From Angustibacter luteus (lineage in GTDB: Bacteria > Actinomycetota > Actinomycetes > Actinomycetales > Angustibacteraceae): a stretch of DNA of 64,000 nt. Each line of letters begins with the position of its first letter. Within the stretch, counting starts at the first letter, position 1. The stretch is taken from positions 1,178,001-1,242,000 of the forward strand of contig NZ_BAABFP010000002.1 of assembly GCF_039541115.1 (NCBI RefSeq), in the 5' to 3' direction. This document shows positions 1 through 64,000 of this stretch, piece by piece. The notes beneath the pieces are model-generated. The model worked only from the letters and a program-made list of their open reading frames with translations, did not search any database and was not told where the DNA came from. The translations under genes and the position numbers were made by a program.

Positions 1-2
1 AG

Positions 3-413
3 TCGGCGTGGCGGCGGCCGGCCACGGGCACGTGGCCGGACTGGATGACCGAGTGGGAGACCCCCTTCGCCGAGGCCATCGACCGGACGAAGAAGTACGT
101 CGTGTCGAGCAGGCTCAGCGGGGTCGACTGGAATGCCGAGCTGGTGCAAGGCGACCTCGGGGAAGCGGTTCGGCGGCTCAAGCAGGAGCCAGGCGAGGGA
201 CTGTCCGTGGGCGGCGTGACCCTCCCCCTCGCGTTGGCAGACCTGGGGCTGATCGACGAGTACGAGTTCCTCGTGCAGCCCGTCCTGGCCGGGAACGGGC
301 CGACGTTGCTCGCCGGTCTGCGTGAACGCATCCAGCTCGAGCTCGTGCATCGCCATGAGTTCCGGTCAGGGGCGGTCGCCCTGCGATACCGGCCCACGCA
401 GGCAACGGCTTGA
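3..413 (+). CDS. Dihydrofolate reductase family / RibD C-terminal domain protein (5' truncated by window edge)
   Basis: Frame is open from base 3 (SAWRRPATGTWPDWMTEWE...). Motifs KYVVSS, VGGVTL, GLIDEY and PVLAGNG are typical of the RibD_C family. Confidence 0.85.
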   Translation, partial: SAWRRPATGTWPDWMTEWETPFAEAIDRTKKYVVSSRLSGVDWNAELVQGDLGEAVRRLKQEPGEGLSVGGVTLPLALADLGLIDEYEFLVQPVLAGNGPTLLAGLRERIQLELVHRHEFRSGAVALRYRPTQATA

Positions 414-527
414 CGTGAGGCGGACCGGCGCGTCGGCCGGTGCATCACCTGATCCACCAGCTGGCCGGATACCTGGGTGCTGGCGCGATGCTGGCTGTCG
501 GGGGCGATCGACGCAAGGGTGGCCGGC

Positions 528-1367
528 ATGAGCGATCGGCGGGTGGCCCTGGTGACCGGTACGTCGTCCGGGATCGGCTTGGAGGTGGCCCTGGGACTGG
601 CCCGGCGGGGCGTGCACGTCGTGGCGACGGCGAGGGACGTCGCCAAGGGCGCTGGTCTGCTCGCCGCCGCCACGCAGGAGGGACTGACCGTCGAGCTGCG
701 CGCCCTGGATGTGACCGTTCCGGAGCAGGCCGAGGCCTGCGTGACCGCGGTCGTGGCCGATCACGGCCGGCTCGACGTGTTGGTCAACAACGCCGGTCGC
801 GGCAAGGTCGCGACGCTCGAGCAGCTGGACGACGGCGAGCTGCAGGAGCAGCTGGAGGTGAACTACCTCTCGGTGGCCCGGCTGACCAGGCTGGTGCTCC
901 CCGTGATGCGGTCGGCCGGCCGCGGGCGGGTCGTGACCGTCACCAGTGTCGGCGGTGTGGTCGGCCAGCCGTTCGCGGACGCCTACTGCGGCGCGAAGTT
1001 CGCGGTCGAGGGGCTGATGCAGTCACTGGCGCCGGTGGTCGCACGGTTCGGCGTCGAGGTGGCGGTGGTCGAGCCAGCGGCGGTCGCCAGCGAGTTCGTG
1101 CGGAACACCGGCGCCGCCGACACCGGCAGCCCGTTGGACGACGACTACGCGCCGCTGCTCCAGGCGTACCTGCACCGCACGGGCCGCTCGTTCGCCACGG
1201 CGCAGCCGTCGAAGGAGGCCGCCGCCGTGGTGGTCGAGGCAGCGCTGACCGAGCAGCCTCGGTTCCGCTGGCAGACGTCGCCCTCCGCAGAGGGCTTCGC
1301 CGGGTTGTCGCTGGCCGATCTGTCTGGCGAGCGGGTGCTGGACCAGACGCGGACCTGGTTGACCTGA
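528..1367 (+). CDS. Short-chain dehydrogenase/reductase (SDR)
   Basis: VALVTGTSSGIG (TGxxxGxG), LVNNAG and catalytic YCGAK (YxxxK). Start set at ATG 528. Confidence 0.92.
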   Translation: MSDRRVALVTGTSSGIGLEVALGLARRGVHVVATARDVAKGAGLLAAATQEGLTVELRALDVTVPEQAEACVTAVVADHGRLDVLVNNAGRGKVATLEQLDDGELQEQLEVNYLSVARLTRLVLPVMRSAGRGRVVTVTSVGGVVGQPFADAYCGAKFAVEGLMQSLAPVVARFGVEVAVVEPAAVASEFVRNTGAADTGSPLDDDYAPLLQAYLHRTGRSFATAQPSKEAAAVVVEAALTEQPRFRWQTSPSAEGFAGLSLADLSGERVLDQTRTWLT

Positions 1368-1438
1368 GCCCGAGCTCGGCGCAGGGACGGCGTCGTACCC
1401 GAGCCGGCGAGGAGCGCGTCTCGTGCATGCTGCAAGGC

Positions 1439-2311
1439 ATGCATCGCGACGAAGTGCCGGTCGAGGTCCTGGCCGACGTGGTGAGGGCGGTCGGGGCGGA
1501 GGTCACTCTTCTCGGTCGGCTACCCGGAGGCGTCAATGCTGGTGCCGTGCGCGTCCAGCTGGCCGGACGGGCAGACGCCGTGCTCAAAGCAGTGCCCCGG
1601 ACACACCCCGGTCAGCTTGACGAGACGTTGCGCAGCCAGAGAGTGGTCGCGCACATGCGCGGACGCGGCTATCCCACCCCGGCCTGGCTCGGCGTGGGGG
1701 CAACGCCCACTCACGTATGGCATCTGATGGACTTCGTTGATGCGGTCCCTGCGCCCGAGCTGACCCCGGCCCTCGTCGAGCAGCTCATGGAGATCATCGA
1801 GCTCCAGGCTGGCCAAGCCACCGAGGACTACGACCACTGGGGGTACGCCTGGCGGGTCGCTACCGGTCAGGAGCCGGCTGTCGCCGGGCTCTCGCGGTAC
1901 TCCGCCGTGGTGTCGGCCTTGGTTGAGCGCCTGCGGCTCGCGTGCGCCGACGTCCCAGCACCACACGAGGCACCCGACATGGTCCACACGGATCTCAACC
2001 CGAGCAATGTCCTGGTCCGGGACGGAGCGGTGGTGTCAGTCGTGGACATCGTCAACGCGGGGAGCGGCACGCGAGCGACTGACCTCACCACCCTTCAGTG
2101 GCACACCTTCCAGGATCCGCTGGACGGGGTCCGTGGGCGGTTGTGGACGAGGATCCTCGAACTGGTCGGCTGGGAGTGGGCCGCAGCGCTCGCAGCCACA
2201 CAGATCCTCCTGCAGCTCGAGTGGCCCATCCGTCTCGGGCGGCACGATCTTGTGGCTGACGTGGTCGAGCGCGGCCACCGCACCCTCGACGAGCTGAACG
2301 GGCTTCGCTGA
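1439..2311 (+). CDS. Aminoglycoside phosphotransferase / choline kinase-like small-molecule kinase
   Basis: LPGGVNAG glycine loop, AVLK lysine, Brenner motif VHTDLNPSNVLV (HxDxxxxN) and the VVD metal-binding Asp. Alternative start at 1427. Confidence 0.8.
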   Translation: MHRDEVPVEVLADVVRAVGAEVTLLGRLPGGVNAGAVRVQLAGRADAVLKAVPRTHPGQLDETLRSQRVVAHMRGRGYPTPAWLGVGATPTHVWHLMDFVDAVPAPELTPALVEQLMEIIELQAGQATEDYDHWGYAWRVATGQEPAVAGLSRYSAVVSALVERLRLACADVPAPHEAPDMVHTDLNPSNVLVRDGAVVSVVDIVNAGSGTRATDLTTLQWHTFQDPLDGVRGRLWTRILELVGWEWAAALAATQILLQLEWPIRLGRHDLVADVVERGHRTLDELNGLR

Positions 2312-2407
2312 CCGTCACCCGGCGTCCGCCGGTCGGGTCAGTCCATCCTGCTTCCTGCTCTGCCTCTCGAAGGCTACGGTGGCGCGACCGTCCGAGAGGA
2401 GACCGTC

Positions 2408-3901
2408 GTGCCGAGTCGTCCGTCCCGTCCCCGTCGCGTCGTCCTGACGGCCGCGCTCGCCGCGGGTGCGCTGGTCGGCACCGTCCCGTGGCTCATCGCA
2501 CCTGCCGCGTCCGCCGCGCCGACGGTGTGCCCGCCGCCGTTGGACGAGCGGGCGGCCCCGGACTACGACGGAGACTTCGCCGCGGACCTCACGGTGGGAG
2601 TCCCGACGGGTCTCGTCGGGGGCGTGCCCACCGGCGCGGTCGACATCCACTATGCCCAAGGCCGCGCCCAGCGGGTCGGCCCGGCCTCGTTCATCGGGAT
2701 CCCCGCGGCGGCCGGCGACCTGTTCGGCGCCTCGGTGGAGAGCTTGCCGCCCGACCAGACCGCGGACTCCTGCGACGACCTGGCCATCGGGGCGCCCGGG
2801 AGCGACCGCGGTCGCGGAGCGGTCGTCATCGCTCACGGCAGTCTGACCGGCCTGACGTCCGCTGGCGCCGTCCGGCTGACCGGCCGGTCGGCTGGCGAGC
2901 GCTTCGGCGCCTCGATCGCGCTCGGGTCGGCCAGCGCCGACACCACCTCCTACGACCTCTACGTCGGCGCCCCCAACCGGACGGTGTCCGGTCGGGCGGG
3001 AGCCGGCGCAGTCGACATCTACCGCGTCCAGAAGGCGACTGGAGCCGCGACCTACCTCGGCGCGGTCACCGAGGACACCCCCGGCGTGCCCGGCGTCGCC
3101 GAGGCCGGGGACCACTTCGGCACGGTGCTCGCCTTCTCCGACACCCTGGCCGTCGGTGTCCCGGACGAGACGAGCGGCTCGCACCGCCAGGCCGGCGACG
3201 TCGTCCTGGTGAAGACCTCGACCACCGGTGCCGTCACGGCGGCCAGGCTCCTGCAGCAGGGGTACCAGGGTCTTCCCGGCGTGGCCGAGACCGGTGACCG
3301 GGTCGGCGCCGCGCTCTCGTGGTCCGGCGACGCGCTGTGGGTCGGCGAGCCCGGCGAGGCGATCGGCCGCGCCGCCGGCGCCGGCCAGGTCCAGGTGTTC
3401 CGCTCGGCGTGGGTGTCGCGTTCGAGCGGTGACGTGGGCACCATCACCCAGAACACCTACGCCGTACCCGGCACGGTCCAGGCGGGCGATCACTTCGGCG
3501 CCTCGGTGAACGCCCAGGGCAATCTCTGCAGCGCTCAAGCAGCAGCCGTCGGCTCTCCCGGCGAGGACATCGGTTCGGTCCGGGACGCCGGCGAGGTCAC
3601 CATCGTCCTGTCGGTCGCCGGAGCCAACGCCTGCCAGCGGTCATACCACCAGGGTCCGGGTGGCGGTCTGGGTGGCGCCGCCGAGGCCGGTGACCAGGTC
3701 GGCGCGGCGCTTTCCGCGCTCAACCCCTGGGACAGCCTGGACCTGGTCGTGGGCATCCCGGGTGAGGGCGTCGGCAGCTCCGCGCACGCCGGCGGGGTCA
3801 CGGTGGTTCACCCCGGTCTGGCCCCGAGGAGCTACGGCGACAGCGCCGGCCGCGTGACGAATTCTCGCTACGGGGCCGTGCTCGAGCCGTCGGCCTGGTG
3901 A
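2408..3901 (+). CDS. Secreted FG-GAP / integrin-alpha repeat beta-propeller protein
   Basis: N-terminal signal peptide with RR and a hydrophobic stretch. Repeated FGAS..DLAIGAPG, GDHFG..LAVGVP and GDQVGAAL..DLVVGIPGE..AGGV units. Confidence 0.85.
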   Translation: MPSRPSRPRRVVLTAALAAGALVGTVPWLIAPAASAAPTVCPPPLDERAAPDYDGDFAADLTVGVPTGLVGGVPTGAVDIHYAQGRAQRVGPASFIGIPAAAGDLFGASVESLPPDQTADSCDDLAIGAPGSDRGRGAVVIAHGSLTGLTSAGAVRLTGRSAGERFGASIALGSASADTTSYDLYVGAPNRTVSGRAGAGAVDIYRVQKATGAATYLGAVTEDTPGVPGVAEAGDHFGTVLAFSDTLAVGVPDETSGSHRQAGDVVLVKTSTTGAVTAARLLQQGYQGLPGVAETGDRVGAALSWSGDALWVGEPGEAIGRAAGAGQVQVFRSAWVSRSSGDVGTITQNTYAVPGTVQAGDHFGASVNAQGNLCSAQAAAVGSPGEDIGSVRDAGEVTIVLSVAGANACQRSYHQGPGGGLGGAAEAGDQVGAALSALNPWDSLDLVVGIPGEGVGSSAHAGGVTVVHPGLAPRSYGDSAGRVTNSRYGAVLEPSAW

Positions 3902-4078
3902 GGGTCGCCCCCTGACGACTCCGTCGCTGAGATCAGAGCAGTGGGGCACAGAACCGGCTTCAGGTCCCCCCCTTCTCTGATTTCGCCGAGTCTGCCACCC
4001 AGTCGGCATTGACCCCGTGTGGCTCTCCGATCACACACGGCGACCGTTTCATACCTGTTCTATGGAATTGCACAAGAA

Positions 4079-4096
4079 CCGTGACATCTGTCATGG
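4079..4096. promoter_or_regulatory. Palindromic CRP/GlxR-like operator upstream of the S53 protease
   Basis: CCGTGACATCTGTCATGG is a near-perfect palindrome with a GTGA-N6-TCA core, located in an AT-richer intergenic region. Confidence 0.4.
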
Positions 4097-4154
4097 GCGC
4101 TGGTGGACGACGGAGAAAGGCTCGCCTCAACCCGTTCTCCACGGAAGGATCTCC

Positions 4155-6176
4155 ATGAGTCCACGCCTGTCCATCAAGGTGACGGCCGCTACCGCGGCCG
4201 CCTTGGTGGCCCCCACGTTGTTCGCCACCACGGCGTTCGCGGCCGCCGGTTCCGGCGCGTCCCGGCACGCGGTGGCCAATGCCCAGCCCGACCAGGTCAA
4301 GGGCGCCAAGGTCGTCGGCACCCCGTCGGCCAAGCAGCAGGCGGAGGTCCGGGTGTTCCTGGCCGGCCGCGACCAGGCCGGTCTGGCCAAGGCAGTCGCG
4401 GCGGTCGCCGACCCGCACAGCGCGAGCTACCAGCACTACCTGACTGCAGCCCAGATCAAGGCCGCGTACGCGCCGTCCGCCGCGTCCGTCGCGCGCACGA
4501 AGGCGTTCCTCAAGGGGTACGGCCTGACGATCGGGGAGATCCCGGCGAACAACGCCTACGTCACCGCGACCGGCTCGTTGTCCCAGCTGCAGAAGGCGTT
4601 CGGGACGACGCTGCACACGTACTCGGTATCCGGACACACCCTGCGTGCGGCGTCCAGCGCGCCGAGCGTCCCGGCGTCCTTGTCGGCCGACGTCATCGCG
4701 GTGTCCGGCTTGGCCAGCATCAGCCAGCTGATGTCCACTGACCGTGTCGGCGGCCCGACGACCACGCACCGCACCGCCAAGTCCGCGACGACCAAGGCCC
4801 CGCCACCGGACGCCTTCGTCAACGCCACCCCGTGCTCGACCTTCTACGGCCAGAAGCAGGCCACCACCGTTCCCACCGCCTACGGCAAGGTTCAGCCCTA
4901 CGCCCCCTGCGGCTACGTGCCCGACCAGCTCGAGGGCGCCTACGGCCTGACCCGGTCGATCGCCAAGGGCTTCGACGGCCGCGGCGTCACGGTCGCGATC
5001 ACCGACGCGTACGCCGCGCCGACGATCCTGTCCGACGCGAACACCTACGCGACCAGCCACGGCCAGAACGCGTTCAAGGGCAAGCAGTTCAAGCAGGTTC
5101 CGCCGGCCAAGCCGTACCGCTACGGCTACGACGACACCGTGAACGGCGACCTGTGCGGCGAGCAGGGCTGGTACGGCGAGGAGACCCTGGACGTCGAGGC
5201 CGTGCACGCCATGGCTCCCGGCGCGAACGTCACCTACGTCCCCGGCCGCTCCTGCGACAACGCCGACCTGCTGACCGCGGTCAACAAGGTCGTCGCCCGG
5301 CACCTGGCCGACATCGTCACGAACTCCTGGGGCGGCACCGACGAGTCCAACGGCTCCCCCGCGCTGGACACCGCCTACCAGCAGGTCTTCTACCAGGCCG
5401 CGCTCGAGGGCATCGGCGTCTACTTCTCTTCGGGCGACTCCGGTGACGGGGCCTCCGACAACAACGGCGTGCCGACGGTGCAGTCCCCGGCCAACAGCTC
5501 GCTGGTGACCGCGGTCGGCGGCACCTCGCTGGCCGTCAGCAAGACCAACACCCGGACGTTCGAGACCGGGTGGAGCACCTCGAAGTCCACGCTGACGGAC
5601 GGCGCCTGGGACCCGACCCCTCCGGGCACCTACCAGTACGGCGGCGGGGGCGGCACCAGCCAGGTGTTCTCCCAGCCGGCGTACCAGAAGGGCGTCGTCC
5701 CGGCGTCCATCGCGAAGCGCTACAGCAAGCTTGGTGGGCGCGCGGTGCCGGACGTCTCGGCGCTGGGTGACCCGAACACCGGCATGCGGGTCGGCGAGAC
5801 CCAGACGTTCCCGGACGGCACGGTCAAGTACTCCGAGTACCGCATCGGCGGCACCTCGCTGGCCAGCCCGCTGTTCGCCGGGATGATGGCGATCGCCGAC
5901 CAGGTGTCCGGCCGTCCGCACGGGTTCGCCAACTATGCGCTGTACGACCTGTACGGCACGCAGGCGTACTTCGACCCGACGCACAAGGCCAACACCGGCG
6001 TCGTGCGGGTGGACTACGTGAACGGCGTCGACGACTCCGACGGCCTGACGACGTCCCTGCGCACGCTCGACGCACGCAACGGGACGACGATCCGGACCAC
6101 CGCCGGGTACGACGACATCACCGGTGTGGGCACGCCCAACGGAGAGCGGTTCGTGGGCGGGCTCGGCGTCGGCTGA
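4155..6176 (+). CDS. Secreted S53 family (sedolisin/kumamolisin-like) peptidase with pro-domain
   Basis: Signal peptide, pro-kumamolisin activation domain (SYQHYLT), GEETLDVE (ExxLD), SSGDSG oxyanion Asp, GGTSLASP nucleophile Ser and GYDDITGVGTPN Ca-binding site. RBS GGAAGGA precedes ATG 4155. Confidence 0.93.
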   Translation: MSPRLSIKVTAATAAALVAPTLFATTAFAAAGSGASRHAVANAQPDQVKGAKVVGTPSAKQQAEVRVFLAGRDQAGLAKAVAAVADPHSASYQHYLTAAQIKAAYAPSAASVARTKAFLKGYGLTIGEIPANNAYVTATGSLSQLQKAFGTTLHTYSVSGHTLRAASSAPSVPASLSADVIAVSGLASISQLMSTDRVGGPTTTHRTAKSATTKAPPPDAFVNATPCSTFYGQKQATTVPTAYGKVQPYAPCGYVPDQLEGAYGLTRSIAKGFDGRGVTVAITDAYAAPTILSDANTYATSHGQNAFKGKQFKQVPPAKPYRYGYDDTVNGDLCGEQGWYGEETLDVEAVHAMAPGANVTYVPGRSCDNADLLTAVNKVVARHLADIVTNSWGGTDESNGSPALDTAYQQVFYQAALEGIGVYFSSGDSGDGASDNNGVPTVQSPANSSLVTAVGGTSLAVSKTNTRTFETGWSTSKSTLTDGAWDPTPPGTYQYGGGGGTSQVFSQPAYQKGVVPASIAKRYSKLGGRAVPDVSALGDPNTGMRVGETQTFPDGTVKYSEYRIGGTSLASPLFAGMMAIADQVSGRPHGFANYALYDLYGTQAYFDPTHKANTGVVRVDYVNGVDDSDGLTTSLRTLDARNGTTIRTTAGYDDITGVGTPNGERFVGGLGVG

Positions 6177-6203
6177 TCGACGGGATCCAGCCGCCGCAAA
6201 AGC

Positions 6204-6240
6204 GACGCCCCCGCAGCCTCACCGTGGCTGCGGGGGCGTC
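6204..6240. terminator. Intrinsic terminator hairpin after the S53 gene
   Basis: GACGCCCCCGCAGCC / GGCTGCGGGGGCGTC perfect 15-bp stem, flanked by AAAA on one side and CTTT on the other. Confidence 0.75.
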
Positions 6241-6254
6241 CCTTTGCTCACACC

Positions 6255-6328
6255 CGCTTCCGCCGTCCAAGCCCCTTTCCGCCACTCAAGCCGGTTTTCC
6301 GGAAGGAAAAGCGGTCTGGGTGGCGGAA
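6255..6328. repeat. Dispersed REP-like palindromic element, family A, copy 1
   Basis: Two direct TTCCGCC(ACTCAAGCCGGT)-type units followed by an inverted unit ...AAAGCGGTCTGGGTGGCGGAA. Matches 19786-19858. Confidence 0.7.
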
Positions 6329-6331
6329 ACG

Positions 6332-6661
6332 TCAGTGGGCGGCGTTGTACGCGTCGCGAACCGTGGCCGAGATGCGGCCGCGCTCGCTCACCTGGTGACC
6401 GTTCTGCTTGGCCCACTCGCGAATAGCCGCAGTGTCCTCAGACCCACCAGCACGGGACGCCGGACGCGCCGCCCGGGGGGACCGACCGGACACCCGACGG
6501 CCGCTGCCGACCCACAGCGAGAACGAGTCCCGCAGCTTGGCGGCGTTCTCGTCGTTCAGGTCGATCTCGTACGTCACCCCGTCCAACGCGAAGGTCACGG
6601 TCTGGCTCGCGTCACCGCCGTCGATATCGTCGATCAGGACGACCTGAACCTTCTGCGCCAT
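6332..6661 (-). CDS. lsr2: Nucleoid-associated protein Lsr2
   Basis: [29 protein letters not shown] and [18 protein letters not shown] (RGR AT-hook). Confidence 0.97.
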
Positions 6662-6777
6662 TGCGGCTCGCCTTCTCTCGCTGAATTCTTGTCCACCCGG
6701 ACAATCCAGCGAAAGCATTTCCTGTGCGTATTCGGTTTGTCAAAACCGAGGCACCGAAAGCGGCGCGACATTGGAGT

Positions 6778-6948
6778 TCAGCGAGAAATGCTGGGATCCG
6801 TCGGCGTCGTCGCGGCGGGGTGGTCCTTGTCCCACCGGGCCTGCGCGGTGCGCTCGCGGCGGTCGCCCTCGAGCATCGCCTTGATCGCGACGACGAACAG
6901 GAACAGCACCCCGACGGACGGGATGAGCGCGAGCAGGGCCTTCACCAT
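6778..6948 (-). CDS. Small single-pass membrane protein (56 aa), absent from the ORF track
   Basis: MVKALLALIPSVGVLFLFVVAIKAMLEGDRRERTAQARWD..., strong GC3 bias, and TACCGT -10-like hexamer 7 nt before the ATG. Confidence 0.75.
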   Translation of the reverse strand: MVKALLALIPSVGVLFLFVVAIKAMLEGDRRERTAQARWDKDHPAATTPTDPSISR

Positions 6949-6981
6949 GTCATCCACGGTACCTCTGCGCGCACGACGCCC

Positions 6982-8493
6982 TCAGTGCGGCTTCACCAGC
7001 GGGAACAAGATCGTGTCGCGGACGCCGAGCCCGGTCAGCGCCATCAGCAGCCGGTCCACGCCCATGCCCTGCCCACCGGACGGCGGCATCGCGTACTCCA
7101 TGGCCCGCAGGAAGTCCTCGTCCACGCGCATGGCCTCCTCGTCGCCGAGCGCCGCGAACTTGGCCTGCTCCTCGAAGCGGTGCCGCTGGATCACCGGGTC
7201 GACCAGCTCGGAGTAGCCCGTGGCGAGCTCGAAGCCGCGGACGTAGAGATCCCACTTCTCGGTGAGCCCCGCCTCGCTGCGGTGGNNNNNNNNNNNNNNN
7301 NNNNNNNNNNNNNNNNNNNNNNNNNNNNNNNNNNNNNNNNNNNNNNNNNNNNNNNNNNNNNNNNNNNNNNNNNNNNNNNNNNNNNNNNNNNNNNNNNNNN
7401 NNNNNNNNNNNNNNNNNNNGAGCTTGTCCGCGTACTCGCGCAGCTGGGTCACCGAGGTCTGCGCGGTGACCTGCTCGCCGAGCGCCTCGGACAGCGAGCC
7501 GTACATCGTCAGCGACGTCCAGTCGCCGGAGAAGTCGTACTCCGTTCCGTCGTGCAGCACCGCGGTCTGCGAGCCGTGCACCACCTCACAGGCGTTCTGC
7601 ACGAGGACCTGGGTCAGGTCCGCGACCGTGTTGTAGTCGCCGTACGCCTCGTAGAACTCGAGCATCGCGAACTCGGGGCTGTGCGTGGAGTCGGCGCCCT
7701 CGTTGCGGAAGTTCCGGTTGATCTCGAAGACCTTCTCGAGCCCGCCGACGGCAGCGCGCTTGAGGAAGAGCTCGGGTGCGATCCGCAGGAAGAGCTCCAT
7801 GTCGTACGCGTTCATGTGGGTGCTGAACGGGCGCGCCGCGGCACCGCCGTGCTGGGTCTGCAGCATCGGGGTCTCGACCTCGATGAAGCCCCGGGCGTGG
7901 AACGTGTCGCGCAGCGACCGAACGACGGCAGCGCGGTTGCGCACCATCTCGCGGGCCGCCGGGCGGACGATGAGGTCCGCGTAGCGCTGCCGGACCCGCA
8001 CCTCCTCGTTCAGCTCGGCGCCCTCGTGCAGGTTCGGCAACGGCCGCAACGCCTTCGCGGCCAGCTGCCAGGCGTCGGCCATGATGCTGAGCTCGCCGCG
8101 CCGGCTCGAGATGACCTTGCCGTGCACGAACACGTGGTCGCCCAGGTCGACGTCCGACTTCCACTCCGCCAGACGCTCCTCGCCGACCTCCGCGAGGCTG
8201 AGCATCGCCTGGAGCCGCGTGCCGTCACCCTCCTGCAGGGTCGCGAAGCAGAGCTTGCCGGTGTTGCGCACGAAGACCACCCGGCCGGTGACGCCTACGA
8301 CGTCATCCGTCTCGGCGCCGGGCTCCAGGTCGGGGTGCGCCGCGCGGACCTCGGCGAGCGTGTGCGTGCGCGGCACGCCGACGGGGTAGGGCTCGACCCC
8401 GGACGCCAGCAGCCGCTCACGCTTGGCCCGCCGCACCTGCATCTGCTCGGGGACGTCGTCGGCTGGCGCGGGCGGCGGGGGCTGGTCGTTCAC
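6982..8493 (-). CDS. lysS: Lysine--tRNA ligase (class II); contains an assembly gap
   Basis: OB-fold region, [41 protein letters not shown] and [14 protein letters not shown]. Start set at GTG 8493 (TAGGGT 7 nt upstream). Confidence 0.97.
7286..7419. other. Assembly gap (134 N) within lysS
   Basis: Run of N. The frame is preserved across it and about 45 codons is a plausible length for the missing LysS segment. Confidence 0.99.
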
Positions 8494-8531
8494 GTCCACA
8501 ACCCTACCGACCCGCCGCCACCGCGTTCCCA

Positions 8532-8590
8532 CACCATTCGCGCTTCACGGGGCTATGGGGGCCCGAAAAGCACCTCAAGCGCGAATGGTG
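8532..8590. repeat. Dispersed palindromic element, family B, copy 1
   Basis: CACCATTCGCGCTT ... AAGCGCGAATGGTG perfect 14-bp inverted arms. Matches 54588-54650. Confidence 0.7.
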
Positions 8591-8604
8591 CGTGGTGGGT
8601 CGGG

Positions 8605-9501
8605 TCAGGTCAGGTCGAGCGCGAGGTCGAGGATCGGGCTGGAGTGGGTGAGCCCACCGACGGACAGGTAGTCGACACCGGTCTCCCCGTAGTCACGGGC
8701 GTGCTCCAGCGTCAGCCCGCCGGTCCCCTCGATCTCGACCCGGTCCGGCGTCGCCGCCCGCACCGCCGCCACGGTCTCGGCGAGCAACGGCACGGACATG
8801 TTGTCGCACAACAGGAACCGCGCCCCGGCAGCGATCGCCTCGAGCGCCTCGTCCAGGGTGGTGACCTCGACCTGCACCTCGACGTCCGGGTAGCGCGCCC
8901 GCACCGCCTCGTACGCCGCGCGCACCGAACCGGCCGCGAGCTTGTGGTTGTCCTTGACCATCGCGACGTCGTACAGGCCCATCCGCTTGTTCGTCCCGCC
9001 ACCGCAGCGCACCGCGTACTTCTCGAGGGCGCGCAGCCCCGGTGTGGTCTTGCGGGTGTCCAGCACGGTGGCGCCGGTGCCCGCCAGCTCGTCGGCCCAG
9101 AGCCGGGTGTGCGTCGCCACGCCGGACATGCGGCACACCAGGTTCAGCGCCGTCCGCTCCCCGACCAGCAGCACCTGGGTGGCGCCGCTGACCTCGACCA
9201 GCACGTCCCCGCGCCGCACCCGGTCGCCGTCCGCCGCCCGCACCACGACGTGAGCCGCCGCCACACCGAGCCGCGCGGCGACGTCGTCCCAGACCAGGCC
9301 GAACAGCGCCAGCCCGGCCACCACCCCATCGGCCCGGGCGACGACGTGGGCCGTCGACTGCTGGCTGAGGGCGATAGTGGCGGACGACGTCACGTCCACC
9401 CCGTCGGGCCCGCCGAGGTCCTCGTCCAGAGCGCGCCGGACGACGTCCCGCACCGCCGCCGGGTCCAACCCGGTCGCCTGCAACGTGTCGTCCCCTCTCA
9501 T
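8605..9501 (-). CDS. nadC: Nicotinate-nucleotide diphosphorylase (quinolinate phosphoribosyltransferase)
   Basis: ERTALN, DTRKTTPGLRALEKYAV, MVKDNH, LCDNM and GVDYLSVGGLTHS. Confidence 0.96.
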   Translation of the reverse strand: MRGDDTLQATGLDPAAVRDVVRRALDEDLGGPDGVDVTSSATIALSQQSTAHVVARADGVVAGLALFGLVWDDVAARLGVAAAHVVVRAADGDRVRRGDVLVEVSGATQVLLVGERTALNLVCRMSGVATHTRLWADELAGTGATVLDTRKTTPGLRALEKYAVRCGGGTNKRMGLYDVAMVKDNHKLAAGSVRAAYEAVRARYPDVEVQVEVTTLDEALEAIAAGARFLLCDNMSVPLLAETVAAVRAATPDRVEIEGTGGLTLEHARDYGETGVDYLSVGGLTHSSPILDLALDLT

Positions 9502-11171
9502 GAGCCCACTCCCTGCGTCTCGGCGACTGCCTCGTACTCGGTCTGCAGGGCGCCGTCCTCGTCCAGCCGCGCAGTGAGGTGACCGCGCCAGGCCGGGTCG
9601 CGCTCGGGGAAGTCCGACCGCAGGTGCCCCCCGCGGGTCTCCGTGCGCAGCGACGCCAGTTCGGTGAGCAGCGAGCCCACCTGGTGCAGGTTGGTGCTCT
9701 CCCAGGCCGGCGCGGTGGGCTCGGACGTCGCCTCACCGGCCAGCGCGGCGAGCTCGGACGCGGTGCGCCGCAACGACTCCGCGCTGCGCAGCGCGCCGGC
9801 CCCGGACGTCATCGCCTGCTGGACGTCGACCCGCCGGGCCGCGTCGAGCAGCGTCCGCGGGGTGTCGACCTCGACCGGGTCGACCGGCGCCAGGTCGCCG
9901 TCGGCGAGCCGGTCGGTCAGGTCGTCGGCGATGCGGTGCGCGAAGACCAGCCCCTCCAGCAGGGAGTTCGAAGCCAGCCGGTTGGCGCCGTGCACCCCGG
10001 AGCAGGCCACCTCGCCGCAGGCGTACAGGCCCTCCAGGCTCGAACGGCCGCGCAGGTCCGTGGCCACCCCACCGCTGGCGTAGTGCTGCGCAGGCGCGAC
10101 GGGTAGCAGGTCGGTCGCGGGATCGAACCCGAGCGAGCGGCAGCGCTCGACGATCGACGGGAAGCGGTGCTCCAGGAAGTCCGCGCCGAGGTGCCGGGCG
10201 TCCAGGTAGACGTGCTGGGTGCCGTCGGCGCGCATCCGCTCCACGATGGCCCGGGACACCACGTCGCGCGGCGCCAGGTCGGCGAGCTCGTGCACATCGG
10301 TCATGAACCGGCGCCCGGCGCTGTCGACCAGGAACGCGCCCTCGCCCCGCACGGCCTCGCTGATCAGCGGCTGCTGGCCGATCGCTCCTGGCCCCAGCCA
10401 CAGCACGGTCGGGTGGAACTGGACGAACTCCAGGTCGCGCACCTGCGCGCCGGAGCGCAGCGCCGCCGCGACCCCGTCACCGGTCGCCACGGACGGGTTG
10501 GTCGTCGAGGAGTACACCTGCCCCAGACCGCCGGTGGCCAGGACGACGGCCCGCGCGGTGGCCGCGCCGACGCCGTCCCGCTGGCCCTCGCCGAGCACGT
10601 GCAGGGTGACCCCGCAGACCCGACCGGTGGCCGACTGCAGCAGGTCCACGACCATGGCGTGCTCCACGACCTCGATGCCCGGGTCGTGCCGCACCGCGTC
10701 GAGCGCGGCGATCAGCGCACGGCTGATCTCCTTGCCGGTGGCGTCGCCGCCGGCGTGCGCGATCCGGTCCCGGTGGTGGCCGCCCTCACGGGTCAGCGCG
10801 ATCTCGCCGTCCGGCGTCCGGTCGAACTCCGCGCCCAGGGCCACGAGCTCACGCACCCGGGCGGGCCCCTCGGTGACCAGCGCCGTGACCGCAGCCACGT
10901 CGCACACCCCGGCCCCGGCCACCAAGGTGTCCTCCAGGTGCTCGGCGGGTGAGTCGGCCGGGTCCAGCGCGGCCGCGATGCCACCTTGCGCCCACCGGGT
11001 CGAGCCCTCGTCCAGCACCGTCTTGGTGACCAGCAGCACGCGCTCCACGCGCTGCCGCAGCCGCAGCGCGCAGGTGAGGCCGGCGATGCCCGAGCCGACC
11101 ACGACCACGTCGGCGTGCGTCGTCCAGCCGGGTGGCGGCGCGACCAGGCGCCGGGCCAGGGTCAGGGTCAT
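9498..11171 (-). CDS. nadB: L-aspartate oxidase
   Basis: [37 protein letters not shown] and [15 protein letters not shown]. Confidence 0.96.
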
Positions 11172-12091
11172 GCGTCGCCCGTCGCAGGCTCGTCGGCGGG
11201 CACGAGACCGTTGCCGGAGAACGACTCCAGCGGTCCGCCGCCCGGCCCCAACCGCACCGGTAGGTTGTCGATGAGCCGGGTCGTGCCGACCCGCGCGGCG
11301 ACCGCGAGCAGTGCCTCACCGCGGTACCACTCCGGGACGTCGAGCAGGTTCTCCGGGTGGACCAGCACCAGGTAGTCGACCAGGGCCAGCGGCTCGGCCA
11401 CCAGCTCGGTGCGGGCGGCCCGGCGTACCGCGCTGGGACCCTCGGCCGCGATCGCCGCCCCCGCCCGCAGCGCGCGGGACAGCGCCAGCGCCACCTCGCG
11501 GTCGCTGTCCGTCAGGTAGATGTTGCGGCTGCTCATGGCCAGGTCGTCGGGCTCGCGCACGGTCGGCACCGCGACCACCTCGACCGGGAAGTCGAGGTCC
11601 CGCACCATGCGCCGGATCAGCAGCAGCTGCTGGGCGTCCTTCTGCCCGTAGTAGGCGAGGTCAGGGCGGATCAGGTGCAGCAGCTTGCCGACGACGGTGA
11701 GCACCCCGTCGAAGTGACCCGCCCGGGCCTGGCCCTCGAGCACGTCGCCCAACGGACCGGCGCTGACCCGGACGCCGGGGTCGCCGTCCGGGTAGACGAC
11801 GTCCGGGGTGGGCATGAAGACCAGGTCGACCCCCTCGCGGGCGCAGATCTCCAGGTCGCTGTCCACGGTGCGCGGGTAGCGGGACAGGTCCTCGCGCGGC
11901 CCGAACTGCAACGGGTTCAGGAAGATCGTCACGACGACGTGCCGGGCCCGCCGGCGGGCCTCGCGGATGAGGGCAGCGTGCCCCTCGTGCAGCGCGCCCA
12001 TCGTCATCACGACGGCCACCTCGCCGTCGTCGAGGGCGGCGCGCGCCGGGCCGAGCCCGGCGCGGGTGTGCACGACGGCGGGCTGGTTCAC
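11168..12091 (-). CDS. panC: Pantoate--beta-alanine ligase
   Basis: [28 protein letters not shown] and TRLIDN. Confidence 0.97.
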
Positions 12092-13011
12092 GAGGTCTCC
12101 TTCGGGCTGGCCAGGACGTCGAGCAGGTTGGCGGCGGCGACGGCACCGAGCCGGTCGTCCGCCAGGGCGCGCACGGCGGTCGCGCGGGCCATGGCGACGT
12201 AGCTGGCGAGCACGTCGGGGGTCTCGGTGGCCAGCTCGGCCAGGTGCGCCGCGACGGTGCCGGCGTCACCGCGCGAGACGGGGCCGGTGACGGCGGCGTC
12301 GCCGGAGCGCAGCGCGCCGTCCAGGGCGGCCGACAGGAGCGGGGCGAGCACGCGGTCCGGCGCCTCGATCCCGGTGTGCCGCAACACCTGCAGGGCCTGC
12401 GCCACCAGCGTGACCAGGTGGTTCGACCCGTGTGCGAGCGCCGCGTGGTAGCGGGCCCGGTCGGCCTCGGCGACCCAGACCGGCTCGGCGCCCATCTCGA
12501 CGACGAGGGCCTCGGCCATCGGGCGGACCGGGTCGGCGGCGGTCACCCCGAAGCAGCAGCCGCTCAGCCGCTCCAGGTCGATCGCGGTGCCGGTGAACGT
12601 CATCGCCGGGTGCAGGGCCAGCGGGATCGCGTGCTGCTCGGCGGCCGGGTCGAGGACCGCGACCCCGTACCGGCCGCTGGTGTGCACCACGATCTGACCC
12701 GCCGGCCAGGCACCCGTGTCGGCCAGACCGCGCACCAGGGCGGGGAGCTCGTCGTCCGGGACGGTCAGCAGCACCAGGTCGGCGGCGCGGACGACGTCGG
12801 GGACCTGGCGCAGCGGCACGCCGGGCAGCAGGGCGGCGGCCCGCTCGGTCGAGGCGCGGCTGACCGCGCTGGCCGCGACCACCCGGTGCCCGGCGCGGGC
12901 CAGGGCGGCGCCCAGCACCGCGCCGACGCGCCCGGCACCGACCACGCCGACGTCCAGCCGGGCGGGTCGTTGACCTGCCGGCCGCGCGGCGTCGCCGTCG
13001 AGCCCGTTCAC
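12088..13011 (-). CDS. Rossmann-like + DUF2520 oxidoreductase (PanG-type ketopantoate reductase candidate)
   Basis: VGAGRVG, VHTSG, LHPAMTF, YHAAL and TGPVSRGD. Directly upstream of panC with a GTGA overlap. Confidence 0.9.
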
Positions 13012-13075
13012 AGGCAGGAACGCTAGCGCGCGACGTTCGACGGACTCGCGGCGCCGTGCTCGCTAGGCTCGCGCC

Positions 13076-13798
13076 ATGGGACGCCACGAGCGGTTGGTCG
13101 ACCTCGCGGACGTCGACTCGGACGGGCTCGTGGTCGCCGACCTCGGCTGCGGCACGGGCCGCACGGTGCGGCGGCTGCTGGCCGGGGAGCACGTGCCGGC
13201 CACCGTGCACGCGGTGGACCAGGCGGTCGACCTGGACGACGACCTGCTGGCCGACCCGCGGGTCGTGTCGCGCGTCGCCGACCTCGACGAGCCGCTGCCG
13301 TTCGCGGACGCCGCGGTGGACCGGATCGTGTCGATGAACGTGGCCGAGAGCCTGGCCGATCCGGCGCAGTTCCTGCGCGAGTGCGCCCGGGTGCTGCGAC
13401 CGGGCGGCCTCGCCGTGATCGGGCACACCGACTTCGACACCGCGCTGTTCACCAGCGACGACGACGCGCTCACCCGCCTGCTGGTGGACCGCTTCGTGGC
13501 TGTCGTCCCGGACTGGCAGGTGCGCGCCGACGGCTTCATGGGCCGCAAGCTCCTCTGGCTCGCCACCGACTCGCCGTTCGAGCTGCTGGGTGTGCACTCC
13601 TGGGCGGACGCGCACCGCCGCTTCGACGAGGGCTCGCTGGCCTGGAAGATCGCGATGGGGATGGTGGCGGCGGCGGCCGACGACCCAGACCTGTCGGGGC
13701 GCGCCGCGGCGTGGATCGGGTCCGTGCGGCGGCTGGCCGACGAGGGCCGGTTCCTGTTCGCCGTCACGGACGTCGTCGTCGTCCTGCGTCGACCGTGA
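13076..13798 (+). CDS. Class I SAM-dependent methyltransferase
   Basis: VADLGCGTG, LPFADAAVD and ARVLRPGG. Confidence 0.88.
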   Translation: MGRHERLVDLADVDSDGLVVADLGCGTGRTVRRLLAGEHVPATVHAVDQAVDLDDDLLADPRVVSRVADLDEPLPFADAAVDRIVSMNVAESLADPAQFLRECARVLRPGGLAVIGHTDFDTALFTSDDDALTRLLVDRFVAVVPDWQVRADGFMGRKLLWLATDSPFELLGVHSWADAHRRFDEGSLAWKIAMGMVAAAADDPDLSGRAAAWIGSVRRLADEGRFLFAVTDVVVVLRRP

Positions 13799-14799
13799 TC
13801 ACGTTCGAGACCGCGTGGCAGCAGGCGCTCTACGGCCCTGCCGGGTTCTACCGGCGCGCCGAACCGGCCGAGCACTTCCGGACGTCGGTCGGCGCGGGGC
13901 GGTTGCTGGCATCGGCGGTGGCGCGACTGGCCGAGGGCGCTGGCCTGCACCGGGTCGTGGACGTCGGTAGCGGGCGCGGGGCACTGCTGGCCGACCTGCA
14001 CGCGCTGGCGCCCGGGCTCGACCTGGTCGGGGTGGACGTCGTCCCGCGCCCGGCCGCGCTGCCGGACCGCATCGAGTGGGTGCAGTCCCCCGGCGGCGCG
14101 GCGCTGCCCGCCGGGCTGCCGCTCGACGGCGCCCTGGTGCTCGCGCACGAGTGGCTGGACGACGTCCCGTGCCCGGTCGTCGAGCGCGACGAGGACGGGC
14201 GGTGGCGGACGGTCCTGGTCGAGCCCGGGAGCTGGTCGCGCACCCTCGGCGCCGCACCCTCGCCGGCCGAGCTGGAGTGGCTGCACCGCTGGTGGCCGGT
14301 GCCACCGGGTGGCGGCGAACCGGGCGAGCGCGCGGAGGTGGGTCTGGCGCGCGACCGGGCCTGGGCCGAGCTGGTGCGGGCCGCGCCCGCCAGCCTGCTC
14401 GTCGCCGTCGACTACACGCACCACCGGACCGACCGCCCACCCGGCGGCTCCCTGATCGGCTACCGCGACGGCGCGGCCTGCCCGCCCGTGCCGGACGGGG
14501 CCTGCGACGTCACCGCGCACGTCGCGCTGGACGCTGTCGCGGCCGCCGGGACCGCCGCTGGCGCCGCCCGCACCGTGCTCGTCGACCAGCGCACCACGCT
14601 GCGCGCCCTGGGGATCGACGGTCGACTGCCCGACCACGCCCTGGCCGGCACCGATGCCCTCGGGTACCTCGAGGGCGTCACCCGCGCCAGCCAGGCCGCG
14701 GAGCTGCTCGACCCGGCCGGGCTCGGCGGCTTCGGCTGGCTGCTGCAGACGACGCCGGGTGGACAGGCCGACGCCCTGTTGGACATGGTGGGTGGGTGA
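13795..14799 (+). CDS. SAM-dependent methyltransferase, MidA/NDUFAF7 family
   Basis: WQQALYGPAGFY, HFRTSV, VDVGSGRG, AHEWLDDVP, VDY, CDVTAHV and LLDPAGLGGF. GTGA overlap with the previous gene. Confidence 0.88.
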   Translation: MITFETAWQQALYGPAGFYRRAEPAEHFRTSVGAGRLLASAVARLAEGAGLHRVVDVGSGRGALLADLHALAPGLDLVGVDVVPRPAALPDRIEWVQSPGGAALPAGLPLDGALVLAHEWLDDVPCPVVERDEDGRWRTVLVEPGSWSRTLGAAPSPAELEWLHRWWPVPPGGGEPGERAEVGLARDRAWAELVRAAPASLLVAVDYTHHRTDRPPGGSLIGYRDGAACPPVPDGACDVTAHVALDAVAAAGTAAGAARTVLVDQRTTLRALGIDGRLPDHALAGTDALGYLEGVTRASQAAELLDPAGLGGFGWLLQTTPGGQADALLDMVGG

Positions 14800-15374
14800 T
14801 CGACGAGGAACCGACCGGACGACGCCCGGCGCCGACCCTGCTCGCGCTGCTGGTGGCGGCGCCGATGGCCGCCTCGCTGACCGGGTGCTCGGCGGACGGG
14901 CAGGGCGCCGCCTCGCCGACCGTCACCGTGACCACGACGAGCACGCCGAGCGGCACGTCCTCGGCCAGCCCCACCGCGACGTCCGACGTCAAGGGACGCA
15001 CGTTCGACATCGGCACCGTCACGGCCGTCACGACGATCGGCTCCGTGAAGGTCATCGAGCTCGACCGCTGGACGCTGGACGGCACCAGTGATTCGACGCT
15101 CGCCAAGCAGGGCGTGAAGATCGCACCGCACAAGGGGTCGCGGTACACCAACCAGAACACGGCCAAGACCTACACGGCACCCGTCGCGCCCGGGGCGCGG
15201 ATCGTGGTGAACGCGTGCGTGGTGGACGGGTCGGGCGACCTCGGCCTGACGTCCCAGCCGCTCAGCGCCAGCGCCTGGCTGGCGAAGCCGGACACCTCAG
15301 CCGTCCTGCTGGTCCACTACGACAGCACGGGCGCGATCACCCGGATGGACACCGACCCGCGCTGCCCCGGCTGA
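14796..15374 (+). CDS. Putative lipoprotein
   Basis: Hydrophobic signal ending in lipobox LTGC, followed by an S/T-rich linker. GTGA overlap with the previous gene. Confidence 0.75.
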   Translation: MIDEEPTGRRPAPTLLALLVAAPMAASLTGCSADGQGAASPTVTVTTTSTPSGTSSASPTATSDVKGRTFDIGTVTAVTTIGSVKVIELDRWTLDGTSDSTLAKQGVKIAPHKGSRYTNQNTAKTYTAPVAPGARIVVNACVVDGSGDLGLTSQPLSASAWLAKPDTSAVLLVHYDSTGAITRMDTDPRCPG

Positions 15375-15394
15375 CCCGCCGGTCAGTCGCCGGG

Positions 15395-16630
15395 TCAGCC
15401 GGCGAGCCGGACGTGCTCGTAGCCGCGCAGGACGAAGGTCGGACGCCGGACCGGCTCCCCGACCGCGTGCAGCGCGGGGAAGCGGCGCAGCAGCGCCGGG
15501 AGCGACGCCTGCAGCTCGACCCGGGCCAGCGGCGCGCCGAGGCAGAAGTGGATGCCGGCACCGAAGGCCAGGTGCGGGTTCGGGGACCGGTCGGCGACGA
15601 ACCGGTCCGGCTCCTCGAACACCTCGGGGTCGCGGTTCGCCGCGCCCAGCAGGGCCGCAACCTTCGCACCCGCGGCGATTCGCAGCGGGGAGCCGCCCGG
15701 GCCCAGCGGCAGGTCGACGTCCTGCGTCGCGGTGCGCTCGAACAGGTGCAGCGGGGAGTCGTGCCGGAGCATCTCCTCCACTGCCAGGGCGACCAGGGCG
15801 TCATCGGAGACGTTGCGGCGCACCAGGTCCAGCTGGTCCGGCGCTTCGAGCAGGGACACGATCCCGTTGCCGAAACCGTTGACGCTCGCCTCGTGGCCGG
15901 CGTTCAGCAGCAGGACGACGGTCGCCACGAGCTCGTGGTCGTCCAGCCGGTCCCCACCGTCCCGTGCCTGCACGAGGTGGGTCACCAGGTCGTCCGTGGG
16001 GTGCGCGCGCCGGGCGGCCGCCAGCTCCCCGACGTAGTCGGCAAACTCGGCGCTGGCCGTCCGGGCCTGCTGCTCCTGCTCGGCCGTGCGGTCCACCTCG
16101 TACATCTTCACGATGGCCTGCGACCAGGGCCGCAGCAGGTGCTGGTCCGCGGCGGGCCAGCCGAGCAGCTCGGCGATCACCAGCACCGGCAGGGGCTCGG
16201 CGTAGTCGGCGAGCACGTCGAACGACCCGCCTGCGGACTGCGTCTGCTCGCACTCGTCGAGCAGGCCCTCGGCGAGCTCGAGCACCCGCGGCCGCAGCCG
16301 CTCCACGTGCCCACGCCCGAACGCGCCGGCGACCAGCCGGCGCAGCCGCGTGTGCTTGGGCGGTTCGCTGTCCAGGATCGAGTCCGCGTGCAGCCAGTTG
16401 AACGTCGCCCAGTCACCCTCGGGCGCGCGCGGACGGAAGATCCGGCCCAGCCGGCGGTCGCGCAGCACCACGTCGCAGGCCCGGTGCGAGGTGGCCACCG
16501 CGACGCCGAGCGGCTCGTGCCAGGCCAGCGGCGCCTGCTCCCGAGCGCGGGCGAAGCCGGGGTAGGGGTCGCGGACGAAGTTGGGGTCGGAGAGGTCGAA
16601 GGACCTGTCCAGCAACGGGATCCGGCTCAC
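15395..16630 (-). CDS. Cytochrome P450
   Basis: [10 protein letters not shown]-helix NAGHEAS, EEMLR (ExxR) and heme motif [10 protein letters not shown]. Confidence 0.95.
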
Positions 16631-18051
16631 GGGGCCTCCATCCAGCGACCCTGGTCGCCGTCCCCCGCGGCGGCCCGCGCGAGCCGCGCCCGGGCCGCCT
16701 GGGCGACCAGCAGGTCCGCGGCGTCCTGGGACTCGAGGTGGGCGACCGCGGGGTGCACCGGCCCGCTCGTCGAGTGCATGTGGAACGAGGCGACCCCGAG
16801 CCGGCGCTGCAGGGGTCCCTGGCTCACGCCGAGGCTCTGCGTGCGGGCGTGCGGGACGACGTCCAGCTCGCGGTGCCAGCGGCCACGGCGCAGCAGCACG
16901 ACGTCGTCGAGCACGTTGACCCCGTGCCGCCGCCAGCTCACCGGGTCCAGCCAGCGAGCCGCGCGTGGTGCGACGACGAAACCGGCCTCGGTCGTCGTCC
17001 CGGTCAGGCCCGCCGAGAGCGCCTGCGGCGTCGGGCCGTCCTCGTCGTGCGGGTCCAGCGCCGGCACGGCCAGCCGCAGCACCAGGAGCGCCTCGGCGCG
17101 CGAACCGACGACCAGCAGCACGTTCTCCTGCTCGGCGGAGTCGTGCCCGGAGTCGCCGTACCCGGCAACGTTCACCGTGAGGCTCCACCAGTCCAGGCGC
17201 CGCCACAGCAAGGGCTGGCGCATCTGGATCGCCTGCACCCGACCCGGCGGAACCGTCTGGGCGCGGGTGGTGAGCAGCCCGTGGTGCAGCCGGATCCCGT
17301 CGGGCGACGTCGCGACCCGGAACCCGAACGTGGAGCTGAACCGGGTCCACTGCGCGCCGACCAGACCGATGAACGCGGACGCGATGATCGCGAGCACGCT
17401 GATCCGTCCGGTGACCGCCACGAGGACGGCGCCGGCCAGGATCGCGATGACCAGGAAGCCGGTCGAGTAGGTCAGCGCCAGCGAGGCGATCACCCGGCCG
17501 ACCGGCACGGCGATGAGCTCGTGCTCCGGCGCGACCGGCGCGACCTCGCCCTCGTACCGGACGCCTGCCGCGCGGGCGAGCAGCACGTTGCGCAGCTCCT
17601 CGGCATCGGACTCGCGCAGCAGGGTCAGCACGATCGCCGAGTCCTTGCCGCCGGCCACCTCGAGCCGCAGCTCGGCCAGCCCGAGGAACCGCCCGAGCAG
17701 CGGCCGGACCACGTCGACCGCCTGCAGGCGGTCCAGCCGGGCGTGCCGTTGCTGGCGGAACAGCACGCCGTAGTGCAGCCGCAGGGTGTCCTCGTCGACC
17801 TGGTAGGCCGCCCGCCGCCACGCGACGAAGCCGTAGAGGGCCGCGACGAGGGCGATGACCACCAAGCCACCCAGGGTGACCAACGCCTCCTGCCGCGACG
17901 GCAGGTTCCCGGAGAACAGCACCTCGCCGCGTTGCTGGGCGACCAGGGCGAGGACGACGGCGACGACCTTCCAGCCGCGCGCCAACGGAGTCAGCGGGTG
18001 CAGCCGCCGCCACCCGTCGTCCGGGTCGAGGGGACTGCGCGGATCGCTCAC
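16627..18051 (-). CDS. Membrane protein with bacterial PH (bPH_2) domains, YdbT-like
   Basis: WRRLHPLTP start, repeated [19 protein letters not shown] and [19 protein letters not shown] units, several TM segments. Confidence 0.88.
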
Positions 18052-18542
18052 AAGCCGGCCAGCCGGGCCTCGCCGCGGCTGGCGAGGCGGTCGCGCAGCC
18101 GCGCCGCCTCGTCCGGCACCAACCCGTCGATGTGCGCGTCCGTTCCCGGTGAGGCGGTGTGCAGCTGGACGGCGGAGTAGCCCAGCAGGCGCGCGAGCGG
18201 GCCGGCCTGGACGTCCACGAACTGCATGCGCCCGTAGGGGACGACGACGATGCTGCGGAACATCACGCCCCGCCGGACCAGCAGGTCGTCCTCGCGCTCG
18301 GCGTAGCCGGTGGCCCGGACCTGGCGCCCGAACAGCCAGGACGACCAGCCGAGGGCGACGACCGGCAGGAGGAGCAGCGCGTACACCCAGGCCGTGCTGG
18401 TCAGGACCGCGACCAGCGCGACCACGATCGCGACCACGAGGCAGCAGGCGGCCGCGATCAGCCGCCGTCCGGTGGCGAGGCGGTCCGAGACCGGTCGCCA
18501 TTCCACGTCGTCCGGGGTGAAGGGCTCGTCATGCAGGGGCAC
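18048..18542 (-). CDS. Small bPH_2 domain membrane protein, YdbS-like
   Basis: [37 protein letters not shown]. Exact start uncertain. Confidence 0.88.
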
Positions 18543-18592
18543 CTCGTCATGCTGGCACACTGCGCGCCACCCGGAGTGGCAGACTCGGTCCC

Positions 18593-19774
18593 GTGACGAC
18601 GCCGACCACCGCGCAGCCGGGGCGCGAGCTGACCGTCGGGGTGGGCGCGGGCGGGCTCGCCACCGCGGACATGGTGCTCAACATCGGCCCGCAGCACCCG
18701 GCGACGCACGGCGTGCTGCGGCTGCGGCTGGTCGTGGACGGCGAGCGGATCGTCTCGGCCGACCCGGTCGTCGGCTACATGCACCGCGGCGCCGAGAAGC
18801 TCTTCGAGGTGCGCGACTACCGGCAGATCGTCGTCCTGGCGAACCGGCACGACTGGCTGTCCGCCTTCTCCAACGAGCTGGGCGTCGTCCTGGGCGTCGA
18901 GAAGATGCTCGGCATGGAGGTGCCCGAACGGGCGGTCTGGGCCCGCACCTTGCTCGCCGAGCTGAACCGGGTGCTCAACCACCTGATGTTCCTCGGCGCC
19001 TACCCGCTCGAGCTCGGCGCGATCACCCCGATCTTCTACGCGTTCCGCGAGCGCGAGGAGCTGCAGGCGGTGATGGAGGAGATCAGCGGCGGCCGGATGC
19101 ACTACATGTTCAACCGGGTCGGCGGGCTGAAGGAGGACCTGCCGGCCGGCTGGCTGACTCGGGTGCTGGCGTCGGTCGCCGCGGTGCGCCGGCGGATGCC
19201 GGACCTCGAGGGGATGATCGTCGGCAACGAGATCCTGCGCGCCCGCACGGTGGGGGTGGGCGTGCTGCAGCACGAGGTGGCGGCGTCGTACGGGGTGAGC
19301 GGTCCGATCGCGCGGGCCGGCGGGCTCGACCTGGACCTGCGGCGCGACGAGCCCTACCTGGCGTACGGGGAGCTGTTCGGGCCGGGTGGGCCGGGTCGGG
19401 TGGTGACCCGGACGGCCGGTGACGCGCTGGCCCGGCTGGAGTGCCTGCTGGAGCAGGTGCACGTGTCGCTCGACCTGGTCGTGGCGTGCGTCGAGCGGTT
19501 GCGCTCGCTGCCGGCCGGTCCGGTGAACCAGCGGCTGCCCAAGGTGCTGCGGGTCCCCGAGGGACACGCCTACACCTGGACCGAGAACCCCCTGGGGCTG
19601 AACGGCTACTACCTGGTCTCGCGCGGCGACAAGGTGCCGTACCGGCTCAAGCTGCGCTCGGCGTCGTTCGGCAACGTGCAGGTGCTCTCGCGGCTGCTGC
19701 CCGGGTGCCTGATCTCCGACATGGTCGCCGTCCTGGGCTCGATGTTCTTCGTCGTCGGCGACGTCGACAAGTAG
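18593..19774 (+). CDS. nuoD: NADH-quinone oxidoreductase subunit D (stand-alone second copy)
   Basis: [30 protein letters not shown] and FVVGDVDK C-terminus. No other nuo genes are adjacent. Confidence 0.93.
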
Positions 19775-19785
19775 CCCCGACCCCA

Positions 19786-19858
19786 CGCTTCCGCCACTCA
19801 GGCCGGTTTCCGCCACTCAGGCCGGTCTCGGGCATGCGAAAGCGGCTTGAGCGGCGGA
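19786..19858. repeat. Dispersed REP-like palindromic element, family A, copy 2
   Basis: TTCCGCCACTCAGGCCGGT twice in exact tandem, then inverted ...AAAGCGGCTTGAGCGGCGGA. Confidence 0.72.
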
Positions 19859-19875
19859 GGTGGGACTGGGGTGGG

Positions 19876-20358
19876 TCAGGCGGTGTGGCGGCCGTGGTAC
19901 TCGTGAACCCCAGCACCCTCAGCGGCGGCGAGGTCGACCACGGCGGCCTGCTCGCGCTCGGCGTCCTCACCGGCGAACACCGCGTCGTGGATCTCCTCCA
20001 CGGCCATCGGGAAGAGCTTGACCACCGGGTGCGGCATGGTGTCGACGAGCGGGTCCGGGCTGGACGCGACCTGGACGACGGCGAGCCGGGCCCCCTGCAC
20101 CACCATCGGTGCCGCTGGCAGCTGGCGGGCGCTCACGAGAGCATCCGGAGCGGCCTCCGCGACGAGGACGCGACTGCTCTCGTCCGCCTCGACGGTCCCG
20201 ACGGCCGGCAGCACGGGAGCGGACACCGACTCCTGGACGCCGAGGGCAACGTCGGCGAGACGGTGCCGACCGGCGTAGCCACGCCCGACGGCGCTGGACA
20301 GCACGGCGACGACGAGCCGCCAACGCAGGCCACGCCTGCCACGATGCATACCGGTCAC
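19876..20358 (-). CDS. Hypothetical protein
   Basis: GC3-biased frame. TACCAT -10-like hexamer 6 nt before GTG 20358. No recognisable family. Confidence 0.5.
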   Translation of the reverse strand: MTGMHRGRRGLRWRLVVAVLSSAVGRGYAGRHRLADVALGVQESVSAPVLPAVGTVEADESSRVLVAEAAPDALVSARQLPAAPMVVQGARLAVVQVASSPDPLVDTMPHPVVKLFPMAVEEIHDAVFAGEDAEREQAAVVDLAAAEGAGVHEYHGRHTA

Positions 20359-20485
20359 GGGCCGATGGTAGGCCGTCACAGGAGTCACACGCGTCACTCT
20401 GGTCGGCGTGTCGCGCACGATCACTCGGCTGGGCCCCACCGCCACCCGGGAGGTCACGCTGAGTCGTCCGTGCGATCCTGCCGAG

Positions 20486-21142
20486 GTGACCTCTACCGAG
20501 CTGAGCACGGCCGCGGACGTCGTCGACTGGCGCCGCCGGGTGCACGCGCTCTACCGCGCCGTCCGAGAGACCGCCGAACCGCGCCAGGCGCACGAGGCGT
20601 GGCGGCGAGGGCGCGACCAGCTGCTGGCCAGCCACCCGGCGTCCCCGCTGCTCGGTGAGCACCGGGCCGGCTTCAGCGGCCTCGCGGTGGCCGAGTACGA
20701 CGAGCGCTACCGCTTCGAGGTCGCCGTGACCGAGCCGGACCCCAGCCTGCCGTCCGCCTTCAAGGCCAGCACGGCCACGGACGGCGACGTGCCGTTCGCG
20801 CGGCTCGGCACCGTCGTCCTGCCCGCCCCGGAGGGCGAGGTGCGCCTCGACGTCTGGCGCCTGGCCAGCTACGGCGGGGGGATCTTCCTGCCGGTCAAGG
20901 ATGCCGCCCCGGACAGCTACGGCGGCGGGCGCTACGTGCTCGACACCATCAAGGGCTCAGACCTGGGCACGACCCGCGCGGACGACGGCACCGTCACCCT
21001 CGTGGTGGACCTGAACTTCGCGTACAACCCGTCGTGCGCCTACGACCCGGAGTGGGCCTGCCCGCTGCCCCAGCAAGGCAACCGGACCGCGGTGCCGCTC
21101 CCGGTCGGGGAGCAGCACCGCGGTGCGTGGGTGGACTACTGA
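20486..21142 (+). CDS. DUF1684 family protein
   Basis: DWRRRV, HPASP, SYGGGRY and DLNFAYNPSCAY..WACPLP. Confidence 0.9.
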   Translation: MTSTELSTAADVVDWRRRVHALYRAVRETAEPRQAHEAWRRGRDQLLASHPASPLLGEHRAGFSGLAVAEYDERYRFEVAVTEPDPSLPSAFKASTATDGDVPFARLGTVVLPAPEGEVRLDVWRLASYGGGIFLPVKDAAPDSYGGGRYVLDTIKGSDLGTTRADDGTVTLVVDLNFAYNPSCAYDPEWACPLPQQGNRTAVPLPVGEQHRGAWVDY

Positions 21143-21161
21143 GCGGTGAGTGGCTCAGCGG

Positions 21162-22160
21162 TCAGCCAGCGGCCAGCGAGCCGTCGGAGCTGAACACCAG
21201 GCCGATGGCGATGGCACCGGACTTCAGCGCGCTCTTGGTGAGCGGGCCGCCGGCATCCAGCGCCTTGAAGCTGCCGAACTGCAGGCCGTAGGTCTTCTCG
21301 AGACCGGGCTGGCAGAACGGGCGCTGCGGGCACTCCGGCGGGCCGCCGAGCACGAGGGCGCCGCACTTGGACCCGAGGTCGGACAGCGTCTTGACGCCGT
21401 TCTTGTCGGCGAAGGCCTTCGTGACGGCGAACGCGTTCTGGTCGGCCGCCTCGGCGGGCTTGCCGAACACCAGTCCGGACTTCAGGCCCAGCGCAGCCAG
21501 CGCCTTCACGGTGGCGTCGAGGTCGCTCGAGGCCTTGGCCTCGGCGTTCGCGCCGTTCTCCTTCTTGTTCAGGAACTCGGTGAGCGTGCCCACGTACTCC
21601 GGGACGACCGTCAGGTTCCCCTTCTGCAGCTCGGGCAGGTACACCTCGCGGTTGCCCACGGTGCGCACGGTCGCCTCGAAGCCGGCCGCGTTCAGCGCGG
21701 ACGCGTAGAGGTTGGCCACGATCTGGTTCTCGCTGAAGTTCGCCGCGCCGACGGTGACCTTGCCGCTGCCGCCGGACGACGGGGTCAGCAGGCCCTTGCT
21801 GTTCGCGTACTCCTTGGCCACCGACGCCGGCGACTTGCGGTCGACGTCAGCCTGCTTGTTGAGCCCCACCAGGTCGTCCGTGGTCAGGACGGCCGACACC
21901 TTGTCGAGCGCCGCGACCAGGGCCGGCGAGCCCTTGTCGCCGTTCACCGCCGGGATGAGGTTGTCGACCGTCTGCAGCTTCTTGTCGTCGTCCAGGACCA
22001 CGAGGTCCGTTCCGGCGACGGCCGCGCAAGCCTGCTTGGCGCCACCGCTGGCGCTGCCGGACGGCGCCGCCTCGGTGCCTGAGGAGCCGGCGTCGCCACA
22101 GCCGGACAAGGCGATGGTCGCGGCGAGGATCACGCCGCTGATGAGAATGGGCCTGCGCAT
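21162..22160 (-). CDS. Glycine betaine/osmoprotectant ABC substrate-binding lipoprotein (apparently circularly permuted)
   Basis: Lipobox LSGC. OpuAC/OsmX-type motifs VGAANFSE, PEYVGT, DQNAFAV and DAGGPLT. Confidence 0.9.
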   Translation of the reverse strand: MRRPILISGVILAATIALSGCGDAGSSGTEAAPSGSASGGAKQACAAVAGTDLVVLDDDKKLQTVDNLIPAVNGDKGSPALVAALDKVSAVLTTDDLVGLNKQADVDRKSPASVAKEYANSKGLLTPSSGGSGKVTVGAANFSENQIVANLYASALNAAGFEATVRTVGNREVYLPELQKGNLTVVPEYVGTLTEFLNKKENGANAEAKASSDLDATVKALAALGLKSGLVFGKPAEAADQNAFAVTKAFADKNGVKTLSDLGSKCGALVLGGPPECPQRPFCQPGLEKTYGLQFGSFKALDAGGPLTKSALKSGAIAIGLVFSSDGSLAAG

Positions 22161-22288
22161 GGGTTACTCCGCCTTCTGTGTCCCGTGCCCACGGCGGGCA
22201 CGCGTGTCCGGGGGGCCAGGACCGGCCCACGGGGGTGAGTCAAGCCTCCCCCACCGACAGCCGGGGCGCGAGCGCAGGAACATCACGT

Positions 22289-22978
22289 TCAGGATGCGGA
22301 CGAACGGCGGAAGGCCTCCGGGGTCACGGCCCGCTGGAGCAGGGCCAGCAACCCTTCCAGAACGAGACAAAGCAGGGCGATGAGGAGCCCGCCGGCCAGC
22401 ACCTGCTCGAACCGGCGTTGGCTGAAGCCCAGGTTGATCAGCACGCCCAGACCGCCGCCGGCGACCAGCGCCGCCAGGGAGGCCGTCGCGCACACCTGCA
22501 CGACCGCCGTCCGCAGCCCGGCCGCGATCAGCGGGACGGCCAGCGGCAGCTCGACCACCCGCAGCACCTGCATCCCGCTCATGCCCATCCCGCGCGCGGC
22601 GTCCTTGGCGTCCCGGTCCACCTCGGCGACCCCGATGTAGGCGTTCGCGAGCAGCGGGGGCACGGCGAAGACCGCGAGCGCCAGGATTGTCGGCCGGTTC
22701 CCGAAGCCGAGGTTCGCGACCGCGAACAGGGTCAGCAGGGCCAGGGTGGGCACGGCCCGGGAGAGGTTCGCGATCACCACGACGATGCCGCCACCGCGGG
22801 ACCGGTGCCCCATCCAGACGCCGAGCGGCAGGGACACGACCGCCGCGAGCAGCACCGCGGCGAAGGTGATCCACAGGTGCACGGCGGTCAGGTGCCACAC
22901 GCCGTCCGGGCCCTGCCAGTTCAGCGGGTCGTTGAACCAGCGGACCGTGTCCGTGACCACCCCGCCGTCGGCGTTCAC
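22289..22978 (-). CDS. Osmoprotectant ABC transporter permease
   Basis: RAVPTLALL, EAA loop DAARGMGMS..VELPLA and GGGLG. Confidence 0.92.
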   Translation of the reverse strand: MNADGGVVTDTVRWFNDPLNWQGPDGVWHLTAVHLWITFAAVLLAAVVSLPLGVWMGHRSRGGGIVVVIANLSRAVPTLALLTLFAVANLGFGNRPTILALAVFAVPPLLANAYIGVAEVDRDAKDAARGMGMSGMQVLRVVELPLAVPLIAAGLRTAVVQVCATASLAALVAGGGLGVLINLGFSQRRFEQVLAGGLLIALLCLVLEGLLALLQRAVTPEAFRRSSAS

Positions 22979-23697
22979 GACGCGCTCCGACGGGTCCAGG
23001 GGGTGAGCCAGCGGGTGATGAGCAGGAGCAGCAGGTCCAGGAACAGCGCGAGCGCCACGGTGAGCACGGTCGCCGTCATGATCTCGGCCCGGTAGAAGTT
23101 GTTCTGGAAGCCGGCGAGCAGGAGCTGGCCGAGGCCGCCGTACCCGACGATCACCCCGACCGTGACCAGCGCGACGGTCGACACGGTCGCCACCCGCACG
23201 CCGACCATGATCGTCGGCAGCGCGACGGGGACCTCGACCCGCCAGAGCATCTGCCGCGGTCCGTACCCCATGCCGCGGGCGGCGTCCCGGACCTCGTCGG
23301 GCACCGCGCGCAGCCCGACCAGCGTGTTGCGGACGAGCACGAGCAGCGCGTACAGCACCAGCCCGATCAGCACGGTCGTCTTGGAGGCGCCGGTGAACGG
23401 CGCGAGGATCGCGAACAGAGCCAGGGAGGGGATGGTGTAGATGACGCCGCTGATGCCCAGCACCGGTCCGGCCAGCCTCGGACGGCGGGCGGCGAGCACG
23501 GCGAGCGGGAACGCGACCAGGCAGGCGAGCAGCACGGCGACGACCGTCAGCAGGACGTGCTCTTGCAGAGCGGTCATGATGGCGGAAGTGTTCTCCCGAG
23601 CGAACTGCAGGGAGAACCACGGATTGGGCGGCTCGTCGGCCGCCGCGAGCGCGTGCACGACAGGGTGCGCGCCTGGCGAGGAGCCGAAGGAGAGCAC
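22975..23697 (-). CDS. Osmoprotectant ABC transporter permease
   Basis: YTIPSLALF, DAARGMGY..VEVPVALP and GGLG. The true start may lie slightly downstream. Confidence 0.9.
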   Translation of the reverse strand: MLSFGSSPGAHPVVHALAAADEPPNPWFSLQFARENTSAIMTALQEHVLLTVVAVLLACLVAFPLAVLAARRPRLAGPVLGISGVIYTIPSLALFAILAPFTGASKTTVLIGLVLYALLVLVRNTLVGLRAVPDEVRDAARGMGYGPRQMLWRVEVPVALPTIMVGVRVATVSTVALVTVGVIVGYGGLGQLLLAGFQNNFYRAEIMTATVLTVALALFLDLLLLLITRWLTPWTRRSAS

Positions 23698-23717
23698 GCG
23701 TGGACGGTACCCGAGGT

Positions 23718-24890
23718 GTGGCCATCCGGCTCGAGGGCGTGAGCAAGACGTACGCCGACGGGACCCAGGCCGTGCAGGAGCTGGACCTGGCCGTCGAGCC
23801 GGGTGAGCTGGTCGCGCTGGTCGGTCCGAGCGGCTGCGGCAAGTCGACGACGCTGCGCATGGTGAACCGGTTGATCGAGCCGACGGCGGGCCGGATCGTG
23901 GTGGGCGACACCGACGTGACCCGCACCGACCCGGTCGTCGCCCGGCGGGACATGGGGTACGTGATCCAGCAGGTCGGCCTGTTCCCGCACCAGACGGTGC
24001 GGGACAACATCGCGACCGTGCCGCGGCTGGTGGGCTGGAACAAGGCGCGGACCGCCGACCGGGTGACGGAGATGCTGGAGCTCGTCGGGCTCGACCCGGA
24101 CACCTACGCCGGGCGGTACCCGCACGAGCTGTCGGGCGGCCAGCGCCAGCGCGTCGGCGTCGCTCGCGCGCTGGCCGCGGACCCGCCGGTGCTGCTGATG
24201 GACGAGCCGTTCGGCGCCGTCGACCCGATCGCCCGCGACCGGCTCCAGGCGCAGTTCCGGTCCATCCAGGCCCAGCTCGGCAAGACGGTGCTGTTCGTGA
24301 CGCACGACATCGACGAGGCGGTGCGGCTGGCCGATCGGATCGCGGTGTTCAGCGTGGGCGGCCGGCTCGAGCAGTTCGCCGACCCGGCCACTGTGCTGGG
24401 GGCGCCGGCGACCGCGTTCGTCGCCGACTTCGTGGGCTCGGACCGCGGGCTGCGCCGCCTGGCGGTGACCCCCATCGAGCCGGACGACCTGGAGCACCCG
24501 CCCACCGTGAGCCCGCAGCAGCCGCTCGCGCAGGCGCGCGCCGTCATCGACCGGGCACCCGAGCCGTACGCCGTGGTCGTGGACGACGAGGGCCGGCTGC
24601 GCGGCTGGGTGGGCGTGCGCGAGTGCGTCGGCGACGGCACCGTGGCCGACCGGATGCGCCGGTTCGACGAGACGGTGGAGGTCGGCGACACGTTGCGCCG
24701 GGCGCTGGCCGAGATCGTCCAGCACGACGCCGGCTGGCTGCCGGTGCTGGACGGCGACGAGCGCTACCAGGGCGTGCTCACCCCGACGTCCGTCTACACC
24801 GCGTTGCGCCGGCACCTGCCGGAGGGCGCTGCCACCCCGGAGGCCACCCCGGAGGCCACCCAGGAAACCGCCGAGGACGTCACCGCCTAG
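23718..24890 (+). CDS. Osmoprotectant ABC ATP-binding protein with C-terminal CBS pair
   Basis: [35 protein letters not shown] and CBS-like VVDDEGRLRG / LPVLD. Confidence 0.93.
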   Translation: MAIRLEGVSKTYADGTQAVQELDLAVEPGELVALVGPSGCGKSTTLRMVNRLIEPTAGRIVVGDTDVTRTDPVVARRDMGYVIQQVGLFPHQTVRDNIATVPRLVGWNKARTADRVTEMLELVGLDPDTYAGRYPHELSGGQRQRVGVARALAADPPVLLMDEPFGAVDPIARDRLQAQFRSIQAQLGKTVLFVTHDIDEAVRLADRIAVFSVGGRLEQFADPATVLGAPATAFVADFVGSDRGLRRLAVTPIEPDDLEHPPTVSPQQPLAQARAVIDRAPEPYAVVVDDEGRLRGWVGVRECVGDGTVADRMRRFDETVEVGDTLRRALAEIVQHDAGWLPVLDGDERYQGVLTPTSVYTALRRHLPEGAATPEATPEATQETAEDVTA

Positions 24891-25939
24891 CGAGTGGTGC
24901 GGCGGGCGGCCTCGTCGGACTCGTCAGCCTCGTCGGCCTCGGCGGGGGCAGCGGGGGCGGTGCCGCGCACCTGCGGGCCGTGCCGCAGCAGGTCGCTGGC
25001 CAAGCCGGCGGTGAGCACGCCCAAGGCGAGCAGGGTCAGCGCCTGCTGCCACGCCGTCCAGCCGAGCGGCCGCATGGCCAGGTGCGCCAGCAGGCCGGCG
25101 ACCAGGCCCCGGCCGACCACCGCGATGGCTCCGACGAGCACCGTGTCGTCGCGCGGGCTCGTCGTCCGGGACAGCCGCCGCAGCAGCGCCACGACGGCCG
25201 CCAACCCGACGACGTACAGGCCGACCAGGGCCGGCGTGCGGTCCGGCACCGCGGCCATCAGCAGCCCGCCGCCGAGGACGCTGAGCGCCGCGCTCACCCG
25301 GCAGGTGACGACGCGGCCGTGCCGGACCAGGAACGTCCGCTTGCCGAGCAGCGCGTCGCCGCGAACGTCCCGGAAGTCCTTCAGGAGCAGCCGGCCGATC
25401 ACCGCTGCGTAGAGGCCGCCGAGCAGCACCAGGTCGGTGCGCCGGACGTCCCCGCCGCCCGCGAGCAGCCCCACCAGGTACGGGACGCCGACCACGTTCA
25501 GCGGCAGCAACAACGACGCGACGGCGCCCCGCTTCGACAGCCGCAGCGGCGGCAGCGAGTACGCGGCGCCCACCAGCAGCCCGACCAGCAGCACCGCGAG
25601 CACCCGCCAGCCCAGCGCGGCGGCAGCACCCAGCGCCAGGACGCCGCCCACGACGGCGACGACCACGAGGTCGGCCGGCGCGGAGCCGGAGGCGAGCGGA
25701 CGGCGGCGGTCACCGGGCAGGTTGATCCGGTCGACCTCGGCGTCGGCCAGGTCGTTGAGCACCACGGAGACGAGGAGGTAGCCGACGACGACCACGAGCG
25801 CACCGGCCACCAGCCAGAGTCGCTGCGCGTTGCCGTGCTGGGCCAGGCCGATGCAGGCGTAGCTGCCCAGCAGCAGGACCAGCGCGGGCCGGGCCATGAG
25901 GACGACGAGCCGCACCCGAGCGGCCACCCAGCCGCTCAC
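24887..25939 (-). CDS. UbiA family prenyltransferase
   Basis: NDLADAEVDRIN..RRPLASG, YSLPPLRL and KDFRDVRGDALLGKRT, with many TM helices. Confidence 0.88.
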   Translation of the reverse strand: MSGWVAARVRLVVLMARPALVLLLGSYACIGLAQHGNAQRLWLVAGALVVVVGYLLVSVVLNDLADAEVDRINLPGDRRRPLASGSAPADLVVVAVVGGVLALGAAAALGWRVLAVLLVGLLVGAAYSLPPLRLSKRGAVASLLLPLNVVGVPYLVGLLAGGGDVRRTDLVLLGGLYAAVIGRLLLKDFRDVRGDALLGKRTFLVRHGRVVTCRVSAALSVLGGGLLMAAVPDRTPALVGLYVVGLAAVVALLRRLSRTTSPRDDTVLVGAIAVVGRGLVAGLLAHLAMRPLGWTAWQQALTLLALGVLTAGLASDLLRHGPQVRGTAPAAPAEADEADESDEAARRTTR

Positions 25940-26103
25940 TTGTTGTCCGCCCAGCTGTTGATCGCGACCATGAACAGCACGGCGCCGGCGACCACGACCA
26001 GTCCGGTCACGCCCAGCACCACGGCCAGCACGAGGCCGGCGATCTGCCACCCGCTGCGTGGCCGACGACCCTGCGGCGGATCCGGCACGACGTTCTGCGA
26101 CAC
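25936..26103 (-). CDS. Small single-pass membrane protein (55 aa), absent from the ORF track
   Basis: VSQNVVPDPPQGRRPRSGWQIAGLVLAVVLGVTGLVVVAGAVLFMVAINSWADNK*. GAAGGG upstream. Stop overlaps the UbiA start (GTGA). Confidence 0.7.
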   Translation of the reverse strand: MSQNVVPDPPQGRRPRSGWQIAGLVLAVVLGVTGLVVVAGAVLFMVAINSWADNK

Positions 26104-26155
26104 CTCAAACCCTTCTGCTCACGATCCGCGCACCCTACCCGCGAAACCGCGCTGC

Positions 26156-26578
26156 CTAGCGATCTGCAGGTGACCCGCGCTCGTCGAGCAACCGGACCAG
26201 CCGCGGCCCGGACACCTCGCGGTAGCTCGCGTCGACCAGCTCGGCGACCTCCTGCCAGTCGACGTCGGCGGCGTCGAGGTCGAGCCCGAGCCAGCCGTAC
26301 GCGCCGTAGTAGGCGGGCAGGAAGAACCGCGGATCTTGTTCCAGCGCAGGGCGTTCGGACGCCGCGACCACGAACAGCACCGCGTGCGGCAGCTGCTGCA
26401 TCGGCTGGCCGGCGACGGGAGCCTTGATCATGCCCGAGTACCCCGCGAACATCACCCGGGCGCGGAACGTCGGCCGGCCGTGCGAGACCTTCTCGCTGGC
26501 CTCGGGGAACTGCAGGCAGAGCTCGCGCAGCCGGGCCAGCTGCGGGTCGCGCGCGTCGTAGCGGAGCGGATGGGCCAC
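26156..26578 (-). CDS. MmcQ/YjbR family DNA-binding protein
   Basis: LRELCLQFPEASEKVSHGRPTF, FFLPAYYGAYGWLGLDL and WQEVAELVDASYR. Confidence 0.88.
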   Translation of the reverse strand: MAHPLRYDARDPQLARLRELCLQFPEASEKVSHGRPTFRARVMFAGYSGMIKAPVAGQPMQQLPHAVLFVVAASERPALEQDPRFFLPAYYGAYGWLGLDLDAADVDWQEVAELVDASYREVSGPRLVRLLDERGSPADR

Positions 26579-26677
26579 CACCCGACCGTAGCGAGTCGAC
26601 GCATTGCCGCCGCGGTCACCGACGCGCATGCTGGGGCGGTGGCACCCGGACCGCGCAGAACGAGACCGTGACCGCCC

Positions 26678-27736
26678 ATGGGCTACGAGGTCCTGGACGT
26701 CGGTGGCGGACGTGAGCCCGACCGCGGCCCGCCCGGCGCTGGGCCCGGTGGAGCGCCCGCGGGCGAGCCCGACGTCCTCGACCTGACCAGCCCGCCCGAG
26801 CGGCCCGAGCCGGGAGCACCGACGACGAGTCGGCTGCGGCAACCGCGCCGGACCGCGCTGCTGGCGGCCGTCGCCGTGTCCGTCGGCGCCGCCGGCGCGG
26901 CCTACTGGTCCGCGCACCGCCCCGACGACTCGCAGACCGCGGCGACGGGCGGCACCCGCGTCCTCGCCGTGGCGCAGCCCGCCGAGCTGGCGATGGTCGG
27001 GCCGACGATGGCGGCCAGCCTGCGGATCAGCGTGGTCAACACCGGCCAGGTGCCCGTGGACGTCGTGGTCTCGCCCGCGCAGATCCGGCCGGTGCAGGGC
27101 GCGACGCTGATCGGGCTGGCCAATGGCGGGTCACCACGGATCGCGCCGGGCGAGGCGCGCCAGGTCGTCGCCCTGGTGGGGATCTCCTGCGTGCGCTCGA
27201 CGGCCGTGACACCGCGGCTGTCCATCAAGGGCCCGGACGGCCGGACGCAGCCCGTGACGGTGCGCGACATCAACCTGGACACCTACCGGGTCAACGCTCG
27301 CGCCGTCTGCGGCAACCCCGACGAGGCGGACCTCACCGCGAGGGTTGCCGGCACGGTCCGCACGCCGATGCTAGTGGTGCGCAACGGGTCCCACCACGAC
27401 GTCGCCATCACGGTGTCCACCGACTCCCCCGTCCAGCCCGCACTCGACGTCCGCGGGAAGGTGCAGCAGTCCACCCGGGTCGGCGCGGTGGGGCCGCCGG
27501 TCACCCTGACCACCGTGCCGGGACTACCGGTCGTGCTGCCAGCGCAGACGGACATCACGCTGGTGGTGCAGCTGCGGCTGCGCGGCTGCCAGCCGCTGGC
27601 CACCCTGCAGCACCAGGGGTACCTGCTGCTGCTGGGCGTGCCCATTGCCGTCCAGCACACCGTGCCGGAGACGTCGTCCGCCGCGGTCGACCTGACCGCG
27701 CTGCTGGGCTCCGAGCAGGCTCGCGCCTGCGGCTGA
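26678..27736 (+). CDS. Hypothetical membrane-anchored protein
   Basis: Long GC3-biased ORF with one TM segment followed by beta-rich Cys-containing domains. Confidence 0.65.
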   Translation: MGYEVLDVGGGREPDRGPPGAGPGGAPAGEPDVLDLTSPPERPEPGAPTTSRLRQPRRTALLAAVAVSVGAAGAAYWSAHRPDDSQTAATGGTRVLAVAQPAELAMVGPTMAASLRISVVNTGQVPVDVVVSPAQIRPVQGATLIGLANGGSPRIAPGEARQVVALVGISCVRSTAVTPRLSIKGPDGRTQPVTVRDINLDTYRVNARAVCGNPDEADLTARVAGTVRTPMLVVRNGSHHDVAITVSTDSPVQPALDVRGKVQQSTRVGAVGPPVTLTTVPGLPVVLPAQTDITLVVQLRLRGCQPLATLQHQGYLLLLGVPIAVQHTVPETSSAAVDLTALLGSEQARACG

Positions 27737-27760
27737 GCACCCGCCTCGGTGAGATGACGG

Positions 27761-27796
27761 AGATGGGGCACTCCGGCGAACAGGAGTGCCCCATCT
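27761..27796. terminator. Hairpin between convergent genes (likely bidirectional terminator)
   Basis: AGATGGGGCACTCC / GGAGTGCCCCATCT perfect 14-bp stem. Confidence 0.65.
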
Positions 27797-27827
27797 GTGA
27801 CGTCTTAGCGCTGGATGCGCGCGGCGA

Positions 27828-30065
27828 TCAGTGCTGCTGCGCGGGCAACCGCCGCTCGAGCGCCGCGGGCATCCACCAGTTGCGCCGTCCGAGCAGCGTC
27901 ATCGCCGAGGGCAGCAGCACGGCCCGCACGACGGTCGCGTCGATCAGCACCGCCACCGCCAGGCCGACGCCGAGCTGCTTGAACTCCAGCAGCGACAGCG
28001 TCCCGAAGATGCTGAACACCCCGACCATGACGGCCGCCGCACTGGTCACGACCCCGGCGGACGACGTCACCCCGCGGGCCACCGCCACCTTGGTCGGCAG
28101 GCCGGAGTCGTGCGCCTCGCGGATCCGGCTGACGACGAACACGTGGTAGTCCATGGACAGGCCGAACAGCACCACGAACAGGAACAGCGGCAACCAGTCG
28201 ATCACCACGCCACCGGACTGGAAGCCCAGCAGCTGGTGGCCGAGCCCGTGCTGGAAGACCAGCACCAGGACCCCGTAGGCCGCACCGACGGACAGCAGGT
28301 TCAGCACCACCGCGGTGGCCGCCACGACGACCGAGCGGAACGCGAACACCAGCACCACGAAGGTCAGGCCGAGGACGAACGCCATGACCCACGGCAGGTG
28401 AGCGCGCATCGACGAGGCGAAGTCCGCCGAGCCCGCGGTCGGACCGGTCACCAGGACCTGCGTGCCCGGGACCGACACGGCCGCCGCGAACGGCGGAACC
28501 AGCGTGTCCCGCAACGTGGTGAGGGACGCCTGCGCCGGCTTCCCGCTGAAGTCCCCGGTCATCGGGACGTCGATCGTCGCCGTCCGGCCGTCCGGTGCCA
28601 GCACGGGGTGGACGTCGTCCAGCCCGGTGAACTGCCCGGTGGCCCGGGCGTCGGCGACCAGGCCGGCCACCCCGGCGTCCAGCGCCTTGGCGTCCAGCGG
28701 CTGGTCGGAGTGCACGACCACGGTGTGCGCGAAGCCGGTCTGCGGGAAGGCCGCCGTCATCGCGTCGTACGTCTTCATGATCGGGATGGAGCGGGGCAGC
28801 GAGTCCGCGCCGGCCTCGCCGGTGCGCATGCCCAGCGCGGGCAGGGCGAGCGCCACCATGGCCGCGCCGGCCAGCACCAGCGAGATGGCCGGGCGGTGCA
28901 GCACGACCCGCATCACGGCGGGCCAGAAGCGGCCCTCGCCGTCGGGGCGGCGCAGCCGGTGCACGAGCGGGATCCGCGGCCGGTCGACCTTGTCGCCGAA
29001 CGCGGCGAGCATGGCCGGCAACGCGGTCAGCGAGCCGAGCACGGCCACCGCGACGACCAGCATCGTGCCGACGGCCATCGAGACGAACGTGGCGTCGCCG
29101 GACAGCAGCAGCCCCGACATCGCGATGAACACGGCCAGCCCGGAGACCACGACGGCGCGGCCGCTGGTCTGCGCGGCGATCTCGATGGCGTCCCGACGAC
29201 CGGCACCCTTCGCGCGCTCCTCACGAGCTCGGCGCACGTAGAACAGCGAGTAGTCGACCCCCACGGCCATGCCGATCAGCAGGATCACGCTGTTCAGCGA
29301 GTCCATCACCGGCACCACGTGCGAGACCAGGGCGCTCAGGCCGATCCCCGCCATCACGGCCGACAGCGCCAGGATCACCGGCACCCCTGCGGCGATGAGG
29401 GCGCCGAAGGTCAGGATGAGGATGCCCAGGGTGATCGGCAGGCTGAGCTTCTCGGCGCGCGAGAAGTCCTTGGACACCTGGCCGCCGATCGCCTTGTCGA
29501 GCGAGGCGTCACCGACCTGGTCGACGCGCAGGTCCGGGTGCGCCCCGGCCACGCCGGCGGTCACCGCCTGCACCGCGGGCACCTGGTCGGCGGCGACGTC
29601 GTACGCCGCGTTGCCGGTCTTGCCGTTCACGTTCAGCACCACCGGCAGCAGCGCGGAACGGCCGTCCGCCGAGCGCACCAGGTCGCCGACCTGGGACACC
29701 TGCGGCATCCCGGTGAGCTTGCTGCGCAGCTCGGTGCCGACCGCGGTCGCGGTCGCGGCGTCCAGGCTCCCACTGCGCGCCTGGACGAGGATCCGCTCGG
29801 TCGGGGTGGCCGGGTAGCCGGCCTGCTCGACGATCTTGTCGGCCTTGCCGGACTCCCCCGTGCCGGTCTCGGCGCCTTCCAGCAGGCGGGTGCCGGCCAG
29901 CTGGCCGCCGACGAACACGACGGCGACGAACAGGAACCAGCCGATCAGGGCCTTGGCCTTGTGCCGGGTGCTCCACCGAGCGAGGGTCAGGACCACGCCG
30001 GCGGACGCCGGTCGCGGGGTGGGGTCGGACGGTTGGGTCTCTGCGGGTGCTGCGGTGAGCGTCAT
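27828..30065 (-). CDS. MMPL family (RND) transporter
   Basis: GMAVGVDYSLFYVRRAREE, LFGLSMDYHVF and IDATVVRAVLLP, in two TM repeats. Confidence 0.94.
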   Translation of the reverse strand: MTLTAAPAETQPSDPTPRPASAGVVLTLARWSTRHKAKALIGWFLFVAVVFVGGQLAGTRLLEGAETGTGESGKADKIVEQAGYPATPTERILVQARSGSLDAATATAVGTELRSKLTGMPQVSQVGDLVRSADGRSALLPVVLNVNGKTGNAAYDVAADQVPAVQAVTAGVAGAHPDLRVDQVGDASLDKAIGGQVSKDFSRAEKLSLPITLGILILTFGALIAAGVPVILALSAVMAGIGLSALVSHVVPVMDSLNSVILLIGMAVGVDYSLFYVRRAREERAKGAGRRDAIEIAAQTSGRAVVVSGLAVFIAMSGLLLSGDATFVSMAVGTMLVVAVAVLGSLTALPAMLAAFGDKVDRPRIPLVHRLRRPDGEGRFWPAVMRVVLHRPAISLVLAGAAMVALALPALGMRTGEAGADSLPRSIPIMKTYDAMTAAFPQTGFAHTVVVHSDQPLDAKALDAGVAGLVADARATGQFTGLDDVHPVLAPDGRTATIDVPMTGDFSGKPAQASLTTLRDTLVPPFAAAVSVPGTQVLVTGPTAGSADFASSMRAHLPWVMAFVLGLTFVVLVFAFRSVVVAATAVVLNLLSVGAAYGVLVLVFQHGLGHQLLGFQSGGVVIDWLPLFLFVVLFGLSMDYHVFVVSRIREAHDSGLPTKVAVARGVTSSAGVVTSAAAVMVGVFSIFGTLSLLEFKQLGVGLAVAVLIDATVVRAVLLPSAMTLLGRRNWWMPAALERRLPAQQH

Positions 30066-30173
30066 CGTGGTTCCCCTAGCTCGCGCCTCGATTGCTCAGC
30101 GGCGCAGTCGTTTTCGGACACCACCACCGTGGCCGCCGCGACCCCTGCGCGTCTGTCCGGGAAGCGCCCCAAT

Positions 30174-30192
30174 GGGGGTAGGGGTAACCCCC
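30174..30192. promoter_or_regulatory. Putative response-regulator site between MMPL and the two-component operon
   Basis: GGGGTA-GGGGTAACCCC: a direct repeat combined with a palindrome in the divergent intergenic region. Confidence 0.4.
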
Positions 30193-30252
30193 GGTTCGAT
30201 GTGGCGGCCAGCGTCATGGCGGCTCAGGGTCGCGGCTCCCTACGGTGGGTCC

Positions 30253-31509
30253 ATGCGCAATTCCTGGGGGTCGAGGACGTGGCTGGCACTGGCCTACGTC
30301 ACGCTCGGCCTGCCCGTCGGCATCGTGACCTTCACGGTCGTGCTGGTCGGCCTCGCGCTCGGCATCGGCCTGCTGCCGCTCTTCGGCACCGGGGTGGTCG
30401 TGCTGGTCGCGACCGTCTACACGGCGCGCGGGATGGCGGCCTTCGAGCGTGGCCGGGCGACGATGTTCCTCGGCGTACACCTGCCCGACCGCCCGCGGCT
30501 CTCGCCGGAAGGTGCGAACGCCGGACGCCGGGCGTGGGCGCTGATCTCCTCGCGCGCATCGTGGAAGGAGATCGCCTACTGCCTGCTGATGCTGCCGATC
30601 GGCACGGTGTTCTACAGCCTGGCCGTGTCGGTCTGGGCGATCGGGCTGGCCGGCGTCCTGCTCCCCGCCTACGGGTTCGCGCTGCCCGGGGGCGAGGTCG
30701 TGACCTGGCTGCACTGGACGCCGTGGCTCGAGGTCCTGGCGGGCTTCGGGATCGGCCTGCTGGCGCTGCAGCTCGCGCCGCTGCTGACCGTGGCGCTGGC
30801 CGACGCGCAGCTGGCGCTGGTCCGATCGCTGCTAGCGCCCAGCGGCGCCGAGGTGCTGCAGGCGAAGGTCTCCTCGCTCACCGAGTCCCGCGCCCGGGTG
30901 GTCGATGCGGCGGACGCCGAACGCCGCCGGATCGAGCGGGACCTGCACGACGGCGCGCAGCAGCACCTGGTGTCGTTGGCGATGAACCTGGGGATGGCCA
31001 AGGAGAAGATGGACTCCGACCCCGAGGCGGCCCGCGAGCTGGTGACCCGCGCGCACCAGGAGGCCAAGGACTCGATCACCGAGCTGCGCAACGTGATCCG
31101 CGGTGTCTACCCGGCCGTGCTGACGGACCGCGGGCTGGACGCCGCGCTGTCCGCGCTGGCCGCGCGCTCCCCGGTCCCGGTGCGGCTCGACGTCCGCCTC
31201 TCGCGTCGCCCCGGACCGACCGCCGAGGCCATCGCCTACTTCGTGGTCTCCGAGGCGCTCACCAACGTGGCCCGGCACTCCGGCGCCAAGCAGGCGTCGG
31301 TGCACGTCGAGCTGCGCGAGGACGCCACCGGCCGCGACCGCCTGCAGGTCGCGGTCGTGGACGATGGTCACGGCGGCGCCACGGAGGGGGCCGGCAGCGG
31401 CCTGACCGGCCTGCGGGACCGCGTCCGCGCCGTGGACGGGACGTTCCAGCTGATCAGCCCCCAGGGCGTCGGCACGACGATTGCCGTGGAGGTGCCGTGC
31501 GAGTCGTGA
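30253..31509 (+). CDS. Sensor histidine kinase (HisKA_3) with membrane sensor domain
   Basis: ERRRIERDLHDGAQQ, EALTNVARH, DDGHGG and GSGLTGL. Confidence 0.94.
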   Translation: MRNSWGSRTWLALAYVTLGLPVGIVTFTVVLVGLALGIGLLPLFGTGVVVLVATVYTARGMAAFERGRATMFLGVHLPDRPRLSPEGANAGRRAWALISSRASWKEIAYCLLMLPIGTVFYSLAVSVWAIGLAGVLLPAYGFALPGGEVVTWLHWTPWLEVLAGFGIGLLALQLAPLLTVALADAQLALVRSLLAPSGAEVLQAKVSSLTESRARVVDAADAERRRIERDLHDGAQQHLVSLAMNLGMAKEKMDSDPEAARELVTRAHQEAKDSITELRNVIRGVYPAVLTDRGLDAALSALAARSPVPVRLDVRLSRRPGPTAEAIAYFVVSEALTNVARHSGAKQASVHVELREDATGRDRLQVAVVDDGHGGATEGAGSGLTGLRDRVRAVDGTFQLISPQGVGTTIAVEVPCES

Positions 31510-32144
31510 TCGCCGAGGACTCGGTGCTGCTTCGTGAAGGCATCATCCGGCTGCTGACGGACGCCGGGCTCGACGTCGTCGGCGCCGTCGACGAGCCGGA
31601 GGCGTTGCTGCGCAGCGTGGACGAGCTGCTGCCGGACATCTGCATCGTCGACATCCGGATGCCGCCGACGCACACCGACGAGGGCATCCGGGCCGCGCTG
31701 GTGATCCGCGCGCAGCACCCGGACGTCGCGGTGCTGGTGCTGAGCCAGTACGTCGAGGAGCGCTACGCCACCGACCTGATCGCCTCGGACACCCGCGGGG
31801 TCGGCTACCTGCTCAAGGACCGGGTGGCGGACGTGCGCGAGTTCGTGGACGCCGTCCGGCGGGTCGGCGAGGGCGGCACCGCACTGGACCCCGAGGTGGT
31901 CTCCCAGCTGCTGGTCCGCAGCCGGCGCACCGACCCGCTCGGTGGGTTGACCCCGCGCGAGGGCGACGTGATCCGGCTGATGGCCGAAGGCCGCTCCAAC
32001 CAAGGGATCGCGGCGGAGCTGGTGGTCAGCGAGGGAGCCGTCGAGAAGCACGTCAGCTCGATCTTCCTGAAGCTCGCGCTGCCGCCGGCCGACCAGGACC
32101 ACCGCCGCGTGCTGGCGGTCCTGCGCTACCTGGAAGGTTCGTGA
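31497..32144 (+). CDS. NarL/LuxR family response regulator
   Basis: VVIAEDS, VDIRMPP, YLLK and LTPRE..MAEGRSN..VEKHV HTH. Confidence 0.95.
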   Translation: MRVVIAEDSVLLREGIIRLLTDAGLDVVGAVDEPEALLRSVDELLPDICIVDIRMPPTHTDEGIRAALVIRAQHPDVAVLVLSQYVEERYATDLIASDTRGVGYLLKDRVADVREFVDAVRRVGEGGTALDPEVVSQLLVRSRRTDPLGGLTPREGDVIRLMAEGRSNQGIAAELVVSEGAVEKHVSSIFLKLALPPADQDHRRVLAVLRYLEGS

Positions 32145-32908
32145 TGACGGTCCACGACGCCCCGCAGCTGACCCAACCCGCCGACCCGCCACCGGCCGGC
32201 GGCAGCGCCCGACCGCTGCTGATCGGTCTGGGCATCGCGTTCGCGGTGCTCTCGATCGTCGCGGGCACGCTGAACGTGATCGGCTCCATCGGGCGGGACT
32301 CGGTGCAGCGCCAGGCCAGCTACCAGGGCATCCGGGTGGTCGACGTCGACGTGTCGGCCGAGTCGGTGCAGATCGTCGCCGGCCCGGACGACGTCACCCG
32401 GCTCGACCGCACCATCGGCTGGTCCCTGCAGAAGCCGAGCTTCAGCGAGCGGCAGGAGGGTGACCGGCTGGTCATCCGCTCGAGCTGCGGGATCACGTTC
32501 GGCCGCGGCTGCTCCGGCAAGGTGCGCCTCGTCGTGCCGGCCGACGTCCAGGTGCACGCGCACAGCTCGGGTGGTTACGTCGGGGCCACCGGGCTGTCCG
32601 GCCCGCTGGACCTCTCGTCCAGCGCCGGGCACGTGGAGGGCGTCCGGCTGGCGTCCGCCACCGTCGAGGCCGACTCGTCGGCCGGGTCGGTGTCGCTGAC
32701 CTTCGCGGTCGCGCCCACCGACGTGAAGGCCACGGGCAGCGCCGGCTCGGTCGAGGTGCTGCTGCCACCCGGGGACGAGGCGTACCGGGTCGACGCGGGT
32801 TCCAGCGCCGGCTCCAGCGAGGTGTCGGTGCGGACCGACCCGGACTCGTCGCGGCGGATCGTCGCCCACTCCAGCGCTGGCTCGGTCGAGGTTTCTTACT
32901 CTGAGTGA
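32141..32908 (+). CDS. DUF4097 family beta-strand repeat protein
   Basis: N-terminal TM followed by repeated (S/G)SAGSV units. Coupled to the response regulator. Confidence 0.82.
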   Translation: MMTVHDAPQLTQPADPPPAGGSARPLLIGLGIAFAVLSIVAGTLNVIGSIGRDSVQRQASYQGIRVVDVDVSAESVQIVAGPDDVTRLDRTIGWSLQKPSFSERQEGDRLVIRSSCGITFGRGCSGKVRLVVPADVQVHAHSSGGYVGATGLSGPLDLSSSAGHVEGVRLASATVEADSSAGSVSLTFAVAPTDVKATGSAGSVEVLLPPGDEAYRVDAGSSAGSSEVSVRTDPDSSRRIVAHSSAGSVEVSYSE

Positions 32909-33044
32909 TCACTTGTGTGCATGGTGGTCGGATTTTGCATCGATTGAGCACTCTTCGTAACGAACCTTCTACTCAGAGGCGTTTTGCTGACAAGATCTCA
33001 TTACCGGCTCGGGGCAATGCCCGGGCCCTTGTCATGGAGTGAAC

Positions 33045-33386
33045 GTGCGCGACCTCGCCCCTGAGATCTGTCGGCAACGCCTCGTCGTCGAGGGGTTGTG
33101 CCATGCCCCCATCGACGCGCCGGAGATCCGCAAGTACCTCTCTGAGCTCTCGTCGGCGATCGACATGGTCTCGCTGATGGAGCCGGTGACCCACCAGTCC
33201 CCGCTCTACGGCTGGGCCGGCTGGATCCACTGGGAGACCTCCGGCGCGCACTTCTACGCCTGGGACGTGCCGCGCCTGTTCTTCAGCGTCGACATCTACG
33301 CCTGCAAGCCCTTCTCCGCCCAGACCGTGCTGGACCTGACGCAGGCCTCGTTCGACGCCTACGACCTCGTGCACAAGGAGTTCTGA
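33045..33386 (+). CDS. S-adenosylmethionine decarboxylase family (pyruvoyl-dependent) proenzyme, divergent
   Basis: About 113 aa. GWAGWIHWETSGAHFYAW aligns with class 1B G.S....aESH.s.HTW, followed by SVDIYACKPF. RBS GGAG 5 nt before GTG 33045 (alternative start 33039). Confidence 0.75.
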   Translation: MRDLAPEICRQRLVVEGLCHAPIDAPEIRKYLSELSSAIDMVSLMEPVTHQSPLYGWAGWIHWETSGAHFYAWDVPRLFFSVDIYACKPFSAQTVLDLTQASFDAYDLVHKEF

Positions 33387-34156
33387 TGGCGGCTCGGTAC
33401 TGGATGCACTTCGACGCGCGGGGCGACCTGCTGGAGTCGGCGCGCCAGTGCGAGGCCGAGGTGTTCCACCGGTGGTTCGGCAACACCCGCGCCGAGCTCG
33501 ACGAGGAGTACGGCAGCTACGAGGGTGACTCGATCTTCCTCGTCCTGGCCGACGAGGCGGACGAGGTGGTGGCCGCCGTCCGCCTCATCGCCCCCGGCCC
33601 CTCCGGCTTCAAGACCCTGGACGACGTCGCCCGAGCCCCGTGGCAGGTGGACGGCGTCCGCTCGGCCGCAGCGGCGGGGCTCGACCTGTCCCGCACCTGG
33701 GAGGTCGGCACCCTCTGCGTCCGTCCCGGTGTGGCCGGCAGCAGCCGCCTCTCGCTCGCGCTGTACCACGGCCTCATGGTGGTGGCCCAGGTCAACGGCA
33801 TGACCTCGTTCATCGCGGTGCTGGACGAACGGGTCCGCCGGCTCCTGGCCTCGGTCGGCATCACCACGCGAGCGCTGCCGGGGACGAGCACCGCCCCCTA
33901 CCTCGGCTCGGCCCGGAGCACGCCGGTCTACTCGCACTTCGCCGCCATGCTGGACGCCCAGCGCCGGGACCTGCCCGACGCCTACCGGCTGGTCACCCTC
34001 GGCATCGGGCTGGACGGCATCGTCGTCCCCGACCGCGAGTCGTTCCGCCGACGCCAACCCGAGCTCGTGCTGGACCTGGCACCGCTGGAGGCCGGCGAGG
34101 CCCTGGACGCGGACCGGCTCGTCAGCGAGCAGCTACCCGATCCGCGGCGCGGGTAG
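33386..34156 (+). CDS. GNAT-fold acyltransferase, LuxI (AHL synthase)/FeeM-like
   Basis: EVF..WFG, ELDEEYGSYE, VAAVRLIAP and TWEVGTLCV follow the LuxI motif order. TGATG overlap and AAGGAG RBS. Confidence 0.7.
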   Translation: MAARYWMHFDARGDLLESARQCEAEVFHRWFGNTRAELDEEYGSYEGDSIFLVLADEADEVVAAVRLIAPGPSGFKTLDDVARAPWQVDGVRSAAAAGLDLSRTWEVGTLCVRPGVAGSSRLSLALYHGLMVVAQVNGMTSFIAVLDERVRRLLASVGITTRALPGTSTAPYLGSARSTPVYSHFAAMLDAQRRDLPDAYRLVTLGIGLDGIVVPDRESFRRRQPELVLDLAPLEAGEALDADRLVSEQLPDPRRG

Positions 34157-36430
34157 GACCTTGCCACGGGTGGGCGGCACCTGCGTCGCCCACCGGCGCA
34201 CCCAGGGATCCACGTCGCTCAGCGGCATGGGCCGAGCGACGTGGTACCCCTGCAGGACGTCGACGCCCATCTCGACGAGGGCGAGCGCCGTCGCCTCGTC
34301 CTCGACCCCCTCGGCGACCAGCCGCATCCCCATGGCGTGCGCCATGTTGGTCGTCGTCTCGACGATGAGCCGGGTCCGTTCGTCGGTCAGCAGGGTCGCG
34401 ACGAACGAGCGGTCCATCTTGAGCTCCTGGACCGGCAGGTCGCGCAGGTACGCCAGCGAGGAGAACCCCGTGCCGTAGTCGTCGATGGCGACCTGGACCT
34501 GGTGCTCTCGCAGCTCGTAGAGGGCGTCCCGGGCGCGCTCGGGATCGGACAGGAACGAGTCCTCGGTCACCTCGATCAGCAGCCGGTCCCCCGGCAGCCC
34601 CGCCTCCTCTAGGGCGAGGAACAGGTGCGGCAGCAGCTGGCCACCCAGCAGCTCCACCGGCGCGCAGTTCATCGCCACCCGGAAGGTCCAGCCGCTGGCG
34701 GCGAAGGCCCGGGCGTCGCGGACGGCCTGTCGGGCGACCCACTCGGACAGCATCGGCATCAGGCCCGCGCGGCGCGCGTCCGGCAGGAACTCCATCGGCC
34801 CGAGCAGCCCCTCGCTGGGATGCTGCCAGCGCACGAGCGCCTCCATCGCGATGAGCCGCCGCGTCAACGCGTCGACCTGCGGCTGGTACCACAGCACCAG
34901 CTGGCCCTGCGTGATCGCGGCCCGCAGCTCCTCGCTGCGCTGCAACCGCTGCCGGGTGAAGACCTCCTGGGAGGGGTCGTACAGCAACGCCCCCGCCCGG
35001 GCCTGCTTCGCCTCGTACATCGCCACGTCCGCGCGGCGGAGCAGGTCGGTCGCGGAGCGGTCCCCGTCCCGGCGCACGGTGATGCCGATCGAGGCCCGGA
35101 TGGCCAGGTCGAGGTTGTCGATGTGCACCGCCGCGAGCAGCACCTGGCGCAGCTCCTGGGCGAGCTCGAGCAGCGCGAGCTCGTCGTCCCCCTGCGCCAG
35201 CACGGCGAACTCGTCGCCGCCGAGGCGCGCGACCAGCACGTCGTGCGGCAGCGTCGACTGCATGCGGTGCGCGACGGTGCGCAGCACCGCGTCGCCGGTG
35301 CCGTGACCCAGGCTGTCGTTGATGTCCTTGAAGCCGTCCAGGTCGAGCAGCATGAAGGCCAGCGGGTCCTGGCGGGCCAGACCCTCGTCGGTCGCGGTGA
35401 GCACGGCCCGCCGGTTGGGCAGCCCGGTCAGCTCGTCGGTCATGGATAGCCGGAGCGACTCCGCTGCGCCTCGGGCCTCCTTGAGGGCGAGCGTCATGCG
35501 ACCCCCGGCGCACACCAGGGTGACGATGGCCGGGACGGTGATGTACCAGCCGATCGTGCCCCCGGGGTGCAGGACGAGGGCCAGCAGCGCGACGGACGCC
35601 GCCGCGATCAGCATCCGCGAGCGCTGCAGGTCGGGCTTGGGGGCGAGCTCGGCGCGCTCGCGACGGCAGGCCGAACCGACCAGCAGCGCGAAGGCCCCGC
35701 CCCAGAGCACGTCCAGCAGCACGCTCGAGGAGTACGAGTCGGCCTTCAGGGACAGCATGAAGCTGGAGTCCGCGGCGGCGAGCGCGAGGAAGGCCACCGC
35801 CAGGCCGACCGTGCGCCGGGACCGGGTGCGGTGCCGCAGCATCATCTGCGCCAGCACGACGGTGGCCAGGACCAGGTCGATCAACGGGTACAGGATCGCC
35901 AGCAGCAGGGTGAGCCCGCCCCGGTCGAAGGTTCCGGCGAGCGGCTTGAGCACGAAGAAGCTCGCGACGCAGACCGCCGCACCGCAGACGACCGCGGCAT
36001 CGAGCCCGAGTGCGAGGGCAGGAAGTCGCGGCCGCGGCACGTCCAGCAGGAGGAAGGCGGCCATCCCCAGGTAGGAGGTGAGGTAGAAGATCTCTCCCGG
36101 CGCCGGGAAGGTCACGACGGAGACGGAGACGGCCTGGCTGGCGCTCACCATGGCCGAGCCGGCAGCCCACAGCGTGACGCCGGCCACCAGCACGAGCAGG
36201 GCGGTGCGGCGGCGGGGGTCGTTCCCGGCGACGACGAGCAGCCGGGTGAGCTGCAGCAGGAAGAACACCGTCAGGGTGACCACCAGGGCCGCGCGGATCG
36301 CCGGGCCGTCGGCGGATCCGGGGAGTACCAGGGTGGATCCGGTCCCGAGCGCCGCGACCGTGAGCGCGGCGGCGCCGAGCCGCCGTTGGGTCACGTCGGC
36401 CCGGGGCGTGGTCGCGCGGCCGTCTGCCAC
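34133..36430 (-). CDS. Membrane-bound diguanylate cyclase/phosphodiesterase (GGDEF-EAL)
   Basis: Multi-TM N-terminus, DELTGLPNRR, DLDGFKDINDSLGHGTGD, RLGGDEF, MEALVRW, IDDYGTGFSSL and VAEGVE..LQGY. Confidence 0.95.
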   Translation of the reverse strand: MADGRATTPRADVTQRRLGAAALTVAALGTGSTLVLPGSADGPAIRAALVVTLTVFFLLQLTRLLVVAGNDPRRRTALLVLVAGVTLWAAGSAMVSASQAVSVSVVTFPAPGEIFYLTSYLGMAAFLLLDVPRPRLPALALGLDAAVVCGAAVCVASFFVLKPLAGTFDRGGLTLLLAILYPLIDLVLATVVLAQMMLRHRTRSRRTVGLAVAFLALAAADSSFMLSLKADSYSSSVLLDVLWGGAFALLVGSACRRERAELAPKPDLQRSRMLIAAASVALLALVLHPGGTIGWYITVPAIVTLVCAGGRMTLALKEARGAAESLRLSMTDELTGLPNRRAVLTATDEGLARQDPLAFMLLDLDGFKDINDSLGHGTGDAVLRTVAHRMQSTLPHDVLVARLGGDEFAVLAQGDDELALLELAQELRQVLLAAVHIDNLDLAIRASIGITVRRDGDRSATDLLRRADVAMYEAKQARAGALLYDPSQEVFTRQRLQRSEELRAAITQGQLVLWYQPQVDALTRRLIAMEALVRWQHPSEGLLGPMEFLPDARRAGLMPMLSEWVARQAVRDARAFAASGWTFRVAMNCAPVELLGGQLLPHLFLALEEAGLPGDRLLIEVTEDSFLSDPERARDALYELREHQVQVAIDDYGTGFSSLAYLRDLPVQELKMDRSFVATLLTDERTRLIVETTTNMAHAMGMRLVAEGVEDEATALALVEMGVDVLQGYHVARPMPLSDVDPWVRRWATQVPPTRGKVLPAPRIG

Positions 36431-36566
36431 CGCTCCTCCACGTCGCTCGATCCAGGGATGCCCGCCCTGACCTGCGGGTCAAGAGGCGCCTTCTTGATCA
36501 TCGGCGGGACGACGCTCGTCTTGAGCCAATCGCCCGGATCGCGCCGCTCGGCGGGAGAGCCGGTCG

Positions 36567-37385
36567 CTAAACGGCAGTGCCGCGGCTGGCGTGGTCGTCG
36601 GCGACGTCACGGGCCGCGCCCAGCAGGTACGGCGCGGCGCGCTCAGCCGGGTCGGGCGGGTCGGGCGGGTCGGGCGGGTCGGCGCGCAGGTCGACCACCA
36701 CGCAGGTGATGTTGTCCGGCGCGCCGGCGTCCAGGGCGAGGGCCACCAACCGGTCGAGGGCCGTGTCCGGGTCGCTGACGAGCAGCGCCTCACGGATGGC
36801 CGGGTCGGCGACGACGTCGGACAACCCGTCGCTGCACAGCAGGTAGCGGTCACCGGGGTGGGCGGGGCGGACCACCGACTCGACGTGCACGCCCTCGGGT
36901 TCGCCCTGCAGGGCGTTGGTGATCAGGTTGCCGCGCGGGTGCGAGACCGCCTGCTCCGGGGTGAGGATGCCACGGTCGACGAGCAGCTGGACGACCGTGT
37001 GGTCCGAGGTGACCTGGCTGAGCTCACCGTCGTGCAGGAGGTAGGCCCGCGAGTCGCCGACGTGCGCGACCGTGACCTCGTCGTCCTGCACCAGCAGCGC
37101 CGTCATGGTGGTGCCCATGCCGCGCAGTGCGGGCGTGCGCGCGATGGCCTCGCGCAGCTGCTCGTCCGCGGCGACGACGGCGGCCGACAGCGTGCGCGGT
37201 TCCTCCCCGCCAGGGTTTGGGTCGTCCAGCCCGACGACGGCTCCGGTGGCGATCGTGCTCGCCACCTCGCCGAAGTCGTGACCACCCATGCCGTCGGCGA
37301 CCAGCGCGAGGCGGTGCCCGACAAAAGCGGAGTCCTCGTTGCTCGGACGTCGTAGGCCGGGGTGGGTGCGTCCCACGGCCCACAT
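36567..37385 (-). CDS. PP2C-family Ser/Thr protein phosphatase
   Basis: RPSNEDS, VADGMGGH, MGTT, HVGDSRAY, LCSDGL and APDNIT. Confidence 0.94.
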   Translation of the reverse strand: MWAVGRTHPGLRRPSNEDSAFVGHRLALVADGMGGHDFGEVASTIATGAVVGLDDPNPGGEEPRTLSAAVVAADEQLREAIARTPALRGMGTTMTALLVQDDEVTVAHVGDSRAYLLHDGELSQVTSDHTVVQLLVDRGILTPEQAVSHPRGNLITNALQGEPEGVHVESVVRPAHPGDRYLLCSDGLSDVVADPAIREALLVSDPDTALDRLVALALDAGAPDNITCVVVDLRADPPDPPDPPDPAERAAPYLLGAARDVADDHASRGTAV

Positions 37386-37482
37386 GGACGTCACAGCAAC
37401 CCCTTCCGCGCACTGCTTGGCCTCGGGCGACACCCATCCTGCTACAGCGCGGGCGACGGGTGTCAACCACCATGCGCGCGGG

Positions 37483-39048
37483 CTACAGCATCTCGCGCAC
37501 GGCCCGGGCCTCGACGTCCTGCATGACCTCGTCCGCCACCTCGCCACTCACCTGACCGCTGCGTCGCGCCTGCAGCACCAGATCCCGTTCGACCTCGCTC
37601 GTCCTGGCCAGCGCCAGGCGCAGCTCGGGGGCGTAGTCGCGCTCCTGCGCGCTAGCACCGAAACGGGCGTCGTGCAGGGCCTCCTGGGCGGCCAGGTACC
37701 CCTCGTACTGGAGCACCACGGCGGTGCGGACCGGCGCGGGGACCTCGTCCGGCAGGCTCCGGGCGCTGTCGAGCGCTGCCTCGATGGCCTGACGCCGGAG
37801 CAGCACGACCTCGTGGGCGGCATCGCCCTCGCCACCGACGCCGAGCAGCTTGACCAGCGGCCCGAGCGTCAGGCCCTGCAGCACCAGCGTGACCAGCACG
37901 CAGAAGAGCCCGACGAACACGATCTGACTGCGGTCCGGGAACGGCGAGCCGGCGTCCGTGACCATGGGCAGAGCCAGGGCCGTCGCGATGGTCACCACGC
38001 CGCGCATGCCGGCCCAGGCGACGACGACGGTCTCCCGGGTGCCGTACGAGGGCCGGATCGCGTCGGGGAGCTGCGGCAGGCGCGCGAGCGCCACCGCGGG
38101 GAACATCCAGACGATCCGGCCCACGATCAGGGCGCCCACCACGCTCACCCCCAACCACACCGTCGCGCCGTCGAAACCGTTGGACTGCAGCACGTCCGTC
38201 AGCTCGAAGCCGATCAGCACGAAGACCAGGCTGGTGATCAGGTAGTCGGCGAAGCGCCACACCGCACGGCCGAGCAACCACCCGCCGGAGGTGATCGCGG
38301 GAGTCCCATAGCTGCGCAGGAACAGGCCGAGCGCCAGCACCGCCAGGACGCCGGACCCCCACAGCTGCTCGGCCAGCAGGTAGGCCGCGAACGGCATGGC
38401 CACGGTCACGGTCGTCTCGGCGGTGTCGTCGTGCAACGCCTTGAGCGCCAGGCGGGTCAGCCACCCCAGCGCCAGCCCGACGCCGACGCCGACGCCGACC
38501 GACAGCACGAGCCGCAGTGTGGCCTCCCCCGGACCGACCCGTCCGCTGACCACCGAGGTGACGGCGAGCCCGTAGAGCACCAGGGCGGCCGCGTCGTTGA
38601 ACATCCCCTCGCCCTCGAGAACCGTCACCACCCGGTCCGGCAGCCGCAGCCGGCGGGCCACGGCGCTGGCGGCGACCGGGTCAGGCGGTGCCACCACCGC
38701 GCCGAGCACCCAGGCCGCACCCCAGCCGAGGCCGGCCAGGTGGGCGATCCAGGCCGCCAGGGCGGCGCTGGCCAGGGTCAGCCCGACCGCGAGCAGCAGG
38801 ATGGGTCGCGCGTTGTCCCGGAACTCTCGAGCCGTGGCGCGCTGCGTCGCCGCGAACAGCAACGGCGGCAGCACGATCGGCAGGATCAGGTCCGGCTCGA
38901 GCGCGACCTGCGGCACCCGCGGGACGAGGGCCACCCCGAGCCCGAAGATCGTGAGCAGCACCGGTGACGGCACCCGGAGCCGGTCGGACAGCGGGGTCAG
39001 CACCACCACGCCGGCGACCAGCACCCCCGCGACGAGCGCATCGGACAT
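37483..39048 (-). CDS. Na+/H+ antiporter (CPA1 family)
   Basis: LPPLLF, PPDPVA, LEGEGMFNDA, WAGMRGVV and TLVLQGLT. Confidence 0.93.
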   Translation of the reverse strand: MSDALVAGVLVAGVVVLTPLSDRLRVPSPVLLTIFGLGVALVPRVPQVALEPDLILPIVLPPLLFAATQRATAREFRDNARPILLLAVGLTLASAALAAWIAHLAGLGWGAAWVLGAVVAPPDPVAASAVARRLRLPDRVVTVLEGEGMFNDAAALVLYGLAVTSVVSGRVGPGEATLRLVLSVGVGVGVGLALGWLTRLALKALHDDTAETTVTVAMPFAAYLLAEQLWGSGVLAVLALGLFLRSYGTPAITSGGWLLGRAVWRFADYLITSLVFVLIGFELTDVLQSNGFDGATVWLGVSVVGALIVGRIVWMFPAVALARLPQLPDAIRPSYGTRETVVVAWAGMRGVVTIATALALPMVTDAGSPFPDRSQIVFVGLFCVLVTLVLQGLTLGPLVKLLGVGGEGDAAHEVVLLRRQAIEAALDSARSLPDEVPAPVRTAVVLQYEGYLAAQEALHDARFGASAQERDYAPELRLALARTSEVERDLVLQARRSGQVSGEVADEVMQDVEARAVREML

Positions 39049-39067
39049 GGCCGCATCCTCTCGCGGA

Positions 39068-40057
39068 TCAGCCCTTGATGGCCCCGCTGAGCTCTCCGCT
39101 GCGCAGGAACAGCCGCTGGAAGACCAGGAAGATGATGATCGGCAAGGCCGTGGAGATGAGCAGCGCGGCGAGGAACACGTCGAGCTCGATGATCGGCTGC
39201 AGCGTCGGCAGCCGCACCGACAACGGCTGCTTGGCCGGGTCGGGCAGGACCAGCAACGGCCAGATGAAGTCCTTCCAGGCCGCGAGCACCGCGAACACCG
39301 AAACCACCCCCAGCACGGGCCGTGACATCGGCAGCGTCACGGACCAGAAGAGTCGCCAGGGGCCGGCGCCGTCCACCGTCGCCGCCTCGAACACCTCGCG
39401 GGGCAGGCTGTCGAAGAACCGCTTCATCAGGATGACGTTGAAGGCGCTGGCCCCGGCCGGCAGCACGACCCCCCACCAGCTGTTGATCAGGTTGCGGTGC
39501 ACCAGCGGGACGTCCAGCACCGTCAGGTACAACGGCACCAGCAGGACCACGGCGGGGACGAACAGCGTGACCAGGACCGCCGCGTTCAGCACCCGCGCGT
39601 ACCGCGGCCGCAGCACCGAGAGCACGTAGCCACCGGTCGTGGCCACCACCATCTGGCACGCCCAGGAACCCGCGGCGATGATGATCGTGTTCAGGAAGTA
39701 CCGGTCCAGCTGGACGTCGACCCAGGCGGTCTTGAGGTTCGACCAGTCGGTTCCGTTGGGCCACAACGCCATCGGGTGCCGCAGGGTGTCCTGGGTCGGG
39801 GTGATCGCCGACTTGGCGAGCCACAGGAGCGGGCCGAGCGAGGCGAGCACGAGCCCGACCAGCAGCAGGGTGTAGACCACCCGCCGGACGGCGCGCGCGA
39901 CCGGCCCGCGGGCGTCCCGGCTGGTGGTGATGCCGCGCGCGGTCGCGTCCTCGACGACCGGCGGACGACGGCGCCGGAGCCCGCGACGCACCGCGGGCTC
40001 GGCGAGGGCCCCGACGGTGGGGTCGGCGTCCCGCCGGGTGTCCAGCCCGAGCGTCAT
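39068..40057 (-). CDS. Carbohydrate ABC transporter permease (MalG-like)
   Basis: FFDSLPREVFEAATVDGAG and WKDFIWPL. Confidence 0.92.
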   Translation of the reverse strand: MTLGLDTRRDADPTVGALAEPAVRRGLRRRRPPVVEDATARGITTSRDARGPVARAVRRVVYTLLLVGLVLASLGPLLWLAKSAITPTQDTLRHPMALWPNGTDWSNLKTAWVDVQLDRYFLNTIIIAAGSWACQMVVATTGGYVLSVLRPRYARVLNAAVLVTLFVPAVVLLVPLYLTVLDVPLVHRNLINSWWGVVLPAGASAFNVILMKRFFDSLPREVFEAATVDGAGPWRLFWSVTLPMSRPVLGVVSVFAVLAAWKDFIWPLLVLPDPAKQPLSVRLPTLQPIIELDVFLAALLISTALPIIIFLVFQRLFLRSGELSGAIKG

Positions 40058-41010
40058 GAGTCGCTCCAGGACCGGGTGAGGCGGAAGAACAGGAGGGAGA
40101 ACAGCGCCAGGAACACCGCGAGCATCAGGCTCAGCGCGGCCGCGGCGCCGTAGTCGCCGCCCAGGCTGTTGCCGAACGCGTAGTCGTAGATCATCAGGAG
40201 CACCGTGGTGGTGGCGTTGTCCGGGCCACCGCGGGTGAACAGGTACGGCTCGAGGAACACCTGCGCCGTCCCGATGATCTGCAGGATCAACGTGATGAGC
40301 ATGACGCCGCGCAGCTGGGGCACCGTCACGTGCCACACCTTCCGCCAGGTGCTCGCGCCGTCCACGTCCGCCGCGTCGTACAGCTCCGCGGGCACCGAGA
40401 CGAGCGCCGCGAGGTAGATGATGACCGTCGCGCCCGCCGCGGCCCAGGTGGCTTCCAGCACCAGGGACGGCATGGCGGTCGTCGGCGAGTCCAACCAGGT
40501 GAACGGCCCGAGGTGGACCCAGCCCAGGATCGTGTTGAACACCCCGTCCGGGCTGGAGTCGTAGAAGAAGCGCCACAGCAGGACGGCGACGACCGGCGGG
40601 ATCACCACCGGCAGGTAGGCCAGCGCGGTGAACAGGCCACGGTGCCGGCGCAGGTCGCTCATCAGCACCGCGAGGAACAGCGGGATCGGGTAGCCGAAGA
40701 CCAGCGCCAGCAGCGCGAAGTACGCGGTGTTCCTCACCGCCGTCGGCAGCAGCGGGTCGGTGAGCACCTGCCGGAAGTTGTCCAGCCCGACGAAGACCGG
40801 GTCGGTGACCAGGTTCGTCGCCTGCAGGCTCATCACGACCGCGCGCACGATCGGGAACCAGGAGAAGTAGGCGAAGACGATGATCAGCGGGGCGGCGAAC
40901 GCCAGGGTGGTCAGCCCGCCGTCCTTGACCCACGTCACGGGTGTCCTGCGCCGCCGCCCGGCCGCAGGGCGGGGCGGGCGGCGGCGCAGGTGCTCAGTCG
41001 TGCTCGACAT
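40054..41010 (-). CDS. Carbohydrate ABC transporter permease (MalF-like)
   Basis: FVGLDNF and YLAALVSVPAELYDAADVDGAS. Confidence 0.92.
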   Translation of the reverse strand: MSSTTEHLRRRPPRPAAGRRRRTPVTWVKDGGLTTLAFAAPLIIVFAYFSWFPIVRAVVMSLQATNLVTDPVFVGLDNFRQVLTDPLLPTAVRNTAYFALLALVFGYPIPLFLAVLMSDLRRHRGLFTALAYLPVVIPPVVAVLLWRFFYDSSPDGVFNTILGWVHLGPFTWLDSPTTAMPSLVLEATWAAAGATVIIYLAALVSVPAELYDAADVDGASTWRKVWHVTVPQLRGVMLITLILQIIGTAQVFLEPYLFTRGGPDNATTTVLLMIYDYAFGNSLGGDYGAAAALSLMLAVFLALFSLLFFRLTRSWSDS

Positions 41011-41025
41011 CAGGTGCAGCGGTCC

Positions 41026-42405
41026 TTACTTGGAGAGCAGCGCCTGGGCCTGGGTGTTGGCCTTGTCCAGCACCTGGTCGACGTCCGCGTTCTTGTCCGT
41101 GAGCACCTTCTGCACCACGGTGTCGAGCAGGGCGTAGACCTCCTGGGTGTGCGAGACGGGCTCGGCCAGGAACTTCTGGCTGTTGATGCCGTTGGTGAAG
41201 TTCGCCATCTGGTCGATCGGGACGTTGACGTACGGCTTGATCCAGCCGTTGTAGGACGTCAGCGTCGCCGCGTCGAAGACCGGCAGCTGCGGGGTGCCGA
41301 CGGGCTGCTTGCCCTCGTTGAGCGTCTTCGCGTCCGCCTCGGCGGCGCTCTGCTCGCTCAGCTTTCGCATGTAGTACCAGTCGTTCCACTTGACCGCCGC
41401 GTCCGCCTGGGCCGGGGTGGCCTTGGCGCTGACGGCGGCGATGGAGCCGCCACCGAGGACGCCGGCGTCGCCGGATCCCAGCGGCACCAGGCCCAGTCCG
41501 TACGAGTCGGCCTTGACCTTGTTCTGCTGCACCAGGGCGTTGTAGACGTCCGAGCCGCTGATGTACATGCCGGCCTTGCCCGCCGCGAACGCCTGGTTGA
41601 TGCCGCCCCAGTCGAGCAGCGCACCCGACCCCACGGAGTTGTCCTCCCAGCGCATCGCCTTCAGGGTGTTGAGCACCTGCTTGGTCGCGTCGTTGTTGAT
41701 CGTGGCGGTCTTGCCGTCCTCGGACTCCATCCGGCCACCCAGGGTGTAGGTGAACGTGGTGAGGTCCCAGCCGCCGGTGTTGCCCTTGCTCATCGTCACG
41801 AAGCCCGGCTGGCCGGTCTTGTCGTGGATGGCCTTGGCGTCGGCCCGCAGGTCGTCCCAGGTCGTCGGGGGCTTGTCCGGGTCCAGCCCGGCGGCCTTGA
41901 ACAGGTCGCGGTTGTAGTGCAGCCCCATGCCGTAGACCCCGGTGGGCAGGCCGTAGATCTTGCCGTCCGGGCTCTGCACCGCGGCCAGCACGCTCGGGTT
42001 GAACTTGCTGGCGTACGGCAGCGCCTTGACCTGCTTGCTGACGTCGAGGATCTGGCCGCGCTCGATCAGGCCACGCCCATCGGTGAACGGCACCCGGAAG
42101 GTCGTGGGCAGCGTGCCGCCGGCGAGCTGGGCCGCGAAGGTCTCACCCTTCCACTCCCACTCCTTGGGGTCGATGGTGATGTTCGGGTTCGCCTTCGTGA
42201 ACTCGGCGGCCTGGGCCTTGAAGGTGTCGATGGTCGCCTGCTCCGAACCGGGGCGCCAGCCCTCGACCGAGATGGTGACCTTGCCGTCCTTGCTGTCCTT
42301 GGCCTCGTCGTTGCCCGCTGAGCTGCCGCAGGCCGCGAGCAGGCTCACCGCGAGCACACCGGCGAGCGCGCTCGCCGAGGCTGTGGTCCGTCGTCGTGAG
42401 GACAT
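41026..42405 (-). CDS. Carbohydrate ABC transporter substrate-binding lipoprotein
   Basis: Lipobox LAAC, DGKIYGLP and YNRDLFKAAGLDPDKPPTTWDD. Confidence 0.92.
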   Translation of the reverse strand: MSSRRRTTASASALAGVLAVSLLAACGSSAGNDEAKDSKDGKVTISVEGWRPGSEQATIDTFKAQAAEFTKANPNITIDPKEWEWKGETFAAQLAGGTLPTTFRVPFTDGRGLIERGQILDVSKQVKALPYASKFNPSVLAAVQSPDGKIYGLPTGVYGMGLHYNRDLFKAAGLDPDKPPTTWDDLRADAKAIHDKTGQPGFVTMSKGNTGGWDLTTFTYTLGGRMESEDGKTATINNDATKQVLNTLKAMRWEDNSVGSGALLDWGGINQAFAAGKAGMYISGSDVYNALVQQNKVKADSYGLGLVPLGSGDAGVLGGGSIAAVSAKATPAQADAAVKWNDWYYMRKLSEQSAAEADAKTLNEGKQPVGTPQLPVFDAATLTSYNGWIKPYVNVPIDQMANFTNGINSQKFLAEPVSHTQEVYALLDTVVQKVLTDKNADVDQVLDKANTQAQALLSK

Positions 42406-42498
42406 CGTCGTCGCTCCTTGGTGATGCGGCCGGCGCTGCCGGCTCGTCGTCGAACTTCGGTGGTGTCTCTGGTGGTGTCGCTGGTGGTGCGCGGTGGC

Positions 42499-44220
42499 TC
42501 AGGGCGTGGGGACGTCGAGCCAGACGGTGGTGTCCGCCGGTAGCCGACCTCCTTCCAGGGGGGCGCTGCTGAGCAGCACGCGGTCGTGCCGTGGGAGGTC
42601 GATCGGGACGTCTCGCAGGTTCGTGACGCTGACCAGGGACGGCCCGCGGCGGAACGCGAGCACGCCCTCGAGGTCCATCTCGTCGCCGGTCAGCCAGGTC
42701 AGGCTCCCGTCACCGAGGTCGGGGTGCTCCCGGCGCAGCCGCAACGCGGTGCGGTACAGCGAGAGCATCGAACCGAGGTCGCTGGCCTGGGCCTGCACCG
42801 TCAGGCCCGCCCAGTCGGCGGGCTGGGGCAGCCAGGACGGCGCCACCGCACCGCCGTTCGGCACCGCGCTGAAGCCGTACGGCGCCTGCTGTCCGTTCCA
42901 CGGCAGCGGCACCCGGCAGCCGTCGCGGCCCGGGTCGACGCCACCGGACCGCTCGTGCATGGGGTCCTCGAGGCGCTCCAGCGGGAGGTCCTCGACCTCG
43001 GGGAGTCCGAGCTCCTCACCCTGGTACAGGTACAGGCTGCCCGGCAGCGCCATGGTCAGCAGCGCGGCGGCCCGGGCCCGGCGGCGTCCGAGCTCGAGGT
43101 CGGTGGGGGTGCCGAACCGCTTGCGCTCGAAGGCGAACGAGGTGTCGGCCCGGCCGTACCGGGTGACGGTGCGGGTCACGTCGTGGTTGGCCAGCACCCA
43201 GGTGGCCGGCGCCCCGACCGCGCGGTGCATCTCGGTCGTGGTGTCGATCGAGCGGCGCAGGTCGTCGACCTGCCACGGGCAGGCCAGGAAGTCGAAGTTG
43301 AAGGCGGTGTGCAGCACGTCCGGGCGCAGGTAGCGACCGAAGCGCTCGACGTCCGGCAGCCAGATCTCGCCGACGAGCGCGCGGCCGCCGTACTCGTCCG
43401 CGATGCGGCGCCAGGCCCGGTAGACGTCCTGCAGCTCGTCCCGGTCGACGTACGGGTGCTCACCCGGGCCGGGCTCGTCGTCCAGCTCGGGCAGGGTCGG
43501 GTCCTTGACCAGCAGGGCCGCGGAGTCGATCCGGACGCCGGCCACGCCCCGCTCGAACCAGAACCGCAGGACGTCCTCGAACTCCGCGCGCACCTCCGGG
43601 CTGTCCCAGTTGAGGTCGGGCTGGCCGGGCGCGAACAGGTGCAGGTACCAGTCGCCGGGGGTGCCGTCGGCCTCGACCAGCCGGCTCCACGCCGGTCCGC
43701 CGAAGTTGGACTGCCACCCGTTGGGCGCCAGCTCGCCGTGCTCACCGCGGCCGGGCCGGAACCAGAAGCGCGCGCGCTCGGGCGAGCCCGGCCCGGCGGC
43801 CAACGCCTCCTGGAACCAGCGGTGCTGGTCGGACACGTGGTTCGGGACGACGTCCACGATCGTGCGCAGGCCCAGCCGCGCCGCGGTGGCGATCAGCTCC
43901 TCGGCCAGCGCGAGGTCGCCGAACGCGGGGTCGATGGCCCGGTAGTCGGCGACGTCGTAGCCGCCGTCGGCCATCGGCGAGGGGTACCAGGGGGTGAACC
44001 ACATGGCGTCCACCCCGAGGTCGCGCAGGTAGGGCAGTCGGTCCAGGACGCCCAGCAGGTCCCCGGTTCCGTCGCCGTCCCCGTCCGCGAAGCTGCGCGG
44101 GTAGACCTGGTAGATCGCGGCCGAGCGCCACCACTCGTCGTCGCCGGTCGTCGGCGGGTCGGTCAGCGGCGGGGCCGGCGGGGTGGCCAGCGGGCGGGGT
44201 GCGGCGTCCTGCACGGCCAC
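42499..44220 (-). CDS. GH13 alpha-glucosidase
   Basis: YQVYPRSFAD, DGGYDV, DVVPNH, GVRIDSA (nucleophile), VGEIW, NHD and YQGEELGL. Confidence 0.95.
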   Translation of the reverse strand: MAVQDAAPRPLATPPAPPLTDPPTTGDDEWWRSAAIYQVYPRSFADGDGDGTGDLLGVLDRLPYLRDLGVDAMWFTPWYPSPMADGGYDVADYRAIDPAFGDLALAEELIATAARLGLRTIVDVVPNHVSDQHRWFQEALAAGPGSPERARFWFRPGRGEHGELAPNGWQSNFGGPAWSRLVEADGTPGDWYLHLFAPGQPDLNWDSPEVRAEFEDVLRFWFERGVAGVRIDSAALLVKDPTLPELDDEPGPGEHPYVDRDELQDVYRAWRRIADEYGGRALVGEIWLPDVERFGRYLRPDVLHTAFNFDFLACPWQVDDLRRSIDTTTEMHRAVGAPATWVLANHDVTRTVTRYGRADTSFAFERKRFGTPTDLELGRRRARAAALLTMALPGSLYLYQGEELGLPEVEDLPLERLEDPMHERSGGVDPGRDGCRVPLPWNGQQAPYGFSAVPNGGAVAPSWLPQPADWAGLTVQAQASDLGSMLSLYRTALRLRREHPDLGDGSLTWLTGDEMDLEGVLAFRRGPSLVSVTNLRDVPIDLPRHDRVLLSSAPLEGGRLPADTTVWLDVPTP

Positions 44221-44295
44221 GCGTTCCTCCCAGATCCGGCGACATCGGCGGTTGGCTGATCTGAACGAGGAGGCTATTCATAGTGGACTAGATCA

Positions 44296-44309
44296 CGCAA
44301 GAACTTGAC
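44296..44309. promoter_or_regulatory. Putative LacI-family operator upstream of the GH13/ABC operon
   Basis: Reverse complement GTCAAGTTCTTGCG shares CAAG-N3-TTGCG with the site at 45529. Confidence 0.45.
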
Positions 44310-44360
44310 AGAAATACTTTTGAAACCCGACTAACTGCTCCACCCGCCGCGCCGCCGTCA

Positions 44361-44425
44361 CCGCACATAGCGCGCTATCCGGGCCCAGAACGCCGAAATG
44401 ACCCCACTAAGCGGGACAAGTGGGG
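44361..44425. repeat. Dispersed palindromic element, family C, copy 1 (degenerate)
   Basis: CCGCACAT..CGCTATCCGGG ... ACCCC...AGCGGGACA. Similar to 60738-60804. Confidence 0.55.
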
Positions 44426-44490
44426 CCAGCGGGGCTGGGGTGGGGTGGGGGTGGGATGGGGCGGGGGGGTGGGGTGGAGGTGGCGCTGGG

Positions 44491-45504
44491 TCAGGCGGGG
44501 TGACGCGCCGGGCCGGTCGAACGCCGGACGACGAGCTCGGGCTCGAAGAAGAGCTCGTCGCTGGACGCGTCCTCGCCACCGATCTGGCGCATCAGCAGGT
44601 CCACGGCGGCCCGCCCCATGGCCTCGATCGGCTGCCGGACGGTGGTCAGCGGCGGCTCGGTGCAGCTCATGAAGGCCGAGTCGTCGTAGCCGACGACGGA
44701 GATGTCCTCCGGCACCGACAGCCGCGCTCGCCGCACGGCCCGGATCGCCCCCAGCGCCAGCGGGTCGCTCGCACAGATCACGCCCGTGACGCCGCGGTCG
44801 ATGAGCTTGCTGGCCGCAGCCTGACCGGCCTGCAGCGAGTACTGGCTGCGCACGACCTGGTCGGCGCCGAGCTCGATCCCGGCCTCCCGCGCGAGCATCC
44901 GGGCAGTGCTCAGCTTGCGCTCCGAGGGCACGTGGTCCTCCGGCCCCAGCACGAGCCCGATCCTGTTGTGCCCCAAGGCGATCAGGTGCCCCATGGCCTG
45001 CTCGACGGCGCTGGCGTCGTCGCAGACGATCTGCGGCATGCCCAGGTCGTCGATCGCGGCATTGAGCAGGACGGCGGGCAGGTTGCGTTCGAGGATGCGC
45101 TCGTAGTGCTCGTGGTCGGCGTCCCGCTGGGAGTACAGGCCGCCCGCGAACACGACCCCGGCCACCCGCTGCTGCATCAGCAGGTCGACGAAGTCGGACT
45201 CCGAGACGCCGCCGGCGGTCTGGATGCACAGCACCGGGGTCAGGCCGTTCTGCGCCAGGCTCGCGCCCAGCACCTCGGCGAAGGCCGGGAAGATCGGGTT
45301 CTGCAGCTCGGGGATGACCAGCCCGACGAGCCGGGCCCGCTCCCCGCGCAGCTTCGACGGTCGCTCGTAGCCCAGCACGTCGAGCGCGGTGAGGACGCTC
45401 TCGCGGGTGGCGTCCGAGACGCCGGGCTTGCCGTTGAGCACGCGGCTGACCGTCGCCTCACTCACTCCGACGCGGCGCGCGACCTCAGCAAGTCTCCTGG
45501 ACAC
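44491..45504 (-). CDS. LacI family transcriptional regulator
   Basis: LAEVARRVGVSEATVSRVLNG, VPEDISVVGYDD and PPLTTVRQP. Confidence 0.96.
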   Translation of the reverse strand: MSRRLAEVARRVGVSEATVSRVLNGKPGVSDATRESVLTALDVLGYERPSKLRGERARLVGLVIPELQNPIFPAFAEVLGASLAQNGLTPVLCIQTAGGVSESDFVDLLMQQRVAGVVFAGGLYSQRDADHEHYERILERNLPAVLLNAAIDDLGMPQIVCDDASAVEQAMGHLIALGHNRIGLVLGPEDHVPSERKLSTARMLAREAGIELGADQVVRSQYSLQAGQAAASKLIDRGVTGVICASDPLALGAIRAVRRARLSVPEDISVVGYDDSAFMSCTEPPLTTVRQPIEAMGRAAVDLLMRQIGGEDASSDELFFEPELVVRRSTGPARHPA

Positions 45505-45528
45505 GGGCGCAAGTGTAGGACCGATTCG

Positions 45529-45542
45529 TGCAAGCGGTTGCG
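45529..45542. promoter_or_regulatory. Putative LacI autoregulatory operator
   Basis: TGCAAGCGGTTGCG, a near-palindrome with a central CG, just upstream of the TACACT -10 of the regulator gene. Confidence 0.55.
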
Positions 45543-45553
45543 CGACCTGCGGG

Positions 45554-46537
45554 CTAGGGGTGCCGCCCGCGTGGCCGCAGCTCGGCGTTCGGCAGCGGGG
45601 GCGCGGGCAGCGGCGGCCCGTCGTAGCCCGCCACCTGCCCGAAGCGGGTCCCGCCGAGCGGTCCGGCGCCGCCGTCCAACCCGTCCATCCAGGTCTGCCT
45701 CGCCTCGACGATCTCGGCGTGCGTGCGGGCCACGAAGTTCCACCACATGACGATCGGCTCCTCGAACGGCACGCCGCCGAGCAGCAGCAGCCGGGCGCCG
45801 TCCCGGGTGGAGACCGGCAGGGACTCCCGGTCCGTCCCCAGGTACAGCAGCCGGCCGGGGGACAGCGGCTCGTCGGCCACGACGGCCGCGCCGCGCAGGG
45901 CCAGCACGCCGTACTCGTACTGCGGGTCCAGGGGCAGCAGCCCGGACGACGTCACCTCCAGCTCCGCGCCGACGACCGGCGAGTAGACGGTGGCCGGGCT
46001 CACGACCCCGGCCAGCTCGCCCACCAGCACCGTCGCGCGCACCCCGTCCAGCTGGACCTGCGGCAGCTCGGCGACGTGCTGGAAGGACGGCTCCACACCG
46101 CGGGCGTCGTCCGGCAGCGCGATCCACAGCTGCGCCCCGTGCAGCCACGGCGGCCGGTCGACGGGTGACTCCTCCGAGTGCGAGATGCCGCGGCCGGCGG
46201 TCATCAGGTTGAGCTGGCCGGGGCGCACCAGCTGGTGCGTGCCCAGGCTGTCCCGGTGGTCGACGGCTCCGTCGACCAGCCAGGACACCGTCTGCAGTCC
46301 CACGTGCGGGTGCGGGGGCACCCGCATGCCGGGCAGGGCGATCACCGCGTCGGGACCGAAGGTGTCCACGAAGCACCAGGCACCGATCATCCGGCGGTCC
46401 CGGTGCGGCAGCGTGCGGTTCACCAGGTTGGTCTTGCTGATCGGGACGTCGCGGCCCTCGATCAGCTCGGTGACCGGCCCGCGCGGGGCGTCCGAGACGG
46501 AGACGGTCTCCGTCGGGTGCGCCTCCCGGTTGCTCAT
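45554..46537 (-). CDS. Pirin family protein
   Basis: PHPHVGLQTVSW, HRDSLG, MTAGRGISHSE, QLWIALP and MWWNFV. Confidence 0.94.
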   Translation of the reverse strand: MSNREAHPTETVSVSDAPRGPVTELIEGRDVPISKTNLVNRTLPHRDRRMIGAWCFVDTFGPDAVIALPGMRVPPHPHVGLQTVSWLVDGAVDHRDSLGTHQLVRPGQLNLMTAGRGISHSEESPVDRPPWLHGAQLWIALPDDARGVEPSFQHVAELPQVQLDGVRATVLVGELAGVVSPATVYSPVVGAELEVTSSGLLPLDPQYEYGVLALRGAAVVADEPLSPGRLLYLGTDRESLPVSTRDGARLLLLGGVPFEEPIVMWWNFVARTHAEIVEARQTWMDGLDGGAGPLGGTRFGQVAGYDGPPLPAPPLPNAELRPRGRHP

Positions 46538-46622
46538 GCAATCACCCTACGACCCCCAGCCGACATTCAGGGCGCATTCAGGTCACATCACCCGCCCGTG
46601 CCGGCGGGGGACCGGAACAGCG

Positions 46623-46659
46623 CAACGGCACCGCCCCCCAGTGCGGGGCGGTGCCGTTG
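46623..46659 (-). terminator. Hairpin downstream of bldC
   Basis: CAACGGCACCGCCCC / GGGGCGGTGCCGTTG perfect 15-bp stem. Confidence 0.7.
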
Positions 46660-46676
46660 GTCGCGTGTTCGGAAGC

Positions 46677-46877
46677 TCAGCTGCGCTGCTGCGGGATGCC
46701 CGCGAGCAGCTGACGCACCTCGTCCTCGGGGTAGCGGCGGTGCCCACCCAGGGTGCGGATGGAGGTGAGCTTGCCGGCCTTGGCCCAGCGCGTGACGGTC
46801 TTCGGGTCGACGCGGAACAGGGCCGCGACCTCCGCCGGCGTCAGCAGCGACTGCGCGTCGGGGCTCTTGGTGGCCAT
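46677..46877 (-). CDS. bldC: BldC family (MerR-like) transcriptional regulator
   Basis: LLTPAEVAALFRVDPKTVTRWAKAGKLTSIRTLGGHRRY. RBS GAAGGAG. Confidence 0.96.
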   Translation of the reverse strand: MATKSPDAQSLLTPAEVAALFRVDPKTVTRWAKAGKLTSIRTLGGHRRYPEDEVRQLLAGIPQQRS

Positions 46878-47046
46878 GACTTACTCCTTCACATGATCCG
46901 CGTCGGACGACGCGGTTGCTTGTACAAGGATGCCCCCTATGGGTGCCGTTAGGGAACATTCAGGACGGATCATTGTGTTCCGCTCCGCTGGGACTAGTTA
47001 GGTAGCCCATCCCGTGCACGGATGACTAGTCCGCGGATCTTCCGGC

Positions 47047-47883
47047 TCAGCAGGCCCTCGACAGGAGCCGCACCCGCTGCCACCGCGTAGTCCATCGGCG
47101 ATACGCCGCGGCCGCCGACGTCGCGTCCCCCTCGGCCAGCGCGGCCAGCCCGTCCGCGACGTCGGACGCCGAATCATCGCTGCTCAGGTGCGCGGCGTCC
47201 AGCAGGTGCGCGAGCCCGCCGTAGTCCAGCTCGACCAGGCTGCGCGAGTCGAACTCCTCCAGCCAGCGGGCGACCTGCTCGATCTCGTCCACCACGTCCA
47301 CGTCGCCGAGCCCTTCGCGGGCGGCCCGGAGCCCTACTGCCGCACGCCTTCTGGCGGACGACATGGCCGTCCGGTAGCGCAGCGAGGGCTCCGGGTCGAC
47401 GGTCAGCCTGCGCTCCTCGCCGGCGAACGGAACGAACCAGGACACCGGCACGTGCCACGCCGCGGTCCGCGAGAACAGCCGGACCTCACCACCCGCTCGG
47501 GTGAACGCCGCGAGGTCCGCGGCAGCCTGCTCGCGCAGCGCGACGGGCACCGCGGCCTCGCCGGGGAGCAGGTCACCGTCCTCGTCGGGACCGCCCAGCC
47601 GCTGCCAGACCTGCAGGCGTGGCTGCATCGGGCAGACGTACAGCTCGCCGTCCTGCTCGATCACCAGGCCGTGCCGGCTCTCGGCCGCCGGGACCGGCGC
47701 CGGCGGGCGTCCGGCGAGCCGCCGCACGGACTCGGCGTACAGCTCCGCCTCCACCTCCGTCGCCGACGGCGCGTCCACCGCGTACTGGGTCCAGCGCCGG
47801 CGCTGCTCCGGGGCCAGGTGGGCCACCGGCTCGTACACGCGCAGCTGCGCCTGGTACGGCGGGCGGCGGGTGACGGTGGGCAC
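47047..47883 (-). CDS. Conserved actinobacterial hypothetical protein found between bldC and vdh
   Basis: PYQAQLRVYEP, WHVPVSWF, WLEEF..SLVELDYGGL..DDSA, together with the gene context. Confidence 0.8.
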   Translation of the reverse strand: MPTVTRRPPYQAQLRVYEPVAHLAPEQRRRWTQYAVDAPSATEVEAELYAESVRRLAGRPPAPVPAAESRHGLVIEQDGELYVCPMQPRLQVWQRLGGPDEDGDLLPGEAAVPVALREQAAADLAAFTRAGGEVRLFSRTAAWHVPVSWFVPFAGEERRLTVDPEPSLRYRTAMSSARRRAAVGLRAAREGLGDVDVVDEIEQVARWLEEFDSRSLVELDYGGLAHLLDAAHLSSDDSASDVADGLAALAEGDATSAAAAYRRWTTRWQRVRLLSRAC

Positions 47884-48005
47884 GCCCCCCAGGGTGTCAC
47901 CTCTGGAGCGTTCTACGCTGGGGACCACGGGGTCGACGACGCCCCCGGACGGCGGGTGGTGGCCTCACGAGGGCCCCGCCCCGGCACCCCTGAGGAGTCA
48001 CCACC

Positions 48006-49127
48006 GTGACCAGCACCGCGACTGGCCTGACCACCCACCCGCCGAGCGAGGACGGCAGCGACGTCTTCGCCGGCGACCACGAGCAGGTGGTCTTCTGCCA
48101 CGACGTCGAGTCCGGGCTGCGCGCGATCATCGCGCTGCACAGCACCGCGCTCGGCCCCGGTCTCGGCGGCACCCGCTTCTACCCGTACGCCAGCACCCGT
48201 GAGGCGCTCGCCGACGTCCTGCACCTATCCCGCGGCATGACCTACAAGAACGCCGTCGCCGGGCTGGACCACGGCGGCGGCAAGGCCGTGATCATCGGCG
48301 ACCCGGCCCGGGACAAGACCCCCGAGCTGCTGCGCGCCTACGGCCGGTTCGTGCAGAGCCTCGGCGGTCGGTACGTCACGGCGTGCGACGTCGGCACGTA
48401 CGTCGCCGACATGGACGTCGTCGCGCAGACCTGCGACTTCGTCACCGGGCGCAGCGAGGCGGACGGCGGGGCGGGCGACTCCTCCGTGCTGACCGCGCTG
48501 GGCGTCTTCCAGGGCATGCGGGCCGCGGCCGCGCACCGCTGGGGCGAGCCCACGCTGGCCGGCCGCCGGGTCGGGGTCGCCGGGGTCGGCAAGGTCGGTC
48601 ACCTGCTGGCCGGGCTGCTGCTCCAGGACGGCGCGGACGTCGTCGTGACCGACGTGTCGGAGGCGGCGCTCGCGCGGGTGCGCGCCGAGCACCCGGAGGT
48701 CACGACCGTCGGCTCGACGGCGGAGCTGGTGGTCGCCGACCTGGACGTGTACGCCCCGTGCGCCCTGGGCGACGCCCTCACCCCGGAGGTCGTCGACGGC
48801 CTGCGGGCGAGCATCGTGTGCGGCGCCGCGAACAACCAGCTCGCCGAACCGGCGGTGGCCGACCAGCTGATGGCCCGCGCGATCACCTACACGCCCGACT
48901 ACCTGGTCAACTCCGGCGGGGTGATCCAGGTCGCCGACGAGCTGCACGGCTTCTCGTTCGAGCGGGCGCGTGAGCGCACCCTGAAGATCTTCGACGCCAC
49001 GGCTGCCGTGCTCGCGGAGGCGGACGCCGAGCACGTGGCCCCATCGGTCGCGGCCGACCGGCTGGCCGAGCGACGGATCGCCGGCGTTGCGCCGAACGAG
49101 CGGCTCTTCCTGCCTGGGCGCCGATGA
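48006..49127 (+). CDS. vdh: Glu/Leu/Phe/Val dehydrogenase (valine/leucine dehydrogenase)
   Basis: [33 protein letters not shown] and CGAANNQL. Confidence 0.92.
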
Positions 49128-49247
49128 GGGCACCGGCCCCGCTAGGTGGAACCCGCCGGGACAATGTACCGTTGGGCCTACGACGAGATCACTTGATTCC
49201 GGGGCCGCTTCTCGCCGCCCCGGTCGACGCATGAGGGGGTCGACGCT

Positions 49248-49445
49248 ATGGGTCGCGGCCGCGCCAAGGCCAAGCAGACCAAGGTCGCCCGGGAGCTGAA
49301 GTACTACAGCCCCGACACGGACCTGACTGCCCTCCAGCGTGAGCTCCACGCTGACACGCCGTTGTACTCGAAGCCGGAGCGCCTCGCGCCCTCCGACGAC
49401 GAGGACGAGGGCGACTACCAGCAGTGGGCGTCCGGCGAGCGCTGA
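49248..49445 (+). CDS. DUF3073 family protein
   Basis: MGRGRAKAKQTKVARELKY, convergent with purM. Confidence 0.93.
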   Translation: MGRGRAKAKQTKVARELKYYSPDTDLTALQRELHADTPLYSKPERLAPSDDEDEGDYQQWASGER

Positions 49446-49474
49446 CGCGCTCGTCCTGCCACACCGTCTCGTGC

Positions 49475-49507
49475 ACACGGGGTTCTGGCCCGTCCAGAAC
49501 CCCGTGT
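49475..49507. terminator. Hairpin between convergent DUF3073 and purM
   Basis: ACACGGGGTTCTGG / CCAGAACCCCGTGT perfect 14-bp stem. Confidence 0.7.
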
Positions 49508-49542
49508 TCGCGTGATCGAGCCCGCCGTCGGAGCCGGCTCGC

Positions 49543-50685
49543 TCAGAGCGGCTGGCTGCCGACCATCCGGACGGCGCCGCCGTCCACGCCCTTGGCCCCC
49601 TGGGTCACGTCGCCGTCCGAGCGGGCCCCCGGGGCACCGACCGTGCCGAGCACCCAGGCGGGCAACCCGCGGGCCTGCAGCCGGGCCAGTGCGGCGTCCA
49701 CGCTCTGCGGCGCCACCACGGCGACCATGCCGACCCCGAGGTTGAGCGTGCGCTCGAGGTCGTCCACCGGCACCTGACCGAGCCGGCGGACCAGCCCGAA
49801 CACCGGGGCCGGCGTCCAGCTGGCGCGGTCGACGACCGCCTCCAGCCCGCGCGGCAGCACCCGGGCCAGGTTCGCGGCCAGTCCGCCGCCCGTCACGTGG
49901 CTCACGGCGTGCACGTCGACGCCGTCGTCCCGACCGCCGGCCCGGCCACCGCGCACCAGGTCGAGCACGTCCTGGGCGTAGACCCGGGTCGGCTCGAGCA
50001 GCTCCTCGCCGACGGTCCGCCCGAGCTCGTCGACGTGCCGCTCCAGGCCCCAGCCGGACACCTCGAGCACCCGGCGCACCAGCGAGTAGCCGTTGGAGTG
50101 CAGCCCGGACGACGCCATCGCGACCAGCACGTCACCGTCGCGCACCCGCTCGGGGCCGAGGACGTCGTCCGCCTCGACCACGCCGGTGACCGCACCGGCC
50201 ACGTCGTACTCGTCCGGGTCCAGCAGGCCCGGGTGCTCGGCCGTCTCGCCGCCGGCGAGCGCGCAGCCGGCGACCACGCACGCCTCGGCGATCCCGCGCA
50301 CCACGGCCGCGATCCGCTCCGGGACGACGGACCCGCAGGCGATGTAGTCGGTCATGAACAGCGGCTCGGCGCCGGCCACCACGATGTCGTCGACGACCAT
50401 GCCGACCAGGTCGAAGCCGATCGTGTCGTGGATGTCGAGGCGCTGGGCGATCTGCACCTTCGTGCCCACCCCGTCCGTGCTGGTGGCCAGCAGGGGTCGC
50501 TTGTAGGTCTTCAGGGCGCTCACGTCGAACAGCCCGGCGAAGCCGCCGATGCCGCCGACCACCTCGGGGCGCCGGGTCTTGGCGACCCACGCCTTCATCA
50601 GCTCGACGGCGCGGTCGCCGGCCTCGGTGTCGACGCCGGCACCGGCGTAGGTGACCGGCTCCGGGTCGTTCGGCCGGGTGGTCAC
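49543..50685 (-). CDS. purM: Phosphoribosylformylglycinamidine cyclo-ligase
   Basis: YAGAGVD, STDGVGTK, GGETAEHP, SSGLHSNGYSL and HVTGGG. Confidence 0.97.
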   Translation of the reverse strand: MTTRPNDPEPVTYAGAGVDTEAGDRAVELMKAWVAKTRRPEVVGGIGGFAGLFDVSALKTYKRPLLATSTDGVGTKVQIAQRLDIHDTIGFDLVGMVVDDIVVAGAEPLFMTDYIACGSVVPERIAAVVRGIAEACVVAGCALAGGETAEHPGLLDPDEYDVAGAVTGVVEADDVLGPERVRDGDVLVAMASSGLHSNGYSLVRRVLEVSGWGLERHVDELGRTVGEELLEPTRVYAQDVLDLVRGGRAGGRDDGVDVHAVSHVTGGGLAANLARVLPRGLEAVVDRASWTPAPVFGLVRRLGQVPVDDLERTLNLGVGMVAVVAPQSVDAALARLQARGLPAWVLGTVGAPGARSDGDVTQGAKGVDGGAVRMVGSQPL

Positions 50686-52241
50686 GGGCGGGCCAGGGCG
50701 TCGGTCGCCCCGCCGGACAGGCCGGTCGGGACGCCGTCCGCGTCCCGCCGAGGTCGAGCGGCGTCCACCTCGAGGCCGGGCAGGGTCTCGAGCACGTTCT
50801 TGCCGAGCTGGTCGGCGTGCGGCAGCTCGATCGGGTACTGACCGGTGAAGCAGGCCCGGCAGAGCCGGTCCTTCGGCTGGTTCGTCGCGGCGATCATGCC
50901 GTCCTCGCTGATGTAGCCGAGGCTGTCGGCGCCGATGCTGGCGCGCACCTCCTCGACCCCCAGGCCGGTCGCGATGAGCTCGGCCCGGGTCGCGAAGTCG
51001 ATGCCGTAGAAGCACGGCCAGCTGATTGGCGGCGAGGAGATCCGCACGTGCACCTCGGCGGCACCGGCCTCACGCAGCATCCGGACCTGGGCCCGCTGGG
51101 TGTTGCCGCGCACGATCGAGTCGTCGACGACGACCAGCCGCTTGCCGCGGATGACGTCGGTCAGCGGGTTCAGCTTGAGCCGGATGCCGAGCTGGCGGAT
51201 CGTCTGGCTGGGCTGGATGAACGTGCGGCCCACGTACGAGTTCTTCACGAAGCCCTGGCCGAACGGGATGCCGCTGGCCTCCGCGTAGCCGATCGCCGCC
51301 GGGGTGCCCGACTCCGGGACGCCGATCACCAGGTCGGCCACCGCGGGGTGCTCGACGGCCAGGCGGCGGCCCATCTCGACCCGCGCCTCGTGCACCACCC
51401 GGCCGCTGATCGTGGTGTCCGGGCGGGCCAGGTACACGAACTCGAAGACGCAGCCCTTGGGGTCCGGCTCGGCGAAGTGGCTGGAGCGCAGGCCGTCCGC
51501 GTCGATCACCACCAGCTCACCGGGCTCGATCTCACGGATGTAGCTGGCGCCGATCGTGGCCAGCGCCGGGGTCTCGCTGGCGACGACCCAGCCGCGCTCG
51601 AGGCGGCCGAGCACCAGGGGGCGGACGCCGTTGCGGTCCCGAGCGGCGTACAGCGTGTGCTCGTCCATGAACACGAGGGAGAACGCGCCGCGCAGCTCGG
51701 GCAGGATCTCGAGGGCGGTGGACTCCAGGCTGTGGTCCGGGTCGCCGGCCAGCAGCGCGGTGATCAGCGCGGTGTCCGTCGTGTTCCCGCGGGACAGCTC
51801 GCCCGCCGCCTGCGCCCCGTACCGCTGCTGGACGACGTCCCGCAGCTCGGCGGAGTTCGTCAGGTTTCCGTTGTGCGCGAGCGCCACCGTGCCACCGGCG
51901 GTGTTGCCCAGGGTCGGCTGGGCGTTCTCCCACACGCTCCCGCCGGTCGTGGAGTACCGCGTGTGGCCGATCGCGAGGTGGCCGGCGAGCGAGTTCAGCG
52001 CCGTCTCGTCGAAGACCTGCGAGACCAGGCCCATGTCCTTGTAGACCAGCAGGCGGTGGCCGTCGCTGGTCGCGATGCCGGCCGACTCCTGACCTCGGTG
52101 CTGCAGCGCGTACAGCCCGTAGAAGGTGAGCTTGGCGACCTCCTCGCCGGGGGCCCAGATCCCCAGGACGCCACAGGCGTCCTGCGGGGACTTCTCACCG
52201 GGGAGCAGGTCATGGGACAACAGCCCGTCGCCTCGTGCCAC
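50682..52241 (-). CDS. purF: Amidophosphoribosyltransferase
   Basis: Propeptide followed by CGV, LQHRGQESAG, HTRYST, HNGNL and VVVDDSIVRGNT. Confidence 0.97.
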   Translation of the reverse strand: MARGDGLLSHDLLPGEKSPQDACGVLGIWAPGEEVAKLTFYGLYALQHRGQESAGIATSDGHRLLVYKDMGLVSQVFDETALNSLAGHLAIGHTRYSTTGGSVWENAQPTLGNTAGGTVALAHNGNLTNSAELRDVVQQRYGAQAAGELSRGNTTDTALITALLAGDPDHSLESTALEILPELRGAFSLVFMDEHTLYAARDRNGVRPLVLGRLERGWVVASETPALATIGASYIREIEPGELVVIDADGLRSSHFAEPDPKGCVFEFVYLARPDTTISGRVVHEARVEMGRRLAVEHPAVADLVIGVPESGTPAAIGYAEASGIPFGQGFVKNSYVGRTFIQPSQTIRQLGIRLKLNPLTDVIRGKRLVVVDDSIVRGNTQRAQVRMLREAGAAEVHVRISSPPISWPCFYGIDFATRAELIATGLGVEEVRASIGADSLGYISEDGMIAATNQPKDRLCRACFTGQYPIELPHADQLGKNVLETLPGLEVDAARPRRDADGVPTGLSGGATDALARP

Positions 52242-52336
52242 TGGTCGAGTGTCGCACAGCCCGGCGCGCTCATGAACCCGGCGGGCCGGCCGATGGGCTG
52301 ACCGGGACGAACAGCGCGCGACGACGGGGGACCGGC

Positions 52337-54259
52337 ATGCACCGACGAGGTCGGCTCACGACGACTGTGGGCCTCGTCGTCGTCCTCGGTGCCGTGGCGG
52401 TGGCCTCGACGGCGACCGCCGGCGATGCGGGGGCGGCGACCCCCGTCCCCAGCGTCGCGGGCTCGGCCGCGATCGCCAACGTGGCCCGGGCGCAGGCGCA
52501 GTGCGACCTGGGGGTCACGGCGGCCCGGCCGGACGACGCCGCCCGGGCGGGGCAGATCATGGCCGGTCGGGTACCGATCGAGAAGTACGGCACGGTACTG
52601 ATCCCGCGGAACCCGACGTGGCGTCCGCAGGCCGGCCTGGACAGCTCCGGCGACGGCCACATGAACTCGCTGCACTACCTCGTCCCGCTGCTGCGTGAAG
52701 GGGTGCGGACCGGGAACCGCGCCATGGTCGACCGGTTCTACGGACTGCTGCGGGACTGGGGGACGGACAACCGGCTCACCCTGAAGAAGCGCCCGAACGG
52801 CTACGGCTGGCAGCCCATCTACACCGGCTACAGGATGCAGGTGATCGGCTGCGCGCTGGCCGGACCGCGCGGCCGCGAGCCCTGGCTGCGAAGGCTGGCC
52901 GCCGTGCACGCGAACTACGTGACGACCTACACGTCCACGCTGGCCTCCAACAACACCGGCATCCAGCTGGCCATGGGGCAGTACGTGCTCGGCTGCTCGA
53001 TGGGGCACGCGAGCTGGCGCAACGCCGCCCGGGGCCGGCTGAGTCGCCTGGTGACCCACCTGGTGTACGCCGACGGGTCCACCCGGGAGGGCGCGGTCTC
53101 GTACGCGACGTCGGACTACGCCTGGTTCCGGCTCGCGGGCCAGCGGCTGCGCCGGTGCGGCACGAGCGTGCCGAGCGGGTGGTCCCGGGTGGACGCCATC
53201 GCGCGGTTCGTCGGCAACGCGATCCGGCCCGACGGCAGCTACGAGGCGCTCGGTGACACCAGCCCGCAGCGCCCCAGCGTGTCCACGTACACCGGGACGG
53301 CGGCGGAGTGGTCCGCCCGGCTCGGCGCCGGCGGCACGCGACCCGTGTCTCCGTTCGCGATCTTCCGCAGCGGTGGCTACGCGTTCGGCCGCTCGGGCTG
53401 GGGCACGGCGACCCGCCCCTTCACCCAGCAGAGCTTCTACTCCCTGCGCTTCGGGGCCGGGCCGGGGGCCGGGATCTTCCACGCGCACGCGGACGCCGGC
53501 GCCCTGACCTTCTACGCGAACGGCAGCGAGCTGCTGCACGACACCGGGCAGTGGCGGTACCAGTACGGCGCGACGCGCACCTTCGTCACGGGACGCGACG
53601 CGCACAACGTGGTCTCGGCGTCCGGCGGGGGCTACAGCACGACCCGGGCGGCCGCCGTCACGGCCGTGCTCAGCGACGCCCACCGCGACCTCGTCACGAT
53701 CGTCGACACCGGGTACCGCAAGAACAAGATCACCCTCACCCGCACCGTGCTCTACTCCCGGAGCGGGGAGTACCTGGTCGTGTGGGACCGCGCGGTCAGC
53801 GCCCTGAAGGACGCCAAGGGCCACGTCGTGCCGCGGCAGTTCGCGCAGCACTGGCAGCTTGGTCCCGGGCAGTCCACCCTCACGTCGGCCGGCCAGGTCA
53901 GCACCAGCGGACCCGGCGCCAACACCACGCTGGTCTGGCTCGGCACGCGCCCGCGGGTGACGGTGAGCACGGGGTCGACCAGCCCCCGCCGCGGCTGGGT
54001 CTCCCCCAGCTACGGGAAGCTGACGCCGGCGCCCGCGGTGCGCGCGAGCCTCGGCCCGGCCACCGTCGCGGGCTGGGTCACGGTGGTGCTGCCGCGCCCC
54101 GCCGGCACCGCGCCGTCCGCGGTCGCGGCGAGCGCGCAGTCGCTGACGAGCTCACGGTTGGAGGTCACGGTCCGGACGGCGAGCGGGCGCTCCGAGCGCG
54201 TCGTGCTGACCCGCTCCGCCGCCAGCGTGAGCGAGGTCAGCGGCGCAGTCGCTCGATGA
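52337..54259 (+). CDS. Secreted heparinase II/III-like polysaccharide lyase family protein
   Basis: Signal peptide, SNN, DGSTREGAVSY, RPDG...LGD, FHAHADAG, LLHDTG..Y and AHNVV. Confidence 0.78.
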   Translation: MHRRGRLTTTVGLVVVLGAVAVASTATAGDAGAATPVPSVAGSAAIANVARAQAQCDLGVTAARPDDAARAGQIMAGRVPIEKYGTVLIPRNPTWRPQAGLDSSGDGHMNSLHYLVPLLREGVRTGNRAMVDRFYGLLRDWGTDNRLTLKKRPNGYGWQPIYTGYRMQVIGCALAGPRGREPWLRRLAAVHANYVTTYTSTLASNNTGIQLAMGQYVLGCSMGHASWRNAARGRLSRLVTHLVYADGSTREGAVSYATSDYAWFRLAGQRLRRCGTSVPSGWSRVDAIARFVGNAIRPDGSYEALGDTSPQRPSVSTYTGTAAEWSARLGAGGTRPVSPFAIFRSGGYAFGRSGWGTATRPFTQQSFYSLRFGAGPGAGIFHAHADAGALTFYANGSELLHDTGQWRYQYGATRTFVTGRDAHNVVSASGGGYSTTRAAAVTAVLSDAHRDLVTIVDTGYRKNKITLTRTVLYSRSGEYLVVWDRAVSALKDAKGHVVPRQFAQHWQLGPGQSTLTSAGQVSTSGPGANTTLVWLGTRPRVTVSTGSTSPRRGWVSPSYGKLTPAPAVRASLGPATVAGWVTVVLPRPAGTAPSAVAASAQSLTSSRLEVTVRTASGRSERVVLTRSAASVSEVSGAVAR

Positions 54260-54569
54260 GCACGGCGAACGCGCCACCCAGCACGCCACCGAGCAGGCCG
54301 AGCAGCAGGGCCAGGTAGCCCAGGAGCTGTCCGCGGCCGGTGTCGGCGTCGGCCGAGCCGCTGAGGGCGAGCACGACGGCGAGCAGGACGCCGATCGCCG
54401 CGCCGGTGAGCAGGAACGCGCCGTACCGCGGGGCTCGGCGCACCGGCAGGCGGCGCGGCCCGCTCTCCGGGGGCTGCGCGCTCTCCGGGGGCTGCGCGCT
54501 CTCCGGGGACGGCGCGCTCTCCGGGGACGGCGCGCTCTCGGCGGGCTGGTCGACGTGGGGCTCGCTCAC
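54237..54569 (-). CDS. Small two-TM membrane protein with N-terminal PESA repeats
   Basis: VRRAPRYGAF followed by two hydrophobic helices. TACCGT 6 nt before the GTG. Confidence 0.75.
   Translation of the reverse strand: MSEPHVDQPAESAPSPESAPSPESAQPPESAQPPESGPRRLPVRRAPRYGAFLLTGAAIGVLLAVVLALSGSADADTGRGQLLGYLALLLGLLGGVLGGAFAVLIERLRR
54461..54541. repeat. 18-bp in-frame tandem repeat (about 4.5 copies)
   Basis: CGCTCTCCGGGGGCTGCG twice and CGCTCTCCGGGGACGGCG twice, encoding PESAQP/PESAPS. Confidence 0.85.
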
Positions 54570-54587
54570 GCCCCGACGGTAACCCAG

Positions 54588-54650
54588 CGCACCATTCGCG
54601 CTTGACGTGGCTATCCGCCCCTCACCACCACGTCTAGCGCGAAGGGTGCG
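54588..54650. repeat. Dispersed palindromic element, family B, copy 2
   Basis: CGCACCATTCGCGCTTGACGTGG ... CCACGTCTAGCGCGAAGGGTGCG. Confidence 0.7.
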
Positions 54651-54702
54651 GGGTGGGCGGCGTCACGTTCAGCCGGGTGCCGACGGTGCCGATGCACAGA
54701 CC

Positions 54703-54984
54703 ATGCGCTCACTTCGCCCCGCCGCCGCCACCCTCGCCACCGTCGGCCTGCTCGTGGCCGGCACGGCCCTGCCGGCGCAGGCCGCCGTCCCGGCGAAGTG
54801 GAAGAACTGCACGGCCGTGAACAAGACGTACAAGCACGGCGTCGGCAAGGTGAAGGCGAAGGACAAGACGTCCGGCAAGCCGGTCACCACGTTCAAGCGC
54901 AGCGACAGCCTCTACCAGGCAGCCATCAAGGCGAACAAGGGCCTGGACCGCGACAAGGACGGCATCGCCTGCGAGAAGCGCTGA
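54703..54984 (+). CDS. Secreted Excalibur calcium-binding domain protein
   Basis: Signal peptide (PAQA), WKNCT and LDRDKDGIACE. Confidence 0.9.
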   Translation: MRSLRPAAATLATVGLLVAGTALPAQAAVPAKWKNCTAVNKTYKHGVGKVKAKDKTSGKPVTTFKRSDSLYQAAIKANKGLDRDKDGIACEKR

Positions 54985-55005
54985 CCCGGCTCCCGACGCG
55001 CGGCG

Positions 55006-55812
55006 CTAGATGCGACCGCCCGCAGTGGACTCGCCGGACAGTCGCTGGCTGATGTAGATCGGCACGATCGACAGGATCACCAGCGCCGCGGCGACGACGT
55101 TGACCACGGGCGCCTGGTTCGGCCGGGACAGGTTCTGGAAGATCCAGATCGGCAGGGTCGTCACGCCGGGCGGCGCGGTGAACAGGGTCACCACGATCTC
55201 GTCGAAGCTGAGGCCGAAGGCGAGCAGCCCGCCGGCGAAGAACGCCCCACGCAGGTTCGGGAAGGTGATCCGGGCGAACGTCGTGAAGGTGTCCGCGCCG
55301 AGATCCATCGAGGCTTCCTCCAGTGAGGTGCCGAGGCGCCGCAACCGGGCGATGACGTTGTTGTAGATCACCACGATGCAGAACGTCGCGTGCGCGACCA
55401 CGACCGACCAGATGGACAGCTCGACCTGCAGGATGGTGCGGAACGCCGTCCGCAGGGCCAGCGCCGTCACGATGCCGGGCAGCGCGATCGGCAGGATCAC
55501 CAGCAGCGACAGGGTCTGCCGGCCGAAGAACGAGTAGCGGCTCAGCGCGAACGCCATCATCGCGCCGAGCACCATCGCGATGCCGGTCGCGATCAGGCCG
55601 ATGCGGACCGACGTCCAGATGGCGTCCCGGACCCCGGGATTGCCCCACACGCTCGTCCACCAGTGCGTCGTGTAGCTCCTGGGCGGCCAGGCGAAGACGG
55701 TGCTGGCGTTGAACGAGTTGATGACCACCACGGCCAGCGGCACGTAGATGAAGGCCAGCCCGAGGGCCATGGCCAGCCGCAGCGCCCAGCGTCCCCGTCC
55801 CGAGAAGCTCAC
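55006..55812 (-). CDS. Polyamine ABC transporter permease (PotC-like)
   Basis: LEEASMDLGA, SFDEIVVT and TLPIWI. Confidence 0.92.
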   Translation of the reverse strand: MSFSGRGRWALRLAMALGLAFIYVPLAVVVINSFNASTVFAWPPRSYTTHWWTSVWGNPGVRDAIWTSVRIGLIATGIAMVLGAMMAFALSRYSFFGRQTLSLLVILPIALPGIVTALALRTAFRTILQVELSIWSVVVAHATFCIVVIYNNVIARLRRLGTSLEEASMDLGADTFTTFARITFPNLRGAFFAGGLLAFGLSFDEIVVTLFTAPPGVTTLPIWIFQNLSRPNQAPVVNVVAAALVILSIVPIYISQRLSGESTAGGRI

Positions 55813-55822
55813 GACCGCCCCC

Positions 55823-56731
55823 TCACAGGTTGTCCAGCGCGCCGGAACGACGGATCACGGCCAGGTAGACCAGCATGATCGCGATCGGGATGAGCGCGAT
55901 GGTCGCCGCGAACGGCAGGTTGGCCGCGTAGTTCTGGTAGACGATGTTGCCGAGCATCTGGACCTTGCCGCCGACGATCTGCGCCGTGATGTAGTCGCCC
56001 AGGCTCAGCGAGAACGTGAAGATGGTGCCCGCGATGATCGACGGGTAGACCAACGGCAGGACGACGCTGCGGAACGTCCGCCACGGACGGGCGCCCAGGT
56101 CGCCGGACGCGTCCAGCAACGAGTCCGGCAGCCGCTCGAGGCCGGCGAACACGGGCAGGATCATGTACGGCAGCCACAGGTAGGTCAGCGTCAGCACGAT
56201 GGCGACCCGGCCGAAGCCGGGGCCGTCCAGCCCGAACGGCTGCAGCATCCACGCGATGACCCCCCGCCCGGGTTGCACCATCGCCTGCCAGGCGTAGACC
56301 TTGACCAGGTACGACGCCCACAGCGGCGTGATGACCAGGGCGAGCAGCAGGCCGCGGGAACGCCGCCGGGCGACCTTGGCCATGAAGAACGCCATCGGCA
56401 ACCCGATCACGATGCACAGCACCGTGACCGACGCGGCGATCCCCACCGTCAGCAGCGTGGCGCGCAGGTAGGCGGGTTCGGTGAAGACGTCGACCAGGTT
56501 GGCCGTGGTGAACGTGCGGACGACGGCGTTGGTGAACTCGTCGACGCTGAAGAACGCGGTGGACAGCAGCGAGAACACGGCGGCGAAGTAGATGACCGCC
56601 ATCCACGCCACGGGCGGCCCGACCAGACCGGCGAGCCGGGTGCGGTCGCTGCGGAACAGGTGCGCGGACAGCCGCCGCCGCACCGACCGGTGGGCCCGGT
56701 CGGTGCGGTCGACGTCGGTGATGCTGGCCAC
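55823..56731 (-). CDS. Polyamine ABC transporter permease (PotB-like)
   Basis: PLWASYLVKVYAW, LPYMILP and LLDASGDLGA. Confidence 0.92.
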   Translation of the reverse strand: MASITDVDRTDRAHRSVRRRLSAHLFRSDRTRLAGLVGPPVAWMAVIYFAAVFSLLSTAFFSVDEFTNAVVRTFTTANLVDVFTEPAYLRATLLTVGIAASVTVLCIVIGLPMAFFMAKVARRRSRGLLLALVITPLWASYLVKVYAWQAMVQPGRGVIAWMLQPFGLDGPGFGRVAIVLTLTYLWLPYMILPVFAGLERLPDSLLDASGDLGARPWRTFRSVVLPLVYPSIIAGTIFTFSLSLGDYITAQIVGGKVQMLGNIVYQNYAANLPFAATIALIPIAIMLVYLAVIRRSGALDNL

Positions 56732-56778
56732 GCTTCCTCACTTCGTGCGGGTGGTTCGGTGGTGACGCCGGCGAGCCG

Positions 56779-57981
56779 TCAGCTGCGCAGGGTGCTCCAG
56801 GCCTTCGTCCACTCCGAGTAGGGGATGCACTTGGTGTCGGACCGCCCGTCCAGGCAGTCGGACTGCGGCGTCGCCCAGAACCAGATCTTCTTGAAGTACG
56901 GCTCGTCGTCCGCGTGGAACACCTTGCAGTGCCCGGCGTCCGCGGTCTCGGTGCACGCCTTCAGGTTGGCCGGCGCCTCACCGAACCACTCGGCCACCTG
57001 GGCCTGCACCGACGGGGTGGTGATGTGGTTCATCCACAGGTACGAGCAGTTCGGGTGCGGGGACTTGGCGTCGACCATCCAGGTGTCGGCCCAGCCCGTC
57101 GAGCCCTCCTTGGGCAGCGTCGCGTCGACCTTGGCCTTGTCGGCCTGGGCGAGGTTGACGATGATCTGCCACGAGGTGCCCAGCACGTACGTCCCGTTGG
57201 TGAACGCCTTCTGCGCATCGGTGTACGACGCCCAGTAGCCGGCCAGGATCGACTTCTGCTGGGTGGCCAGCTCGACGGCCGCGTCGAACTGCTTCTTGTC
57301 CAGCGCGTACGGGTTCTTGATGCCCAGCTCGGGCTTGGTGGCCATCAGGTACAGCGCCGCGTCCGCCAGGTAGGTCGGCGAGTCGTAGGCGCCGATCTTG
57401 CCCTTGTACGGCGAGTTCTGGTCCCAGACGACGCTCCACGAGTCGGGCGCCGGGGTCACCTTGTCGGTCCGCCAGGACAGCAGGTTGGCGCCCCAGCCGT
57501 GCGGGATGCCGTAGTCGACGCCGTCCACCGAGTTCCACTGCTGGCCCTTCTGGAACGGCGCGATGTCGGCCCAGTTGGTGAGCAGGGAGGTGTTGACCGG
57601 CGCGACCTTGCCCGCGTAGATCATCCGCAGCGAGGAGTCGCCCGAGGCCGAGACGACGTCGAAGTCGCCGGTGCCCATCTTCTCGAACATCTCGTCCGAG
57701 GTGTTGGCGACCTGCACGTTGGCCTTGCAGCCCGTCGCCTTCTCGAACGGCGTCACCCAGTCGACGCTCGGGTCGGTCGTGCCGTTCTCCGCGTACCCGG
57801 CCCAGGCCAGGATGTTGATCGCACCCTCACCGGCGCCCAGGGTCTGCAGGGCCTTCAGGCTCGGCGGCTTCGCCCGCGTCCCGCCGCTGCTGCTGCTGTC
57901 GCTGTCGCTGCCGCACCCGGCCACCGCGAGAGCGAGGACTGCCGCCACCGCCACGCCGGCCGTGAGTCGCTTCGTCGCCAT
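56779..57981 (-). CDS. Polyamine/GABA-type ABC substrate-binding lipoprotein (PotD/YdcS-like)
   Basis: Lipobox VAGC, LAWAGY, FEKATGC, PHGWGAN and PKEGSTGWADTW. Confidence 0.9.
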   Translation of the reverse strand: MATKRLTAGVAVAAVLALAVAGCGSDSDSSSSGGTRAKPPSLKALQTLGAGEGAINILAWAGYAENGTTDPSVDWVTPFEKATGCKANVQVANTSDEMFEKMGTGDFDVVSASGDSSLRMIYAGKVAPVNTSLLTNWADIAPFQKGQQWNSVDGVDYGIPHGWGANLLSWRTDKVTPAPDSWSVVWDQNSPYKGKIGAYDSPTYLADAALYLMATKPELGIKNPYALDKKQFDAAVELATQQKSILAGYWASYTDAQKAFTNGTYVLGTSWQIIVNLAQADKAKVDATLPKEGSTGWADTWMVDAKSPHPNCSYLWMNHITTPSVQAQVAEWFGEAPANLKACTETADAGHCKVFHADDEPYFKKIWFWATPQSDCLDGRSDTKCIPYSEWTKAWSTLRS

Positions 57982-58017
57982 CTGCTTGCTCCTTCTCAGT
58001 TCGTGCATCACGTGCGA

Positions 58018-59076
<1,059 letters not shown>

Positions 59077-59084
59077 GGGCGAGA

Positions 59085-59102
59085 ACCTATGACTTCATAG
59101 GT
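59085..59102. promoter_or_regulatory. Perfect palindromic operator, likely bound by the divergent GntR/FadR regulator
   Basis: ACCTATGA-CT-TCATAGGT, overlapping the TAGGTT -10 of the ABC ATPase gene. Confidence 0.65.
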
Positions 59103-59175
59103 CAACGCGCAAGGGGTCCCGGGAACTCGACTCCGACCGGGACCGTTTCGTGACCGAACCCAGGCAGGAGGCGAC

Positions 59176-59949
59176 GTGACCGCGACCGGCAGCACGCCGT
59201 CCACTTCCTCACGCATGTCCCCCCGCGCCCTGGCCGGCGTCTTCTCCCCGCTCGAGCCGAGCGGACGCGCCGAGGCGGTCACCCGGCGCCTGTCCGATGC
59301 CATCGCGCTCGGCCTGTTGCCCGACACCCAGCAGCTGCCCAGTGAGACCGACCTCGCCGACCGGCTCGGCGTCTCCACCGTCACCGTTCGCGAGGCGCTC
59401 ACCGCGCTGCGCGAGCAGGGGCTGGTGCGCACCCGGCGCGGGCGGGGCGGAGGCTCCTTCGTCTGCGCCCCGGACGACGCCGCCACCTCCGTACTGCGGG
59501 CCCGGCTGCGCGGCTTTGGGCTGGGCGAGCTGCGCGACCTCGCCGACCACTACGCCGCGATCAGCGGGGCGTGCGCCAGGCTCGCCGCGGACCGCGCGGA
59601 CGAGCAGGACCTGGCCCGGCTCGAGGCGGCCACCGAGCGACTGGCCGGCGCGGCGGACGCCGGGGCGCGGCGACGGGCCGAGGGCCAGTACCACCTCGAG
59701 CTCGCGGCCGGCGCGCAGTCCCCGCGACTGACCCGCGAGGAGATCGCCCTGCAGAGCGCGGTGGGTCCGGTGCTCTGGCTGCCCTACTCGCAGGACGCGA
59801 CGATGCATGCCGCCTGCGAGGTGCACCGGCGCCTGCACCAGGCCGTCGCGGCGGGCGACGGGGCCGCAGCAAGGGCCGCCGCCGAGGACCACGTCGCACA
59901 GATGTTCACCGCGGTTCGCGATCTTCACCGCGAGGTCAGCCGCGGGTGA
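59176..59949 (+). CDS. GntR/FadR family transcriptional regulator
   Basis: LPSETDLADRLGVSTVTVREAL..GRGGGSFV and an FCD-like C-terminus. Confidence 0.93.
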   Translation: MTATGSTPSTSSRMSPRALAGVFSPLEPSGRAEAVTRRLSDAIALGLLPDTQQLPSETDLADRLGVSTVTVREALTALREQGLVRTRRGRGGGSFVCAPDDAATSVLRARLRGFGLGELRDLADHYAAISGACARLAADRADEQDLARLEAATERLAGAADAGARRRAEGQYHLELAAGAQSPRLTREEIALQSAVGPVLWLPYSQDATMHAACEVHRRLHQAVAAGDGAAARAAAEDHVAQMFTAVRDLHREVSRG

Positions 59950-59963
59950 CGCATCATGGACTC

Positions 59964-60779
59964 ATGACCGGACCCTCCCGCGTCGCGACGCCGCTGGTCG
60001 CCGTGGACGTCGTCGCCGCGGTCGACACGGTCGGCGGGCAGGTGCACGGGCTGCTCGACGGGCTGCGCAGCCAGGTGGCCTCGCGGTTCGACGGCCGCCG
60101 ACGTCCGACGCAGTCCGAGCTGGGCATCGACGACCTCGCCGCGGCCATGCTGCGGCTGCCCGACCTGCCGCTGGCCGGCGCGGGCTTCGTCGCCGCGCAG
60201 GACGCGCTGGCCGACGTCCCGTACTGGTTGCAGTGGTGGACGACCGACCCGGACGCCGCGCAGCCCGTCGTCCAGCGGCTCCAGGTGCAGACCGACCCGG
60301 CCGCCGAGGACTTCCGCGACTACACCGGCCTCGCCTGGTTCACCGGACCGCGGGACACCGGCGAGCCGTGCCTGACCGGCCCGTACGTGGACTACCTGTG
60401 CACCGACGAGTACACGCTGACGTTCACCCAGCCCGTCGAGACCGCGGTAGGACTGGTCGGCGTCGTCGGCGCCGACCTGTACGTGCGCGCGCTCGAGGCG
60501 CGGGTGCTGCCCGCGCTGGCCCGGCTCGACAGCCCGGCGGCCCTGGTGAACGCCACCGGGCGGGTCGTCACCGCGTCCGGCACCGGCTGGGTCACCGGCG
60601 ACCTGGTCCGCGACGTGCCCGTCAGCCGCTGGATGCGCGAGGGCACGGACGGCGACGACGCGTGGGAGCTGCACCGCTGCACCACCGTGCCGCTCGCCGT
60701 CCTGCAGGCCACCCCCCCCCTGACCTGCGACCCTGACCCCGCAGATGTTCCGCTATCCGGGGCCATCCGCGGGCCATAA
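59964..60779 (+). CDS. Stand-alone Cache/PDC sensor-domain protein (true stop may be 60723)
   Basis: DYTGLAWF, TGPYVDYLCTDEYTLT and GVVGAD dCache-type motifs. No TM or signal peptide. Confidence 0.78.
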   Translation: MTGPSRVATPLVAVDVVAAVDTVGGQVHGLLDGLRSQVASRFDGRRRPTQSELGIDDLAAAMLRLPDLPLAGAGFVAAQDALADVPYWLQWWTTDPDAAQPVVQRLQVQTDPAAEDFRDYTGLAWFTGPRDTGEPCLTGPYVDYLCTDEYTLTFTQPVETAVGLVGVVGADLYVRALEARVLPALARLDSPAALVNATGRVVTASGTGWVTGDLVRDVPVSRWMREGTDGDDAWELHRCTTVPLAVLQATPPLTCDPDPADVPLSGAIRGP

Positions 60780-60804
60780 CCCCCGATAGCGGGACATCTG
60801 CGGG
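60738..60804. repeat. Dispersed palindromic element, family C, copy 2
   Basis: CCCGCAGATGTTCCGCTATC ... GATAGCGGGACATCTGCGGG, 20-bp arms with one G-T pair. Confidence 0.7.
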
Positions 60805-60827
60805 AGCGGCGCGGTGAAGGTTGTGGG

Positions 60828-61199
60828 TCAGGTGAGGGGGAGGACGTCGGCCAGGTCGGCGCGATCGCCGCTGGCCAGGACGCGGGCGGTGGCCCGCGCG
60901 TCCGCCCAGGACAGCCTGCCGGTGGCCAGCGCGAGCCAGGTCTCGGCGTCCGTCTCGACGACGTTCGGCGGGGTGCCGCGAGTGTGCCGCGGACCGGCCA
61001 GGCACTGGGTGACCCCGAACGGCGGGACGCGGACCTCGACGGTGTGCCCGGGCGCCCGGGCGGCCAGCTCCTCGAGCGTGTACCGGACGGCGGTCGCCAC
61101 CGTCGGGCGGTCGACGTCACCGCCGTCGATGGCGCCGTCGAGCCACCGCCGGACGGCGGCCGCGCCGTCGAGCGGGTCGATGCGTCGTCGGGTGGCCAT
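60828..61199 (-). CDS. Sterol carrier family (bacterial SCP orthologue) protein
   Basis: APGHTVEVRVPPF..QC..GPRHTRGTPPNVVETD. Confidence 0.88.
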   Translation of the reverse strand: MATRRRIDPLDGAAAVRRWLDGAIDGGDVDRPTVATAVRYTLEELAARAPGHTVEVRVPPFGVTQCLAGPRHTRGTPPNVVETDAETWLALATGRLSWADARATARVLASGDRADLADVLPLT

Positions 61200-61256
61200 C
61201 CCCCGATGCTCGCACCCGCCGCCGACGACCGGAACGGTCCCGGCAGGATGGGGCCC

Positions 61257-62123
61257 ATGACGGCGCGCTTCGACGAGGTCACCGCGGTGACCCGCACCTC
61301 CCGCGAGCCCGACGGCGAGCCTGACGGGGAGCCCGGTCGGCTGGAGGCGACGATCGACCCGCAGTGGTCCATCGCCGGCCGGACGAACGGCGGGTACGTG
61401 CTGGCACTGATGGGACGGGCGGCGGTGCTCGGGGTGGCCGCCGAGCGCGAGGCCGCCGGGCGGCCGCCGCTACCGCATCCGATCGCCGCGAGCGCGACGT
61501 ACCTGTCCCCCGTCCCGGTCGGCCGCGTGCTGCTGGACGTCACGGTGCTCCGGGCCGGCCGCACGCAGTCGGCGACCCGGGTCACGCTGCGGACGCCGGA
61601 CGGCGAGCTGCGGGCCGAGGCGCTGGTGACCTGCGCCGAGCTGGCCACCGACTCCGAGCCGGTGCACGACGGCGTGCTGCCCGCCACCTTGCCGCCCATC
61701 GAGGGGTGCTTCCGGCTGCCCGTCGAGGGCCCGGGCTTCCAGGTGCCGATCATGGAGGTGCTGGACGAACGGCTGGACCCGGCCTGCCTGGGATGGGCGC
61801 AGGGCAAGCCGTCCGGGGTGGGCGAGCTGCGCGGCTACCTCAGCTTCGCGGACGGTCGCGCGATGGACCCGCTCGGCCTGCTGCTGGCGGTCGACTCGCT
61901 GCCGCCCGCCACGTTCGACGTCGGCCTGACCGGCTGGGTGCCGACGATGCAGCTGTCTGCCTGGGTGCGCGCCGTGCCCGCGCCCGGGCCGGTCGTCGTC
62001 CGCCAGCACGCCCGGTTGATCGAGGGGTCGCTGTTCGACGAGACCTGCGACATCTGGGACTCGCGCGGCCGGCTGGTCGCCACCGGGCACCAGCTGGCCG
62101 GGATCCGGGTGCCGCGGGCCTGA
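61257..62123 (+). CDS. Acyl-CoA thioesterase family (double hotdog fold) protein
   Basis: NGGY, LRAGR, VDSLPP, WVPTMQL and IWDSRGRLVA..Q. Confidence 0.88.
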   Translation: MTARFDEVTAVTRTSREPDGEPDGEPGRLEATIDPQWSIAGRTNGGYVLALMGRAAVLGVAAEREAAGRPPLPHPIAASATYLSPVPVGRVLLDVTVLRAGRTQSATRVTLRTPDGELRAEALVTCAELATDSEPVHDGVLPATLPPIEGCFRLPVEGPGFQVPIMEVLDERLDPACLGWAQGKPSGVGELRGYLSFADGRAMDPLGLLLAVDSLPPATFDVGLTGWVPTMQLSAWVRAVPAPGPVVVRQHARLIEGSLFDETCDIWDSRGRLVATGHQLAGIRVPRA

Positions 62124-62281
62124 GCGTCCGCCCAGCGAAACGGTTGGCGCGGGCGGGAACACCTGCGAGAGCCTGGATCTTGCACCTGGTGGACGACGTC
62201 GTCCGACCGCTTGGAAACCCCTGCCCGTCCCCGCCCCGTTGAGGGCCGCCCCGCCATGTCCTTGTTCGAGGAGCTCTCGCC

Positions 62282-63538
62282 GTGACGACCGCCTGCCCAC
62301 CCGACACCACGACCGCACCCGCGGTCGCCGCGCCGACCTCCCGCGTCGGCCGGCTCGGGGTGCCGATCGGGCTCGTCGTGGTGCTCGGCGCCCTGCAGGG
62401 CATCGGCCCGCTCTCGCTGGACACCTACCTCCCCGCGCTGCCCGACATCGCGCACGACCTGTCCGCCTCGACGTCGGCGACGCAGCTCACGCTGACCGCG
62501 ACGCTGGCCGGGCTGGCCGTGGGACAGCTGTTCTTCGGGCCGATGAGCGACCGGCTCGGACGTCGTCGTCCGCTCATCGTGGGTCTCGCGGTCTACGTGG
62601 TGGCGTCGCTGCTGTGCGCGGTCGCGCCGAACATCGGCCTGCTGATCGCCGGCCGCACGCTGCAGGGCTTCACGGCCGCGGCCGGGATGGTCAGCGCGAT
62701 GGCGATCGCCCGGGACGTCTCGAACGGCGCCGCGATGGCCCGACTGTTCGCGGCGCTGATGCTGGTGACCGGGGCGGCGCCGGTCATCGCTCCCGTGCTC
62801 GGTGGCCAGCTGCTGCTGGTCACGTCCTGGCGCGGCATCTTCGGGCTGCTGGCCGTGGCGGGCGTGCTGCTGCTGCTCACCGCGACGTTCCGGGTGCCTG
62901 AGACGCTGCCGGTCGAGCGGCGCCGGGTGGGCGGCTTCGGCGAGACCGTGTCCACGTTCCGCCGGTTGGTGCGCGACCCGGGGTTCCGGACCCCGCTGCT
63001 GGCGATGGTGCTGTCCTGCGCGGGTCTGTTCGGTTACCTGGCCGGCTCGCCGTTCCTGCTGCAGGACGTGCACGGGCTCTCGGCGCAGGCCTACAGCGCG
63101 CTGTTCGCGGTCAACACCATCGGCCTGACCGGGCTCAGCCAGCTCAGCGGACGGATCGTGCACCGCACGGGTCCGCGGGTGCTGCTGCTGGCCGGGACGT
63201 CGATCTGTGCCGTCGGCGGCCTGGGGCTGCTGGCCGCCACCCTGGCCGGTGCCGGGCTGCTGGCCATCGTGCCCGCGCTCTTCCTCGTGGTCTCGGGGAT
63301 GGGCTTCGTCTTCCCCAACGCCACCGCGCTCGCCCTCGCCGACCACGGCGACACGGCGGGTTCGGCGTCCGCGCTGCTCGGGACCGGTCAGTTCCTGGCC
63401 GGCGCGGTGGCCGCGCCGCTGGTCGGGCTCGGCCCGGACGCCTCGCTCACGATGGCCGTGGTGATCGCCGTCGTGACCGTGGCTTCCGTCGGCGCCGCGC
63501 TGTCCGGCAGCCGGCGCCGCGAGCTCGCGCTGGCCTGA
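62282..63538 (+). CDS. Bcr/CflA family MFS drug-efflux transporter
   Basis: SLDTYLPALP, GQLFFGPMSDRLGRRRP and AGSASALLG, with about 12 TM helices. Confidence 0.92.
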   Translation: MTTACPPDTTTAPAVAAPTSRVGRLGVPIGLVVVLGALQGIGPLSLDTYLPALPDIAHDLSASTSATQLTLTATLAGLAVGQLFFGPMSDRLGRRRPLIVGLAVYVVASLLCAVAPNIGLLIAGRTLQGFTAAAGMVSAMAIARDVSNGAAMARLFAALMLVTGAAPVIAPVLGGQLLLVTSWRGIFGLLAVAGVLLLLTATFRVPETLPVERRRVGGFGETVSTFRRLVRDPGFRTPLLAMVLSCAGLFGYLAGSPFLLQDVHGLSAQAYSALFAVNTIGLTGLSQLSGRIVHRTGPRVLLLAGTSICAVGGLGLLAATLAGAGLLAIVPALFLVVSGMGFVFPNATALALADHGDTAGSASALLGTGQFLAGAVAAPLVGLGPDASLTMAVVIAVVTVASVGAALSGSRRRELALA

Positions 63539-63567
63539 AGGGCTGGCACGGGTTCTCGTCGCGGGTT

Positions 63568-64000
63568 CTAGTCGCGGGTCCAGCCGGGCCCGGTGGGGAC
63601 GGGCGAGCCCACCTTGGTCGCCTCGGCGGCGCCGCGGGCCGCGGTGTCGGCACCCTCGTTCAGGACGTGGCCGACGTGCGCCTTGGTCCAGACCAGCTCG
63701 GTGGCGCTGCGGGTGGCCAGCAGCTCGACGACCGGCTTGATCAGGTCGACGTTCTTCACGTCCTGGCGGTCCTTGGTCTTCCAGCCGTTGCGCGCCCAGC
63801 CGCGGCACCAGGTGGTCGTGCACTGCAGCGCGTACTGGCTGTCCAGGAAGATCGTGACCCGGTCGTCCGGCCGGTGCGCGGTGGCCCGCAAGAACCGCAG
63901 CAGGGCCATCAGCTCCATCCGGTTGTTCGTGTCCACCCCGCCCTCGGGTGACCCGGCCGCCCAGCAGTCCGGCCCCAGGTACCAGCCCCAGCCGGCGAAC
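63568..64000 (-). CDS. rnhA: Ribonuclease HI (5' end beyond the window)
   Basis: GWGWY, TNNRMELMA, DSQY, WARNGWKT..VKNVDL and WTKAHVGHVLNEGAD. Confidence 0.92.
   Translation of the reverse strand, partial: FAGWGWYLGPDCWAAGSPEGGVDTNNRMELMALLRFLRATAHRPDDRVTIFLDSQYALQCTTTWCRGWARNGWKTKDRQDVKNVDLIKPVVELLATRSATELVWTKAHVGHVLNEGADTAARGAAEATKVGSPVPTGPGWTRD

Follow-up and report, generated by a model that had tools for sequence, protein, structure and literature searches.

A conserved decarboxylase, acyltransferase and membrane sensor gene module in actinobacteria and Patescibacteria, with a possible role in N-acyl amine signalling

In the RpfF-RpfR system, which uses BDSF, the gene of the signal synthase lies beside that of a GGDEF-EAL receptor, and in the CqsA-CqsS and LqsA-LqsS systems the synthase gene lies beside that of a polytopic membrane histidine kinase. 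The decarboxylation of an amino acid followed by N-acylation is also a known biosynthetic sequence, found in the phenylethylamides of Xenorhabdus, the fatty acid amides of clostridia and the DesABC route to desferrioxamine, for none of which do we know of a dedicated membrane sensor. Small-molecule signalling is poorly known in the non-streptomycete actinobacteria and the Patescibacteria, and to our knowledge hardly any membrane GGDEF-EAL protein or 7TM kinase of these groups has a recognized ligand.

According to the available part of an account of AdoMetDC homologues (PMC10407285), His68 of T. maritima SpeD is reportedly conserved in every functional homologue. The SpeDA arginine decarboxylases are described there as having an AdoMetDC-like core without the diagnostic Pro and as a polyphyletic set with no positive signature, and the AdoMetDC homologues of genomes lacking SpeE as often being arginine or ornithine decarboxylases. 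For LuxI, the available portions of two sources (PMC3704786, PMC9654057) give Arg24, Phe28 and Trp34 as absolutely conserved, with Glu101 and Arg104 as further criteria.

The locus described here lies in a 64,000-nucleotide stretch of Angustibacter luteus DNA, hereafter the window. Gene 1 (33045..33386, + strand; 113 aa) encodes a class 1b AdoMetDC-fold protein, predicted to be a pyruvoyl amino-acid decarboxylase; a GGAG ribosome-binding site (33036..33039, + strand) stands 5 nt before its GTG start at 33045, and its homologues begin at the equivalent residue. The codons of its Ser66 and Cys87 lie on the same strand at 33240-33242 and 33303-33305. Gene 2 (33386..34156, + strand; 256 aa) encodes a FeeM/LuxI-fold acyltransferase, predicted to be an N-acyl amine synthase. 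The sequence bears out the translational coupling of these genes (33375..33388, + strand) proposed in the initial annotation: an AAGGAG at 33375-33380, which doubles as the codons for a conserved Lys-Glu of gene 1, precedes a TGATG in which the stop codon of gene 1 (TGA, 33384-33386) shares a base with the start codon of gene 2 (ATG, 33386-33388). Gene 3 (34133..36430, - strand; 765 aa, start codon uncertain) encodes a membrane GGDEF-EAL protein, a predicted sensor, and the tail-to-tail overlap of 24 bp that had been claimed for it and gene 2 is indeed present (34133 versus 34156). An Rfam search of the window and four loci returned no riboswitch, with one tRNA as its sole match, and a promoter and terminator scan found nothing.

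The earlier description of gene 1 as pyruvoyl-decarboxylase-like is upheld by a Pfam AdoMet_dc match that, at 28.5 bits, exceeds the cut-off of 25. Its fold was judged from the model of a near-identical homologue, P0004 (pLDDT 95), which superposes on T. maritima SpeD with a TM of 0.79, a Z of 13.9 and an rmsd of 2.1 over 105 residues; as modelled, the fold of the family is that of class 1b AdoMetDC. Searches of PDB sequences with gene 1 and with profiles of both families gave nothing significant, and nothing in an annotated collection of phages matched gene 1. The family, which numbered at least 2,818 proteins in one search, forms its own clade (support 100/100; motif HWETSGAHFYAW) on a very long branch of 3.8 changes per column. 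Descent from SpeDC was considered and rejected, as the tree gives a separate long branch. Ser66, Gly56 and Cys87 are kept in 167 of 167 sequences, and two His vary little or not at all, which holds as well for the stand-alone members from phages and small genomes. The position of T. maritima His68 is occupied by Tyr71 in all 167, and self-cleavage of the family is therefore not assured. Asp or Glu replaces the diagnostic Pro after Trp in 158 of the 167, this position being taken from a text alignment in the available supplement of PMC10407285, and the Glu that follows the Pro in bona fide AdoMetDC is likewise absent. Among the SpeDC diagnostic residues (Gln, Thr, Phe, Tyr), mapped through the same supplement alignment and SpeDC-like loci, the family has Thr alone (97/167), and gene 1 lacks the ornithine-decarboxylase signature as far as this source gives it, which tells against the ornithine-to-putrescine route once suggested. 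With reference to SpeDA as described there, the family is without the Pro but also without the His, in a tree that contained no characterised SpeDA sequence.

The window was also correctly said to lack a spermidine synthase, there being no Pfam match to Spermine_synth among the 34 window proteins scanned. Across 10 genomes PF01564 (Spermine_synth) gave no strong and two marginal matches, that in the A. luteus genome being marginal, on another contig and scoring 22.5 bits when rescored. No polyamine genes are found among the conserved neighbours of the module.

The model of gene 2 (pLDDT 92) falls on the LuxI/FeeM fold, as had been anticipated, aligning with FeeM (PDB 2G0B) at Z 16.9 and rmsd 2.7 over 178 residues, with LasI at Z 16.1 and rmsd 3.5 over 183 residues, and with RpaI at Z 15.0. 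Foldseek placed BjaI first, the CoA-dependent AHL synthases BjaI and RpaI leading its list, and polyamine acetyltransferases ranked under FeeM and LuxI in the fold searches. The family matches the TraI profile with a probability of 95%. HMM and structure searches thus recovered AdoMet_dc for gene 1 and the folds of both proteins, but the Pfam families closest to gene 2 stayed below threshold: FeeM scores 16.9 bits against a cut-off of 27, Autoind_synth is also under its cut-off, three of 50 family members match the FeeM profile at E 0.05, and no Pfam family matches the group above cut-off. Within the family Glu23 is present in 101 of 101 members, Asn33 in 88 and Thr109 in 95, Arg66 is invariant, and position 106, probably the catalytic Glu of strand 4 by alignment with TraI, is Glu or Asp in 100 of the 101. 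The LuxI motif order reported for gene 2 holds as a layout but not in its signature residues: Arg24, Trp34 and Arg104, as defined in the available LuxI literature, are absent, in a comparison whose N-terminal register was set by eye against TraI plus the TraI HMM range.

Gene 3 shows 8 hydrophobic peaks, with GGDEF at residues 330-478 and EAL at 500-734 (Pfam); its N-terminal polytopic domain (about residues 15-320) has no named family, and the membrane domains of 22 members among its relatives share no Pfam family. In the GGDEF-EAL partners of the module the GGDEF motif is intact in 71 of 75, the RxxD site is present in 0 of 71 and EAL is intact in 66 of 69; gene 3 itself has both motifs intact and lacks the RxxD site, and is predicted to be a membrane c-di-GMP enzyme. 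Of the 75 examined loci whose flanks are long enough, 73 have a membrane sensor directly beside the gene 1-gene 2 pair: a GGDEF-EAL gene that is convergent in 60, upstream in the same orientation in 8 and divergent in 1, and a HisKA_7TM kinase in 4. In the sample of the order the linkage with a sensor holds at 24 of the 26 places that have the acyltransferase; no such sensor adjoins the pair at three loci (L032, L063 and G282). In the A. luteus genome, which by its size should have ~4,000 genes, 16 ORFs give a long match to GGDEF-EAL, yet one sensor lineage flanks the pair across families, so that the linkage is far above chance. The GGDEF-EAL partners, all from Actinomycetota, form three separate supported groups in the tree, and in the Patescibacteria modules a 7TM histidine kinase (HisKA_7TM) stands in the sensor's place, with no homology detected when its membrane domain was tested against that of the actinobacterial proteins. 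In three of three module-bearing Patescibacteria genomes searched, the adjacent kinase is the only match to the kinase profile. The three groups, together with the dissimilar kinase, indicate that the pair kept a sensor through several exchanges. The system is thus wider than the c-di-GMP circuit first envisaged, extending to a histidine kinase in Patescibacteria.

The three genes do co-localise elsewhere. Genes 1 and 2 lie side by side in 80 of 80 species-genome loci examined, which were the top-ranking ones among 296. A sample of 301 genomes from the order contained 14 decarboxylase places, and the acyltransferase gene was next door at each of the 14. Many of the loci come from close relatives, so that such counts overstate independence. 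The decarboxylase, acyltransferase and membrane sensor are thus a conserved module of many actinobacteria and some Patescibacteria, with the conserved linkage of synthase and putative receptor genes that is expected of a quorum-sensing circuit. Apart from local synteny, its surroundings show no recurrent fourth gene family, and its conserved neighbours include neither an exporter, nor a transcription factor, nor a LuxR with an autoinducer-binding domain. Of the loci with a gene 1 family member, 25 of 25 viral ones and 67 of 80 from metagenomes have no acyltransferase, some loci in these sets being truncated. A phylum-wide set of 301 Actinomycetota genomes held no family member beyond that of A. 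luteus, with two weak SpeDC-type matches, and 301 Patescibacteria yielded two module loci, both already found otherwise; these sparse finds show the module to be patchy. The initial annotation knew of no described system of this composition, and no description of this gene combination was found in a literature search that lay outside most subscription journals.

An indication of the substrate comes from 12 acyltransferase loci without an AdoMetDC-like gene. In five of them a group II PLP decarboxylase is directly upstream of the acyltransferase or fused to it, in a sixth it heads a run of decarboxylase, sensor and acyltransferase, and the remaining six have neither decarboxylase type nearby; loci with an AdoMetDC-like gene gave no PLP decarboxylase in the same search. 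Such fusions make up 4 of 147 profile-search representatives. Long open frames at acyltransferase loci initially resembled GC-rich artefacts, but one of them turned out to encode a genuine fusion with a decarboxylase. The replacement of the AdoMetDC-like gene by an unrelated PLP decarboxylase argues that the acyltransferase requires a decarboxylated amino acid rather than decarboxylated SAM; with the bona fide AdoMetDC signature missing, as far as the available source defines it, the swap at 6 of 12 loci leaves decarboxylated SAM, one of the amines first proposed, disfavoured. Two putative acceptor-side residues track the partner: Asn33 is present in 87 of 89 acyltransferases partnered by an AdoMetDC-like gene versus 1 of 12 without, and Glu41 in 85 of 89 versus 2 of 12. 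The tree calls for about 5 changes to explain these losses, and strong branches force 2 of them. The PLP enzymes that take the place of gene 1 have their nearest relatives among the aromatic amino-acid decarboxylases, from which we would guess, weakly, that the amine in question is biogenic and derives from a free amino acid, aromatic likelier than basic; the PLP-type and AdoMetDC-type modules may make different amines.

The best explanation of the module, to which we give a probability of roughly 0.55, is a decarboxylase step leading to an N-acyl biogenic amine that is read by a membrane sensor. Gene 1 would probably cleave itself at Ser66 and decarboxylate an amino acid, gene 2 would probably place an acyl chain on the resulting amine, giving in all likelihood a fatty-acyl amine, and gene 3 would sense this product and then alter c-di-GMP. 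Catalysis, the order of steps, product release and ligand binding are parts of this scheme that we infer. Points against it are the Tyr in place of the processing His, the members of the decarboxylase family and the close sensor relatives that occur without the acyltransferase, the six acyltransferase loci with neither type of decarboxylase, the three pairs with no such sensor beside them, and the want of a conserved exporter or transcription factor. The logic of the initial annotation, from decarboxylase amine through GNAT acylation to membrane sensor, thus survives in its linkage and folds, but not in the amines proposed or in a scope confined to c-di-GMP.

A less probable view is that the N-acyl amine is a surfactant, membrane lipid or antimicrobial, and that the signalling neighbour regulates its production or shares a role in lifestyle without sensing it. 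The N-acyl tyrosines made by FeeM-type enzymes are surface-active, according to the available part of PMC4897644, and PilZ or cAMP-binding domains are present in some of these enzymes, so that a second messenger can control the synthase. At 7 of 31 places close relatives of the sensor stand without an acyltransferase, and the convergent gene order precludes co-transcription in A. luteus. However, gene 2 of this genome has no separate regulatory domain, and the partner alternates between c-di-GMP enzymes and a histidine kinase that have nothing in common but a polytopic membrane input domain. It is improbable that gene 1 is no working pyruvoyl decarboxylase at all, being a binding or regulatory subunit or having other chemistry, or that the substrate of the GNAT enzyme is not a small amine but a protein, for instance the sensor. 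The very long branch and the replacement of the processing His, and of the Ser eight residues ahead of the cleavage site, relative to the partly available descriptions of SpeD would fit this, whereas the near or full invariance of Ser66, Cys87, Gly56 and the two His, even in stand-alone members, and the substitution of a true PLP decarboxylase for gene 1 speak against it.

Quite improbable is amine housekeeping, in which a diamine formed by decarboxylation of ornithine or arginine would be detoxified or stored through acetylation. The reported frequency of arginine and ornithine decarboxylases among SpeE-less homologues, in the part of PMC10407285 available, and the want of a true SpeE partner in the 10 genomes are what one would expect of it, but only one of the four SpeDC diagnostic residues given there is present, the fold searches and conserved neighbours do not point to polyamines, and the sensor is left unexplained. 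Least probable of all is a true AdoMetDC whose decarboxylated SAM is acylated by a LuxI-like enzyme into an aminopropyl analogue of acyl-homoserine lactone: the AdoMetDC fold, the lead of BjaI and RpaI in Foldseek and the invariant Glu in place of LuxI Arg24, which might suit a carboxylate-free substrate, are set against the missing Pro and following Glu, the ability of a PLP amino-acid decarboxylase to replace gene 1, and the loss of Trp34, Asp46 and Arg104, the signatures being those of the available sources.

If a membrane sensor does read the N-acyl amine, the module would be an undescribed kind of bacterial chemical signalling. It offers a candidate route to a ligand for the GGDEF-EAL proteins as well as for the 7TM kinases. 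The gene 1 family defines a putative pyruvoyl enzyme clade that would break the His rule for self-processing, as that rule appears in the accessible text, and the gene 2 family is a LuxI/FeeM-fold group of 437 clusters (E 1e-30) outside Pfam families at cut-off. A bolder extension, which we offer tentatively, is a new autoinducer class of N-acyl biogenic amines, made by an unrecognised pyruvoyl clade with His-independent processing and a LuxI-fold amide synthase; actinobacteria would read them by way of c-di-GMP, Patescibacteria with a 7TM histidine kinase. Saccharibacteria are epibionts of actinobacteria, and in this extension they would share, or eavesdrop on, the language of their host phylum.

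Set beside the class 1b enzyme SpeD and its neofunctionalised forms SpeDA and SpeDC, as far as the available parts of PMC10407285 and PMC9992855 describe them, the gene 1 family shares the fold, Gly-10, the pyruvoyl Ser and the catalytic Cys; it has the ETS and CKxF motifs of SpeDC and likewise no SpeE partner. It differs in having Tyr for His+5, Ala or Cys for Ser-8, no Pro+8 or Glu+9, an invariant RQR, an invariant Trp and two other His, its own long-branch clade, and an acyltransferase as partner in place of polyamine genes. With the FeeM-type N-acyl amino acid synthases (2G0B; Nas343 and Nas354 in the available part of PMC4897644) gene 2 shares the fold (Z 16.9), an acid at the catalytic-Glu position and a link to cyclic-nucleotide signalling; it differs in its 11% identity, its score below the Pfam cut-off, the lack of a PilZ or cNMP domain and its coupling to a decarboxylase, which predicts an amine, not an amino acid, as the acceptor. 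The LuxI AHL synthases (LasI, BjaI, RpaI, TraI) resemble it in fold (Z 14-16), Phe28, the strand-3 Arg, the strand-4 acid and the adjacency of synthase and putative receptor genes, but their Arg24, Trp34, Asp46 and Arg104, going by the portions of the literature at hand, are replaced. The hosts here are also Gram-positive bacteria or Patescibacteria, with no LuxR-type ligand domain (PF03472) in four of five genomes and one marginal, unlinked match in the fifth. The Xenorhabdus and clostridial amides and the DesABC product, for their part, arise through different amide-forming enzymes, and the module has no N-hydroxylase or siderophore synthetase such as belong to DesABC. In gene arrangement the actinobacterial module recalls RpfF-RpfR and that of the Patescibacteria CqsA-CqsS and LqsA-LqsS, but its synthases and input domains are unrelated to theirs, its pathway has two enzymes, and one synthase family uses both types of putative receptor.

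The three reading frames of the module were confirmed in the sequence: a 113-residue AdoMetDC-fold decarboxylase-like protein (gene 1, 33045-33386, +), a 256-residue FeeM/LuxI-fold acyltransferase (gene 2, 33386-34156, +) and a 765-residue GGDEF-EAL protein (gene 3, 34133-36430, -), together with the TGATG coupling, the AAGGAG site and the 24-bp overlap described for them. In profile searches gene 3 was recovered as a GGDEF-EAL protein with a membrane part and gene 1 lay only narrowly above the Pfam AdoMet_dc cut-off, while the matches of gene 2, to the FeeM, exosortase-associated acyltransferase and TraI profiles, were all sub-threshold. The closest named relative is an Angustibacter genome (~90% identity in gene 1).

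The initial annotation had proposed a single signalling circuit for the three genes, and they do co-localise across the genomes looked at. Scanning 185,579 species genomes for gene 1 relatives gave 296 stretches that encode one; among the best 80 of these 296, gene 2 lies directly downstream of gene 1 in all 80, and a convergent GGDEF-EAL gene is present in 60. In the same 80 loci the GGDEF-EAL gene may instead lie upstream on the same strand (8) or be divergent (1), a HisKA_7TM-GAF-histidine kinase may stand directly downstream (4), or the sensor may be missing (2); in 5 the flank is too short. In an even order-level sample of 301 genomes, gene 1 lies just upstream of gene 2 at all 14 of its places, and 24 of the 26 places of gene 2 adjoin the same sensor lineage. 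The reverse linkage is weaker, as 7 of 31 sensor places, defined by at least 150 bits on a profile built partly from linked members, have no acyltransferase within ~5 kb. The GGDEF-EAL partners form three separately supported groups. The Patescibacteria loci have receiver-domain genes on the flanks of the pair, and a 7TM kinase stands next to the pair in 7 of 13 acyltransferase-bearing metagenome loci, 5 of the remaining 6 ending soon after; in three such Patescibacteria genomes the kinase profile matches the adjacent kinase only.

Several individual loci deserve mention. A second, same-strand copy of the trio (L109:254-2725; genome G003, contig C1, ~658-661 kb) directly adjoins an AfsA-domain gamma-butyrolactone synthase, an NAD-dependent reductase and a TetR regulator, an arrangement seen once that sets two signalling systems side by side. 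Another locus (L183:692-2120) has one decarboxylase gene followed by two tandem acyltransferase copies. In an Actinomycetales genome (G282:C48:41506-42654; loci L108 and L171) the acyltransferase of the pair clusters with Patescibacteria sequences, and neither a GGDEF-EAL nor a 7TM kinase neighbour was found; this pair is possibly a transfer. The near-identity of the module in a record titled Jannaschia (Alphaproteobacteria; L087) to that of Aquipuribacter suggests a mislabelled or mixed assembly. The genes flanking the trio in the window (a DUF4097-like protein, a PP2C phosphatase and a Na/H antiporter) are not conserved alongside it at other loci. The same holds for a lone UbiA-family prenyltransferase and an MMPL transporter divergent from a two-component pair, both just upstream (24890-26050 / 27831-32192), and for an ABC transporter (SBP_bac_8 binding protein, TOBE-domain ATPase) adjoining a GntR regulator 19 kb away (55009-59946), which is probably spermidine/putrescine-uptake-like.

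The LuxI-like character ascribed to gene 2 stands for the fold and fails for the AHL-synthase signature. Its model matches FeeM (Z 16.9) about as well as LasI (Z 16.1), followed by RpaI, TofI and MesI, with ordinary GNATs lower; Foldseek ranked BjaI, RpaI, FeeM and LasI at the top, and a language-model search also returned FeeM and autoinducer-synthase clusters. The strand-3 Arg and strand-4 acid of TraI are both retained, whereas Glu stands in place of the LuxI-type Arg24, Asn in place of Trp34, mostly Gly in place of Asp46 and Thr in place of Arg104. Gene 2 is predicted to be a LuxI/FeeM-like amide synthase and, by its signature, is no AHL synthase.

A structure model of gene 1, made from a family alignment whose first row (P0004) is 98% identical to the window protein, matched the class 1b AdoMetDCs of T. 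maritima and A. aeolicus. All 167 distinct family sequences, drawn from genomes, metagenomes and phages, keep Arg10, Arg12, Glu16, Gly56, Trp63, Ser66, Gly67, Tyr71, Trp73, Asp83, Cys87 and Phe90, and nearly all keep His62 (163) and His69 (165); in alignments with other SpeD homologues, Ser66 falls on the pyruvoyl Ser and Cys87 on the catalytic Cys. Li et al. (PMC10407285) describe a His at Ser +5 as conserved in all functional homologues, whereas the gene 1 family has Tyr there; processing may instead fall to His69, which lies two positions away on that strand. The family also lacks the marker Pro of true AdoMetDC and has only one of the four SpeDC diagnostic residues. In a tree of 49 sequences it occupies a branch 3.8 changes long, separate from the SpeD-like and SpeDC-like proteins. 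With these residue differences and this branch, the family is, on sequence grounds, a separate clade whose substrate is not readable from its relatives. No second SpeD was found in the genomes searched, by a search that recovered gene 1 itself in only one of five genomes and is therefore insensitive to divergent members; SpeE likewise gave no convincing match in the genomes searched. A short methyltransferase that by eye is spermidine-synthase-like occurs near the pair at a sensor-less locus (L032:8406-9110), and two Patescibacteria SpeD homologues (L120, L132) have an unusual cleavage-site motif, DFSH/DYSD, one without the His beside Ser.

Some members of the gene 1 clade have no gene 2 with them: those of all 25 viral contigs (L136-L160), and others from bacteria with small genomes and from probable archaea, where no neighbour is constant. 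The viral members, which carry the His-to-Tyr change, lie near a saccharopine-dehydrogenase-family gene in 13 of the 25 contigs and near an aldehyde dehydrogenase gene in 12, possibly as part of an auxiliary cluster for amino acids or polyamines. In PMC9992855, Arg or Orn is given as the substrate of phage AdoMetDC homologues, which may lie outside this clade. In contigs L140 and L147 the viral protein carries an additional, unannotated domain at its N-terminus, which in L157 is encoded by a separate upstream gene. This stand-alone occurrence argues that the clade has its own function and was recruited to the module, and an enzyme fits better than a dedicated subunit.

The strongest evidence on the acceptor comes from a replacement of the decarboxylase. 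At E 1e-30, the gene 2 family profile matched 437 clusters in a database of 1.84 billion representatives; of the 147 new representatives listed, 4 have a group II PLP decarboxylase fused ahead of the acyltransferase and none has a fused AdoMetDC-like domain. At 12 loci without gene 1, a PLP decarboxylase is fused to the acyltransferase in one, immediately precedes it on its own strand in four, and in one begins a same-strand run of decarboxylase, sensor and acyltransferase; the other six have no PLP decarboxylase either, and the same search found no PLP gene at loci with gene 1. Five of the acyltransferases of the six PLP-type loci fall in one clade and the sixth outside, implying one or two swap events. 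Among solved structures, the fused domain is nearest to bacterial pyridoxal-dependent decarboxylases, to the desferrioxamine lysine decarboxylase and to DOPA/tyrosine/tryptophan decarboxylases, the top match, 4OBU, being presumably a tryptophan decarboxylase. As an unrelated amino-acid decarboxylase fills the same slot, the acyltransferase would take a decarboxylated amino acid as its acceptor, the identity of which is not fixed by the swap. Its pocket residues Phe27, Asn33, Glu41 and Leu173 are altered where gene 1 is lost, so the two module types may make different amides. Judged from gene content, the parts of the module are exchangeable at both ends, decarboxylase and sensor.

In the proposed mechanism, gene 1 would yield a decarboxylated amino acid (a biogenic amine), gene 2 would convert it to an N-acyl biogenic amine, and the membrane sensor would read this product; we put the chain as a whole at somewhat better than even (about 0.55). 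Links of FeeM-type enzymes to second messengers are published (PMC4897644). No description of the module's composition was found in the literature searched, and we regard the module as real, widespread yet patchy, and apparently undescribed. Its architecture is similar to that of the RpfF-RpfR and CqsA-CqsS systems.
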